A DNA stretch of 64,000 nucleotides from an uncultured Alphaproteobacteria bacterium (GTDB taxonomy: Bacteria > Pseudomonadota > Alphaproteobacteria > HIMB59 > GCA-002718135), in the NCBI GenBank assembly GCA_902621725.1, contig CACNND010000001.1:8562-72561 (forward strand). The letters run 5' to 3'. Both the position numbers and the translations under genes were made by a program. Below the pieces are notes generated by a model. That model did not search any database. It was given only the letters and a program-made list of their open reading frames with translations, and had not been told where the DNA came from. Shown piece after piece: positions 1-64,000 of the stretch (the first letter of the stretch is position 1; every line of letters starts with the position of its first letter).

Positions 1-1
1 T

Positions 2-1371
<1,370 letters not shown>

Positions 1372-1386
<15 letters not shown>

Positions 1387-2121
1387 AATACTATAAATCA
1401 AAAACTCTTTATTTCCTTTTGGTCCAGTTATTGGACTTTCGACTAAACCTACAACTTCAGCCTTAATTGTTTTTTTAAACCAATTAGAAATATCATTACA
1501 TACTTTTTCATGAATCAATGGATCTTTCACAATACCTTTTTTCAAATTTATTTTATTAGTTTCAAATTGTGGCTTAATTAGTGAAATAATCTCAGCTTTA
1601 CTTGATAAAAGCTTCAAGCTAGGTTCTATAACCTTTGTTAGACTAATGAAACTAACATCACAAACTATCAAATTAATTTTTTCATGAATTATTGAGTTAT
1701 CTAAATATTTAGCGTTAAAATTTTCTATACTAATAATTTTTTTTTCTTTTTTTAATTTTTCATGAAGTTGATTTGTACCAACATCAATAGAATATATTTT
1801 TTTAGCTTTTTTTTTTAAAAGAACTTCTGTGAATCCACCAGTTGATGAACCGATATCTAGACAAATTTTATTTTCAATATCAATCTTAAAATGATCAATC
1901 GCTTTCAATAATTTGAATGCACCTCTTGATACCCATTGAGGATGAAGTTGTTTAATTTTTATTTTTGAGTTTTCATTAAAACTGTTACCGCTTTTGGTAA
2001 TAATTTTATCGTTTACATAAACTTGACCAGCCATAATCATAGATTGGGCTTTTGATTTAGTATCAGCTAAGTTTCTATCCATTAAAAGCTGATCAAGTCT
2101 TATTTTTAGATTTTTACTCAA
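1372..2121 (-). CDS. tlyA: TlyA-family rRNA 2'-O-methyltransferase (S4 + FtsJ-like)
   Basis: RLDQLL S4 domain, [45 protein letters not shown]. Confidence 0.96.
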
Positions 2122-2130
2122 ATTTGAAAA

Positions 2131-2349
2131 TTACTTAAAATCTTCTTTTGTGACTTTATTGTTTTCTTGCTTAATTTTTTTAATTTGGCTTTCAATACTT
2201 TTTAATTTTTCCTCGCATGCTTTTTTTATATTCATTCCTTCTTCGTAAAGTTTTACAGATTCTTCTAAGTCAACTTCACCATTTTCTAATTTCTCTACAA
2301 TAGACTCAAGTTTTTTTAAATTATTTTCAAAATTATTATCTTTATTCAT
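2131..2349 (-). CDS. xseB: Exodeoxyribonuclease VII small subunit
   Basis: FENNLKKLESIVEKLENGEVDLEESVKLYEEG pattern; 72 aa. Confidence 0.95.
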   Translation of the reverse strand: MNKDNNFENNLKKLESIVEKLENGEVDLEESVKLYEEGMNIKKACEEKLKSIESQIKKIKQENNKVTKEDFK

Positions 2350-2635
2350 TAGATGTATCTATTTTTGTAATATTTGATGTATGTATATCATATATTAAAG
2401 CATAAACTTTATCATTACTTTTTATTGTAAACAAAATCCTATTATTATCAATCATATCTATATCTGTAATTTTATGCCCTTTTTCTAAATTTAAATTGTA
2501 ATCAATTAAATTTGTTCCTAAATTACTTTGTTTTTTTGTTGTTTTTATATACAAACCATAAACAAGAGCTAAAAAACAAATAACAATTAATATACCTAAA
2601 AATATTACAATAAATTTAAGAATTTTTTGAGACAT
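2342..2635 (-). CDS. Small hypothetical protein with N-terminal TM helix
   Basis: 97 aa, hydrophobic segment ILKFIVIFLGILIVICFLALVYGLY; stop overlaps xseB start by 8 bp. Confidence 0.7.
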   Translation of the reverse strand: MSQKILKFIVIFLGILIVICFLALVYGLYIKTTKKQSNLGTNLIDYNLNLEKGHKITDIDMIDNNRILFTIKSNDKVYALIYDIHTSNITKIDTSNE

Positions 2636-3605
2636 GAACGAATTCTATAATCTTAAATTAACTATAAATAAACAATTAAGTTCACAAAGATTAGATAAAG
2701 TGCTCGTTTCAAAATTGGAAGGGTATTCAAGAACACAAATAAAAACTTTAATATTAAATGGCAATGTAAGTCTTGATGAAAAGGAAATAAAAGATCCATC
2801 TTACATAACTAAAGAAAATGAAAATTACTTTATAAATATTATCTTGAAACAAGAAACAAAACATTCAGCTGAAAATATAAACTTAAACATTGTTTTTGAA
2901 GATGAAGATTTAATTGTTATAAACAAACCTCCAAATTTAGTAATGCATCCAGCTCCTGGAAATGAAAGCGGCACTCTTGTGAATGCTCTTATGCATTACA
3001 CTAATAATCAACTAAGTAATTTAGATGATAATGCTAGACCAGGAATAGTCCATCGTTTAGATAAGGATACAAGTGGAATTCTTGTTGTTGCAAAAAATAA
3101 TAATGTTCATATTAATTTAGCCGAACAATTCAAAGAACATACGATATCTCGGAGATATAAAGCAATAGTTTGGGGAACTCCTGATAATCAATCAATTGAA
3201 GGGTACATAGAGAGAAATAGAAAAAATAGAAAAAAAATGAGTTTAAATAATAAGGGTTTTGGAAAATATTCTAAAACCGATATTAAATTAGAAAAAACTT
3301 TTGGTATTGCTAGTTTAGTTGACTGCCATTTACATACTGGAAGAACACATCAAATTAGACTTCATTTAACTTCTAAAAATTCTCCAATTATTGGTGATAA
3401 AATTTATGGAAAAAGTAAAATTAATCAATTCGGAAAGGATAAAAATACATTTAATAAATTTATGATATTGAAAAATTTTAATAGACAGGCATTACACGCG
3501 TATCATCTTGGTTTTGAGCATCCTACATCAAAAAAAAGGATGATTTTTAATATTAAAATTCCTGAAGATTTTAAGAATTTAATAGAATTATTGCTTAAAT
3601 ATTAA
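2634..3605 (+). CDS. rluD: 23S rRNA pseudouridine synthase RluD
   Basis: S4 domain RLDKVL, NKPPNLVMHP, RPGIVHRLDKDTSG (catalytic Asp), TGRTHQIR, RQALHA; upstream of rpoH as in alphaproteobacteria. Confidence 0.95.
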   Translation: MNEFYNLKLTINKQLSSQRLDKVLVSKLEGYSRTQIKTLILNGNVSLDEKEIKDPSYITKENENYFINIILKQETKHSAENINLNIVFEDEDLIVINKPPNLVMHPAPGNESGTLVNALMHYTNNQLSNLDDNARPGIVHRLDKDTSGILVVAKNNNVHINLAEQFKEHTISRRYKAIVWGTPDNQSIEGYIERNRKNRKKMSLNNKGFGKYSKTDIKLEKTFGIASLVDCHLHTGRTHQIRLHLTSKNSPIIGDKIYGKSKINQFGKDKNTFNKFMILKNFNRQALHAYHLGFEHPTSKKRMIFNIKIPEDFKNLIELLLKY

Positions 3606-3635
3606 TTTATAATTTATTTATGGTATAGGGGTTTT

Positions 3636-6863
<3,228 letters not shown>

Positions 6864-6871
<8 letters not shown>

Positions 6872-8219
6872 GGTAGGGCCTTATTAATTTTTTTATTTCT
6901 AGAGATTTCTTTTTAACCTCAGTAATTTCTTTCCCTTCAACTAATATTCTTACTAATGGTTCCGTACCAGATAGCCTAACAAGAGATCTAATTTTTTTAT
7001 TATTATATGATTTATCATTTTTTAAATTACTAAGAATCCTTAACAATTTTCTATTCTTAGTTTTATAACTTAAATTAATTTTTTCCTGAGCAAAATCATT
7101 ATATAAATTAAATAATTTACTTGCCTTATTTTTATTTGATATCATAATTTCAGTAATTTTTAAAGCTGCTAAAATTCCATCACCTGTATTAGAATACTTA
7201 GATAAAATTATATGTCCTGACTGTTCACCACCAATCATAGATTTAGATTTTTTCATTTGATTTATAACGTTTATGTCACCAACTGATGTGCGTTTAATTT
7301 TTAGTTTTAATTTTTTTGTAAGATAATTTTCTAAACCCATATTTGACATAATAGTTATAATGACATCATGCTGATTAGATTTATTATTGGGTTTTATAAA
7401 TGTTTTACATAGCAACCCTATAATTTTATCACCATCTACTTCTTTTCCTTTTTCATCTATAACTATTATTCTATCTCCATCACCATCAAATGCAAATCCA
7501 ATATCTGCTTTTTCTTTTAGTACATTTTGCGAAAGCGATTTAACATCAACTGCACCACAATTTTTATTAATGTTTAAACCATCCGGATTATTATTAATGG
7601 CTATTACATTATGGCCAAGCTCCCAGAAAATATTTGGAGCTATATTGTAAGTGGCTCCATTTGCACAATCTAACACAATTTTTAATTTTTTCCTGGGGGA
7701 TATTTTATTTAAAGTACTCTTTAAAAATTCTGAATATCTGCCTGAGGCATCCTCAAGTCTTTTTGCATTACCAGATACAAATGTGTTGTTTGAAATTTTA
7801 GAATATTTTTTATTATCTAAAACTATTTTTTCTACTTTTTTTTCTATTAATGAACTTAATTTTGTTCCAGTACTATCAAAAAATTTAAGTCCGTTATATT
7901 CATAAGTATTGTGAGATGCAGTTATCATTACTCCAATATCAGCTCTTAAAGTTTTAATCATTAAAGGTACGGCTGGGGTTGGTAGTGGGCCAACTAAAAT
8001 TACATCCATGCCCATAGAAATAAATCCAGCTGTAACAAGCGGCTCATATAAATAACCAGATAACCTTGTGTCTTTACAGATAACAACTCTACTATTTTTA
8101 GAATTTCTCTTTTTAAGTAAAAACGCTACTGTCTTTGAAATTTTGAGACAAGTTTCAGCAGAAAGAGGTTCCTCATTAACTAAGCACCGTATACCATCGG
8201 TACCGAATATTTTAGACAT
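6864..8219 (-). CDS. glmM: Phosphoglucosamine mutase
   Basis: FGTDGIR, KDTRLSGY, ITASHN, FDGDGDR, GGEQSGH, RLSGTEP. Confidence 0.97.
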
Positions 8220-8263
8220 TTGTGTCTTTTATTCAAAAAAATAAATAAAGTGAAGTAATTAAA

Positions 8264-10165
8264 TTAGTTTGCCGGAGCAGGAGCAGATCCACCTGTTTTT
8301 GGAACAGATGTGGCTGGTTTTTTTGGAGTGTTTATATCATTATCAAAATCATCACGAGTTGGCTTTATACCTTTAATTAAATCTTTAATTTCATCACCTG
8401 ATAATGTTTCATACTCTAAAAGTCCCTTAGCAACTATATGCAATTCTTCAATGTTATCTTGAAGTATTTTTCTACAATTATTTTCAGCTTCTTCCGCAAG
8501 ATATCTAACTTCTTCATCGATTAATTTTGCTGTAGAGTCAGATAAATTTTTTGATTGTGCAACTGAATGACCGAGGAAAACTTCTTCACTATCATTATTA
8601 TATCTTAGACGGCCTAATTTTTCACTCATACCCCATTCAGTAATCATTTTTTTTGCTAGGTTTGTCACCATTTGAATATCGCTTGCTGCACCATTTGTAA
8701 TTTTATCTTTGCCAAAAATCATTTCTTCTGCAATTCTTCCACCTGTTGCTATTAATAGGTGTGCTTTCATTTGATCTTTTCTCATAGACAACTGATCTTT
8801 TTCAGGAAGTCTCATAACCATGCCTAATGCTCTACCTCTTGGTATTATAGTTGCCTTATGTATTGGATCAGATGCTGGTGAGTGAAGAGTTGCTACTGCA
8901 TGGCCAGCTTCATGATAAGCCGTAAGTTTCTTTTCATCTTCAGACATAACCATAGATCTTTTCTCAGCACCCATCATCACTTTATCTTTCGCACTTTCAA
9001 AATCTTCAAGTGTAACCATTCTTTTATTTTTTCTAGCAGCTAAAAGTGCTGCTTCATTGACTAAATTTGCTAAATCAGCTCCGGAAAAGCCTGGTGTGCC
9101 CCTAGCAATTATTTTTGAGTCAAATTTTGGTGAAACTTTAATTTTTTTAATATGAACTTTAAGAATTTTATCTCTTCCCATTACATCTGGGTTATTTACT
9201 GTTATTTGACGGTCAAATCTTCCCGGTCTTAAAAGAGCAGGATCAAGAACATCGGGTCTGTTAGTTGCTGCAATAATAATTACTCCTGCATTTGCTTCAA
9301 ATCCATCCATTTCAACTAGAAGTTGGTTTAAGGTTTGTTCTCTTTCATCATTACCTCCGCCTAAACCAGCGCCTCGATGCCTTCCAACAGCATCAATTTC
9401 ATCAATAAAAACTATACAAGGTGCATTTTTTTTACCTTGGTCAAACATATCCCTAACTCTGCTTGCTCCAACTCCTACGAACATTTCAACGAAGTCAGAT
9501 CCTGAAATGGAGAAGAAAGGAACATTTGCCTCACCTGCAATTGCTCTTGCGAGTAACGTTTTTCCAGTTCCTGGAGGGCCTACAAGAAGAGCACCTCTTG
9601 GAATTTTACCTCCTAACCTAGAAAATTTTGAGGGATCTTTGAGAAATTCAACAACTTCTTCTAATTCCTGTTTTGCTTCATCAATACCCGCAACATCATC
9701 AAACGTAACTTTACCAACTGCCTCATTTAATAGTTTTGCTTTTGATTTTCCAAAGCCCATTGCTTTTCCTCCACCAGATTGCATTTGCCTCATGAAAAAT
9801 ATCCATACACCTATTAATAATAGCATTGGGAACCACGATAATAATATGCTTAGAAGAGGGTGCATGGATCTATCTGCAGGTTCTGCAGTAATCTTAACTC
9901 CGCTCTCATTTAGTTTATCAACTAGATTTGGGTAATTTGGAGCATAAGTTGAAAATGATCTGCCATCATTTAGAAAACCTGTAACATTATTGCCACTTAT
10001 ATTTACTTCAGAAACATTTCCACTTTCTGTAGCAGCGATAAAGTCAGAAAATGAGATTTTGGACTTGTTATTATTGTTTGAAGTGCCTTGAAATAAGTTG
10101 AATAATACAACTAATAGTAAACCTATAATTATCCATAATACTAAGTTTTTGCTTATGTTTTTCAT
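8264..10165 (-). CDS. ftsH: ATP-dependent zinc metalloprotease FtsH
   Basis: Two TMs, Walker [18 protein letters not shown] motif, HEAGH zinc motif. Confidence 0.99.
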
Positions 10166-10216
10166 TTATTATAATAAATAGGAATTAATTGTAAAAACAC
10201 AATACTTTTATACTTA

Positions 10217-11188
10217 TTAGTTGCTTATTTTAGAAAAAAACAAGGAATTGTCTACCTTTTTAATTAACATACCCTTAAGGTTAAATACTTTAAATTTTTT
10301 GCTTTTAATCTGATTGATTAGATTTTGTGTTTTACTGGATCTTAAAAACCTTAACTCATTATAAAAAAAAATGTAAATTTTTTTTATTAATTTTTCTAAA
10401 ATTAAATCATCAAATTGCTTAAATTTAAATAAATTAATTTCTATATAATTTTTATTTATTGATATTATGTTTTTAAGCAATACTTCAGAAATCATAATTT
10501 TATATAAAACCATATTTGATTTTATATTTTTAAAATCGGATTTAATTTCATCAAAAGTTTTTTTATTTAAACTTTTTAATGAATGCCTAATTATTGATCT
10601 AGTATAATTTAAATTTAGATTTGTTGGATCTTGTATAAACGGTATATTTTTAGTTGTATTATAATTTAAAATATCATTTTTGGAAAAATTCAACAATGGC
10701 CTCACAAGTATGATATTATTTTTTTTACTAATAAAATCCATTGAACCCAGACCTTCAAAATCACTTCCAGCTACTCTTCTATTTATATAAGTTTCTATAT
10801 TGTCATCTTGATGATGAGCAACAAATAGATAAATTAAATTATTTTTTGTACAATAATTTAGAAGTAAATCATATCTATTACTTCTTGATTCACTCATATT
10901 TTTTTTTTGTACTTTTTTTTTCCTAACTGTAAAAATTTTACATTTGATTTTATTTTTTTTTAAAAAATTAGCTATTGCATTAGCCTCTGTTAAAGACTCT
11001 TTTCTAATATTGTGATTAACAATTAATGCTATCAATTTTCCATCTACTTTTTTTATCCATTCTTTCATTAAAAAAAGAAGTGCCATACTGTCAGGGCCAC
11101 CGGAAACAGCAACTGGTACAATAGGTTTATTTTCAAAAGTTATAAATTTATTAAGATTATTTATGAAATTTTTTTGATTAAGTTTCAT
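10217..11188 (-). CDS. tilS: tRNA(Ile)-lysidine synthetase
   Basis: PP-loop AVSGGPDSMAL, VNHNIR, AHHQDDNIET, RPLL, QDPTN; between cpoB and ftsH. Confidence 0.92.
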   Translation of the reverse strand: MKLNQKNFINNLNKFITFENKPIVPVAVSGGPDSMALLFLMKEWIKKVDGKLIALIVNHNIRKESLTEANAIANFLKKNKIKCKIFTVRKKKVQKKNMSESRSNRYDLLLNYCTKNNLIYLFVAHHQDDNIETYINRRVAGSDFEGLGSMDFISKKNNIILVRPLLNFSKNDILNYNTTKNIPFIQDPTNLNLNYTRSIIRHSLKSLNKKTFDEIKSDFKNIKSNMVLYKIMISEVLLKNIISINKNYIEINLFKFKQFDDLILEKLIKKIYIFFYNELRFLRSSKTQNLINQIKSKKFKVFNLKGMLIKKVDNSLFFSKISN

Positions 11189-12096
11189 TACTCAGAGATT
11201 AAACATTGATATTCCTTGATATTTTTAAGAGCATTTTTTTTAAATTTAGAATTTGGATAATCTAAATTTAATTTTTCTAATGTTTTGCATGCGTCTTCTA
11301 TTTTATCTACATTATATAAAGACTCAGACAGCTTAAATAGCATATCTGGTGCTTTAATACTTTTTGGAAATTTTTGATAACCTTCGGCAAATATCAATGC
11401 AGCATCTCTATATTTTTTTTCTAGAATATAAAGCTCACCTAACCAATAATGAGCTGAACCTGCTAATTGATTTTTAGGATTATTTATAATAAAATCATTC
11501 AGTGATTTTTTTGCTAAATCCCAATCTTTTTTTCTTACATAATCAAACGCTGCTTGAAATTGCTCTTCTGGCGATAAATTAACTTCAGTTTCGATATTTT
11601 CTTCTTCTTGCACCAGATCTAAATTATCGACAGCTTCTGTATTTTCTGATGTTATTTTTAAAGAGCCTAGAGTATTTTCCTCGCTTATTTCATAATTATT
11701 TTCATTATTTAAATTTAATTTTTTCTCAGAAGTAAGCTGTGAGTTATTTAATTTTATTAAATTTTGGTCAATTAAATTGATAGATTTTTCAAAATTATCA
11801 ATTTTTAATAATATATCTTCAAATTTAAAAATAATTTCTTCAAAATTTGAATTAAGATTTTTTATATCTTTTTCTAAATCATAAATTCTCATATCTATTG
11901 ATGATAAATTTGTTACCATATCACTTTTGTTTTCTAAATTGGAATTATCAATGTTTGAAAAAACTGTTTGTGATAGATCAGACACTTCACGTTGAAGCCT
12001 ATCTAATTGTTGTTGAATAGTTAACAAATTATCATTTGCTAATAGTGAAGAAGAAAAAATTATATTAATTAAAAATAAATAAAAATATTTAATCAT
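11188..12096 (-). CDS. cpoB: Tol-Pal-associated TPR protein CpoB/YbgF
   Basis: Signal peptide, coiled coil, C-terminal TPRs (AGSAHYWLGE, FPKSIKAPDMLFKL); follows pal. Confidence 0.92.
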   Translation of the reverse strand: MIKYFYLFLINIIFSSSLLANDNLLTIQQQLDRLQREVSDLSQTVFSNIDNSNLENKSDMVTNLSSIDMRIYDLEKDIKNLNSNFEEIIFKFEDILLKIDNFEKSINLIDQNLIKLNNSQLTSEKKLNLNNENNYEISEENTLGSLKITSENTEAVDNLDLVQEEENIETEVNLSPEEQFQAAFDYVRKKDWDLAKKSLNDFIINNPKNQLAGSAHYWLGELYILEKKYRDAALIFAEGYQKFPKSIKAPDMLFKLSESLYNVDKIEDACKTLEKLNLDYPNSKFKKNALKNIKEYQCLISE

Positions 12097-12132
12097 ATAA
12101 GAAATTTTAATTATAAATTTGGATATAAATAA

Positions 12133-12154
12133 GGCGCTATAATTATATAGCGCC
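12133..12154 (-). terminator. Intrinsic terminator downstream of pal
   Basis: Perfect 9-bp stem ggcgctata-atta-tatagcgcc, followed by TTATTT on the minus strand, about 20 bp after the pal stop. Confidence 0.75.
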
Positions 12155-12173
12155 CGTTGTATTAAGGATAATA

Positions 12174-12695
12174 TTAATTAACTATTGTTACTGATCTTCT
12201 ATTTTGAGCCCATGCTCCGTCATTAGATCCCACTACTGCAGGTCTTTCTTTGCCGTAGCTTATAGTTGAAACCCGATCGGGGTTTATACCTAATCCAATT
12301 AGATAATTCTTAACTGCTTGAGCTCTTTTCTCGCCAAGTGCTAAGTTGTACTCCCTTGTACCTCTCTCATCACAGTGACCTTCAATAGTGACGGATACAT
12401 CGCTATTTTGTTTAAGCCAAGCAACCTGATCTTGTAGTAATTCTAGAGCATCAGAATCTAAATCTGAACTATCATATCCAAAAAAAACTCTATCTCCAAC
12501 ATTCACAATTAGATCTTCCTGGGATCCAGATACGATACCACTACCAGCAGTTTCTGTTATAGATCCTTCATCAACAGAACTATCAGATGAGCTTGATGAT
12601 CCACTACCAGATGAGTCTGCAGTATCAGTTGGTTTTGTTGCACATGCTGCAACAAACAATATTAAAAATGATGTAATAAAAAACTTGTAAAACAT
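12174..12695 (-). CDS. pal: Peptidoglycan-associated lipoprotein Pal
   Basis: Lipobox VAAC, Ser-rich linker, EGHCDERGTREYNLALGEKRA, SYGKERP, NRR. Confidence 0.98.
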   Translation of the reverse strand: MFYKFFITSFLILFVAACATKPTDTADSSGSGSSSSSDSSVDEGSITETAGSGIVSGSQEDLIVNVGDRVFFGYDSSDLDSDALELLQDQVAWLKQNSDVSVTIEGHCDERGTREYNLALGEKRAQAVKNYLIGLGINPDRVSTISYGKERPAVVGSNDGAWAQNRRSVTIVN

Positions 12696-12800
12696 ATAAA
12701 ACTCGCTCCCTTAATACTTTGCTAGCTATACTTTATTATATTATCGTTTTTTAACATTTTTTTTTATATTTCATATATATTTTTCTATAAATATAGTGAA

Positions 12801-14120
12801 TTAGTGCATTAATGGAGACCAAGCTGGATCTGACCCCCCAAGCGGAGTAATAACTCTTCTTTCATTATAACCCGTCAAATCTATTGAATATAAGCTAGAT
12901 TCACCACCAGATCCATCTTGATCAGTCCTTTCTTCTTTAAAATACATTAAAAATCTTCCATTTGGAGCCCAAGTTGGTCCTTCAACATGAAATGATTTAG
13001 CAATCATTCTTTCATTTGAACCATCCTTTTCCATTACTCCAATATAGAATTGACCTCCTTCTTGCTTTGTGAAAGCAATCATGTCTCCTCGAGGTGACCA
13101 AACTGGGGTATAATAACTGCCAGACTCTCTACTAATTCTTTTTGTATTTTCACCATCTAAATTTGTTACATACAAATGTCTTCTACCACTTCTGTCAGAA
13201 TTAAAGACTATGTTTTTTCCATCAGGAGAAAAACTTGCAGAAACATCTATTGCAGAGTTATTGGTAACACGTGATGATATTCTAGTTTTTAAATCCAGAA
13301 TATAAATTTCTGAATTTCCAATGTCTGGGTCTGTATAAGACATCACAATTTTATTTCCATCAGGTGAAAAACGAGGCGCAAATGTCATTCCGGGAAATTC
13401 TCCAACTATTTCTTGCTTTCCAGTTTCAATATCAAATATATAAACTCTTGGATTATTTCTATTAACATAAGACATATAAGTAATCTTTTGCGAATTGGGT
13501 GAAAACCTTGGGGTTAGTACCAAGTATGAACCATCCGTTAAGAAGCGATGATTTGCTTGATCTTGATCCATTATTGCTAATCTCTTTTGTTTATTCTCTT
13601 TTGGCCCTGTTTCAGCTACGTATACAATTCTTGTATCAAAATAACCTCCCTCACCAGTAATATTTTTAAAAACAGAATCAGAAATTATATGAGCAACTCT
13701 TCTCCAATTCTTTTCACTTGTTTGATATTTTTTTCCAACTAGTTGCTTTTGTTGAAATACATCATAAAGTCTAAATTCCACTGATATTTTTCCGTTAGAA
13801 CCAGAAATTTTTCCTGAAACTAAATGCTGTGCTTTTATAACTTTCCAATCTTCAAAACGCGGATTTTCAGATAGTGAGCTTGTATCTTGTATAAAAGCTT
13901 TTTTATCTAAAGGAATAAAAAGACCAGATCTTTCCAAATTATCTGAAATAACAGTTGATATATTTTTACCTACTTGAGTTAGCTGTGAATTTTTTGAAAA
14001 TAGTTCTGTAACAGCTATTGGAGTTGGTTTAACACTACCCTGTGTTAAAGTCACTTCTAATGAATGGATTTTAAAACTAGAAAATAAAAAAAGGGTTATT
14101 AAGAAAACTTTTTTCATCAA
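12801..14120 (-). CDS. tolB: TolB
   Basis: GGYFDTRIVYV, PD40 repeats (PRFSPN, PRFSPD, PVWSPR, PAWSP); tol operon. Confidence 0.97.
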   Translation of the reverse strand: MMKKVFLITLFLFSSFKIHSLEVTLTQGSVKPTPIAVTELFSKNSQLTQVGKNISTVISDNLERSGLFIPLDKKAFIQDTSSLSENPRFEDWKVIKAQHLVSGKISGSNGKISVEFRLYDVFQQKQLVGKKYQTSEKNWRRVAHIISDSVFKNITGEGGYFDTRIVYVAETGPKENKQKRLAIMDQDQANHRFLTDGSYLVLTPRFSPNSQKITYMSYVNRNNPRVYIFDIETGKQEIVGEFPGMTFAPRFSPDGNKIVMSYTDPDIGNSEIYILDLKTRISSRVTNNSAIDVSASFSPDGKNIVFNSDRSGRRHLYVTNLDGENTKRISRESGSYYTPVWSPRGDMIAFTKQEGGQFYIGVMEKDGSNERMIAKSFHVEGPTWAPNGRFLMYFKEERTDQDGSGGESSLYSIDLTGYNERRVITPLGGSDPAWSPLMH

Positions 14121-15187
14121 TATCCCTTCATAATACTATAATCAAAAGTAATTGTAAGATTTTTCCATAAATTATATTTATCTTTTGGAAGTTTTAAAGG
14201 TGTACATTCTGGATTTAAAAGGGTTCTCATAGCACTATCAGTAATTGGTCCATAAAATGGATTAGTTTTAGCTATATTTGTGTCAACAATGCGGATGCTA
14301 CTTGGTGAAACCTTCATATTTTGTAATATTTTTGCTGAAATTGTTACTTTGTCTCCTCTTTCTATAACTGCACCTGCTGGAGCATTCCAACAAGAAGATA
14401 ATTGCTGCCTCAACAGGTCTATTTCAGATATTGATAGCATAATATTGTCATCAGTATCATCTGTACTTTTATTATCAACCTCTTCAACCTCTTCCTTAAC
14501 CTCTTTTTGAATCATATTTGTTTGTTCATTTCTTAAATCTTTAAGCATTGATGCTATGCTAAAATCTTTCTCAGGTTTCGGCTTTGGTTTAGATACGGTT
14601 TTATCATTTTCCAACTTTGGTTTATCCTTTATGTTTGTTTCAACATCTAAATCCGATTTAACATTTTCATTATTTATAATTTTTGGCTTTGGCTTGAGTT
14701 TTGGTTTAATTATATCAGTTTTAATTGTTTCTACTTTTTTCTTAACCTCTAAAATTTCCTTTTCTTTAATAACTACTTTTTTTGTTTCCTTAACTTCTAA
14801 ATTTGGAGTTTGTTTCATTTCCAAAACTGGTTGATTTGGATTAGTTTTTTCTTCAATTTCAGTTTTATTTATTTCAACATTTTTTTTTACTTCTAATTGA
14901 TCTGATGAATTAAATTTTTTTTGCTTAGTAATTGTTTCCTTGTTTTTATTTTCTGGTTTTTCAGTATCAGATTTTTTCAAATTTGTATTTTCATCAACAT
15001 TAAGTATTTCAATAGGTATTACGTTTGGAACATAGATTTCTTTTTGAGAAAAAAAATTTGGTAAGCCGACCATAAACAAAAGGATAATTAAATGTATTAG
15101 TGTTGAAAAAATAACTCCTGATGTTTTAGGATTTAAATTTTCAAAAAAGTTTATAATTTTTAAACTATTATAGCTTATACGCTCCAT
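14117..15187 (-). CDS. tolA: TolA
   Basis: N-terminal TM with S-x3-H, long K/E/P-rich stalk, C-terminal domain with Cys pair (SSCWN...PEC); between tolR and tolB. Confidence 0.88.
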   Translation of the reverse strand: MERISYNSLKIINFFENLNPKTSGVIFSTLIHLIILLFMVGLPNFFSQKEIYVPNVIPIEILNVDENTNLKKSDTEKPENKNKETITKQKKFNSSDQLEVKKNVEINKTEIEEKTNPNQPVLEMKQTPNLEVKETKKVVIKEKEILEVKKKVETIKTDIIKPKLKPKPKIINNENVKSDLDVETNIKDKPKLENDKTVSKPKPKPEKDFSIASMLKDLRNEQTNMIQKEVKEEVEEVDNKSTDDTDDNIMLSISEIDLLRQQLSSCWNAPAGAVIERGDKVTISAKILQNMKVSPSSIRIVDTNIAKTNPFYGPITDSAMRTLLNPECTPLKLPKDKYNLWKNLTITFDYSIMKGY

Positions 15188-15616
15188 CTATTGCTCAAGA
15201 TTTTGAGTAATTAATGCAACTTTAATATATCCTGCTGAATTTATTATGGACATAATTTCCATAATCCTTCCATAAGCTACCACTCTATCACCTCGTATAT
15301 AAATTCTTGCTTCTGTGTTTTGTTCAGTAATAGCGTTTAGTCGAGGAATTAAATTTTCTACTTCAACCTTTGATTCTCCAATGTAGACTTCTCCGTCTAA
15401 TTTAACGGTTATCTCAATTGGATCTTTAATATCAGTTAATGCAGTAGCTTTAACCTTTGGTAAATCAACTTTAATTCCAACCGTTAGAAGAGGTGCGGTA
15501 ACCATAAAAACAATTAGTAAAACAAGCATAACATCTACAAAAGGTGTAACGTTAATTTCACTCATTTGAGTGTACCTTTGCTTTTTTCGTTTGTTTAAAT
15601 TATTTGAAGTAATCAA
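15188..15616 (-). CDS. tolR: TolR
   Basis: SEINVTPFVDVMLVLLIVFMVTAP, IRGD..VAYG. Confidence 0.97.
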   Translation of the reverse strand: MITSNNLNKRKKQRYTQMSEINVTPFVDVMLVLLIVFMVTAPLLTVGIKVDLPKVKATALTDIKDPIEITVKLDGEVYIGESKVEVENLIPRLNAITEQNTEARIYIRGDRVVAYGRIMEIMSIINSAGYIKVALITQNLEQ

Positions 15617-15617
15617 T

Positions 15618-16331
15618 TTATTTTTTCTCTAATTGTCTGAAAAAAATTGTTGAGAATTCATCCATAAATGTTTCCAAGGATATAAAATATTTTGATAAAT
15701 CGTTTGAAATTTTATTGTAAGCAACTACGGCAGGTATAGCCACAAAAAGACCTAATGCAGTTGCAAAAAGGGCCTCAGCAATTCCTGGCGCAACTACTGC
15801 TAAATTTGTATTTTGAGCTATTGCAATAGATTTAAAACTATTCATTATACCCCAGACTGTCCCAAATAACCCAATAAAAGGTGCGGTTGATCCAGCAGTT
15901 GCAAGGAAAGTTAAATTTCTCTCAACACTCTCACTTTCCTTATTAAAAACAACCGTCATTGATCTCATCATTCTATCCTTTAAAGAATTAATATCTGAGA
16001 TGTCATTATCAAATTGAGATTTACTCTTTTTCCATTCTAAAATTGCAGCACAAAATAATTTTGATTTTGGATCTGTCTGATTAAAATTTAAAGTTTCATA
16101 TAAATCTTCAAATGAATTTCCAGACCAAAAAATATCTTCAAATTCTTTTTCAAGTTTTTTTAATTGTCTAATTCTTAAAATTTTTGAAATTATTACATTC
16201 CAAGAATAAAGAGAGGCTAAGATTAATATTATAATTACAGATTTGACAACAATGTCAGCCTGCATGAATAAAGCAAGCATTGAAAAATCTGGTGCTTCTG
16301 TCGATAAATTTGTACTATTAATATCTGCCAT
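15618..16331 (-). CDS. tolQ: TolQ
   Basis: LATAGSTAPFIGLFGTVWGIM, VAPGIAEALFATALGL. Confidence 0.97.
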   Translation of the reverse strand: MADINSTNLSTEAPDFSMLALFMQADIVVKSVIIILILASLYSWNVIISKILRIRQLKKLEKEFEDIFWSGNSFEDLYETLNFNQTDPKSKLFCAAILEWKKSKSQFDNDISDINSLKDRMMRSMTVVFNKESESVERNLTFLATAGSTAPFIGLFGTVWGIMNSFKSIAIAQNTNLAVVAPGIAEALFATALGLFVAIPAVVAYNKISNDLSKYFISLETFMDEFSTIFFRQLEKK

Positions 16332-16336
16332 AATTA

Positions 16337-16630
16337 TTATTTTTTAATTTTTTCAAGATCGCTACTATGAACCATAACCCAAAACCCTGGTCTATTTTTT
16401 TCACATAACGCTATTACTGGTGTCTTACCCTCCTCTTTCGCAAGTTTTGCAGTATCATCCCATAAACTAATTGCTGTATGTTTTGCTCTTAGTTTACATT
16501 CTATAAATAATTCTTCATGGATTACATCAGCTCTTGTCACTTTACCATTACCGCCGCTCAAAGGTGTCCTTTTACCATTAAAATAATTTGCAACATCTCT
16601 TTCTCTTTTTTTCCAGGCTTTATCAGGCAT
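16337..16630 (-). CDS. PD-(D/E)XK nuclease, putative Hjc-like Holliday junction resolvase
   Basis: E10 (KRERDV), R21-x3-S25G, D35 (ADV), E44-C-K46, GKTPVIAL: order and spacing of the Hjc motif. RBS AAGGAA upstream. Occupies the ruvCAB slot between yebC and tolQ. Confidence 0.75.
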   Translation of the reverse strand: MPDKAWKKRERDVANYFNGKRTPLSGGNGKVTRADVIHEELFIECKLRAKHTAISLWDDTAKLAKEEGKTPVIALCEKNRPGFWVMVHSSDLEKIKK

Positions 16631-16641
16631 CTATATTCCTT

Positions 16642-17394
16642 TCATTGGGCTGTGAGTGAAGATAGAACATTGTCATCAACTTCAAAATTTGATGATACAA
16701 CTTGAACGTCATCATTGTCTTCTAAAACTTCAAGTAATTTAAATAGTTTGTCCGCTGTTTCTTTTCCAATATTTATATTATTTTTACTTTTCCAAATTAA
16801 ATTTGCAGAGTTAGTCTGACCATACTGTTTAATTAATTTATCATTAAGTTCATGTAAATGGTTTTGATCACAGTATATTGAATATTCTGTTTCATTAATT
16901 TCATAATCTTCACTATTATTTTCAATAAGAAATTCTAAAAGTTGATCTTCTTTTACTAAGTTTTTATCGAGAGTGATATTTCCAAATCTGTCAAAACCAA
17001 AACTAACACTTCCTGTTTCACCCAAATTACCTCCATATTTACTAAAAGAGGACCTAATCTCAGCAGCTGTTCTATTTTTATTATTTGTAAGTGCCTCAAC
17101 TATTATTGCAATACCTTCAGGGCCATATCCTTCATATCTTACTTCTTCATAATTGCTATCAGGATCATTTCCTTGACCTTTTTTTATTGCTCTTTCAATA
17201 TTATCTTTTGGCATATTGAGTGACTTGGCCGACGAAATTGCAGATCTTAATCTAATATTACTCTCAATATCTTCACCTCCTACTTTGACAGCAACAGAAA
17301 TTTCTCTCCCAAGTCTTGAAAAAACTTTTGCTCTTTTTTTATCTTGAGCACCTTTACGATGCATAATATTTTTAAATTTCGAGTGCCCTGCCAT
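16642..17394 (-). CDS. yebC: YebC/PmpR (TACO1) family protein
   Basis: MAGHSKFKNIMHRKGAQDKKR, YEGYGPEG, TNNKNRT, LEDNDDVQ. Confidence 0.98.
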   Translation of the reverse strand: MAGHSKFKNIMHRKGAQDKKRAKVFSRLGREISVAVKVGGEDIESNIRLRSAISSAKSLNMPKDNIERAIKKGQGNDPDSNYEEVRYEGYGPEGIAIIVEALTNNKNRTAAEIRSSFSKYGGNLGETGSVSFGFDRFGNITLDKNLVKEDQLLEFLIENNSEDYEINETEYSIYCDQNHLHELNDKLIKQYGQTNSANLIWKSKNNINIGKETADKLFKLLEVLEDNDDVQVVSSNFEVDDNVLSSLTAQ

Positions 17395-17473
17395 TACGAG
17401 TAGATTTATAAATATTTAATCCGATGTTAGTAAAGATATAAAATATTAGATAAATGTGTCTAATATATGTAAA

Positions 17474-18265
17474 TTATGTCTCTTGAATTGGGGTGATATT
17501 TTTAGCTAAACCAGTATTAGTATCAATCTCTATTAAAGCCCCGCATACTGTTATGTTTTCAGTAGCAGGTGTAAATCTACCTTCTGCCCTGTACCCCTTA
17601 ACAAATCCATGTATTGGATTATTTATATCAAAACCAATTATTGAATTATAATCTCCTGACATCCCCACGTCTGTTTGATAGGCTGTACCTTTAGGCAAAA
17701 TAACACTGTCTGCCGTTGGCACATGAGTATGTGTGCCTAAAACTGCCGTAACTTGTCCATCAACATAATATCCAAATGCCTTTTTTTCAGAAGTAGCTTC
17801 ACCATGCATATCAATAATTATCGCATCACATGTACTGCCTAACTTCTCTTTTTGAAGAAATTCAATTATGCCTTTAAAGGGATCATCTAATGATAAATTC
17901 ATAAATAATCTGAGCATTACTTGTACTACTATAATTTTTTTTCCATTTAAAAGTTCAAGCTTATAATATCCTTTTCCAGGAACTCCATCAGGATAATTCA
18001 AAGCTCTGATTATTTTTGGATTTTCTTCAATATAAGAAAGCATATCTCTTTGATCCCATGCATGATTCCCAAGTGTAAGTAGATCAATTCCGCTAGAAAA
18101 TAATTCTTCTGCATCCTTTTTTGAAAGTCCATAACCAGAAGTAGCATTCTCACCATTAGCAATAATCATGTCTGTATTATATTTAGATTTGAGTGTTGGG
18201 ATAATTTCTTTAATTTTTTTTCGTGACGCCTTGCCGATAATATCACCTATAAAAAGAATTTTCAT
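17474..18265 (-). CDS. ymdB: YmdB-like (TIGR00282) metallophosphoesterase
   Basis: GDIIG, NGEN, TLGNH, DMHGEATSEK, GTHTHVPT, TDVGM. Confidence 0.95.
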   Translation of the reverse strand: MKILFIGDIIGKASRKKIKEIIPTLKSKYNTDMIIANGENATSGYGLSKKDAEELFSSGIDLLTLGNHAWDQRDMLSYIEENPKIIRALNYPDGVPGKGYYKLELLNGKKIIVVQVMLRLFMNLSLDDPFKGIIEFLQKEKLGSTCDAIIIDMHGEATSEKKAFGYYVDGQVTAVLGTHTHVPTADSVILPKGTAYQTDVGMSGDYNSIIGFDINNPIHGFVKGYRAEGRFTPATENITVCGALIEIDTNTGLAKNITPIQET

Positions 18266-18843
18266 TGAAAACTGTATAAATTTTTTTCAGTAATAACATA
18301 ATCCACTTTAAAATCAAATTTGTCTATGGGTATGTAATCTAACTTTTGTTCTTCATATGCATAGGCTACAGAAATGAATTTATGATTAATTTTATTTAAA
18401 TAAGCAAAAGTCCTGTCATAATATCCTCCACCATAACCTAATCTGTTGCCATCGTTATCAAAGGCTAAACACGGAACAAAAATTAATTCAGGATTTAAAA
18501 TTTTATTTTTATTTTGAGGCTCTAATATATTCATATACCCTTTTACAAAACTCTCATCACTCTTGAATTGCTTAAAGCGTAAATGACTATTTTTACTTTC
18601 AATTACAGGAAGGCATAAAATTTTATTTTTTTTAAAGATAAGATTATTAAGCTCTCTTGTATTTATTTCAGAATTTATAGAAATGAAGCTGGATACTATA
18701 TTAATTTCTTGAAAGTTTATTTTTTCAAAAAGTTCATTGAACAAAGATAAAACAAAATGAGATGGATTATTGTTAAAAATTTTATCTCTGATAATTTTTT
18801 GTTCTTTTCTAATTATTGATTTTTCATCTTTAATATTATTCAT
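18262..18843 (-). CDS. ygfA: 5-formyltetrahydrofolate cyclo-ligase
   Basis: VPCLAFD..GNRLGYGGGYYDRT, D...DYVITE. Confidence 0.95.
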   Translation of the reverse strand: MNNIKDEKSIIRKEQKIIRDKIFNNNPSHFVLSLFNELFEKINFQEINIVSSFISINSEINTRELNNLIFKKNKILCLPVIESKNSHLRFKQFKSDESFVKGYMNILEPQNKNKILNPELIFVPCLAFDNDGNRLGYGGGYYDRTFAYLNKINHKFISVAYAYEEQKLDYIPIDKFDFKVDYVITEKNLYSFQ

Positions 18844-19255
18844 AATAAGAATTCTTAATTATCTCAATTAAACCTTCTACTTTTTTATTTATTTCATCAA
18901 ATTCTTGATCTAATTTCAATTTTTCATCTTCTAAAATTCTATTTTCATTTTGTAGTTTTAGTATTCTATCTTTAAGTTCTAAATTATTCTTAAGATATTC
19001 TTCATTTTTGGAATCATTTATTTCTAAACTTTTTTGTATATTTAATTTTTCTGAAAGCTCTGCTTGAAGCTCAATAGAGAGAAGTGATAATAATATAGTA
19101 TCACTTATTTTTCCATTAGAATATTTTGGATTTTGTAATTTATTATCAATTTTTTCGTTAATTAAATTAATTGAATCTATGATTTTTTTTTCATCTTTTT
19201 TTTCATATTCTAATGAAATTTCTCTGTTTAAAATTTTAGTCTTGTGAAAAGGCAT
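18836..19255 (-). CDS. zapA: Cell division protein ZapA (divergent, extended coiled coil)
   Basis: N-terminal ILNREISL..EKKDEKKI followed by LLSLLSIELQAEL and a coiled coil; upstream of ygfA, divergent from tkt. Confidence 0.65.
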   Translation of the reverse strand: MPFHKTKILNREISLEYEKKDEKKIIDSINLINEKIDNKLQNPKYSNGKISDTILLSLLSIELQAELSEKLNIQKSLEINDSKNEEYLKNNLELKDRILKLQNENRILEDEKLKLDQEFDEINKKVEGLIEIIKNSYYE

Positions 19256-19257
19256 AT

Positions 19258-19446
19258 TTATTTCTTAATTAAAAGTTCCAATTCATCAATATAATCAGAC
19301 ATTTGTTTTCGTAAATTTTTAATTTCATTTTCAAGATTTTTAATTTTTTGTTTTTTGGCATTATGATGCTCCCTTAAATCTTCTAAAGATGATCTTAGAT
19401 TATTTAAGTTTTCGCTTAGAACTGTAATTTTTTTTTGTATTTCCAT
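19258..19446 (-). CDS. Small coiled-coil protein (DUF4164/ZapB-like position)
   Basis: 62 aa of heptad pattern, directly upstream of zapA. Confidence 0.6.
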   Translation of the reverse strand: MEIQKKITVLSENLNNLRSSLEDLREHHNAKKQKIKNLENEIKNLRKQMSDYIDELELLIKK

Positions 19447-19531
19447 TATAATTTTATAGTTTGTAATTTTATAGTTGTCACGGTAATGAACCCATATTAA
19501 ATAATTTTACATTAACCATAAAGGTAAGTAT

Positions 19532-21508
19532 TTGAATAATTTAAATAATATCAACAATCTAAGACAATTATCAAATTGTATAAGATTTTTATCAATGGAT
19601 GCGGTAGAAAAAGCAAAGTCTGGTCATCCTGGTATGCCTATGGGTATGGCTGATATCGCCACAGTTCTTTATAAAAATCATTTAAAATTTGATCCAAGTG
19701 ACCCAAATTGGATTGATAGAGATAGATTAATTATTTCAAATGGACATGGCTCAATGCTTTTATATTCTTGTTTATATCTAACAGGTTATAAAGACATTGA
19801 CATAAATCAAATTAAAAATTTTAGACAATTACATAATAAAACTGCAGGTCACCCAGAATACGGAAGTGCAGAAGGAATAGAAACAACCACCGGTCCTTTA
19901 TCTCAAGGTTTAGCAAATGCAGTTGGAATGGCTTTAGCAGAAAAAAAACTCTCAAATAATTATGGAGAAGAATTAATTGATCATCACACCTATGTTTTTG
20001 CAGGAGATGGATGCTTAATGGAAGGTTTAAGCCATGAAGCGTGTAGTCTAGCTGGACATTTAAAATTAAATAAGATTATCATGTTTTTTGATAATAATTC
20101 TATTTCTATTGATGGCTCAACTGAACTTTCAGTTTCAGACAATGTGAAAAAAAGATTTGAAGCTTATAATTGGAATATAATAGAAATAGATGGTCATAAC
20201 TATGAAGAAATTGATCAAGCTATAATTCAAGCAAAAGAAAGTGATGCTCCAACAATTATATCTTGTAAAACTAAAATTGGTTTCGGCTCTCCAAACAAAG
20301 AGGGTTCAGCTTCATCACATGGTTCACCTCTTGGTGAAGATGAAATTAGTTTAACAAGAAAAAAATTAAAATGGAATTATTCACCATTTGAAATTCCAGA
20401 TGATTTATTACATGAGTGGAGAAATTTCTACAAAAGAAATGAAGTATCAAGAAATTCATGGTTATCAAAAAATAAAGAATTAATTGAAAGTAAAAATTTT
20501 AAAAATAATTATTATCAAAAAATTGATTCACAGCTTCCGGAAAAACTTAACAAATTAAAATCTGAGCATTTTAATGACAAAACAAATTGTGCATCAAGAA
20601 AATCGAGTGAACTTACTTTAAACTTAATTTCAAATTATCAAAAAAATCTTATTGGCGGATCTGCTGATCTTACTGGATCAAATAACACTAAAGCAAAAGA
20701 TATGAAGGTAATTACATCAGATAATTTTAATGGGAATTATGTTCATTATGGCATCAGAGAACATGGAATGGCTGGAGTAATGAATGGTATAGCTTTGCAT
20801 AAGGGTTTAATTCCATACGGAGGAACATTTTTGGTATTCACGGATTATTGTAGACCTTCAATTAGGTTATCAGCTCTAATGAATATACCAGTTATTTATG
20901 TAATGACGCATGACTCAATAGGATTAGGAGAAGACGGACCGACTCATCAACCAGTTGAACATCTTGCATCTTTACGGGCGATACCAAATTTAACAGTCAT
21001 AAGGCCATGTGATATTATTGAAACTATAGAAGCATGGGAATGCGCACTAAATAATATTGGCCCAACAATCTTAGTTTTAACAAGACAAAACCTGCCAATG
21101 TTACAAAAAGATAATCGAAAAGAAAATCTTGTTAATAAAGGTGGTTATAAAATTAGAGATTTCGAAGAATATGATGCAACAATTTTATCTTCTGGTTCTG
21201 AAATTGAGATTGCTTGCTCTGCTTCAAATAAACTTCTTGAAAAAAATAAATTAAAGATAAGAGTTGTCAGCATGCCTTCATTTGAATTGTTTGAAAGAAA
21301 TGATGATAGCTATAAAAATGAAATTTTAGGTAATAAACCTATTTTTGGTATTGAAGCTGGAGTAATTAATGGTTGGGAAAAATATATTACACATGAAAAT
21401 TTTGTTGGTATGTCCAGTTTTGGTGAAAGTGGTCCATATAAAGATTTATATAAACACTTTAAGATTACAGACGACTACTTAATTGAAAAAATAATTAAAA
21501 CTTTATAA
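19532..21508 (+). CDS. tkt: Transketolase
   Basis: SGHPGMPMG, SNGHGS, GDGCLMEG, YGIREHGM, THDSIGLGEDGPTHQP. Confidence 0.99.
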   Translation: MNNLNNINNLRQLSNCIRFLSMDAVEKAKSGHPGMPMGMADIATVLYKNHLKFDPSDPNWIDRDRLIISNGHGSMLLYSCLYLTGYKDIDINQIKNFRQLHNKTAGHPEYGSAEGIETTTGPLSQGLANAVGMALAEKKLSNNYGEELIDHHTYVFAGDGCLMEGLSHEACSLAGHLKLNKIIMFFDNNSISIDGSTELSVSDNVKKRFEAYNWNIIEIDGHNYEEIDQAIIQAKESDAPTIISCKTKIGFGSPNKEGSASSHGSPLGEDEISLTRKKLKWNYSPFEIPDDLLHEWRNFYKRNEVSRNSWLSKNKELIESKNFKNNYYQKIDSQLPEKLNKLKSEHFNDKTNCASRKSSELTLNLISNYQKNLIGGSADLTGSNNTKAKDMKVITSDNFNGNYVHYGIREHGMAGVMNGIALHKGLIPYGGTFLVFTDYCRPSIRLSALMNIPVIYVMTHDSIGLGEDGPTHQPVEHLASLRAIPNLTVIRPCDIIETIEAWECALNNIGPTILVLTRQNLPMLQKDNRKENLVNKGGYKIRDFEEYDATILSSGSEIEIACSASNKLLEKNKLKIRVVSMPSFELFERNDDSYKNEILGNKPIFGIEAGVINGWEKYITHENFVGMSSFGESGPYKDLYKHFKITDDYLIEKIIKTL

Positions 21509-21519
21509 AAAGGAGAAAT

Positions 21520-22524
21520 ATGAAAGTTGCAATAAATGGATTTGGGAGAATTGGGAAACTTGTTTTTAGAGCTTTATTAGAAAAAAATCCTAAAGATATT
21601 AATATTGTTGCTATAAATGAACTAGGAAGTGTTGAGAGCAGTGCTCACTTATTAAAATATGACAGTGTACATGGTGCTCTTAAAGATAAGATTAGTTCAA
21701 TTAAAAATGGATTAAAAATTGGGAAACATAAAATTAATTTTTATTCTGAAAGAGATCCTTATAACCTTCCTTGGAAGTCTCTTAAGGTAGATGTTGTTCT
21801 TGAATGTAGTGGTGTTTTTACTTCAAAAGAATTAGCGATTTCACATTTAAAGGCAGGAGCTAAAAAAGTAATTATTTCGGCACCAGCTTCAAATGTAGAT
21901 GCTACAATAGTTCAGGGAGTTAATGACAATACTATTAAAAAAAATCATAACGTAATTTCTAATGGATCTTGTACCACTAATTGTCTTGCACCTTTAGCAA
22001 TGGTTCTTGATGAAAAATTAGGAATTGAAAGTGGATTTATGACAACAATTCATAGTTATACTGGAGATCAAAGGACGGTTGATCAAACACATTCAGACTT
22101 AAGAAGAGCAAGAGCTGCTGCTGAGTCTATGATTCCAACTTCTACGGGTGCGGCAAAAGCATTGAGTTTAGTATTGCCTAGATTAAAAGGAAAACTAGAT
22201 GGCACAGCTATTCGTGTACCTACTCCTAACGTTTCACTTATTGATCTTACATTTGTTAGTAAGAAAAAAACTAGTCCAGAAAAAATCAATTCAATAGTTC
22301 TTAAAGCTTCGCAAACTAAAAAATTGCATGGAATTTTATCTACAAACTCATTACCATTAGTTTCAATTGATTTTAATCATAATTCTAGCAGTTCTGTATT
22401 TGATATGACTCAAACACAAGTTGTAAATGATAAATTCTGTAGAGTTTTATCATGGTATGACAATGAATGGGGATTTTCAAATAGAATGATAGATACTACG
22501 ATTGATCTTAAAAAATTCATTTAG
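21520..22524 (+). CDS. gap: Glyceraldehyde-3-phosphate dehydrogenase
   Basis: INGFGRIG, SNGSCTTNCLAP, WYDNEWGFS; RBS AAGGAG. Confidence 0.98.
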   Translation: MKVAINGFGRIGKLVFRALLEKNPKDINIVAINELGSVESSAHLLKYDSVHGALKDKISSIKNGLKIGKHKINFYSERDPYNLPWKSLKVDVVLECSGVFTSKELAISHLKAGAKKVIISAPASNVDATIVQGVNDNTIKKNHNVISNGSCTTNCLAPLAMVLDEKLGIESGFMTTIHSYTGDQRTVDQTHSDLRRARAAAESMIPTSTGAAKALSLVLPRLKGKLDGTAIRVPTPNVSLIDLTFVSKKKTSPEKINSIVLKASQTKKLHGILSTNSLPLVSIDFNHNSSSSVFDMTQTQVVNDKFCRVLSWYDNEWGFSNRMIDTTIDLKKFI

Positions 22525-22919
22525 TGCCTCAAAAAATTTGTTTCGCTGTATCGACACTAACTCAAATTGAAAGTTTAATAGAATTAAGAAAAATAAAGTA
22601 TAATACCTCAATAATATTCATAAAACATTTTTTGATTAAAGGTTTCGGAACAATTTGGTTGAGATCACTGATCAGCTTTGCTAAAGATAAATATAAAACA
22701 CATAATATTAAGTTCTTTGTTGATTCAGGATACGACTATGCTCTAAGTATATTATTAACTAACGAAAATATTGATTATATAAAATTGAAAAGCAATAAGA
22801 TTGTCTTAAAAAAAATTAATCAAATTGCGAAAAAAAATAAGGTTTTATTAAATCCAAGTTTTGATGTAGTAGATCTAACAAAAATTAAAAATATTCAAAA
22901 AAAATTAAAGATAAAATAA
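22524..22919 (+). CDS. Hypothetical protein resembling the N-terminal part of class II fructose-bisphosphate aldolase (metal ligands absent)
   Basis: 1-bp overlaps with both gap and efp. By-eye pattern F.V..L.QI..L.E...K..G..WLR.LI..A...Y...D.G matches the class II FBA N-terminus; H-x-D-H appears as F-V-D-S. Confidence 0.5.
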   Translation: MPQKICFAVSTLTQIESLIELRKIKYNTSIIFIKHFLIKGFGTIWLRSLISFAKDKYKTHNIKFFVDSGYDYALSILLTNENIDYIKLKSNKIVLKKINQIAKKNKVLLNPSFDVVDLTKIKNIQKKLKIK

Positions 22920-23488
22920 TGAAAATAGATGGAAATGAAATTAAAGTTGGAAATATTTTAGAAATTAATAACAAACTTTGGAAAGTTTTAAAAACCCAAC
23001 ATACTCAACCAGGCAAAGGTGGAGCATACTTACAAGCAGAACTTAAAGAAATAAGAGAGGGTACTAAAATGAATAGTAGGTTTAGATCATCCGAAACTGT
23101 TGAAAGAGCTATTCTTGATGAAAAAGAGTTCCAGTATCTCTACAAAGATAATAATAATTTTATTTTTATGGACAAAATAACTTATGAACAAATAGAACTT
23201 GGTCTCGATATATTAAGTGAGGATCAATCAAAATTTTTAATTGAAGATAGTGATGTTGTGATTAACTTTCATAATGAAAAACCAGTTGGTTTAGTTTTAC
23301 CTGATAGTATAGTTTTGAAAGTTTTAGAAACAGAGGGTGTTGTAAAAGGTCAAACAGCTGCCTCTTCATATAAACCTGCCATTTTAGAAAAAAATATTAA
23401 AACTTCTGTTCCACAATTTATTGAAGTGAATGATAAAATAGTGATTAGTACTATTGATGCTAGTTATATTGAAAAATCAAAAAATTAA
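22919..23488 (+). CDS. efp: Elongation factor P
   Basis: PGKGGAY loop, GQTAASSYKPAIL, VPQFI. Confidence 0.97.
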   Translation: MKIDGNEIKVGNILEINNKLWKVLKTQHTQPGKGGAYLQAELKEIREGTKMNSRFRSSETVERAILDEKEFQYLYKDNNNFIFMDKITYEQIELGLDILSEDQSKFLIEDSDVVINFHNEKPVGLVLPDSIVLKVLETEGVVKGQTAASSYKPAILEKNIKTSVPQFIEVNDKIVISTIDASYIEKSKN

Positions 23489-24264
23489 TGCAGCCAGCTG
23501 TTATAAATATTTTTGAAAAAGCTGTTAAAAAAGCTGGTAAGATATTGTTAAGAGATTTTGGAGAACTTGAAAAACTACAAATTCAATCCAAGTCTGTTGG
23601 TGATTTTGTTACAAATGCTGATGTTAAAGTCGAAAAAACTCTCTTAGAAATATTAAAATATTATTATCCTGACTATACCTACATAACTGAAGAAAAAGGA
23701 GAGATTAAAGGTGATGAGAATATAATTATAATTGATCCTATTGATGGTACCTCTAATTTTATTCATGGCATACCGCATGTTGGAATTATTGTTGCTAAAA
23801 TGATAAATAATGAAATTACAGATGGAGTTATATACAATCCTATTTTGAATGAATTTTTTTGGAGTTCAAAAGGAAAAGGTTCCTGGTGCAATAATACTAG
23901 ACTTAGAGTATCAAATAGAAATAAATTTTCAGACTGCTTGATTGGAACTGGACTTCCTTTTGGAGAAAGAATTTATAAAAATTATCTAAATGAGATAGAT
24001 GAAGTGCTTAAATACTCAGCCGGAATAAGAAGACTTGGTTCAGCTGGTCTTGACTTAGCTTATGTTGCCTCAGGTAAATTAGATGGTTTTTGGGAGAAAG
24101 ATCTAAATTTATGGGATCTTTCTTCAGGTACACTTTTAGTCAAAGAAGCAGGAGGTAAAATTTCAAAAATGGATGGAAGTGCTTGGAATCCAAAATCTCG
24201 TGATTTAGTTGCAACAAATAGTAAAATTCATAATGAATTAGTCAAAAAACTTACTTTACTTTAG
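23488..24264 (+). CDS. suhB: Inositol monophosphatase SuhB
   Basis: DFVTNAD, IIDPIDGTSNF, RRLGSAGLDLAYVASG, WD. Confidence 0.95.
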   Translation: MQPAVINIFEKAVKKAGKILLRDFGELEKLQIQSKSVGDFVTNADVKVEKTLLEILKYYYPDYTYITEEKGEIKGDENIIIIDPIDGTSNFIHGIPHVGIIVAKMINNEITDGVIYNPILNEFFWSSKGKGSWCNNTRLRVSNRNKFSDCLIGTGLPFGERIYKNYLNEIDEVLKYSAGIRRLGSAGLDLAYVASGKLDGFWEKDLNLWDLSSGTLLVKEAGGKISKMDGSAWNPKSRDLVATNSKIHNELVKKLTLL

Positions 24265-24288
24265 ACACTATATAAATATAACGCCTAT

Positions 24289-24516
24289 ATGAAAAAAGAT
24301 ATACATCCTAATTATCATGAAATTAATGTCGTTATGACAGATGGTTCAACATTTAAAACAAGATCTACATGGGGTAAAGAAGGTGATACTCTAAAACTTG
24401 ATATTGATTCTAAATCACATCCAGCATGGACCGGTGGTAAAGCAGGGCTTAATGAATCGGAAGGGCAAGTAGCTAGATTTCAAAAAAGATTTAAAGGTCT
24501 TAAAATTAATAAATAA
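24289..24516 (+). CDS. rpmE: 50S ribosomal protein L31 (Cys-free)
   Basis: [10 protein letters not shown]...TRSTWG...[13 protein letters not shown]...VARFQKRF. Confidence 0.97.
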
Positions 24517-24699
24517 CTATTTGAAAAACTCTTCAGCTTTTTTTTTCAATTTATTTTTCTTTTTGATCTCTTCTCTCACTCTTAGAATCTCTGTATCGAG
24601 TTCTGAAATATAATCTTCTAAATCCTCAATACTAAAATCATCTAAATCTAATACCTTTACACTTTTTTTAATTTCGTCAATTTCAAAAAAATTTGTCAT
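24517..24699 (-). CDS. DUF1192-family small protein
   Basis: DLDDFSIEDLEDYISELDTEILRVREEIKKK...AEEFFK pattern. Confidence 0.8.
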   Translation of the reverse strand: MTNFFEIDEIKKSVKVLDLDDFSIEDLEDYISELDTEILRVREEIKKKNKLKKKAEEFFK

Positions 24700-24749
24700 A
24701 CCTATATTTTATTATATATTATTTCTGGATTATATTATATGAGCCAGTA

Positions 24750-25295
24750 ATGAAATATCCTTTGATGCCAAAAGCTACAGCTATATGGCTTGTTGAAAAC
24801 ACAGCTTTAACATTCATTCAAATTGCTGAATTTTGTGGATTACATGAATTGGAAGTACAAGGTATCGCAGATGGAGAAGTAGCAGTTGGAATGAGAGGTT
24901 ATAATCCTATTGATAATAATCAATTAACTAAAGAAGAAATTGAAAGATGTGAAAAAGATAATGAGGCTCGTTTAAATTTAATCAAGTCTGATATAATCGA
25001 AGATCTACCTCCCAGGAAAAAAGATACTAAATATACCCCTCTATCTTTAAGGCAAGAAAAGCCATATGCAATACTGTGGTTAATTAAAAGATATCCAACA
25101 GAATTAAGTAGTTCCCAAATTGCAAAATTAACGGGTTCTACAAAAAATACCGTTGAGGCTATTAGAAATGGTACATATAGAGAGGCTGTGCTTGAAGCAA
25201 AAAGTCCGATGGATGTTGGTTTATGCACTTATAAAGAACTAGAAAGAACTTTAAATAGAACTAGAACAAAAAAAGTAGATCAGAAAACTAATTAA
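24750..25295 (+). CDS. trcR: DUF1013 protein / TrcR-like RNAP-associated regulator
   Basis: PLMPKATAIWLVENTALTF.QIAEFCGLHELEVQGIADG, YTPLS.RQEKP.AILWL. Start placed at ATG 24750 instead of the ORF-track TTG. Confidence 0.88.
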   Translation: MKYPLMPKATAIWLVENTALTFIQIAEFCGLHELEVQGIADGEVAVGMRGYNPIDNNQLTKEEIERCEKDNEARLNLIKSDIIEDLPPRKKDTKYTPLSLRQEKPYAILWLIKRYPTELSSSQIAKLTGSTKNTVEAIRNGTYREAVLEAKSPMDVGLCTYKELERTLNRTRTKKVDQKTN

Positions 25296-25800
25296 TTTTT
25301 ATTACATAGTTTAAATAATAGATCATTAATATAATCCAAAACATTATCATTATAGAAAAAAAAGTCGTAAGATCATTAATGTTTAAAATCCCAATAGGTT
25401 CACCCAAATAATATGTTAATGGCCCCAAAATTCCACTTAAAATAATTCCTAAAATTTTATAATTTTTAAAAAAAGTAAGAACTTCATCAAATAAAATACT
25501 AAAACTGAGCCATAATACTATCATCCATAATGGTAAAGTACCAAATTTAGAAACTGTATTAAATTCATATATTTGAAAATAAACCATTAATGTATCAAAA
25601 ATATATCCAGGAATAGAGATTAAAAGAAAAATCTTTATGAGTTTTTGTTTATTATAATTAAAATAAAAATAAATTATTAGAAAAATAATTCCAACCCAAA
25701 AACCTAATAGAGGATAAGAAAATTTAGACTCACCAAATACACAGGCTAACCATGTTACCTGGTATCCAGTCAGGACTGAAAAAATTTTTAGTTTATGCAT
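25288..25800 (-). CDS. DUF2878-family membrane protein
   Basis: GYQVTWLACV, GYIFDT, PLWMIVLW, GPLTYYLG; last gene of the cfa cassette. Confidence 0.8.
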   Translation of the reverse strand: MHKLKIFSVLTGYQVTWLACVFGESKFSYPLLGFWVGIIFLIIYFYFNYNKQKLIKIFLLISIPGYIFDTLMVYFQIYEFNTVSKFGTLPLWMIVLWLSFSILFDEVLTFFKNYKILGIILSGILGPLTYYLGEPIGILNINDLTTFFSIMIMFWIILMIYYLNYVIKIN

Positions 25801-25802
25801 TT

Positions 25803-26996
25803 CTATTTTTGAATTAAAAAATGAGAAACATCTGTTGAGTTATTTGCAAATCCAGTTTCACAATATGATAAATAAAATTCCCACATTCTTTTAAACTTTA
25901 TATCAAAACCAAATTTTGATAAATCATTCCAAGATTTTTGAAATTGATTGTTCCACATTTTTAATGTTTTTGCATAAGAACCTCCAAAACTTAAATTTTC
26001 GATACATTTTAATCCAACATCTTTTGCTGAATATTCAAATTGTTTTTTTGTTGGAAGCATTCCACCAGGAAAAATATATTGTTGAATAAAATCTGGTCTG
26101 TTTTGGTAAGCTTTAGCCTTCTTTTCATCAATTGTTATAACTTGGAGTGCAGCTATGCCACTTTCAGTAAGAGAATTACGAATAGTATTAAAGTAATTAT
26201 ACCAGTATTTTTTTCCAACTGCTTCAAACATTTCAATTGAAGCAATGTTTGAGTATTTTTTTTTGATATCTCGATAATCACTAAATATAACTGAAACTTT
26301 TTCTGACAATCCTTCATTTTGAATTTTTTTAGAAGCATATTCATATTGTTCTTTAGAAATAGTTATAGCATCAACAGAACAATTATAGTTTTTTGCAATA
26401 AATGTAGAAAATCCACCCCATCCACATCCAATTTCTAAAGTTTTAGAATTTGAATCTAATGATAATGTTTCAGCAATTTTTCTATATTTATTAAATTGTG
26501 CATTTGATAAATCAGTATTCTTATTATCAAAAAGAGCTGAAGAATAAGTCATAGTTTTATCAAGCCACTTTTCGTAAAAATTATTACCTAGATCATAATG
26601 ATATTTAATATTTTTTTTACTTTGTGATTTTGAGTTATTATTTAAAAAATGTTTTAGTTTGGCAAAAGCAGCAAAAAGGAGATTAGTATTTATACTTTGT
26701 AAAAAATAGCTCTCATTTTTATGAGATAGAAGTAATAAATTGGTTAAATCTGAACTTGAAAAGTAACCGTTCATATATGCTTCTGCAAAACCTACAGAAC
26801 CTTTTTTAAAAATTAAATTTAGAAAATTATAATTATAAATTTTGATACTTGCAGATATATCCTTCTCTTTTCCAACAAAAACTCTTTCCTCACCGGTAGG
26901 AAATTGAACTGTTAATTTTCCATATCGAATTTTAGATAAAAAGTTTAATAATAATTTTTCTACAGTTTTATCAAAATTTGTTTTAAAAAAATTCAT
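25803..26996 (-). CDS. cfa: Cyclopropane-fatty-acyl synthase family methyltransferase (UfaM-like)
   Basis: GFAEAYMNG, HYDLGNNFY..WLD.TMTYS, LEIGCGWGG, SIEMFEAVG, FIQQYIFPGG, RMWEFYL.YC. Confidence 0.93.
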   Translation of the reverse strand: MNFFKTNFDKTVEKLLLNFLSKIRYGKLTVQFPTGEERVFVGKEKDISASIKIYNYNFLNLIFKKGSVGFAEAYMNGYFSSSDLTNLLLLSHKNESYFLQSINTNLLFAAFAKLKHFLNNNSKSQSKKNIKYHYDLGNNFYEKWLDKTMTYSSALFDNKNTDLSNAQFNKYRKIAETLSLDSNSKTLEIGCGWGGFSTFIAKNYNCSVDAITISKEQYEYASKKIQNEGLSEKVSVIFSDYRDIKKKYSNIASIEMFEAVGKKYWYNYFNTIRNSLTESGIAALQVITIDEKKAKAYQNRPDFIQQYIFPGGMLPTKKQFEYSAKDVGLKCIENLSFGGSYAKTLKMWNNQFQKSWNDLSKFGFDIKFKRMWEFYLSYCETGFANNSTDVSHFLIQK

Positions 26997-27770
26997 TTAA
27001 AAATTACCTTCAAAACTCACTGTATCATTTGGTTTTTTTTTTCGTGCATAATATTTACCACCTTTATAAATTATCTTTAGAGCCTCATATAGGATTCCTG
27101 CCATTACCTTAAAACCAAAAAGTGGATTAAAATATAAAAATTTAAGCATATTTTTTGAGTTAAAATCTATAAATTTGCCATGCTGAGAAGCTGTTAAAAC
27201 TTTTTTATTATTTTTATCATAAAGATCAATATTAATATTTATTCTATCTTTTTGGATTCGATTAAAAAATTTATAATTTGCCTCCATTTCTATGAATGGA
27301 GATACATAAAACTGTTTAGCACATTCATGTGATAATTTAAAATCTTCAAAATTTACGTTTCCTTTAAAAATATAGGTGTGTTGTTCATTAGTCGTATTTT
27401 TGACTTCATAAAAAATAGAAATTAATTTTTTATCATCATAACAATAGATAATTGATAAAGGATCAAATACATATCCAAAAATTCTTGGAAAACACAATAT
27501 CATTATGTTAAGATTATTATATTTAATATTAAATTTAGAGAGAGAATCTTTAACGAATGTTTTTATTGCCCTTTTGTCTCTATATCCATGATCATTTTCA
27601 TATATAGAAAAAAGATTAAAAGAATTTACTGAAAAAAGTTTATAGTCTTTAGTTAATTGATCAAGATTATCCAAGTTAATAAAAAGACTTGGTACTTCAT
27701 ATTTCAATGTGTGTTTAAAAGGAATAAATCTTTTATGAATAATACTAGATAATAAAATTTGAGAAATCAT
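26997..27770 (-). CDS. DUF1365 protein (UfaO-like)
   Basis: HKRFIPFKH, PRIFGYVFDPLS, YEVKNT..EQHTY, KQFYVSPF, ILYEALK. Confidence 0.88.
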   Translation of the reverse strand: MISQILLSSIIHKRFIPFKHTLKYEVPSLFINLDNLDQLTKDYKLFSVNSFNLFSIYENDHGYRDKRAIKTFVKDSLSKFNIKYNNLNIMILCFPRIFGYVFDPLSIIYCYDDKKLISIFYEVKNTTNEQHTYIFKGNVNFEDFKLSHECAKQFYVSPFIEMEANYKFFNRIQKDRININIDLYDKNNKKVLTASQHGKFIDFNSKNMLKFLYFNPLFGFKVMAGILYEALKIIYKGGKYYARKKKPNDTVSFEGNF

Positions 27771-29062
27771 TGAAAATTAATTTGTAATCTATTATAAAAA
27801 TTTTTCTCTCTCTTCCAAGGTAAATCACATTGTAATAATTTACAAATATAAGAAGATGATTGAATTCCGTCTTCATGAAAACCATATCCAAGGTAAGCTC
27901 CACAGAAAAAAGTATTATTCTTTCCTTGAATCTCCATAACATTTTTTTGAGCTAAAATAGTATCTGTAGTATATATTGGGTGATCAAATGTTGTTTCGTT
28001 AATTATATTTTTAGGTTTTTTATAAGGATTAACTGTTACAAAATAATTTTGTTTAGTTGGTAATTTTTGCAATAAATTCATCCAATAAGTTAAAGTAAAT
28101 TTAGAAGATGATGATTTATTTAAAAAATTCCAACTTGACCAAGCAATTTTTGAATTAGGCATCAAAGATTGATCAGTGTGGAGTATTGCTGAGTTAGTTG
28201 AATATTTAAATTGTGAAAATATTTTTACTTCTTCTTCTGTCGGTTTTTCCAAAATATCCAGTACTTGATTAGCATGGGTTGCAAATATTACCTTATGAAA
28301 TTCTAATATATTATTTTTATCATCTTTTATTTTAATTTTATTTTTTCCTCTAACAATTTTTTTAATTTTAAAATTTGTTTCATACTTGAAAACATTTTTA
28401 TTAATAATTTCTTTTATATATTCATTGCTACCTCCTTCTACGTATTTCCATTGAGGTCTTTTTTTTAAATTAAATAGAGCATGATTTTTAAAAAAATTAA
28501 TAAATGTTATGAGAGGAAAATTTTTTACATCACTTATATTGCTTGACCATATAGATGATATCATAGGTAAAATATGATAATTTATTAGATATGTTGAAAA
28601 ATTATTAGTTTTTAAAAAATCATTTAAAGTTTTAGTTTGTTCTAAATCACTAACATTCAAACTGTTGCACAATAAATAGAGTTTTCTTATTTCAAATAAC
28701 ATTTTAAAAAAATTCAAAGAAAACACATTTGTAAAATTAGCAAAAAGAGAAAGGATATTTTTACCACTATATTCAATTAGAGGATCTTGATTTGAGACGG
28801 CAAAAGACATATCTGAATTTTTGCATTTCACATCGAGTAATTTAAAAAAATTTGTTAAATCTGGATAATTATTTTCATTGAATACTATAAATCCAGTATC
28901 GACCGGAATTGTCTTTGTTAATTCTTCAACATAAATAGTTCTTGTATGTCCACCCAATCTATTATTTTTTTCAAATAAATAAACATCGTATTTAGAAGAC
29001 AATAAGTAGGCTGCACTTATTCCTGAAATACCGGAACCAATAATTGCTAATTTTTCTTTCAC
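27767..29062 (-). CDS. FAD-dependent amine-oxidase-family oxidoreductase (UfaD-like)
   Basis: IIGSGISG, RLGGHTRT, VDTGFIVFN..NYP, LHTD.SLMP, WSSWN, GAYLGYGFHEDG. Confidence 0.88.
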   Translation of the reverse strand: MKEKLAIIGSGISGISAAYLLSSKYDVYLFEKNNRLGGHTRTIYVEELTKTIPVDTGFIVFNENNYPDLTNFFKLLDVKCKNSDMSFAVSNQDPLIEYSGKNILSLFANFTNVFSLNFFKMLFEIRKLYLLCNSLNVSDLEQTKTLNDFLKTNNFSTYLINYHILPMISSIWSSNISDVKNFPLITFINFFKNHALFNLKKRPQWKYVEGGSNEYIKEIINKNVFKYETNFKIKKIVRGKNKIKIKDDKNNILEFHKVIFATHANQVLDILEKPTEEEVKIFSQFKYSTNSAILHTDQSLMPNSKIAWSSWNFLNKSSSSKFTLTYWMNLLQKLPTKQNYFVTVNPYKKPKNIINETTFDHPIYTTDTILAQKNVMEIQGKNNTFFCGAYLGYGFHEDGIQSSSYICKLLQCDLPWKREKNFYNRLQINFQ

Positions 29063-29063
29063 A

Positions 29064-30485
29064 TCAACTAATAGTTTTAAATGCTGATAATGCTCTATTT
29101 CTTGTTTCTTTTAAATCTACAATCGGTAATGGATATGAGTTACCAATCTCAAAATTATATTTCTTTTGGTCTTCCTTAGACATCTCCCAGGGATTATGAA
29201 TATATTTTTTTGGAATATTATTCAACTCAGGAACAAATTCTTTTACATAATCACCATCTGGATCAAATTTTTGGCCCTGCAAAATTGGATTAAAAATTCT
29301 AAAATATGGACTTGCATCAGCGCCACAACCAGAAATCCATTGCCAACCTGCAGAATTAGAACCAACATCAGCATCAACTAAAGTATCAAAAAACCACTCT
29401 TCTCCATTTTTCCAGTGCAACAATAAATTTTTTGTTAAAAATGAACCTACAATCATTCTTACTCTATTGTGCATCCACCCTGTTTTATATAGCTGTCTCA
29501 TTCCAGCATCAACAATTGGAATTCCAGTTTTACCATTATGCCATAATGATAGATGTTTATTATTTTTTATCCATGGAAATTTATTAAATTTAGCTTGTAT
29601 AGGTTTTTGGATCATATCTGGATAATGAAACAAAAGATTATAAGAAAAATCTCTCCAACCAAGTTCAGCAAGAAATTTTTTTTTGTCTTCAGGATTAATT
29701 TTTTTTTCATTATTAACTGTATCATAAACTTTCAAAGCAGATATTTCTCCAAAATGAAGATAAGGTGATAATTTTGAAGTTAAATCTTTATCTGGTCTAT
29801 CTCTTCCAACTGAATAGTTGTTTGCTTTTTCTGAAATATATTTTTTTAATTGTAATTTTGCATTACTTTCACCAGGTGTCCAATATTTTTCAATTTTTTT
29901 AATCCATTGATCTTTTTTGTTTGTTAAATTTAAATCTTGTATAGTTACTTCATTTTTAAATTTTGAATTGGCGAAACTTATTTTAGTTTTTATTAATTTA
30001 TTATCTTTTAGTTTTAGTAATTCATCACAATGTCGCCAGTAAGGAGTAAATACTTTAAAAAAGGTTCCAGTTTTATTTTTAATATTCCAAGGTTCGTTTA
30101 GAAGATATCCATTGTGTGAATCACATTCAATTTTAGAAGAAATAACTGAAGTTTTTATTTTAATATCTCTTTCAATTGAATATGGATCGTATAGTCTATT
30201 CCAAGATATACATTCAATATTTGAGTTCTTTAATATTGAAGATATAATTTTCTCTGGATCACCAGCAAATATATTAAGTTTTCCATTATGCTTTTGTATT
30301 GAATAATATAAACTAATTAAAGATTTTTCTAACCACCATTTGGATGTTGATCCTATTCTTTGATTTAAATCAAAAATATAAATTGGGATTATTTGATCAA
30401 CTTTTTTTGAAAGTGACAATATAGATGGATTTTCTTGTAATCGTAAATCTTGTCTAAACCAATGAACCCCATAAGTTACTGTCAT
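29064..30485 (-). CDS. phrB: Class I CPD DNA photolyase
   Basis: WFRQDLRLQEN, TSKLSPYLHFG, GKTGIPIVDAGMRQL..TGWMHNRVRM, WQW..G.GADASPYFRIFNP. Confidence 0.96.
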   Translation of the reverse strand: MTVTYGVHWFRQDLRLQENPSILSLSKKVDQIIPIYIFDLNQRIGSTSKWWLEKSLISLYYSIQKHNGKLNIFAGDPEKIISSILKNSNIECISWNRLYDPYSIERDIKIKTSVISSKIECDSHNGYLLNEPWNIKNKTGTFFKVFTPYWRHCDELLKLKDNKLIKTKISFANSKFKNEVTIQDLNLTNKKDQWIKKIEKYWTPGESNAKLQLKKYISEKANNYSVGRDRPDKDLTSKLSPYLHFGEISALKVYDTVNNEKKINPEDKKKFLAELGWRDFSYNLLFHYPDMIQKPIQAKFNKFPWIKNNKHLSLWHNGKTGIPIVDAGMRQLYKTGWMHNRVRMIVGSFLTKNLLLHWKNGEEWFFDTLVDADVGSNSAGWQWISGCGADASPYFRIFNPILQGQKFDPDGDYVKEFVPELNNIPKKYIHNPWEMSKEDQKKYNFEIGNSYPLPIVDLKETRNRALSAFKTIS

Positions 30486-30531
30486 AATTTTAAATTATGT
30501 TAATTTAGAATAAATTAAAGAGGTAAATCTA

Positions 30532-30726
30532 TTATTTACTATGAGGAGGCATTTTTTTTTCTACAAACCAAACGTGTTTTTTTAACACAGGATCATATTT
30601 TTTCATTCGAAGCTTTTCAGCAACTTTCAACCCTTTTGTTGGTTTTCTTACAATATACTTGGTTCCTGTTTTTGGATTTTCTTCAGGAACTAGTTGTTTT
30701 AGAGCGAATGAAGTTTTTTTTGCCAT
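30532..30726 (-). CDS. rpmG: 50S ribosomal protein L33 (divergent, Cys-free)
   Basis: MAKK..., TG..Y, KLRMKKYDPVLKKHVWFVEKK C-terminal signature. Confidence 0.85.
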   Translation of the reverse strand: MAKKTSFALKQLVPEENPKTGTKYIVRKPTKGLKVAEKLRMKKYDPVLKKHVWFVEKKMPPHSK

Positions 30727-30767
30727 GAGGTGTCTATACAGAATAATTATATGAAATAAAGTATTAT

Positions 30768-31703
30768 TTATTCATAATCAGAAATTGACTGCTTAATAAA
30801 ACGGTTAAAATTTCCTCTTTTTTTATCAAGTTTAATTTGTTTATTTCTTTCAAGTAAGTTTTTTTTCTTTTCATCAGATGTTTTATGGAAACAATTATGA
30901 CAAGATACACCTGGGTTATAGTATTTAGAATATGTATCTTTATCACTAATCGGTAAACGACAAGCATGACAAAGTTTGTAAGTTCCATCTTTTAATTCAT
31001 TTTTCAAAGACACTCTTCCATCAAATACAAAACATTCACCATTCCACATTGAATCTTTTTTTGGAGTTTTTTCTAAATACTTTAGTATACCTCCATCTAA
31101 CTGAGCAACATTTTTAAAACCCTTCATCATCATATAAGATGAAGCTTTTTCACACCTGATACCACCAGTGCAAAACATTGCAATTTTTTTATCTTTTGAT
31201 TTATTTAGTTTTTTTTGGACAAAAGATTTAAAGTCAGTAAAACTTTTAGTTTTTGGATTAATTGCTCCTTCAAAAGATCCTATTTTAACCTCAAATTCAT
31301 TTCTTACATCAATCAAAATAGTATTATTGTCTTTAATTAGTTTATTCCATTCATCGTATTTAACTTTTTTACCAGATATTTGTGCAGGATTAGCAAATTT
31401 GGTTCTTAATGTGACTATTTCATTTTTATTTCTTATTTTTAATTTTTGAAAGGGCATATATTTGTATTTTGATCGTTTAAGATTAAGTTTCTCAAAACTA
31501 CAATTTTCAAGAAATAGAATGAATGAATTTATATTTTTATCTAAGCCAGCTATTGTTCCATTAATGCCTTCTTCAGCAATCAATATTGTACCTTTTATTT
31601 TATTAAATTTACAAAAATCTTTAAGTTTAGTAATGATATCATTTTTATCTTTAATTATTTTAAATTGATAAAAAGTAATTATAGTAAAGTACTTGTTGTT
31701 CAT
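30768..31703 (-). CDS. trhO: tRNA uridine(34) hydroxylase TrhO (YceA/UPF0176 rhodanese)
   Basis: GTILIAEEGINGT, IDVRN.FE, FCTGGIRCEKAS, LDGGILKY, GECFVFD.R, C-terminal Cys cluster. Confidence 0.93.
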   Translation of the reverse strand: MNNKYFTIITFYQFKIIKDKNDIITKLKDFCKFNKIKGTILIAEEGINGTIAGLDKNINSFILFLENCSFEKLNLKRSKYKYMPFQKLKIRNKNEIVTLRTKFANPAQISGKKVKYDEWNKLIKDNNTILIDVRNEFEVKIGSFEGAINPKTKSFTDFKSFVQKKLNKSKDKKIAMFCTGGIRCEKASSYMMMKGFKNVAQLDGGILKYLEKTPKKDSMWNGECFVFDGRVSLKNELKDGTYKLCHACRLPISDKDTYSKYYNPGVSCHNCFHKTSDEKKKNLLERNKQIKLDKKRGNFNRFIKQSISDYE

Positions 31704-31736
31704 TTATCTAATTAATATAAAAAACTTTAAAAATTT

Positions 31737-32630
31737 ATGTCTAAAGAAACTATTAATATTGTTAAAAATTTTCTCAATAGTTATTCTATAGAAACAACTC
31801 CAAATGTTTACGAAAAATATGGAGGCTTTTCTGAATTTCTTAATAAAAATCATGATGTTTATATAACTTATTTACCAGATGAAAATTCAAAAAATGTTAT
31901 TAGAACGGCAAAAAAATTAAAATTAGAAGGTTATGATGTTATACCTCATTTACCTGCAAGAACTATTATAAATAAAAATGAATTAGAAAAATATATTGGT
32001 GAACTTGCAAATGAATCTGGGTGTTCAAAAATTTTAATTATTGGTGGTGGTGGAAATCAAGCTGGCGAAATCTCTTCTTCAATTGATGTTTTAAAAACAG
32101 ATTTTCTTTCAAAATATAATTATCAATTTGTAGGTGTGGCTGGACATCCCGAAGGAAGCCCAGATATTTCAAATGAAAATTTAGATTTAGCAATTAAACA
32201 AAAAAATGATTTTGCAAAAAATGCTGATTTTAAAATGTATTTAGCAACACAATTTTTTTTTGAAGCTAAATCTTTAATCGATTGGGAAAAACACTTAGTA
32301 AAAATTGGAAATCAATTACCAATACATGCTGGAATACCCGGTCCTGCCTCAATTAAAACATTAATAAATTATGCAAGGTCTTGTGGTATTGGAAATTCTT
32401 TGAGATTTATTACAAAACAAGCCTTTAACTTAACAAAACTTGCAACATTGAACACTCCTGACAAATTAATTTATGATCTTGCTGAACATAGTAAAATAAA
32501 CAAAAGCTCTAAACTTGAAAAGATACACTTCTACGCGTTTGGTGGTATGAAAAAAACTTCAGAGTGGTTAAATCAATTTAATGACTCAGATTTTTCTTAT
32601 AATAATAAAGAGAAATTCGAGTTAAATTAG
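31737..32630 (+). CDS. metF: Methylenetetrahydrofolate reductase-like flavoprotein
   Basis: PHLPAR, GVAGHPEG, LATQFFFE, HAGIPGP, HFYAFGG; directly upstream of fhs. Confidence 0.82.
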   Translation: MSKETINIVKNFLNSYSIETTPNVYEKYGGFSEFLNKNHDVYITYLPDENSKNVIRTAKKLKLEGYDVIPHLPARTIINKNELEKYIGELANESGCSKILIIGGGGNQAGEISSSIDVLKTDFLSKYNYQFVGVAGHPEGSPDISNENLDLAIKQKNDFAKNADFKMYLATQFFFEAKSLIDWEKHLVKIGNQLPIHAGIPGPASIKTLINYARSCGIGNSLRFITKQAFNLTKLATLNTPDKLIYDLAEHSKINKSSKLEKIHFYAFGGMKKTSEWLNQFNDSDFSYNNKEKFELN

Positions 32631-32723
32631 ATTCTTCACAATTTTTTAATTTTTTATTGAAACAAAAGTTGTTTGATATTGAAGTTAATTTATAGATTAA
32701 GTATCTAATAATTAAGGAGTCTC

Positions 32724-34397
32724 ATGTCAGATATTGAAATAGCAAGAAAAGCTAAAATGAAGCCTATTAGTGAAATTCTAAATAGACTTGATGTACCAGA
32801 CACACCTGAAGCATTCAGTCCTATGGGTCGTCACATAGCAAAAATTAACTTGGAGTACGTTGAGTCACTTAATAAAAATAAAGATGGTAAACTTGTTCTA
32901 GTCTCAGCAATAACTCCAACACCAGCAGGAGAAGGTAAAACGACAACCTCTGTTGGATTAAGCGACGGTCTTAATAAATTAGGAAAGAAATCTATTGTTT
33001 GTTTAAGAGAACCAAGTCTTGGACCATCATTTGGTATGAAAGGCGGAGCAGCTGGTGGAGGCTATGCTCAAGTAGTTCCAATGGAGCAAATTAATTTACA
33101 TTTTACTGGAGATTTTCATGCTATTACTTCCGCTCACAATTTACTTTCTGCATTAATTGATAATCATATTTACTGGGGAAATAAATTAAATATTGATGTT
33201 AGAAGAGTTGTTTGGAAGAGAGTGATGGATATGAATGATAGATCACTCAGATCTATTGTAGTTGATTTAGGAGGAGTTGCGAATGGATATCCTAGACAAG
33301 ATGGTTTTGATATTACTGTTGCATCTGAGATAATGGCAATTTTTTGCTTAGCTAAAGACTTAAAAGATCTTGAAGATAGAATTGGAAATATAACTATTGC
33401 ATATACACGAGACAAAAAAGCTATTTATGCAAAAGATTTAAAGGCACAAGGTCCAATGACAGTATTACTAAAAGATGCCATTAGACCAAACGTAACACAA
33501 ACGTTAGAAAATAATCCTGCTATAATTCATGGTGGACCATTTGCAAATATTGCCCATGGTTGCAATTCTGTTATTGCAACTAAAGCTAGTCTAAAACTAG
33601 GTGACTATGTTGTAACTGAAGCAGGCTTTGGAGCTGATTTAGGAGCAGAAAAATTCCTTGATATAAAATGTAGAAAATCAAATTTAAAACCTGATTGTGT
33701 GGTTTTAGTTGCTACAATTAGAGCACTAAAGATGCATGGAGATGTTTCTAAAGAAGACTTGAAAAATGAAAATGTAAATGCACTTAAAATTGGTTTAGTA
33801 AATTTAGAAAGACACATAAACAATATAAGGAAATTTGGATTACCAGTTACTGTTGCAATTAATCATTTTGTTTCTGATTCTAAAGCTGAAGTTGATGCTG
33901 TCCTAGATTTTTGTAAAACTCAAGGAGTGAAAGCTTCTATGTGTACTCACTGGTCAGATGGTGGTGATGGTGCAACAGAATTAGCTCAAAATGTAATAGA
34001 TATTTGTGAAGAAAGTAAAAGTACATTTAAATTTTTATATGAAGATGATTTAAATCTATTCAAAAAAATAGAAAAAATTGCACAGGAGATTTATCACGCA
34101 AGTGAAGTAGTCGCAGACACAAAAGTGCGTCAACAATTGAAGGATTTTGAAGCTAAAGGGTTTGGCAAATTGCCTGTTTGCATTGCAAAAACTCAATATA
34201 GTTTTTCAACTGACCCTAATTTAAAAGGTGCGCCTACTGGCCACGTTTTACCTATTAGAGAAGTAAGGTTGTCATCGGGAGCAGAATTCATAGTAGTTGT
34301 CTGCGGCGATATTATGACCATGCCTGGTCTACCAAGTATTCCTGCGGCAAATTCGATAAAGCTAAATGACCATGGAGAAATTGAAGGTCTTTTTTAA
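32724..34397 (+). CDS. fhs: Formate--tetrahydrofolate ligase
   Basis: [55 protein letters not shown]; RBS AAGGAG. Confidence 0.99.
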
Positions 34398-34409
34398 AAC
34401 TGCTATAAT
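34381..34409 (+). promoter_or_regulatory. Putative sigma-70 promoter for soxBDAG
   Basis: TTGAAG (34381-86), 17-bp spacer, TATAAT (34404-09) with extended TGn; the soxB ATG follows 8 bp later. Confidence 0.6.
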
Positions 34410-34417
34410 GGGGTATA

Positions 34418-35677
34418 ATGTTTAATAAAAATAAATACTCATTTCTATCTATTGCTAGAAACGCTTTGAGTCATCATGAGAATTGGCAGAAGACATGGAA
34501 TAGTCCTGAACCAAAAAAAAATTATGATGCAATAATAGTCGGTGGTGGTGGACATGGTTTAACTACTGCTTACTATTTAGCGAAAAACCATGGAATTAAT
34601 AATATTGCAGTAATTGAAAAGGGTTGGATAGGCGGGGGAAATACAGGGCGAAATACTACTATAATTAGATCAAACTATTTATGGGATCAAAGTGCAGCTT
34701 TGTACGAGCATGCATTAAAACTTTGGGAAGGTATGTCTCAAGAATTAAATTACAACGTAATGTTTTCTCAAAGAGGAGTTTTGAACGTTGCTCATAATCT
34801 TCATGATGTTAGAGAATTAAAAAGACGTTGGCATGCAAACAGACTAAATGATATTGATTGTGAATGGCTTGACACAAAGAAGGTCAAAGAATTTTGTCCA
34901 ATTATAAATACTTCACCAAATATTAGATATCCTGTTTTAGGGGCAACATTGCAAAGAAGAGCAGGAACTGCAAGACATGATGCTGTTGCATGGGGTTATG
35001 CTAGAGGAGCTGATGAGATGGGGGTTGATATAATTCAAAATTGCGAGGTAACTGGTATTAATGTAAAAAATGGAAATGTAACTGGTATTGAAACAACAAA
35101 AGGAACCATCAATTCAAATAAAATTGGAATAGCTGCTGCTGGTCATACCAGTGTTATTGCTAATATGGCAGGTATCAAATTACCTTTAGAGAGCAAACCA
35201 TTACAAGCTCTAGTATCAGAACCAGTAAAACCAGTTATTGATACTGTAGTAATGTCCAATACAATTCATGCGTATGTATCTCAATCAGATAAAGGAGAAT
35301 TAGTTATTGGAGCAGGAACAGATGGATACACATCATATACTCAAAGAGGCGGCTTTAATATTGTTGAAGATACCTTAATGGCAATCGTTGAATTGTTTCC
35401 AATATTTTCTAGAATGAAAATGCTTCGTCATTGGGGAGGAATTGTAGATATTTGTCCTGATGCAAGTCCGATTATCAGCAAAACTCATATAAACGGATTA
35501 TATTTTAACTGTGGTTGGGGAACAGGTGGTTTCAAAGCAACACCAGGTTCTGGTTGGGTATTCGCTCACACTATAGCTAATGATCAAGCACATGAATTAA
35601 ATGCTCCTTTTACAATAAACAGATTTTCTAGTGGTGAATTAGTTGATGAACATGGTGCAGCTGCCGTAGCACATTAA
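34418..35677 (+). CDS. soxB: Sarcosine oxidase subunit beta
   Basis: [57 protein letters not shown]. Confidence 0.96.
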
Positions 35678-35680
35678 ATC

Positions 35681-36037
35681 ATGTTTTTAATAAATTGCCC
35701 TTACTGTGGAGAAAGAGATCAAGCTGAATTTTCTTGTGGAGGTGAAGCTCATATTGAAAGACCAAAAAATCCTCCTGAACTGTCTGATGATCAATGGGCA
35801 GAATATTTATTCTTACGAAAAAACGTAAAAGGTATTCATTATGAAAGATGGAACCATGAATATGGATGTAGACAATGGTTTAATTTAGCAAGAAATACGG
35901 CAACCGATGAAATTCTTGCAGTTTATAAGATGGGAGAAGCTCCTCCTAAATTAAAAGCAAATATTCCAGCTACTCCTTCAGGTGAGCCAAGTATTGGATC
36001 AGGGAATTTATCAACATCGAAAAAAGATAGATTTTAA
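35681..36037 (+). CDS. soxD: Sarcosine oxidase subunit delta
   Basis: INCPYCGER..EF..GGEAH, W.H..GCRQWFN. Confidence 0.96.
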   Translation: MFLINCPYCGERDQAEFSCGGEAHIERPKNPPELSDDQWAEYLFLRKNVKGIHYERWNHEYGCRQWFNLARNTATDEILAVYKMGEAPPKLKANIPATPSGEPSIGSGNLSTSKKDRF

Positions 36038-36045
36038 AAATAAAG

Positions 36046-39036
36046 ATGCGATACAAAAATAATAAAAATCTAGAAAATAATAAGTCTGTTAGGTTCTATT
36101 TTGATAATAAAGAATATTTTGGATTTGAAGGTGACACCCTAGCTTCAGCACTTCTTGCAAATAATGTTCACTTAGTTGGAAGAAGTTTTAAGTATCATCG
36201 ACCGCGAGGTATTTATACCGCAGGTAGTGAAGAACCTAATGGAATAGTTCAGCTTGAGACCAAAGAAAATACCGAACCTAATAGAAGAGTAACTGAAGTC
36301 CAGATATATGATGGGTTAAAAGCTTTTAGTCAAAATAATTGGCCGTCAGTGAAATTTGATGCTGGCGCTATAAATGATTTACTATCCCCATTTTTTCCTG
36401 CAGGATTTTATTACAAGACCTTTATGTGGCCGCCAAAGTTTTGGAAAGCATATGAGTTTTTTATAAGACACGCTGCAGGACTTGGTAAATCTCCAAAAAA
36501 AGATGATCCCCACAAATACGAACATTTTCATTATCATTGTGATGTTCTAGTTGTTGGAGCAGGAGTGAGTGGATTAATTTCAGCAGAAATTGCAGCAAAT
36601 AATAATTATAAAGTATTACTTATTGAGCAAGAAGATGATCTCGGAGGTGAAATTTTATCTACAAGAAATCAAGATATTAAAATAGATAACTTGCCAATTA
36701 ATGAATGGAAAAATAAAATCGTTGATAAACTTTCTAAAAATTCAAATATAAAAATAGTAAAAAATACAACTTGTTTTGCTTATTTAAATTATAATTTATT
36801 ATTAGCTGTCCAAGAAATTGATCCAGAAAAAGGATTATATAAAAAAAATGACATTAAAGAAAGAATTTGGAAAATTAGATCAAAGAAAGTTATTTTAGCA
36901 ACAGGCACAATAGAAAGACCAATAATTTTTAACAATAATGATAGGCCTGGTATTATGCTTTCTAACAGTGCGAAAAAATACTTAAATAAGTATGGAGTTG
37001 CACCTGGAAAAAATTTAGTTTTTTTTACAAACAATGATAGTGCCTATGAAACTGCAATAGATTTTTTTGAACAAGGTATAAAAGTAGAAGCTATTGTCGA
37101 TACAAGAGATAGTAGTGATGGATATTACCCTAAAAAGGCAAATAAATTAGGTATTACTATACTAAAAGGTTATGAAATTAGCGATACTGTTGGAAGATTA
37201 AAAATTAGAGAAGTTAAATTAAGAAAAATAAAAACTGAAAACAATAATGAAAAATCTTCTATTAATATAAAATGTGATCTTTTAGCAATTGCTGGTGGTT
37301 GGACTCCTACTGTTCATTTATTTACTCAATCAAAAGGAAAACTCAAATTTAGAGATGTAGATGGAAGTTTTATTCCTAATGAAGTTTATCAAGATACATT
37401 GTGTGTTGGCAGTTGCAATGGTGACTATAATTTAAATGAAATATTAATAAAAACTGAAGAAGATACATATAAATATTTAAATGATAATCAGCAAAATGAA
37501 CTTGGTGAAGTAAATTACAAATCAGATAATGTGAAGCATGGCAAACACGAAAATGTTTGGATTACATCAAAGAACATTATCTCAAGAACAAAAATGTTTG
37601 TAGATTTTCAAAACGATGTAACAGCAAAAGATATTAAACTAGCTTTAAAAGAGGGTTTTCAATCCATTGAACATGTCAAACGATATACAACTACAGGAAT
37701 GGCAACTGATCAAGGCAAGACCAGTAATGTAAATGCACTTGGAATAATATCAGAATTAACAAATATTGAAATCTCTGAATTAGGTACAACAACATTTCGT
37801 TTACCGTATAAACCCGTAACATTTGGAGCAATTGCTGGGCGTCATGTTAAAGAATTTTTTGATTTGGAGAGAACAAGCCCAATGCATCAATGGCATATTG
37901 ATAATAAAGCTTTATTTGAAGACGTAGGCCAATGGAAAAGAGCCTGGTATTATCCTCAAAAGAATGAAAGTTTTCAATCTGCTTTAAATAGAGAGGTAAA
38001 AGCAACTAGAGATAGTCTAGGAATATTAGATGCATCAACTCTTGGTAAAATAGATATTAAGGGTAGAGATGTAAGTGAATTTTTAAATAGAGTTTACACA
38101 AATTCATGGTCAAAATTAGAAATTGGAAAATGTCGATATGGTGTAATGTTAGGTGACGATGGAATGGTTATTGATGATGGTGTAACAACTAGATTAGACA
38201 AGTATCACTATCTTATGTCAACAACTACAGGAAATGCGGCATCAGTAATGTCAAAATTAGAAGATTGGTTACAAACAGAATGGCCAGAGTTAGAAGTATA
38301 TTTAACATCCGTAACAGAAAATTATGGAACGATAAGCTTAAATGGCCCAAATTCAAAAAAATTAATGCAAAAATTAGTTCCAAATTTTGATTTTTCAAAA
38401 GAAAATTTTTCTCATATGAGTTTTAAGAATATTAATATTAACGGAATAAAATGTAGAGTCATGCGTATAAGTTTTACTGGGGAAATGTGTTATGAAATAA
38501 ATGTGCCATCTGGCTATGCTAAAAATCTTTGGGAACTTTGCATAGATAAAGGTAAAGAATTTAATATTACGCCATATGGTACTGAAGCGATGCATGTACT
38601 TCGTGCTGAAAAAGGATTTATTATTGTTGGTCAAGAAACAGATGGATCAGTGACACCAGTAGATCTGGATATGGACTGGATAGTTAGTAAGAAGAAATAT
38701 GATTTTATTGGTAAAAGAGCATTATATAGAAGTGATACTATTAAAAAAGATAGGAAACAATTAGTTGGATTAAGAACTAAAGATCCAAATAAGGTTCTTG
38801 AAGAAGGATCTCAATTGGTTGAAGAAATAACTGCACTACCTATGAAAATGGTTGGTCACGTGACCTCTAGTTACTATTCACCTAATTTAAAAAGCTCTTT
38901 TGCTTTAGCTTTAATCAAAGGTGGTCTTGAAAAAAAAGGAAGTGTTTTAATTGCTCCAATGGAAAATGAAAATATTGAAGTAGAAATAACTAGTCCAATA
39001 TTTATTGATCCAGAGAATCAAAGGGTTAATCAATGA
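36046..39036 (+). CDS. soxA: Sarcosine oxidase subunit alpha
   Basis: GDTLASALLAN, RSFKYHRPRG, AGFYYKTFMWP, KRYTTTGMATDQGK, C-terminal GcvT-like domain. Confidence 0.97.
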   Translation: MRYKNNKNLENNKSVRFYFDNKEYFGFEGDTLASALLANNVHLVGRSFKYHRPRGIYTAGSEEPNGIVQLETKENTEPNRRVTEVQIYDGLKAFSQNNWPSVKFDAGAINDLLSPFFPAGFYYKTFMWPPKFWKAYEFFIRHAAGLGKSPKKDDPHKYEHFHYHCDVLVVGAGVSGLISAEIAANNNYKVLLIEQEDDLGGEILSTRNQDIKIDNLPINEWKNKIVDKLSKNSNIKIVKNTTCFAYLNYNLLLAVQEIDPEKGLYKKNDIKERIWKIRSKKVILATGTIERPIIFNNNDRPGIMLSNSAKKYLNKYGVAPGKNLVFFTNNDSAYETAIDFFEQGIKVEAIVDTRDSSDGYYPKKANKLGITILKGYEISDTVGRLKIREVKLRKIKTENNNEKSSINIKCDLLAIAGGWTPTVHLFTQSKGKLKFRDVDGSFIPNEVYQDTLCVGSCNGDYNLNEILIKTEEDTYKYLNDNQQNELGEVNYKSDNVKHGKHENVWITSKNIISRTKMFVDFQNDVTAKDIKLALKEGFQSIEHVKRYTTTGMATDQGKTSNVNALGIISELTNIEISELGTTTFRLPYKPVTFGAIAGRHVKEFFDLERTSPMHQWHIDNKALFEDVGQWKRAWYYPQKNESFQSALNREVKATRDSLGILDASTLGKIDIKGRDVSEFLNRVYTNSWSKLEIGKCRYGVMLGDDGMVIDDGVTTRLDKYHYLMSTTTGNAASVMSKLEDWLQTEWPELEVYLTSVTENYGTISLNGPNSKKLMQKLVPNFDFSKENFSHMSFKNININGIKCRVMRISFTGEMCYEINVPSGYAKNLWELCIDKGKEFNITPYGTEAMHVLRAEKGFIIVGQETDGSVTPVDLDMDWIVSKKKYDFIGKRALYRSDTIKKDRKQLVGLRTKDPNKVLEEGSQLVEEITALPMKMVGHVTSSYYSPNLKSSFALALIKGGLEKKGSVLIAPMENENIEVEITSPIFIDPENQRVNQ

Positions 39037-39608
39037 GTTTAACTTACAGTAATGTTTTGAATATAAATAAAAAAAATTACAATGGAGTAACAATCGAAGA
39101 AAGAGCTTTATCAGGTAAAATAAATATACGAGGCAAAAGTTCAGATAAAGAATTTATGAAAAATATAGGCTCAGTATTAAACCTGGTTTTACCAATTGAG
39201 CCAAATGTAAGAATTTTTAATAATAATATTAGTATTATGTGGCTTGGTCCTAATGAATGGTTAGTCGAAGCACCAGAAAATGAGAAAGATGAAATTATTT
39301 CTCTTTTAGAATCTAAACTTAATCCAGAAAAAACAGCAATAACTGATGTTTCATTTAATAAAACTGTTTTACGGCTTGAAGGGGAAAAGGTATTTATTTT
39401 ACTTTCTAAATTTCTTGTTGCGAACTTAGAAAAAATTTTGGAAACTAATTTTTCTGTAGCTCAAACTATATTTATAAAAATTCCAATACTTTTTATTAGA
39501 AATAATACTGATAAGGAAGAAACTTCATTAGATTTACATTTAAACAGATCACATGCAAAATATGTTTATGATTTATTAGTTGATGGTAGTAAAAATCTTA
39601 ATATTTAA
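39033..39608 (+). CDS. soxG: Sarcosine oxidase subunit gamma
   Basis: KINIRG, WLGPNEWL, TDVS, RSHA.Y; overlaps the soxA stop. Confidence 0.88.
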   Translation: MSLTYSNVLNINKKNYNGVTIEERALSGKINIRGKSSDKEFMKNIGSVLNLVLPIEPNVRIFNNNISIMWLGPNEWLVEAPENEKDEIISLLESKLNPEKTAITDVSFNKTVLRLEGEKVFILLSKFLVANLEKILETNFSVAQTIFIKIPILFIRNNTDKEETSLDLHLNRSHAKYVYDLLVDGSKNLNI

Positions 39609-40062
39609 TTTATTTTTTATCTTAATTTCATTAAGCACAGTATCATCTGGCAAAACTATATTTGGAAAAGCAAAAGTAATTGATGGTGATACTATACATA
39701 TTAATAAAAATAAAATAAGACTACATGCTATTGATGCCCCTGAGACAAATCAAACATGTAATAAAAATAGTAAAGTCTGGAATTGTGGTGTGGAATCAAC
39801 AAAGTTCTTAAAGGAATTAATTGGTAATAATAAAATTGAATGCATCACAAAAGGTAAGGATCGATATAATAGATTTATTGGAATCTGCTATAAAGATAAT
39901 TTAGATTTAAATAGTGCAATGGTTCTTAATGGATGGGCAATAGCTTATCGCTATTATTCAAAAGATTATATTGAAGAAGAAGAGGATGCAAAACGAGATA
40001 AAAAGGGTATATGGATTGGGGATTTTGAAGAACCCTATTTATTCAGAAAGAAAAATAAATAA
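39583..40062 (+). CDS. Secreted thermonuclease (SNase-like)
   Basis: Signal peptide, VIDGDT, IRLHAIDAPE, DRYNR, MVLNGWA, A...KKGIW. Confidence 0.88.
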   Translation: MVVKILIFNLFFILISLSTVSSGKTIFGKAKVIDGDTIHINKNKIRLHAIDAPETNQTCNKNSKVWNCGVESTKFLKELIGNNKIECITKGKDRYNRFIGICYKDNLDLNSAMVLNGWAIAYRYYSKDYIEEEEDAKRDKKGIWIGDFEEPYLFRKKNK

Positions 40063-40734
40063 TCAACCATGATGTTGGGAATCTTTTAAATAAATTAAAT
40101 CTTCTATTTCTTTATCTTTATTTTTAATTATTTTTTTTAGTTCATTTAATTCATTTTCGATACTTCGATTTTTTTGTTCAATTTGTCTAAGTTCTGATTT
40201 TAGTATTGAATTTTCAATATTTACTTCTTCCATATCTTCAGTTGATGCAGAACTTTCTAATTCTATTTCTAATTTTTGAACAAGATTTTCGTATTTTGAT
40301 AATTGTTTATTTAATTCAGCTATTTTATTTTCAAGCGTGTTAAGTTTCTCAATACTTTCCGAATTATTTTCTAAAGTGTTATTTTCTAGATCTGATATAT
40401 TGTTTAGAGATTGTTCATAATCATTCTTAATTGTATCAAATGATTCATTTAATTCACTTATTTCTTCACGTAAGTTTTTTATTTGATCGTCTCTAAATTT
40501 TAATCGCTGATCTTTTTGGAATATCTCAAGTTTAAGTTCTTCTATTTCAGATCGTAAACTTGATTCATCAACAACATTGCTAGGAATGATTTCAATAGGT
40601 GGCTCAGTTTGATCAGTCGAAAAATCTAAAGAAGGGAAATAGAAAAAAATACCAAAGATAACTATAATTGAAATGACTGTTAAGATTCTGTTTCTTCTTC
40701 TTCTTCTTGCTTGTAAACCAACAAAACCTACCAT
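40063..40734 (-). CDS. Bitopic membrane protein with long coiled coil
   Basis: RRRRR, then a TM helix, then about 160 aa of heptad-rich acidic sequence. Confidence 0.7.
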   Translation of the reverse strand: MVGFVGLQARRRRRNRILTVISIIVIFGIFFYFPSLDFSTDQTEPPIEIIPSNVVDESSLRSEIEELKLEIFQKDQRLKFRDDQIKNLREEISELNESFDTIKNDYEQSLNNISDLENNTLENNSESIEKLNTLENKIAELNKQLSKYENLVQKLEIELESSASTEDMEEVNIENSILKSELRQIEQKNRSIENELNELKKIIKNKDKEIEDLIYLKDSQHHG

Positions 40735-40772
40735 ACGAACTCTATAAAACGGTAAGTGTAAAAAATAAATAT

Positions 40773-41603
40773 TTAATTATTAAATTGTGGGTCTAAAGAA
40801 TATGTGGTTGACCTTAAGTACTGAGTAATTTTTTTGATATCTCCAATTTTTACAAGGTTTTCGTAAGGTATAAGTGAACCAAAGTACATATGGATATCAT
40901 CACCTATCTTTCTTTTCAGTTCATACATACATAGAGAGTATCTAAATGTTTGTCCTATTTTATTAGCAATGTGGTAAAGTTGACTATTTTGACCGTCAAA
41001 AAAAATTGGTAACACAGGGCTTTTAGTTTTAAGAACTAGTTTCGATACCCATTGTTTCCACTCACCATCGTCAGCTTTTGTATTTTTATGTAAGTTTTGT
41101 TTAGTTGCTATCTTTCCAGAAGGAAAAAGAACTAGAACACCTTCATTATGCAAAACTTTTTCAGCTTCTTTACGTGTATTAATGTTAGTTATTAGAGCTT
41201 CTTTATTTTCATTAAAATCAATAGGTAATATTTTGTCTTTTACTGCCTCTGCTTGCCTTAAGACTTTATGTGTAACCATTTTATAATCTTGTCTTACTTT
41301 TGAAATTGCTGAACATATGGATACACCATCTGCAACTCCAAAAGCATGATTTGCTATAACAATTAATTTTCCTTTTTTTGGAATATAACTACCGTCCTGA
41401 AAATTAGTTATTAAAGTAAAATTTAATTTATCTACTGCATCATCCCAAAAAAGCTCAGGAGGTCTATTTTCAGATAAATATTCATCATATAATTTTTTTA
41501 ATTTTAATTTTCCTGTTAATAATTCAGTAATCTTAATAAATATTTGACCAATAAAATTTACTTCCGCTGTTGCAAATGTAAATACAATTTTATTATTATT
41601 CAT
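40773..41603 (-). CDS. PlsC-family lysophospholipid/ornithine-lipid-type acyltransferase
   Basis: IANHAFGVADG (HX4D), LFPSG, PVLPIFF.G.NS. Confidence 0.82.
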   Translation of the reverse strand: MNNNKIVFTFATAEVNFIGQIFIKITELLTGKLKLKKLYDEYLSENRPPELFWDDAVDKLNFTLITNFQDGSYIPKKGKLIVIANHAFGVADGVSICSAISKVRQDYKMVTHKVLRQAEAVKDKILPIDFNENKEALITNINTRKEAEKVLHNEGVLVLFPSGKIATKQNLHKNTKADDGEWKQWVSKLVLKTKSPVLPIFFDGQNSQLYHIANKIGQTFRYSLCMYELKRKIGDDIHMYFGSLIPYENLVKIGDIKKITQYLRSTTYSLDPQFNN

Positions 41604-41649
41604 AATGAAAATGAATTAATTTAAATAAAATAAAGTTTTTTCAAATATA

Positions 41650-43278
41650 TTACATATTTGCATAATTTGGCCCCCCACTACCTTCAGGTACAACCCAATT
41701 TATGTTTTGTGATGGCTCTTTAATATCACATGTTTTACAATGAATACAGTTTTGTGCATTAATTACAAATTTAGGATTTTGAATATCTGTTTTATCAATC
41801 TCATACACACCAGCAGGACAATATCTTTGAGATGGCTCATCATAAGCATTTAAGGTAAATTTTATTGGCAATTCCTTATCTTTTAATTGTAAATGTACTG
41901 GCTGATCAGCTTCATGGTTAGTTCCAGTCAAATAAACAGAGCTGGTTTTATCAAAAGTAAATATTCCATCATATTTTGGATAATCTATTTTTTTTGAATC
42001 TTTTGCTAATTGTAAAGATTCATGATCAGCATGTTTGTGTTTTAGTGTAAAAGGAAGCCTGCCTCTAAATATTATTTGATCAATTCCTGTAAATATTATT
42101 GCAGGTATTAGTCCCCAATTAAAACTAGGTTTTACATTCCTTGCAGCAAACAATTCTTTATAAAGCCATGAACGTTTAAATTTATCTTCATATGCTGCAA
42201 GAGGTACAGATTTACTTAAATAATCATTAATTGTTTCAGCAGCTATGATTCCACTTTTCATTGCAGTATGTGAACCTTTAATCTTTGGCATATTTAAGGT
42301 TCCTGCATCACACCCAACTAGTAATGCACCTGGCATAAACATTTTAGGTAAACTTTGAATACCACCTTCAATAAGTGCCCTTGCTCCATAAGCAATACGT
42401 TTTCCATTAATGAGAATTTTCTTAATTGCTGGGTGAGTTTTAAATTTTTGAAATTCATCGTAAGGGGATAAATATGGATTTTTATAATCAAGACCGATTA
42501 CGTATCCTAAAAATATTTGTTTATTTTCAGCATGATAACAAAAACTGCCACCATAAGTTGCATTATCTAATGGCCATCCCGCAGTATGCATGACAAGACC
42601 TTCTTCATGCTGAGTTTCATCTACTTCCCAAATTTCTTTAAACCCAATTCCGTATTGTTGTGGTGACTTATCTTTTGATAAATTATATTTTTTAATTAAT
42701 TCTTTTCCTAAATGACCTCTACAACCCTCAGCAAAGACTGTTACTTTAGCATTAATATTTATTCCTGGTTCAAAACTATCTTTTTTGTTACCATCTTTAT
42801 CAATACCCATATCACCAGTTTGTACACCAATTACATGATCTTCATCTGAATATAATATTTTAGATGCCGCAAATCCTGGAAAAATTTCTACTCCTAAATT
42901 TTCAGCCTCACTTGCAAGCCATCTACATAAATTTGCAAGACTTATGATATAATTCTTATGATTTTTTTGTACACTAGGAAGAAGCCATGTAGGCCAATTT
43001 AACGAGCCTTTCTTAGATAAGAATAAAAACTTTTCTTTTGTTACTTTAGTTTTAATTGGTGAGTCTTTACTTCTCCAATCAGGTATTAATTCATCGAGTG
43101 CTCTTGTTTCAAACACATTACCACTTAAAATATGGGCTCCTACCTCTGACCCCTTTTCTAATACACAAACATTAATTTCTGGGTTCAGCTGTTTTAGTTT
43201 AATTGCAGTTGAAAGGCCTGATGGACCAGCACCTACCACTACAACATCATAGTCCATTGACTCGCGTTCTACTTCCAT
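41650..43278 (-). CDS. ETF:ubiquinone oxidoreductase
   Basis: VGAGPSG, GAHILSG, AEGCRG, KIKGSHTAM, CPAGVYE, NCIHCKTCDIK 4Fe-4S motif. Confidence 0.97.
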   Translation of the reverse strand: MEVERESMDYDVVVVGAGPSGLSTAIKLKQLNPEINVCVLEKGSEVGAHILSGNVFETRALDELIPDWRSKDSPIKTKVTKEKFLFLSKKGSLNWPTWLLPSVQKNHKNYIISLANLCRWLASEAENLGVEIFPGFAASKILYSDEDHVIGVQTGDMGIDKDGNKKDSFEPGININAKVTVFAEGCRGHLGKELIKKYNLSKDKSPQQYGIGFKEIWEVDETQHEEGLVMHTAGWPLDNATYGGSFCYHAENKQIFLGYVIGLDYKNPYLSPYDEFQKFKTHPAIKKILINGKRIAYGARALIEGGIQSLPKMFMPGALLVGCDAGTLNMPKIKGSHTAMKSGIIAAETINDYLSKSVPLAAYEDKFKRSWLYKELFAARNVKPSFNWGLIPAIIFTGIDQIIFRGRLPFTLKHKHADHESLQLAKDSKKIDYPKYDGIFTFDKTSSVYLTGTNHEADQPVHLQLKDKELPIKFTLNAYDEPSQRYCPAGVYEIDKTDIQNPKFVINAQNCIHCKTCDIKEPSQNINWVVPEGSGGPNYANM

Positions 43279-43301
43279 TTTATTTATTGTAATAAATTAA
43301 T

Positions 43302-44255
43302 TTATTGTTGAATAGTATTTAATTTATCTAGTTCAGAAGATAATTGGGGCAATGCTTCAAATAAATCAGCGTTTAATCCATAGTCAGCGACATTAAATAT
43401 TGGTGCTTCTTCATCTTTATTGATTGCAACAATTACCTTACTTTCTTTCATACCCGCTAAGTGCTGTATTGCACCAGAAATTCCGACGGCAATATACAAA
43501 TCTGGGACAACTACTTTGCCAGTTTGCCCAACTTGATAATCATTAGAAACATAACCAGCATCTACAGCAGCACGAGAAGCTCCAACTGCCGCATTAAGCT
43601 TATCTGCTATTTCATTTAAAAGTTTAAAATTTTCAGCGCTTTGTAATCCTCTGCCACCGGATATCACAACTCGAGCAGTACTTAACTCTGGTCTTTCAGA
43701 TTGAGATTCTTCTCTATCTATAAATTCAACACTGCCACTATCATTATCAAAAGAAATATTTTCGACCTGTTCTTTTCCACCGCTAGTTTCTAAAGGGTCA
43801 AACGATGTTGGTCTTACTGTTACTACTTTAATCTTATCATTTGATTTAACTGTTGCAATAGCGTTACCAGCGTAAATTGGCCTCATAAAAGTATCGGAAC
43901 TTATTATTTTTATAACATCACTAATTTGTGCAATATCTAGTTTAACGGCAATTCTAGGAAAAATATTTTTACCAAATGTTGTTGCAGGTGCCATTATGTG
44001 GGAATAATTATTAGCCAAAGATAGAACGATAGGCTCAATGTTTTCAGCAATTGGGTTTTTAAGTTTTTCATTATTGGCTAAATATACTTTTGAAACTTTT
44101 TCACATTTAGAGATATTTTTAGCTAACTCTTCACATTCATAGCCTGTTACCAAAACATGGATATCTTGGTCTATTTGCGATGCTGCAGATATAGTATTTA
44201 GGGTTGATGATTTGATATCTATATTATTATGTTCTGCTAATACTAATATTGTCAT
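43302..44255 (-). CDS. etfA: Electron transfer flavoprotein alpha
   Basis: [36 protein letters not shown]. Confidence 0.98.
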
Positions 44256-45001
44256 ATAACTTTTGCCTCATGTTTTAGTTTTTGAACCAATTCAGCAACA
44301 TCACTTACCATAATTCCTTTTTGTCTAACAGGTGGTTCTTCTACTTTTATTTGTTCAATTCTAGGTTCTATATTTATACCAAGTGAAGATGCTTCTTTTG
44401 TATCAATTGGTTTTTTCTTTGCTTTCATTATATTTGGTAAAGAAGCATACCTAGGTTCATTCAGTCTAAGATCACATGATGCTACAAATGGTATAGACAC
44501 TTTTATTCTTTCTAAACCTTCATCTATTTCTCTAGTAACAATTGCATTTTGACCATCAATTTCAATTTTAGATGCAAATGTGGCCTGAGGCCAATTGAGT
44601 AATGCAGATGTCATTTGACCAGTTTGATTAGAGTCATCATCGATTGCTTGTTTTCCCATTAAAATAATTGATGGTTTTTCTTCTTCAGCAACTTTAGAAA
44701 TTATTTTAGAAATAGCTAGAGGTTCTAAATCATTGTCTGTTTTAATATGAATACCCCTATCAGCTCCCATTGCTAATGCAGTTCTAATAGTTTCTTGCGC
44801 CTTATCATTACCTATAGAAAGGATTATAATCTCATCTGCTTTACCAGCTTCTTTTATTCGTAGAGCTTCTTCTACTGCGTTTTCATCAGGAGGATTCATG
44901 GACATTTTTACATTATCTTTTTCAACTCCAGAACCATCAGCTTTAACCCTGATTTGAACATTATAATCTATGACTCTTTTTACGGTAACAAGTAACTTCA
45001 T
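44252..45001 (-). CDS. etfB: Electron transfer flavoprotein beta
   Basis: [34 protein letters not shown]. Confidence 0.98.
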
Positions 45002-45002
45002 A

Positions 45003-47438
45003 CTATTGTTTTAGTTTTTCATTTTTAGGATCATAAGGACTATCCTCTATAACAGTTACATTGTATTTTTTATCTAATATATCCATTTCTAATTTTTGAC
45101 CAATTTCAGCAAATTGAGGATCCACCATACCAATAGCTAATGATTTTTTCACTCTAAAACCATAGTTACCTCCTGTCGCACGACCTATAACTTTTCCATT
45201 ATTATAAATTGGATTATTACCCAATGCATCTGCATCTTCAACATCATGAACCTCTAAAGTTACCATTTTGTTTTTAAAACCATTTTGCTGCCATTTAACG
45301 AGAGAATCTCTTCCAATAAAATTCCCTTTGTTTAAATGTACAAATCTATCTAACCCAGACTCAAAAGCTGCGTATTCTATAGACATTTCTGTACCAACCA
45401 ATTTATATGTTTTTTCAACACGTAAGCTTTCCATCGCTCTTATACCAAATGGTTTAAGTCCATGATCTTTTCCTGCTTCCATCAATTTATCAAAAATATG
45501 GTTTTGATATTCAATTGGATGATGTAATTCCCATCCAAGTTCGCCAACAAAATTCATGCGCATAGCGATACTAGGAGCTAAACCAACATTAATTTTTTTT
45601 GATGATAGCCAAGGGAAATTTTCATTAGATAAATCAGTCTTGGTAATTTTAGAGAGAATATCTCTTGATTTGGGTCCTGCTAAAACAAGAACACCTATAC
45701 TATTAGTTAAATTTTCATAAATCACTGATCCATCTTTGGGTATCCATTTATGAATCCAATCATGATCTAATCGTTGAAATACTCCTGCTGAAACTAAATA
45801 AAAGGAATTTTCTTTTTCTTTTGCAATTGTGAATTCTGAGTGAACTCCTCCAGCAGTGTTTAACGCATGACAAAGATTAACTCTTCCAATTTTTTTTGGA
45901 ATTTTATTTGCAACCAAGTAGTCTAGAAACTCTTCTGCACCAGGTCCTGAAATCCGGCATTTAGCAAACGCAGTCATATCTAGAAGGCCAGCATTTTCCT
46001 GAACATTTAAGCACTCGTTACCAACATGTTCAAACCATTTTGATCTTCTAAATGACCAATCATCTTTTTGTGATTCTTTTGAAGGAGCAAACCAGTTAGC
46101 GCGCTCCCAACCAAACTTTTGACCAAAAACTGCACCAAGATTTTTTAATCTATCATAACAAGGTGCTTGTCTTAATGGACGTCCCTCTTCTCTTTCTTCA
46201 TCAGGATAGTGTACTGTAAAGACATTCGCGTAAGCTTCTTCATTCTTTTTAATCAAATATGCCTCTGTAGCATAATCACCAAATCTTCTTGGATCTACAC
46301 CTAACATATCAATTGTAGGTTCACCATCTACTATCCACTCAGCAATTTGCCATCCAGCTCCGCCAGCTGCGGTAATTCCAAAACTATGACCTTCATTTAA
46401 CCAGAAATTTTTAAGCCCCCATGCTGGTCCAACAATTGGACTTCCATCTGGTGTATAACAAATAGCACCATTGTAAACTTTCTTAACTCCAACTTCTCCA
46501 AAAATAGGAACACGGTGCATTGCTGATTCAATGTGTGGTTCTAAACGCTCTAGATCCTCTTGAAATAATTCGAATTCAGATTCTTTATCAGGTCCATCAA
46601 CATAGCAAACAGGAGCTCCTTTTTCATAAGGTCCTAATATCAATCCTCCTCTTTCTTCACGCATGTACCAAGAACTATCAGAATCTCGTAAGACTCCCAT
46701 TTCAGGAAGTCCTTGTTCTTTTCTTTTTAATATTTCAGGATGATCGTCAGTCACTATGTATTGGTGTTCAACAGGTATAACTGGAATATCAAGTCCGACC
46801 ATCTTTCCAGTCTGTCGAGCAAAATTACCACTACATGAAACTACATGCTCACATTCTATTGATCCTTTATCGGTTTCTACAATCCATAAGTCATCTTTAT
46901 TTTTTTTAATCCCTATTACAGAAGTGTTTCTATAAATTTCTGCACCTTTATCTCTTGCTCCTTTTGCAAGAGCTTGAGTTAGATCAGCTGGTTGAATGTA
47001 TCCATCTTCAGGATGCTGAATTGCACCTATCAATCCATCTGTATTACAAAGTGGCCAAATTTCTTTTACTTGCTCAGGTGTTAAAAATTTAACATCTACA
47101 CCTATCGTTTTTGCTACTCCTGAATATTGATAATACTCATCCATTCTATCTTGAGTAGTTGCTAAACGGATATTTGAAACCACGCTAAAACCAACTTTTT
47201 GTCCTGTCTCTTCTTCAAGAGTTTTGTAAAGTTGGACTGCGTATTTATGCAATTGACCTACCGAATAACTCATATTGAATAATGGAAGTAACCCTGCTGC
47301 ATGCCATGTTGATCCTGAAGTTAATTCCTTTCTTTCAACCAGAACTACATCTGACCAACCCTTTTTGGCTAAATGATAGAGGGTGCTAACACCTACAGCA
47401 CCTCCACCGATGACAACTACTTTTGACTTTGATTTCAT
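45003..47438 (-). CDS. Dimethylglycine dehydrogenase-like flavoprotein (DAO + GcvT domains)
   Basis: [18 protein letters not shown] (flavinylation His), [21 protein letters not shown]; co-oriented with etfBA and ETF:QO. Confidence 0.88.
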
Positions 47439-47492
47439 TATTACTATTTAATACTGTACTTCATTAATCATATTAAATAAGGTGGGTCAATC

Positions 47493-48113
47493 ATGAGATA
47501 CTTCAAAAAATTAATTTTAGTGGTTATTATGAGTGCGTTTATTTGTCTTCCTGTTAAGGCTGAAATGACTCTTAATGAATTATTTTTTGATGAGTCTAAG
47601 CCTTTTCATTTAAAAATATTAGACGTTATTCCTGAAGAAGGAATAGTTCAAATAGGTGATAAAAATGCAAAAAATACTATTATTGAATTTATGGATTATT
47701 TTTGCGGATATTGTAAAAAAGTTCATCCTGAATTAATGCAGATTGCAATTGAAAGAGAGGATACAAGGATAGTTTTCCTGCAACATCCAATTTTAAGTGA
47801 GTCTTCTAAACTACTAGCAAATATGGTTATAGCTGCAAACATACAGAACAAAGGGATCGATTTTCATAATGCATTGTTTGAAGTTGAAGGAAATTTAAAT
47901 AATGCAAAACTAAAACAAATAATCGAAAATCTTGAGTTAAATGATGCTAAATTAAATATTGATATGACAAAAGAAAGTGTAAATAATATTGTAAGACTGA
48001 GTTCTTTTTTAGCTAATGGATCTGGTGCGCGTGGCACTCCTACTTTTTTTGTTAATGAAGAACTTGTTGTTGGTTATATCTCCATTGATAGAATAAAAGC
48101 TTTATTAAAATAA
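47493..48113 (+). CDS. Periplasmic DsbA-family thiol-disulfide oxidoreductase
   Basis: Signal peptide, EFMDYFCGYC, GTP cis-Pro loop. Confidence 0.88.
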   Translation: MRYFKKLILVVIMSAFICLPVKAEMTLNELFFDESKPFHLKILDVIPEEGIVQIGDKNAKNTIIEFMDYFCGYCKKVHPELMQIAIEREDTRIVFLQHPILSESSKLLANMVIAANIQNKGIDFHNALFEVEGNLNNAKLKQIIENLELNDAKLNIDMTKESVNNIVRLSSFLANGSGARGTPTFFVNEELVVGYISIDRIKALLK

Positions 48114-48115
48114 AA

Positions 48116-48140
48116 AAGCTCTATTAATTAAATAGAGCTT
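48116..48140. terminator. Bidirectional terminator between dsbA-like and gcvT-like genes
   Basis: aagctctatt-aatta-aatagagctt 10-bp stem, A-run on the left, between convergent stops. Confidence 0.7.
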
Positions 48141-48151
48141 CTTAAAATATT

Positions 48152-49483
48152 TTATTTATCTACTACTTCTCTAGTATTAGCGTTGTGTGATTCAGTAAAA
48201 GGAATTGGCACAACTTCTGCATCTACTGGCACACCAGGCGAGTCTGCATATTGATCAGGTAGATGAACCTTGAATTTACGACCATAATTTCCAACAGGAA
48301 AACCATTTTTATTTAGAGTTCCATCAAATGGTACATAGCCCATAGCAATGTTCCTTCCTTGCTCAGGATGATACCAAGGAGATGTTATAAATCCACAAGG
48401 TTCATTCCCATCTTCTGAAACAAGCCAAAAATCAGGAGCATATTCTTCGATAGGTTTTCCACCTAAACTTAATCCAACTAACTGGAGCTTGTAAGGTTTT
48501 TTTCCATCTTTTAAATCTGTCTTCATCTTTTCAAGAACAGTCTTACCAACATAATCAGAAGTTTTATTCCACTCACCTTTACCAGATAAAGATACTTGAT
48601 AACCTAAATTACATTGAAAAGGATTATGCTGATTATCCATATCTTGACCCCAAGATAGAATGCCCGCTTGTATTCTACGGTGATGAGCCGGTGCTATAAC
48701 CATAAGATTATGTTTTTTTCCTGCTTCCAAAACAGCATTCCACATATCATCAGCATATTTTGTAGAATCATATAAATATATTTCAAATCCTGCTTCTCCA
48801 GAAAAACCAGTTTGTGAAATAATACAATCTCGTCCACCAACTTTGGCGGCAGCAAGTCCATAAAATGGCATTTCATCAACTTTAACTTGATCACCAATTA
48901 AATCATTCATCAAAGCGTGCGCTTTTGGACCTTGAATTTGAACTGGGCTTACATCAATTTCATCAATATGGACATTAAATCTATTATCATGATTTACACC
49001 CTGTAAATAAAGACCAATATCTGAGTCAGATAATGAAAACCAAAACTCATCCTTTGAAATTCTTAGAAGAATAGGGTCATTTAAAACACCGCCATATTGA
49101 TTACAAAGAATAACATATCTTCCTCTCATTGGAGATATTTTAGTTGCATCTCTTGTTATAACATAATCAACAAATGCCTCAGCATCAGGACCTTTAACCT
49201 GAATTTGTCTTTCAACAGCAACATTCCACATAGTAACATGGTTTTTAATTGCCTCATACTCAACCATTGCTCCACCATCTTCAGGCTTTACGTAACCTCT
49301 TGGATGATAAATTCTATTATACACTGTTGCTCTCCAACATCCCGCCTCCATTGACAAATGCCAATAAGGTGATTTTCTCACTCTGGTTGAAATAAGCATT
49401 TGGACTGGTGTAGGACCACTTTGTCTTAAATTGTAGGGAACCTTTCTGTCCGATTGATCCACCGACGTAGAATGTTTGATCAT
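48152..49483 (-). CDS. GcvT/DmdA-family THF-dependent demethylase/aminomethyltransferase
   Basis: RVRKSPY, VYNR, WNVAVERQ..VKGPDA, NDPILLR, W.S.SDSD, QTGFSGE.GFEIY; RBS AAGGAG. Confidence 0.85.
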   Translation of the reverse strand: MIKHSTSVDQSDRKVPYNLRQSGPTPVQMLISTRVRKSPYWHLSMEAGCWRATVYNRIYHPRGYVKPEDGGAMVEYEAIKNHVTMWNVAVERQIQVKGPDAEAFVDYVITRDATKISPMRGRYVILCNQYGGVLNDPILLRISKDEFWFSLSDSDIGLYLQGVNHDNRFNVHIDEIDVSPVQIQGPKAHALMNDLIGDQVKVDEMPFYGLAAAKVGGRDCIISQTGFSGEAGFEIYLYDSTKYADDMWNAVLEAGKKHNLMVIAPAHHRRIQAGILSWGQDMDNQHNPFQCNLGYQVSLSGKGEWNKTSDYVGKTVLEKMKTDLKDGKKPYKLQLVGLSLGGKPIEEYAPDFWLVSEDGNEPCGFITSPWYHPEQGRNIAMGYVPFDGTLNKNGFPVGNYGRKFKVHLPDQYADSPGVPVDAEVVPIPFTESHNANTREVVDK

Positions 49484-49635
49484 TATAAACTCCTTAAATA
49501 AATATGCTATTTCTCTATTTAATCTTTAAATACTCTGCAATAATAAAATGTGCATTAAATAAAGAAAGTGGTGGACCTTAATTAGGTCAATATTTTGTCA
49601 TAGTTTTGACAGCAAAATTTGATAATGAATTTTTT

Positions 49636-50544
49636 ATGAAATTTAAATATTTAATATCAATTATCTCCATTCTAATTTTTTTAACAAGTTGCTCTGCTAG
49701 TTATAAAGAACTATCTACTATAGAAAATAATAAGCCAATAAGCTTTCAAGAACACCTATTGTCCGAATACAAAAAAAGGGCTACTTTTGAAGCAGAAGAC
49801 ATGCATGATTGGAATTCAGCAAAATTATATTCTGAAAAAGCTCTTAAGAGTTTAGAAACTGATGAAATATATCCAGAAGAAACTTCATATTGGAAACTGC
49901 CAGAAGAAAAGCTTAATGAAATAAGAATTGCATATGATAACCTTATGACAATTTATAAAGATGCAAAAAAGATTGACCCTTTTAATTTAGCAAGAGCTAT
50001 TTCATCATTAGATTGCTGGTCAGAACAGCAGGAGGAAAATTGGCAAACATGGGATATTAATAGTTGCAAAAATGATTTCTTAAACGCTATGCATAATATT
50101 TACGAAAAAATATCTACACAGAAAAATGAGCAGAAGACTTCAAATAACAAAAATAATAATTTAAAAAAAGAATCAAAAAATGAAGTAACGATTGTTACTA
50201 AAAATGTAAATAAAGAGTTAATGCAAATAATATATTTTGATTTTGATCAATTTAATTTATCTGAAGTAAGTAAAAATAAAATAATAAAATTTATAAACAA
50301 CTATGGAAGCGTTATTAACGAGTTTCTTGTAGTTGGTCATACTGATACTAAGGGAACAAATGAGTATAATTTTTCATTGTCAATTAAAAGAGCTGAGGTT
50401 GTAAAAGAAATTTTAATTAATAGTGGAGTAAAACAAAGTAGTATAAAAATATTAGGAAAAGGTGAAGAATCTTTAGCTGTAAATACTCCAGATGATACCA
50501 AACAGCCAGTAAATAGAAGGGTAGAAATAAAAAAAGCAAATTAA
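49636..50544 (+). CDS. OmpA-family lipoprotein
   Basis: ATG 49636 gives signal peptide with lipobox LTSC; helical N-domain (DCWSEQQEEN..C); C-terminal IYFDFD, GHTD..G..YN..LS.KRA, NRRVEI. Confidence 0.87.
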   Translation: MKFKYLISIISILIFLTSCSASYKELSTIENNKPISFQEHLLSEYKKRATFEAEDMHDWNSAKLYSEKALKSLETDEIYPEETSYWKLPEEKLNEIRIAYDNLMTIYKDAKKIDPFNLARAISSLDCWSEQQEENWQTWDINSCKNDFLNAMHNIYEKISTQKNEQKTSNNKNNNLKKESKNEVTIVTKNVNKELMQIIYFDFDQFNLSEVSKNKIIKFINNYGSVINEFLVVGHTDTKGTNEYNFSLSIKRAEVVKEILINSGVKQSSIKILGKGEESLAVNTPDDTKQPVNRRVEIKKAN

Positions 50545-50584
50545 CTTTAGTTTATAATTATTTTGGTATATTGAGCTTTTTTCT

Positions 50585-50977
50585 ATGTATTCAAAAACAA
50601 CAAAAAAAATAAATATTACTGTAAAACCTTATTATCTTGAAGATCAATCTGAGCCAGAAGATCAGCATTTTGTATGGGCGTATAAGGTAACAATTGATAA
50701 TCAAGGTAACGAAAAAGTACAACTTGTAAACAGACACTGGAAAATTATCGATGCTAATGGCACATTACAAGAAGTGCGTGGAAAAGGTGTTGTAGGTGAA
50801 CAACCTGTTCTAAATCCTGGTGAAAAATTTGAATATACAAGTGGTACACCTTTAACTACCTCATCTGGTTTTATGGAAGGAACTTATGAGATGCAAAGTG
50901 ATAATGGTAATACTTTTGATGTTCAAATTCCTCAGTTTTCATTAGATACTCCGTTTGAAAATAACGAATTAAATTAA
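50585..50977 (+). CDS. apaG: ApaG
   Basis: WAY.VTI.N, RHWKI.D, GKGVVGEQP, YTSG.PL. Confidence 0.97.
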   Translation: MYSKTTKKINITVKPYYLEDQSEPEDQHFVWAYKVTIDNQGNEKVQLVNRHWKIIDANGTLQEVRGKGVVGEQPVLNPGEKFEYTSGTPLTTSSGFMEGTYEMQSDNGNTFDVQIPQFSLDTPFENNELN

Positions 50978-50990
50978 TTTATAAAAAAAA

Positions 50991-52439
50991 ATGAGAGACT
51001 TCAGGTCAATATTAAACATAATAGGTTTACTAATATGTATTGAAGCATTGGCAATGCTAATACCAATGTGCTTTGATCTTTATTATGGTAATTATGAATG
51101 GTTACAGTTTTTTTATTCAAGTCTAATCACATTTTTTATCGGTATAATTTTATATTTTTCATTTAGAAAAAAAAATATTAAGCTTGGAATCAGGCAAGCA
51201 TTTTTATTAACAATTTCATCATGGTTAGTAATATCTTTCTTTGGTGCAATTCCATTTGTATATTCATCATCTTCACTTTCATATACAGATGCTTTTTTTG
51301 AGTCTGTAAGTGGAATTACTACAACTGGAGCAACTGTTATTAACAATTTAGACAACCTATCAGAAGGTATATTAATTTGGAGATCTCTTCTTCAATGGTT
51401 TGGAGGAATTGGAATTATTGTTCTTGCAATGGCTATATTGCCAACTTTACAAATTGGTGGCATGCAATTGTTACACATGGAGCATGATGATCCTTATGAA
51501 AAAACAATTCCTAAAGTTAATCAGTTTGTAATTGAATTATTTTTACTTTACGTATCTTTATCAATTATTTGTGCCTTTTTGTATTTTATAAATGGAATGA
51601 AAGGTTTTGATTCAATTATTCATGCAATGACTACAATTTCAACTGGTGGATTTTCAAATTATAATGAATCTTTTTTATATTTTAATTCATTTCAGATTGA
51701 GATCATAAGTGTTATTTTTATGTTGATCGGCAGTTTGCCATTTGTCTTGTATTTGCAATTTCTACACAGTCAAAAAAAGTTAATTTTTAAAGACGATCAA
51801 ATAAAATTATTCTTTTTAATTTTGTTTATAATTATTTTATTAACGACAATTTGGCTAACTACTAATCAATCTATAGATGTAATTTCTGCTTTTAGAATTG
51901 CTTTATTCAATATTACATCAATTTTAACTGGCACAGGTTATACTAGTAGTAATTTTTCAAATTGGGGTGGTTTTGGAATAGTAATAATGATGGTTATAAT
52001 GTTTGTTGGTGGTTGTGCTGGCTCAACTACTGGTGGAATTAAAATTTTCAGATTACAAATACTTTTTAGAGGAGCGATAACTCAGATAAGAAAACTGACT
52101 CAGCCTCATGCTGTATTGGTAATGCGTTTTAATGGAAAAACTGTGAATGACAATACTTACAATTCTATTATGGGTTTTTTCTTTATGTATATTTTAATAT
52201 TTATTCTATCTGCAGTATGTTTAAGTTTTTTTAATCTTGATTTTTTAACAGCTTTCTCAGGTGCAGCTTCAGCAATTTCAAATGTTGGGCCTGGTTTGGG
52301 AAATACTATAGGACCAATTGAAAACTACTCATTATTAGAAAATGGAGCCAAGTGGATACTATCAATAACCATGATAATTGGAAGGTTGGAAATATTTACT
52401 GTGTTGGTTCTTATATCAATAAATTTTTGGAAAAGTTAA
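50991..52439 (+). CDS. trkH: Trk potassium uptake membrane protein
   Basis: FESVSGITTTGA, QWFGGIG, STGGFS, GGCAGSTTGGIK, NVGPG, GRLE. Confidence 0.97.
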   Translation: MRDFRSILNIIGLLICIEALAMLIPMCFDLYYGNYEWLQFFYSSLITFFIGIILYFSFRKKNIKLGIRQAFLLTISSWLVISFFGAIPFVYSSSSLSYTDAFFESVSGITTTGATVINNLDNLSEGILIWRSLLQWFGGIGIIVLAMAILPTLQIGGMQLLHMEHDDPYEKTIPKVNQFVIELFLLYVSLSIICAFLYFINGMKGFDSIIHAMTTISTGGFSNYNESFLYFNSFQIEIISVIFMLIGSLPFVLYLQFLHSQKKLIFKDDQIKLFFLILFIIILLTTIWLTTNQSIDVISAFRIALFNITSILTGTGYTSSNFSNWGGFGIVIMMVIMFVGGCAGSTTGGIKIFRLQILFRGAITQIRKLTQPHAVLVMRFNGKTVNDNTYNSIMGFFFMYILIFILSAVCLSFFNLDFLTAFSGAASAISNVGPGLGNTIGPIENYSLLENGAKWILSITMIIGRLEIFTVLVLISINFWKS

Positions 52440-53008
52440 ATAATATAGTATCCACTCATATATACAGATAATTGACTTTTTGCTTCTGAAATAAAGTCCT
52501 TCATAGCATTAATTAATAAATCATTAATAATTACTTCGGTTTCACTTAGAGAAATATATTTTTGTGAAGTGGTTGTTCTAGTACTTTCAACTGTAGTATT
52601 AGCAACTAAAAAGTTATTATCATCATAAAGTTGATATTCAACAAAAAAATTTATTTTATATTGAAATATTGTTTTTTCTTCATATCTTTTAGCATTTACA
52701 TTATCTATTTCCTTTTTCAAAATAGATGAATCTAAAATACTTATAACTAATTTATTTTCACTTCCTAATTTAGAAATATTATTTTCATTCCATTTAAAAA
52801 TAATATCGAAAGGAGAGTTTTGAATTTGATCTTCAATATTTTCTTCAGAAAAAATAGGATTATAATTTGAAATAATTTCTATTTTATTTACATTAATTGA
52901 AATTTTTTCTAATTTAGAAATATCTATATCAACAGGGTTTAAAATCTCCAAAGGCTGGCATGAAAATAAAAATATAAAAATAAAAATAATTTTATTTTTT
53001 AAGTACAT
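52436..53008 (-). CDS. Hypothetical lipoprotein
   Basis: Short hydrophobic N-terminus ending FLFSC (lipobox-like); overlaps the argF stop. Confidence 0.65.
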   Translation of the reverse strand: MYLKNKIIFIFIFLFSCQPLEILNPVDIDISKLEKISINVNKIEIISNYNPIFSEENIEDQIQNSPFDIIFKWNENNISKLGSENKLVISILDSSILKKEIDNVNAKRYEEKTIFQYKINFFVEYQLYDDNNFLVANTTVESTRTTTSQKYISLSETEVIINDLLINAMKDFISEAKSQLSVYMSGYYII

Positions 53009-53888
53009 AAATTAATATTGCTTGTTGAATATACATTCTATTTTTAGCTTGACTAAGTACAACTGAATTTTTTCCATCAAGAACTTCAGATGTTACCTCT
53101 TGCTCTCTTTTTGCTGGTAAACAATGCATAAAAATTACATCTTTTGCTGCGTTTCTAATAATATTTTTGTTAACAGTAAAATTTTTAAAATATTTTTTTT
53201 TGTTAATATTTTTTTCTCCCATAGAAACCCATACATCAGTCATTATACAATTTGAAGCAATTGTGCCTGAAACTGGATCAGAAAAATAATTTAATTTGTT
53301 GTTTTTATAATTGCTAAATTCTTTTTTGTAGTTTTTAAATATTTGTTTTGGAATAACCAAATTAAGTTTAAATTTATAGATATTTTGAAGATGAATAAGA
53401 GAACGCAAAACATTATTGTAATCACCAATCCATGATATTTGTAAATTTTTATAATTTTTAAAATTTTCTTGCATTGTTAAAAAATCACCAAGTATTTGAC
53501 AAGGATGACTATATTCAGTTAGACCATTTATAACTGGCAGGATGTTCTCTTTACTTAAATCTACTATTTGTTTGTGATTATTGTTTCTTATCATTACACA
53601 ATCAATAAATTGACTTAAAACATGCAATACATCTTCCTTCTTTTCTCTTTTATTATCAAAACCAATATCTTTACTTTGCAATTCCAAAACTCTACCTCCT
53701 AGTTTTTGCATTCCAACACTAAAACTTAATCTGGTTCGTAAGGATTGCTTTTCAAAAATTAATCCGAGTGTTTTGTCTTTACAATATAAAGAATATTTCT
53801 TTGGATACTTTTTTATTTTCTTTGCCAGTAAAATTATTTCATCAATTTGTCTTTTATTAAAGTTATTTATGTCGATAAAATGTTTCAT
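52992..53888 (-). CDS. argF: Ornithine carbamoyltransferase
   Basis: FEKQSLRTR, NGLT..SHPCQ, TDVWVSMG, MHCLP, QAKNR. Confidence 0.95.
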   Translation of the reverse strand: MKHFIDINNFNKRQIDEIILLAKKIKKYPKKYSLYCKDKTLGLIFEKQSLRTRLSFSVGMQKLGGRVLELQSKDIGFDNKREKKEDVLHVLSQFIDCVMIRNNNHKQIVDLSKENILPVINGLTEYSHPCQILGDFLTMQENFKNYKNLQISWIGDYNNVLRSLIHLQNIYKFKLNLVIPKQIFKNYKKEFSNYKNNKLNYFSDPVSGTIASNCIMTDVWVSMGEKNINKKKYFKNFTVNKNIIRNAAKDVIFMHCLPAKREQEVTSEVLDGKNSVVLSQAKNRMYIQQAILIYVLKK

Positions 53889-55063
53889 TAAGAAAATTCT
53901 TTTAAACTCTTATTAATTATTGAAATAGATTTATCAATCTCTTTGTAGGTAACAATAAGTGGCGGTGCTAATCTTACTGTATTATCTGCAGCTGGCACAT
54001 TTAATAATTTGTTTTTTTTAAGACATTCAGAAAAATCTAAATTGCTTATATTTGTCTTGATTCCCAATAATAGTCCTGCACCTCTAACCTCTGAAATAAT
54101 ATTGGATGTATTCTCTAATTTTTTTAAATTTTTCCAAAAATACCTTGCAGTTTTGTCAACTTTTGAAAGAAATCTTTTATTTGAAATAATTTTTAAAACT
54201 TCTAAGCCCACACTCATAGCTAACGGATTGCCGCCATAGGTCGATCCATGACTACCCTTAGTCATTGCAACACATGCTTGGTTTGTTGACATACAAGCCC
54301 CAAGAGGAAAACCGGATCCAATACCTTTTGCTACAGACATAATATCAGGTTTTATTTTTGCCCATTCATGTGAAAATAATTTACCTGATCTACCAAATCC
54401 ACACTGAACTTCATCAAAAAAAAGTAGAATATTATTTTTGTTACAAATTTTTCTTAACAATTTTAAAAAACTTAAATTGGCAGGACGAATACCACCTTCT
54501 CCTTGAATTGGTTCAATAATAATTCCAGCTGTTTTTTTATTTATTGCCGATATTAATTTCTTTTCATTATTAAATTCGATTTGTTTAAAACCTTTAAGCA
54601 TAGGACCAAAGCCAATAGAGTATTTTTTATTTTTTTGAGCTGAAAGTGCTCCATAAGTTCTGCCATGAAAAGCACCATCAAAAGTTATTATCTCCGTTTT
54701 TTTAGTCTTGTGATAGGAATGATATCCTCTAATTATTTTAATTCCACATTCAATAGATTCGGTTCCAGAATTAGTAAAAAAAACTTTATCTGCAAAAGAT
54801 TTTTTACAAAGCAATTTTGCAAATTCTTCCTGTTTTTTTATTTTATATAAGTTTGAAACATGCCAGAGTTGTTTAGATTGCTTATTAAGCACCTCTACTA
54901 GTTTAGGATGACAGTGACCAAGAGAATTTACAGCTATTCCACTTGCAAAATCTAAATATTTTTTATTTTGACTAGTATATAAATAACACTCTTTACCTTT
55001 AACAAATTCAAGGGTTTTATTTCCATAAGTTGGCATAACATTCGATAAAAATTTACTAACCAT
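53888..55063 (-). CDS. argD: Acetylornithine aminotransferase
   Basis: DFASGIAVNSLGH, FHGRT, EPIQGEGG, DEVQCG, AKGIG, HGSTYGGNP. Confidence 0.95.
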   Translation of the reverse strand: MVSKFLSNVMPTYGNKTLEFVKGKECYLYTSQNKKYLDFASGIAVNSLGHCHPKLVEVLNKQSKQLWHVSNLYKIKKQEEFAKLLCKKSFADKVFFTNSGTESIECGIKIIRGYHSYHKTKKTEIITFDGAFHGRTYGALSAQKNKKYSIGFGPMLKGFKQIEFNNEKKLISAINKKTAGIIIEPIQGEGGIRPANLSFLKLLRKICNKNNILLFFDEVQCGFGRSGKLFSHEWAKIKPDIMSVAKGIGSGFPLGACMSTNQACVAMTKGSHGSTYGGNPLAMSVGLEVLKIISNKRFLSKVDKTARYFWKNLKKLENTSNIISEVRGAGLLLGIKTNISNLDFSECLKKNKLLNVPAADNTVRLAPPLIVTYKEIDKSISIINKSLKEFS

Positions 55064-55065
55064 AT

Positions 55066-55836
55066 TTAAAATTTAATTTTGTATCCTTTGCGAAACATAA
55101 AATAGCATAATAAAATTAATATAATATTAATAATTATTAAGAAGATTGATCCTTTGAACAAAGAACCGTCAGAAATGCCTGTAAAAGCATATCTAAAACC
55201 ATCAATATTGTAGAAGAATGGATTAAATGAAGAAACTGTCTGCCAAAACTCAGGAAGTCTAGAAATTGAATAGAATGTTCCTGACAAAAAAGTAAGAGGT
55301 AAAACAATAAAGTTAGTTATACCTTGTTGTTGATCCCATTTGTCTGCCCAAATACCAACAATTGTTCCCAAAGTACCCATCATTGTGCATCCCATTAATG
55401 TGAAAAATATCAAAGCCATGTAAGAGTAAATTTGAAGAGGTACAAATATTATGACTCCTAAAGTTGTTACAATACCGCATACAACACCTCTGCAAACTGA
55501 TCCTATAATAAAACCAAATGCTAATTCTACATTATTTAAAGGAGCCATTAATATATCTACAATATTTCCTTGAAATTTTGACTGCCCAATACTTGATGCT
55601 GAATTAGCAAAAGAGTTTTGAAGCATAGTCATCATTATAAGACCGGGAGCAATGAAATAAGGGAGATCAATACCATTTATGGAATTTATAGATCTGCCAA
55701 GAGCTAAGCTAAAAACAGCTAAGAATAATAAAGAGCTAATTGCTGGTCCAACCACAGTTTGAATACCAACTTTTAAAAATCTAAATACTTCTTTTTTAAC
55801 TAATGTAAGAAAACAGAGAAAATTATAATTAATCAT
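55066..55836 (-). CDS. ABC-2 type permease (YadH-like)
   Basis: KEVFRF, FIAPGLIMM, PLTFLSGTFYSI, NPFFY.IDGFRY. Confidence 0.9.
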   Translation of the reverse strand: MINYNFLCFLTLVKKEVFRFLKVGIQTVVGPAISSLLFLAVFSLALGRSINSINGIDLPYFIAPGLIMMTMLQNSFANSASSIGQSKFQGNIVDILMAPLNNVELAFGFIIGSVCRGVVCGIVTTLGVIIFVPLQIYSYMALIFFTLMGCTMMGTLGTIVGIWADKWDQQQGITNFIVLPLTFLSGTFYSISRLPEFWQTVSSFNPFFYNIDGFRYAFTGISDGSLFKGSIFLIIINIILILLCYFMFRKGYKIKF

Positions 55837-55869
55837 ATTAGGAGTTTTCTTTTAATATATTTAAATTAT

Positions 55870-56355
55870 TTGTATATTAGTTTAGTGGACGAAAAAAAAC
55901 TCTTAAAATACGCCGTTGATTATTTAAGCAAATATGATTCTTCTAAGATTAATTTGGTTAATGTACTTAAAAGAAAAATTTTAAGATTAAAAACTACAAA
56001 TTATGAAAAGGGAAAGCTTTTTAATATAATTGAAAGTATAATAATAAAATTAGAAAAAAATAAATTTATTGACGATGACAGATATAGTTCAACAAAAATT
56101 TTATCTTTATCAAATTCTGGAAAATCTAAGAATTTTATATTCAATTACTTAGTAAAAAAAGGAGTTAATAAATCTCAAATTCAAAATAATTTAAATTTAA
56201 TAGAACAAAATAATGATAATTGGGAATTAAATTCAGCAAGAATTTTTGCTAAGAAAAAGAAATTATTAGAAAAAAATCAAAATTATGAAAAAAGTTTAGC
56301 AAAAATGGCAAGAGCAGGTTTTAGCTATGATATATGTAAAAAAATATTAGGTTAG
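55870..56355 (+). CDS. recX: RecX regulatory protein
   Basis: A..YLSKYDSS...L..VLKRK, IDDDRY, GKS, L..KGV, LAKMARAGFSYD. Confidence 0.85.
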   Translation: MYISLVDEKKLLKYAVDYLSKYDSSKINLVNVLKRKILRLKTTNYEKGKLFNIIESIIIKLEKNKFIDDDRYSSTKILSLSNSGKSKNFIFNYLVKKGVNKSQIQNNLNLIEQNNDNWELNSARIFAKKKKLLEKNQNYEKSLAKMARAGFSYDICKKILG

Positions 56356-57356
56356 CTTTCCTTGATATGAATCTTACCCTCTAATAATCTTGCTATCTGC
56401 TTGGTAGTTTCAAATCTTTCAAAAGAAATTCTTATAATTGCAGTTAGAGGTGCAGCAAGAAGAACACCAATGAATCCCCAAATCATTCCCCAAAAAATTA
56501 AAGATAGAATAATTGTAATTGGATGTAGTCCAAAACTCTCACCAAAAATTTTAGGTTCTATAAAATTTCCTACAATTTGATGAATAATTGTAGGTAAAAT
56601 TATTATTAGCACTACAAGAGTTGGATCATTATATTGAAGAAAAGCTATTGGTAATGGAAGTAAAACAGCTATTACTGATCCAATCACTGGAATAAAATTT
56701 AAAATAAATGTTAAGCTTCCAAAAATAAAAGCTAATTCTAAACCTAAAAACCAATAAATTAATCCAGCAGCAATACCTGTAAAAGCTGAAGTTAAAAATT
56801 TTGTAAATATATATTTTTTTACTAATCTGATAATATCATTCCATTCATCTGATGTATTTTTAGGTGGAGTTCCTAACAATAAAAATAGTGTTATAATTAC
56901 AACTAAAAGAAATTTAGAAATAAAGTTTGCACTATTACTTAATATAGCTGCTGCCCAGTTAGTAATTGGAAGTTCAGCAATTGTATTTCTAATTGTTTCT
57001 CTATCAATGTTAATATCTAATTCTTGAAGCTGTATTATAACCGCCTCTATTAAGATAATTACCTTTTTATTATAATCATCTGCCGATTCTAAGAATGTTG
57101 CAACTGAAGAAACAATAAAAGGAACTATAATTGAAAATAATAATATAATTAAACAAATACTTATAAAAACTGCAATAAATCTGTGAACGCGAAGATTAAT
57201 AGTCTGAAAATCAATAATTGGATCAATTAATATTCTTAAAAGAAGTGCTAATACAAATGGGACCATTATAGGTTGAGAAAAATTTAAAATAAATGCAACA
57301 GCTATACTAGCTAATATAAAAAGTGATCCAGAAATTACGCGATAATTTTCTTTCAT
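56352..57356 (-). CDS. AI-2E family transporter
   Basis: Multi-TM; LNFIPVIGS, GNFIEPKIFG...LHP, WG.IWG..G..LA.PL. Confidence 0.92.
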   Translation of the reverse strand: MKENYRVISGSLFILASIAVAFILNFSQPIMVPFVLALLLRILIDPIIDFQTINLRVHRFIAVFISICLIILLFSIIVPFIVSSVATFLESADDYNKKVIILIEAVIIQLQELDINIDRETIRNTIAELPITNWAAAILSNSANFISKFLLVVIITLFLLLGTPPKNTSDEWNDIIRLVKKYIFTKFLTSAFTGIAAGLIYWFLGLELAFIFGSLTFILNFIPVIGSVIAVLLPLPIAFLQYNDPTLVVLIIILPTIIHQIVGNFIEPKIFGESFGLHPITIILSLIFWGMIWGFIGVLLAAPLTAIIRISFERFETTKQIARLLEGKIHIKES

Positions 57357-58492
57357 TTTTTCTTAGTAGATTGAGGATTAAAAATTTCTGTTTTTTCATC
57401 TGATAATTTTTCAACATAAAGTGATTGACTTGGAAAAGCAAAACCAGCTTCATTATTTTCAATAATTTCTATTATTTTGACAGCAAGATCTTCTTTAATT
57501 TTTAAAAATTCAGCCCAATCATTTGTAACAGTAAATGTTTGCACTAACATATCAATAGAGCTATCAGAAAAACTATCTACCCGAACATAGAAACTGGCAT
57601 TTTGATTTTTTGCAAAGTTATCATCTTTCTCAATTAATGCATTTATTTCATCTCTAATTTTTTTTAATTGATCAATGGTTGTTCTGTATTCTAATCCAAT
57701 TAACCATCTTATACGTCTATGATGTCTTCTTGTATAATTAGTAACAGACTGCTCGGCAAATTTATAATTTGGTACCATTACAGGAGTTGAATCAAATCTT
57801 CTAACAAGAGTCGATCTAAATCCAATTTGCTCAACAACTCCTTCAACTTCTCCAGAAACTAAAATTATATCACCTACAGTAAATCTTTTTTCCATTAATA
57901 TCATAATACCGCTAATTAAATTTTTAAATAAATCTTGAGCACCGAGTGCCACTGCCACGCCAAATAAACCTAAACCAGCGATCACAGGACCCACTCTTAT
58001 GCCCCACAATTCTAATATTGCAACCATCCCAAGAACAATTACGAGAATTTTTAATCCTTTAAGAGTCCAATCCACTAAAGGTTTTGAAATTGTTGACTCA
58101 AAGTTTTTTATTACAAATGAAAATGGTATAATCAATTGATGCAATAGCCAGAATATAAAAATTGTAATTAAAGATCTGTTTAATAAATCTATAAAATCTT
58201 GATTATTTTCAGAAATATCTAAATATGAAGATGCTATAAAAAAGCCTATAACAACAGGTAAAAATTTCAATGGTCCATCAAGTACTTCAATGACGGCATC
58301 GTCAATTTGATTGGAAGTTCTTAAAACAATCCTTGATAATCGATTAAGAATAAATCTAGCTATAAGTCTTCTGAGCAAATAAAAAAGTAGAAAAATTATA
58401 AGACTAACTATGATATCTGTAGCGTTTATACCAAAAACACCATTATTCCATACATCTAAAAAAAGGTTAGTAAAGCTATTGAATGATTCCAT
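57353..58492 (-). CDS. mscS: Small-conductance mechanosensitive channel
   Basis: AGLGLFGVAVALGAQD..KNLISG, F.VGD, GFRST, VPN, FAFPSQ. Confidence 0.93.
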   Translation of the reverse strand: MESFNSFTNLFLDVWNNGVFGINATDIIVSLIIFLLFYLLRRLIARFILNRLSRIVLRTSNQIDDAVIEVLDGPLKFLPVVIGFFIASSYLDISENNQDFIDLLNRSLITIFIFWLLHQLIIPFSFVIKNFESTISKPLVDWTLKGLKILVIVLGMVAILELWGIRVGPVIAGLGLFGVAVALGAQDLFKNLISGIMILMEKRFTVGDIILVSGEVEGVVEQIGFRSTLVRRFDSTPVMVPNYKFAEQSVTNYTRRHHRRIRWLIGLEYRTTIDQLKKIRDEINALIEKDDNFAKNQNASFYVRVDSFSDSSIDMLVQTFTVTNDWAEFLKIKEDLAVKIIEIIENNEAGFAFPSQSLYVEKLSDEKTEIFNPQSTKKK

Positions 58493-58518
58493 AAGCGATA
58501 TATTTAATACTCACTAAC

Positions 58519-59055
58519 ATGAAAATTAGATTTTTACTTGTTTTTTTGATTATGCTTAACTTAAAGAATACATTATTAGCTAATGAAACAGTGAATTTAT
58601 ACGATTTTTCATTTGAAGATATAGACGGCAATCTAGTAAATTTAGAGAAGTTTGATGGTAAGCCAATTTTAATTGTGAATACAGCCTCAAGGTGTGGTTT
58701 CACCCCTCAGTATGCTGACCTCCAAAATTTATTTTTAAACTATAAAAATAGCGATTTAACAATAATAGCTACAACAAGCAATTCCTTCAATCAAGAGTAT
58801 TTGGACACCGAGGATATTAAACAAATATGCTTAGTTAATTACGGAGTAGGTTTTGTTACTTCATCACCAATGAATGTTAAAGGAAGCAATACTCATCCAA
58901 TTTATGCATGGATTGAGGAGGAGTATAATGAAAAACCAAAGTGGAATTTTTACAAATATTTATTTGATAGAAATGGCCTACTGATTAAATCATGGTCTTC
59001 TATGACAAAGCCAGACAGTTCGAAAATTACCAATCTAATTGATCGTCTAATCTAA
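58519..59055 (+). CDS. Glutathione peroxidase family (Cys type, likely exported)
   Basis: VNTASRCGFTPQY, F.QE, KWNFYKYL; N-terminal signal-like segment. Confidence 0.93.
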   Translation: MKIRFLLVFLIMLNLKNTLLANETVNLYDFSFEDIDGNLVNLEKFDGKPILIVNTASRCGFTPQYADLQNLFLNYKNSDLTIIATTSNSFNQEYLDTEDIKQICLVNYGVGFVTSSPMNVKGSNTHPIYAWIEEEYNEKPKWNFYKYLFDRNGLLIKSWSSMTKPDSSKITNLIDRLI

Positions 59056-59062
59056 AAAAAAA

Positions 59063-59080
59063 GGGCAAATAAATTTGCCC
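59063..59080. terminator. Bidirectional terminator between gpx and groEL
   Basis: A-run, gggcaaat-aa-atttgccc, then T-rich tail. Confidence 0.75.
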
Positions 59081-59105
59081 CTTTCTTAAAATATTTATTT
59101 GTTAA

Positions 59106-60788
<1,683 letters not shown>

Positions 60789-60795
60789 TTAATTT

Positions 60796-61101
60796 TTATT
60801 TCTTTTTCTTACCTGAAGTTATAATTCCCATGATGTCAGACTCTTTCATAATTAAAAAATCGTCACCATTCATTTTTACTTCAGTACCAGACCATTTTCC
60901 AAAAAGTATTTTATCTCCTTTTTTGACGTCCAAAGGTACCAGCTTTCCTGTTTCGTCTCTTGCTCCAGAACCAACTTCTAATACTTCACCTTCCATTGGT
61001 TTTTCTTGAGCAGTGTCAGGGATAATTATACCCCCTGCTGTTTTTTGATCAGAGTCCACTCTTTTAACAAGAACTCTATCATGTAAAGGTCTAAAATTCA
61101 T
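60796..61101 (-). CDS. groES: Co-chaperonin GroES
   Basis: [39 protein letters not shown]. Confidence 0.99.
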
Positions 61102-61143
61102 ATTTCCTCTTTTGTTAACTAATTGAAATTTAATAATTTTTTA

Positions 61144-61170
61144 TTAGCACTCTCGTAATAAGAGTGCTAG
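61144..61170 (-). promoter_or_regulatory. CIRCE element (HrcA operator) upstream of groESL
   Basis: + strand TTAGCACTC-N9-GAGTGCTAG, one mismatch to TTAGCACTC-N9-GAGTGCTAA. Confidence 0.95.
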
Positions 61171-61172
61171 TT

Positions 61173-61200
61173 ATGTAAGCATTATTAAGGTCTATTCAAG
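61173..61200 (-). promoter_or_regulatory. Putative RpoH promoter of groESL
   Basis: Minus strand CTTG-N17-CTTACAT, close to the alphaproteobacterial RpoH consensus CTTG-N17/18-CYTATNT; directly upstream of CIRCE. Confidence 0.65.
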
Positions 61201-61243
61201 AAGAAAACAAAAAAAAATTCGAATTAACGTAAGTTATGATATT

Positions 61244-62275
61244 TTGAAAAAAATGGTATTTTTTAGTGTTTTTTTTAGAACCCTTGGTTTTTTGAGTGCG
61301 TTATTAATTTTTATAATAATTGTTAACATTTTACTTAGTTTTTCTAAGGGTATGCAAAAAAAACAGTTTGTAATGACAGATGGCATCTCAAGCTCAAATA
61401 ATATTATAGCAAATATGAATTTGAATGGGCCAATTTTCAATAATTACAGCAATGTTTTAGGAAATAATTTTTTGGGATACATAAATCCTGAACAGGTTAA
61501 AGCATATTTAGAAGAATTAAAAAAACTAAAAGTAAATGTTCTAATAATAAATATTAATTCACCTGGGGGAACAGTGAGTGCAACTGCTGAATTAGAGAAA
61601 ATTATTTATGAATTTAAAAAAAATACAAATGTTAAAGTATATATTTTTACAAAAGAAATTTTAGCATCTGGGGGGTATTGGGTCGCAACTACAGCCGATA
61701 AAATATTTGCATCATATGGATCAGTTATAGGTAGTATAGGGGTAAGTGGTCCAAGTTGGATCTACTACAATACACCAACAAGTTTATCGTCAGGAATTTT
61801 AGGTCAATCAATTGAAACTAAAAATGGAATAGAATTTTATAGTCAAAATGCTGGTGAAGGTAAAGATTTGTTTAATCCATATAGACGACCTAAAACTAAT
61901 GAAATTAAACACTTACAAAAAATCGTTGATGATGTTTACAATGATTTTATTACAAAAGTTTCAAAAAGTCGTAAAATTGAAATTTCCAATTTAAAAAATA
62001 GTATTGGAGCTTTAATCTACAGTAGTAATCAAGCTAAAAAGAATTTTTTAATTGATGATGTTGTAAATTATGAAACACTTATCAAATTAATTATTAAGGA
62101 AAACAATTTTGAAGATTACAAAATTTATGAAAATAAGGTTAGTAATTCTATCCTAGAAAATCTATTAATTAGATACCAAGGTCAAACTAATGAAAAAAAA
62201 TTATTAGAAAACATTTGTAGAAATTTAGAAACTAATATTAATGTCGTTATTCCAATTTACCTAAAAGAGTGTTGA
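61244..62275 (+). CDS. S49 family signal-peptide peptidase (SppA-like)
   Basis: N-terminal TM, INSPGG, LASGGYWVA, GSIGV, G..KD. Confidence 0.87.
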   Translation: MKKMVFFSVFFRTLGFLSALLIFIIIVNILLSFSKGMQKKQFVMTDGISSSNNIIANMNLNGPIFNNYSNVLGNNFLGYINPEQVKAYLEELKKLKVNVLIININSPGGTVSATAELEKIIYEFKKNTNVKVYIFTKEILASGGYWVATTADKIFASYGSVIGSIGVSGPSWIYYNTPTSLSSGILGQSIETKNGIEFYSQNAGEGKDLFNPYRRPKTNEIKHLQKIVDDVYNDFITKVSKSRKIEISNLKNSIGALIYSSNQAKKNFLIDDVVNYETLIKLIIKENNFEDYKIYENKVSNSILENLLIRYQGQTNEKKLLENICRNLETNINVVIPIYLKEC

Positions 62276-62276
62276 G

Positions 62277-63299
62277 TTAAATTATAGTATTTAGCTCTTG
62301 GATTTTAATAATTAGATTTTTATAATAATTGCTTTGAGATAATACATTTTTGTGAATATATTTTTTTGCTAAACTGGAATGATTTTCAACCTCAACTGTG
62401 TCAGACACTATTTTAATATGTTTGAGATTATTGATTAGAGATAAGTTAAAATATCTGTCTTCAAGAATTTTTTCGTTATCTCTAAAAGTGGGTGTGATCT
62501 CATAGATCTCAGTTCCGGGTTTGCAAAAAATAATATTTGCTAAATTAGACCCATGTGGAGAAACAATTTTTTTAGCATTTGAAAAGATCTCTATCTGCTC
62601 ATCTATTTCATATAATTGAGGATTAATAACCTTGTATCCTTTACTTCTCAGGAGAGTTACGACATCTCCTTCATTTAGAATTTTTCTATAATTAGAACCC
62701 TCTCTGGTTACATATATTTTTTTACTTATTTCTACACCAGTTCTTGGATTTAAAAATTTTTTTAATATTTTTATTGAGTCATTCAAATTCATAAACTGGG
62801 GAAACTCAGAATTTATAAAATGATAAAAATCATCATCTAAAAAAACAAATGTAAATTCTATATTTAAGGATTGTAAAATATTTTCTATTAATTTTCTGTA
62901 TTTATTTGATGAATTTCTATGTATTGCAAGTTTAATTTTTTTTTTATTATTAAAAAAAATTCTTGGAAGAAATTGAAGTAAATTTGAATAATAATTACTA
63001 CCCGAATTTGACCCAAGGACATAAAGATCTTTAAAATTTTTCAATGAATTTTTGTTATCTTTAAAATTGTCAAAAAAAGTTTGAGAATAAAAATGAGAGG
63101 TGTTGTTAAGATCTCTCCTAAATAATGATGAAAATGTTTCATTATTTTCAGTAATTGGAAAGTAGTAGAATGAATCAGAAAAAAAATTACCTTTAAGTAT
63201 GTTACAATTAATTGATAAATTACTGAAATTTGCGTTAAGAAATAAATTTGATAAACGTTTATCACTTTTTATTTCAGTCGAATTTATATCAATTATCAT
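62277..63299 (-). CDS. Glycosyltransferase family 61 (DUF563) protein
   Basis: NYY..L...LPR, KIYVTR....RKILNE, EQIEIFSNA..IVSPHGSNLANIIFC.PGT..YEI. Confidence 0.8.
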   Translation of the reverse strand: MIIDINSTEIKSDKRLSNLFLNANFSNLSINCNILKGNFFSDSFYYFPITENNETFSSLFRRDLNNTSHFYSQTFFDNFKDNKNSLKNFKDLYVLGSNSGSNYYSNLLQFLPRIFFNNKKKIKLAIHRNSSNKYRKLIENILQSLNIEFTFVFLDDDFYHFINSEFPQFMNLNDSIKILKKFLNPRTGVEISKKIYVTREGSNYRKILNEGDVVTLLRSKGYKVINPQLYEIDEQIEIFSNAKKIVSPHGSNLANIIFCKPGTEIYEITPTFRDNEKILEDRYFNLSLINNLKHIKIVSDTVEVENHSSLAKKYIHKNVLSQSNYYKNLIIKIQELNTII

Positions 63300-63356
63300 T
63301 TTATCTATTTAATTAATACAGATTTGATTTAATTTAAATAATAACATTTTAATATT

Positions 63357-63433
63357 TGGCGCGCCTGAGAAGAGTCGAACTCCTAACCTTATGATCCGTA
63401 GTCATACGCTCTATCCAATTGAGCTACAGGCGC
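63357..63433 (-). tRNA. tRNA-Arg (ACG)
   Basis: Minus strand GCGCCTGTAGCTCAATTGGATAGAGCGTATGACTACGGATCATAAGGTTAGGAGTTCGACTCTTCTCAGGCGCGCCA; cloverleaf, anticodon ACG, encoded CCA. Confidence 0.97.
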
Positions 63434-63487
63434 TAATAATATTATACACTTTATATAAATCGTATGCTACTTTATAAAAATATTAGA

Positions 63488-64000
63488 ATGAAAATTATAT
63501 TGTTATTTATTGCAATAATTTCTTTTACACAAAATGCTTATACAGATGTTGGAAATGAAACTGGTCTAGAGATACCTAGATATGTATCTTTAAAATCTAA
63601 TGATGCAAATATAAGAGTAGGGCCAAGTAAAAATTATCCAATAAAAATTAAATATATAAAAAAAGATTACCCTTTAAAAGTATTAGAAGAGTATGAAGAT
63701 TGGAGAAAGGTTGAGGATTTTAAAATGAATATTGGATGGATTCATAAAAGCTTAATATCAGGTAATAGAACTGGTATTGTTTTGTCAAAAAATAACAAAA
63801 ATATTAAATTATTAAACACCTTGGGTGGCAATGTAATTGGAGAAATAGGCCAGGGAAATATTGTATATTTAACAAAGTGTAAAATTGATTGGTGTTATGT
63901 TGCAGTGAAAAATTTCAAAGGTTGGATGAATAAAAAATATATTTGGGGTGTAAAAGAAAAAGAAATAATTAAAATTAACTTTCTACAAAGATTTGAAGAT
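63488..64000 (+). CDS. Bacterial SH3-domain protein (3' truncated by window edge; absent from ORF track)
   Basis: Hand translation MKIILLFIAIISFTQNAYTDVGNETGLEIPRYVSLKSNDANIRVGPSKNYPI...EYEDWRKV...GWIHKSL...DWC...KGW; frame is open to the window end. Confidence 0.87.
   Translation, partial: MKIILLFIAIISFTQNAYTDVGNETGLEIPRYVSLKSNDANIRVGPSKNYPIKIKYIKKDYPLKVLEEYEDWRKVEDFKMNIGWIHKSLISGNRTGIVLSKNNKNIKLLNTLGGNVIGEIGQGNIVYLTKCKIDWCYVAVKNFKGWMNKKYIWGVKEKEIIKINFLQRFED

Follow-up and report, generated by a model that had tools for sequence, protein, structure and literature searches.

The window, by which we mean the whole stretch of 64,000 nucleotides that was analysed, carries on its minus strand a 97-aa gene (16337..16630), here called X, which encodes an Hjc-like nuclease of the PD-(D/E)XK type and of phage type (PHROG 2002), and which sits in the ruvC-ruvA-ruvB-ybgC slot. 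Its upstream anchor is yebC (16642..17394, minus; PF01709/PF20772) and its downstream anchor is tolQ (15618..16331, minus; PF01618), the first of the tol-pal genes. X was the sole ORF of the yebC-tolQ interval in the ORF reading of the window. The 11-bp gap between yebC and X (aaggaatatag) contains a Shine-Dalgarno-like AAGGAA (16636..16641, minus) right behind the yebC stop and 5 nt ahead of the X ATG, the gap between X and tolQ is 5 bp, and the whole yebC-tolQ interval is free of phage and IS genes; the description of the locus in an earlier, sequence-only reading was thus confirmed on every one of these points. A ymdB-like phosphoesterase gene (17474..18265, minus), assigned by profile match and synteny, is found upstream of yebC as conserved context, and the gene order is ymdB-yebC-X-tolQ-tolR-tolA-tolB-pal-ybgF-tilS-ftsH-glmM, in which the names other than ymdB, yebC and tolQ are those we presume from the translations. 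X is probably co-transcribed with yebC. Further upstream, the 5-formyl-THF cyclo-ligase gene overlaps an upstream ORF which we take to be zapA-like and which has no NCBIfam match (18262-19255). The 6S RNA usually sits at the zapA/5-formyl-THF cyclo-ligase place, and the overlap leaves no space for it; the Rfam scan of the window returned one tRNA only (63360-63433). Two further DNA-repair genes of the window, a photolyase-family gene (29064-30485, minus) and a weak RecX match (55870-56355, plus), were both under the curated cut-off.

The protein encoded by X contains E10, R21, S25-G26, D35, E44-C-K46, GKTPVIAL and GFW, all as previously read. The codons of the putative active-site and DNA-binding residues (E10, R21, S25, G26, D35, E44 and K46) span 16493..16603 on the minus strand, with E10 at 16601-16603, D35 at 16526-16528, E44 at 16499-16501 and K46 at 16493-16495. 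Among 99 homologues E10, R21, S25, G26, D35 and K46 are invariant and E44 is conserved in at least 90%, and all seven residues are the same in the other 101 rows of the tree alignment. The conserved E...D...E-x-K set together with a conserved R and S, by which Hjc enzymes are recognised, is present in X, and these residues, which we assume to be equivalent to the catalytic residues of Hjc, may be catalytic as in the PD-(D/E)XK motif. The predicted structure has the PD-(D/E)XK fold, with Hjc as the top-ranked structural match and junction-specific Hjc/Hje enzymes as the top fold matches. The PHROG 2002 profile, named 'Holliday junction resolvase', matches X over its full length (E 3.2e-10, residues 3-94) and also matches the copy of the second bacterial family of the order (E 2.2e-7). 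X had no match to the Pfam Hjc model PF01870, which was reached by one of the 99 relatives at E 0.028, nor to PF24608 PDDEXK_15, which 11 of the 99 matched weakly (best E 2e-4). It also had no Pfam match to RuvC (PF02075), its model matching PD-(D/E)XK structures instead, none to RusA (PF05866), and none in a sequence search of the PDB. X is therefore Hjc-like and a member of PHROG 2002, outside the Pfam Hjc family; of the proposed Hjc-type assignment, the fold and the ranking of Hjc stood and membership of the Pfam family did not.

The modelled homodimer of X scored 0.70 against 0.00 for the control, on a scale where 20 of 30 solved pairs and 1 of 23 single chains came up to the dimer mark. 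In this model the two chains are intertwined, residues 69-74 of one copy contacting residues 41-46 of the other, and the dimer may be domain-swapped. Homologues of 153-182 aa (P0128, P0135, P0144-P0146 and 14 more; alignment A2) combine a single active-site half with a C-terminal half that is present twice; in 18 of 19 the second of these C-terminal copies is the better conserved, and the proteins are candidate single-chain, one-site versions of the swapped dimer. In P0259 (318 aa) the X domain is fused to a uracil-DNA-glycosylase-like domain, judged by eye from what we take to be the glycosylase motif. In the Bacteroides phage BS162P1 (L206:4323-5315) an X match coincides, coding frame aside, with the 3' portion of a gene that is annotated as 'DNA endonuclease I-HmuI'.

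X is not a chance ORF, since 374 homologues were found in the protein database and the best 120 of the 374 have 78-100% identity. For 63 close alleles the summed dN/dS comes to 0.017, which shows computationally that X is under purifying selection, and the codon GC of X is in line with that of its neighbours (GC3 0.20 as compared to 0.15-0.19 in four of them). The sequence-only reading had named sporadic presence among close relatives as counting against it; X was instead found in 22 of 22 genomes of at least 90% completeness and in 9 of 9 genera of the order. One full match was present in 112 of the 122 genomes of at least 70% completeness, the ten genomes with no match being 71-88% complete and one genome having an extra weak partial match. 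The predicted synteny also held in relatives: yebC-X-tolQ is kept in 123 of 124 fetched loci of the order, the remaining locus having yebC-X and no tolQ match, and in a metagenome scan 79 of 80 kept X loci were in the yebC/tolQ context and one in another. These counts show computationally that X is a single-copy core gene fixed across the order, and outside the order X was found in 0 of 396 sampled alphaproteobacteria. One record titled 'Gammaproteobacteria bacterium TMED225' (L090) carries the whole X locus at 80-98% protein identity, so its taxon label is probably wrong.

The Pfam profiles for ruvC (PF02075), ruvA (PF01330, RuvA_N) and ruvB (PF05491, RuvB_C) each matched 0 of the 122 genomes of the order, one of which (G037) is a single contig of 99% completeness, while 8-10 of 14 control genomes were positive. 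A tblastn search of the genome of the window with RuvA, RuvB and RuvC of two other alphaproteobacteria returned other AAA+ proteins only. The ybgC gene, which normally lies between ruvB and tolQ, was found off the locus by tblastn in the same genome (G000, contig C36:3285-3656) and has thus been relocated, not lost. Outside the order RuvC was found in 193 of 198 sampled alphaproteobacteria (a tally that takes in one unpublished genome, G168). The usual yebC-ruvC order was borne out, since ruvC follows yebC within 300 bp in 45 of 50 genomes, these being the genomes among the best 60 yebC rows outside the order whose RuvC place was also listed, and the full yebC-ruvC-ruvA-ruvB-ybgC-tolQ run is present in three hand-picked loci (L218, L219 and L232). 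The yebC-ruvC adjacency elsewhere and the absence of Ruv proteins from the order indicate that the ruvC slot after yebC is ancestral and that the displaced genes are gone. The ruv genes are missing genome-wide and X is at their position, as expected of the proposed replacement in situ. Of the findings that the sequence-only reading had named as refuting it, none turned up among those that computation can address, and its interpretation is supported.

The nearest relatives of X are phage genes, which agrees with the earlier suggestion of a virus-derived resolvase. Viral contigs of IMG/VR carry copies at 69-80% identity, and in 63 of 81 viral loci (some being the same contig fetched twice) a large terminase gene like that of Pelagibacter phage EXVC032P Baldr lies downstream of X, typically at 76-85% identity. 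None of the 81 viral loci had host genes of the yebC/tolQ locus at the X copy. The cultured phage Baldr itself (OQ414636, L207 645-3184) lacks X, unlike its uncultured relatives. More distant copies (57-66%) are surrounded by phage genes for a helicase, a primase, a polymerase and a terminase, and the five distant viral loci examined all had phage replication or packaging genes. The phylogeny against marine phage homologues, called for earlier, placed the bacterial and near-phage copies in one clade with a support of 100/99, and of the six rows that form the outgroup five come from viral contigs, the sixth being without context. An ultimate phage origin of X is the simpler reading because of this viral outgroup, the distant phage loci and the lack of the gene in any other sampled alphaproteobacterium, and we infer that transfer ran from phage to host. 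The course of that transfer could have been different, by host-to-phage transfer of the close phage copies or by two captures out of one phage group, one for each bacterial family, in place of a single capture at the base of the order; we regard this as possible, though rather unlikely. The bacterial rows need two changes in the careful tree, which was built on 97 columns from a selection of 36 of the 102 rows and in which family 1 clusters with phage L167 (88/84). The identity of the two families to phage copies (up to 80% and 77%) also equals or exceeds, roughly, that between the families (68-75%; at the fetched loci 68-74%, with 53-58% for yebC and 45-49% for tolQ), and a single near-phage clade is not rejected (p 0.25). 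On the other hand, the test does not reject one bacterial clade either (p 0.39), the position of X is identical in both families, and host-to-phage transfer fits poorly with the viral outgroup, the distant phage loci and the absence of X from other alphaproteobacteria.

The case is not unique: further lineages of alphaproteobacteria with streamlined genomes have undergone the same replacement, each time by a different gene. A second lineage has, behind yebC, a 168-aa gene of PF24608/PHROG 244 (Y; L214:7437-7943, minus; L215:1745-2251, plus; also loci L236-L250) and then tilS, and both ruvCAB and the tol-pal genes are missing from this locus. RuvB_C matched in one of 19 genomes of this lineage (G543), in a divergent 229-aa ORF (L277:18-707, plus) on a stretch of GC 0.39, versus 0.32 at the yebC locus of the same genome; this match may be contamination or a mobile RuvB-like gene. 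Pelagibacteraceae-type genomes have, after yebC, a phage-type RuvC-like gene of 164-165 aa (Z, PHROG 1770; L235:1001-1498, L282:998-1495 and L283:993-1490, minus; L284:2233-2727, plus) and then ybgC or tolQ, and RuvB_C was above the cut-off in 0 of 151 genomes of this order. In a second family of the same order the place between yebC and tolQ is taken by an Hjc-like gene of 126-127 aa (W, PHROG 244; L285:1035-1415, minus; L286:2317-2700, plus), which means that a single order has filled the slot twice. The HH probability was 96.8 for X versus W and 1.3 for X versus Y. On balance we favour the view that the HIMB59-type order, Pelagibacterales/SAR11 and a third small-genome order, in the latter two of which the loss was gauged by RuvB_C, each dropped RuvABC and installed a different phage stand-alone resolvase gene behind yebC, drawn from at least four families and two folds. 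X would be the smallest of these and domain-swapped, its alleles perhaps captured more than once since they are still so close to their phage relatives, and RuvAB-free resolution would be a convergent trait found in some of the ocean's most abundant cells.

It is quite probable, in our judgement, that X came from a phage, acts by itself as a Holliday-junction resolvase, took the place of ruvC-ruvA-ruvB in situ early in the HIMB59/AEGEAN-169-type order, is now a core gene, and nicks junctions as a dimer with branch migration by RecG. RecA would produce strand-exchange joints, RecG would move or remodel them, and the X homodimer would bind the four-way junction by its shape, independently of RuvAB, and nick two opposite strands through two metal-dependent E10/D35/E44/K46 sites. 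Cleavage, junction specificity and the partnership with RecG are all what this scheme predicts for X, which is probably how these cells finish recombination because other small-genome marine lineages have made the same swap. RecG was near full length in 26 of the 34 better genomes, partial in five and ambiguous in three, only 12 being above the curated cut-off. RusA and RecU were not found in five genomes of the order. RecG or RadA had been suggested as helper; RadA/Sms was above the cut-off in 0 of 5 genomes, which leaves RecG as the only candidate branch-migration helicase seen. Among the weak matches of the RadA/Sms search was a RecA-sized ORF, probably RecA. T7 endonuclease I is a broad debranching enzyme, and X might likewise cut forks, flaps, D-loops and junctions and fill the post-synaptic gap without being a junction-specific symmetric resolvase. 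The phage homologues have terminase and replication genes as neighbours, a setting in which DNA must be debranched before it is packaged, and the tandem single-active-site forms and the intertwined dimer model would also suit such an enzyme; we nevertheless think it improbable, because the best structural matches are junction-specific, a RuvC-fold gene occupies the same slot in another lineage, and a promiscuous nuclease would presumably be costly as a fixed core gene. A role outside recombination (e.g., defence or other DNA/RNA processing) for a gene that reached the site by chance, with junctions handled by YqgF or by RecG and replication, is very improbable: YqgF is present in 5 of 5 genomes and is named as a possible substitute where RuvC/RecU is missing in the available text of Rocha et al. 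2005 (PMC1193525), but according to that text it co-occurs with RuvC in most bacteria, it was positive in 10 of 14 controls, four different resolvase-like families fill the slot in lineages lacking RuvB, and a fixed single copy with dN/dS of about 0.017 would be unlike a defence gene.

In the available text of Rocha et al., RuvAB is missing among 117 genomes only from RecA-less genomes and from Wigglesworthia and Aquifex, and prophage proteins are described as possible resolvers of junctions (PMC1193525). The accessible part of a paper on the reduced recombination kit of SAR11 names RecBCD, RecF and MutSL and does not name Ruv (PMC12374537), and the accessible text of PMC3815206, which argues that HIMB59 lies outside SAR11, has no ruv or recombination term. 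In the literature, subscription papers and figure images aside, we found no description of the replacement of RuvABC by X. Here, by contrast, entire orders of free-living bacteria of the sea lack RuvAB (as gauged by RuvB_C in two of them) and have a phage gene instead, and X offers a concrete and testable answer to how these cells finish recombination. Phage genes would here have been domesticated more than once at a single site to serve in a core DNA-repair pathway, which is rare, and a 97-residue resolvase would be a minimal model enzyme.

As compared to archaeal Hjc/Hje (PF01870; PDB 1gef, 2wcw, 1ob8, 1hh1) and the Hjc of Thermus phage 15-6 (7bgs), X is alike in fold, a small PD-(D/E)XK domain, and in the E...D...ExK order, and it is modelled as a homodimer. 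X differs in having 14-21% identity to them and 97 aa instead of about 120-126 aa, in its possible domain swap, and in being a bacterial core gene in the ruv slot. The PHROG 2002 copies of Baldr-like marine podoviruses, which are 69-80% identical to X and share its clade (100/99), lie just upstream of the large terminase, whereas X is chromosomal, single-copy and ameliorated. PF24608 PDDEXK_15/PHROG 244 is a neighbouring Hjc-like family that X does not match and whose members Y and W fill the same slot elsewhere. Aquifex aeolicus and Wigglesworthia, which according to the available text of PMC1193525 lost RuvAB and kept RecG, are a precedent in two genomes. RuvABC has the same position after yebC and the same proposed job as X, but shares neither homology nor fold with it, and in none of the 122 genomes does X have RuvA or RuvB as a partner. 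In E. coli, RusA, the product of a cryptic prophage gene, can stand in for ruvABC together with RecG. That pair, a stand-alone prophage-type resolvase with RecG, resembles the system proposed for X; RusA belongs to another family, whereas the replacement by X is fixed across a free-living order and located at the ruv locus itself.
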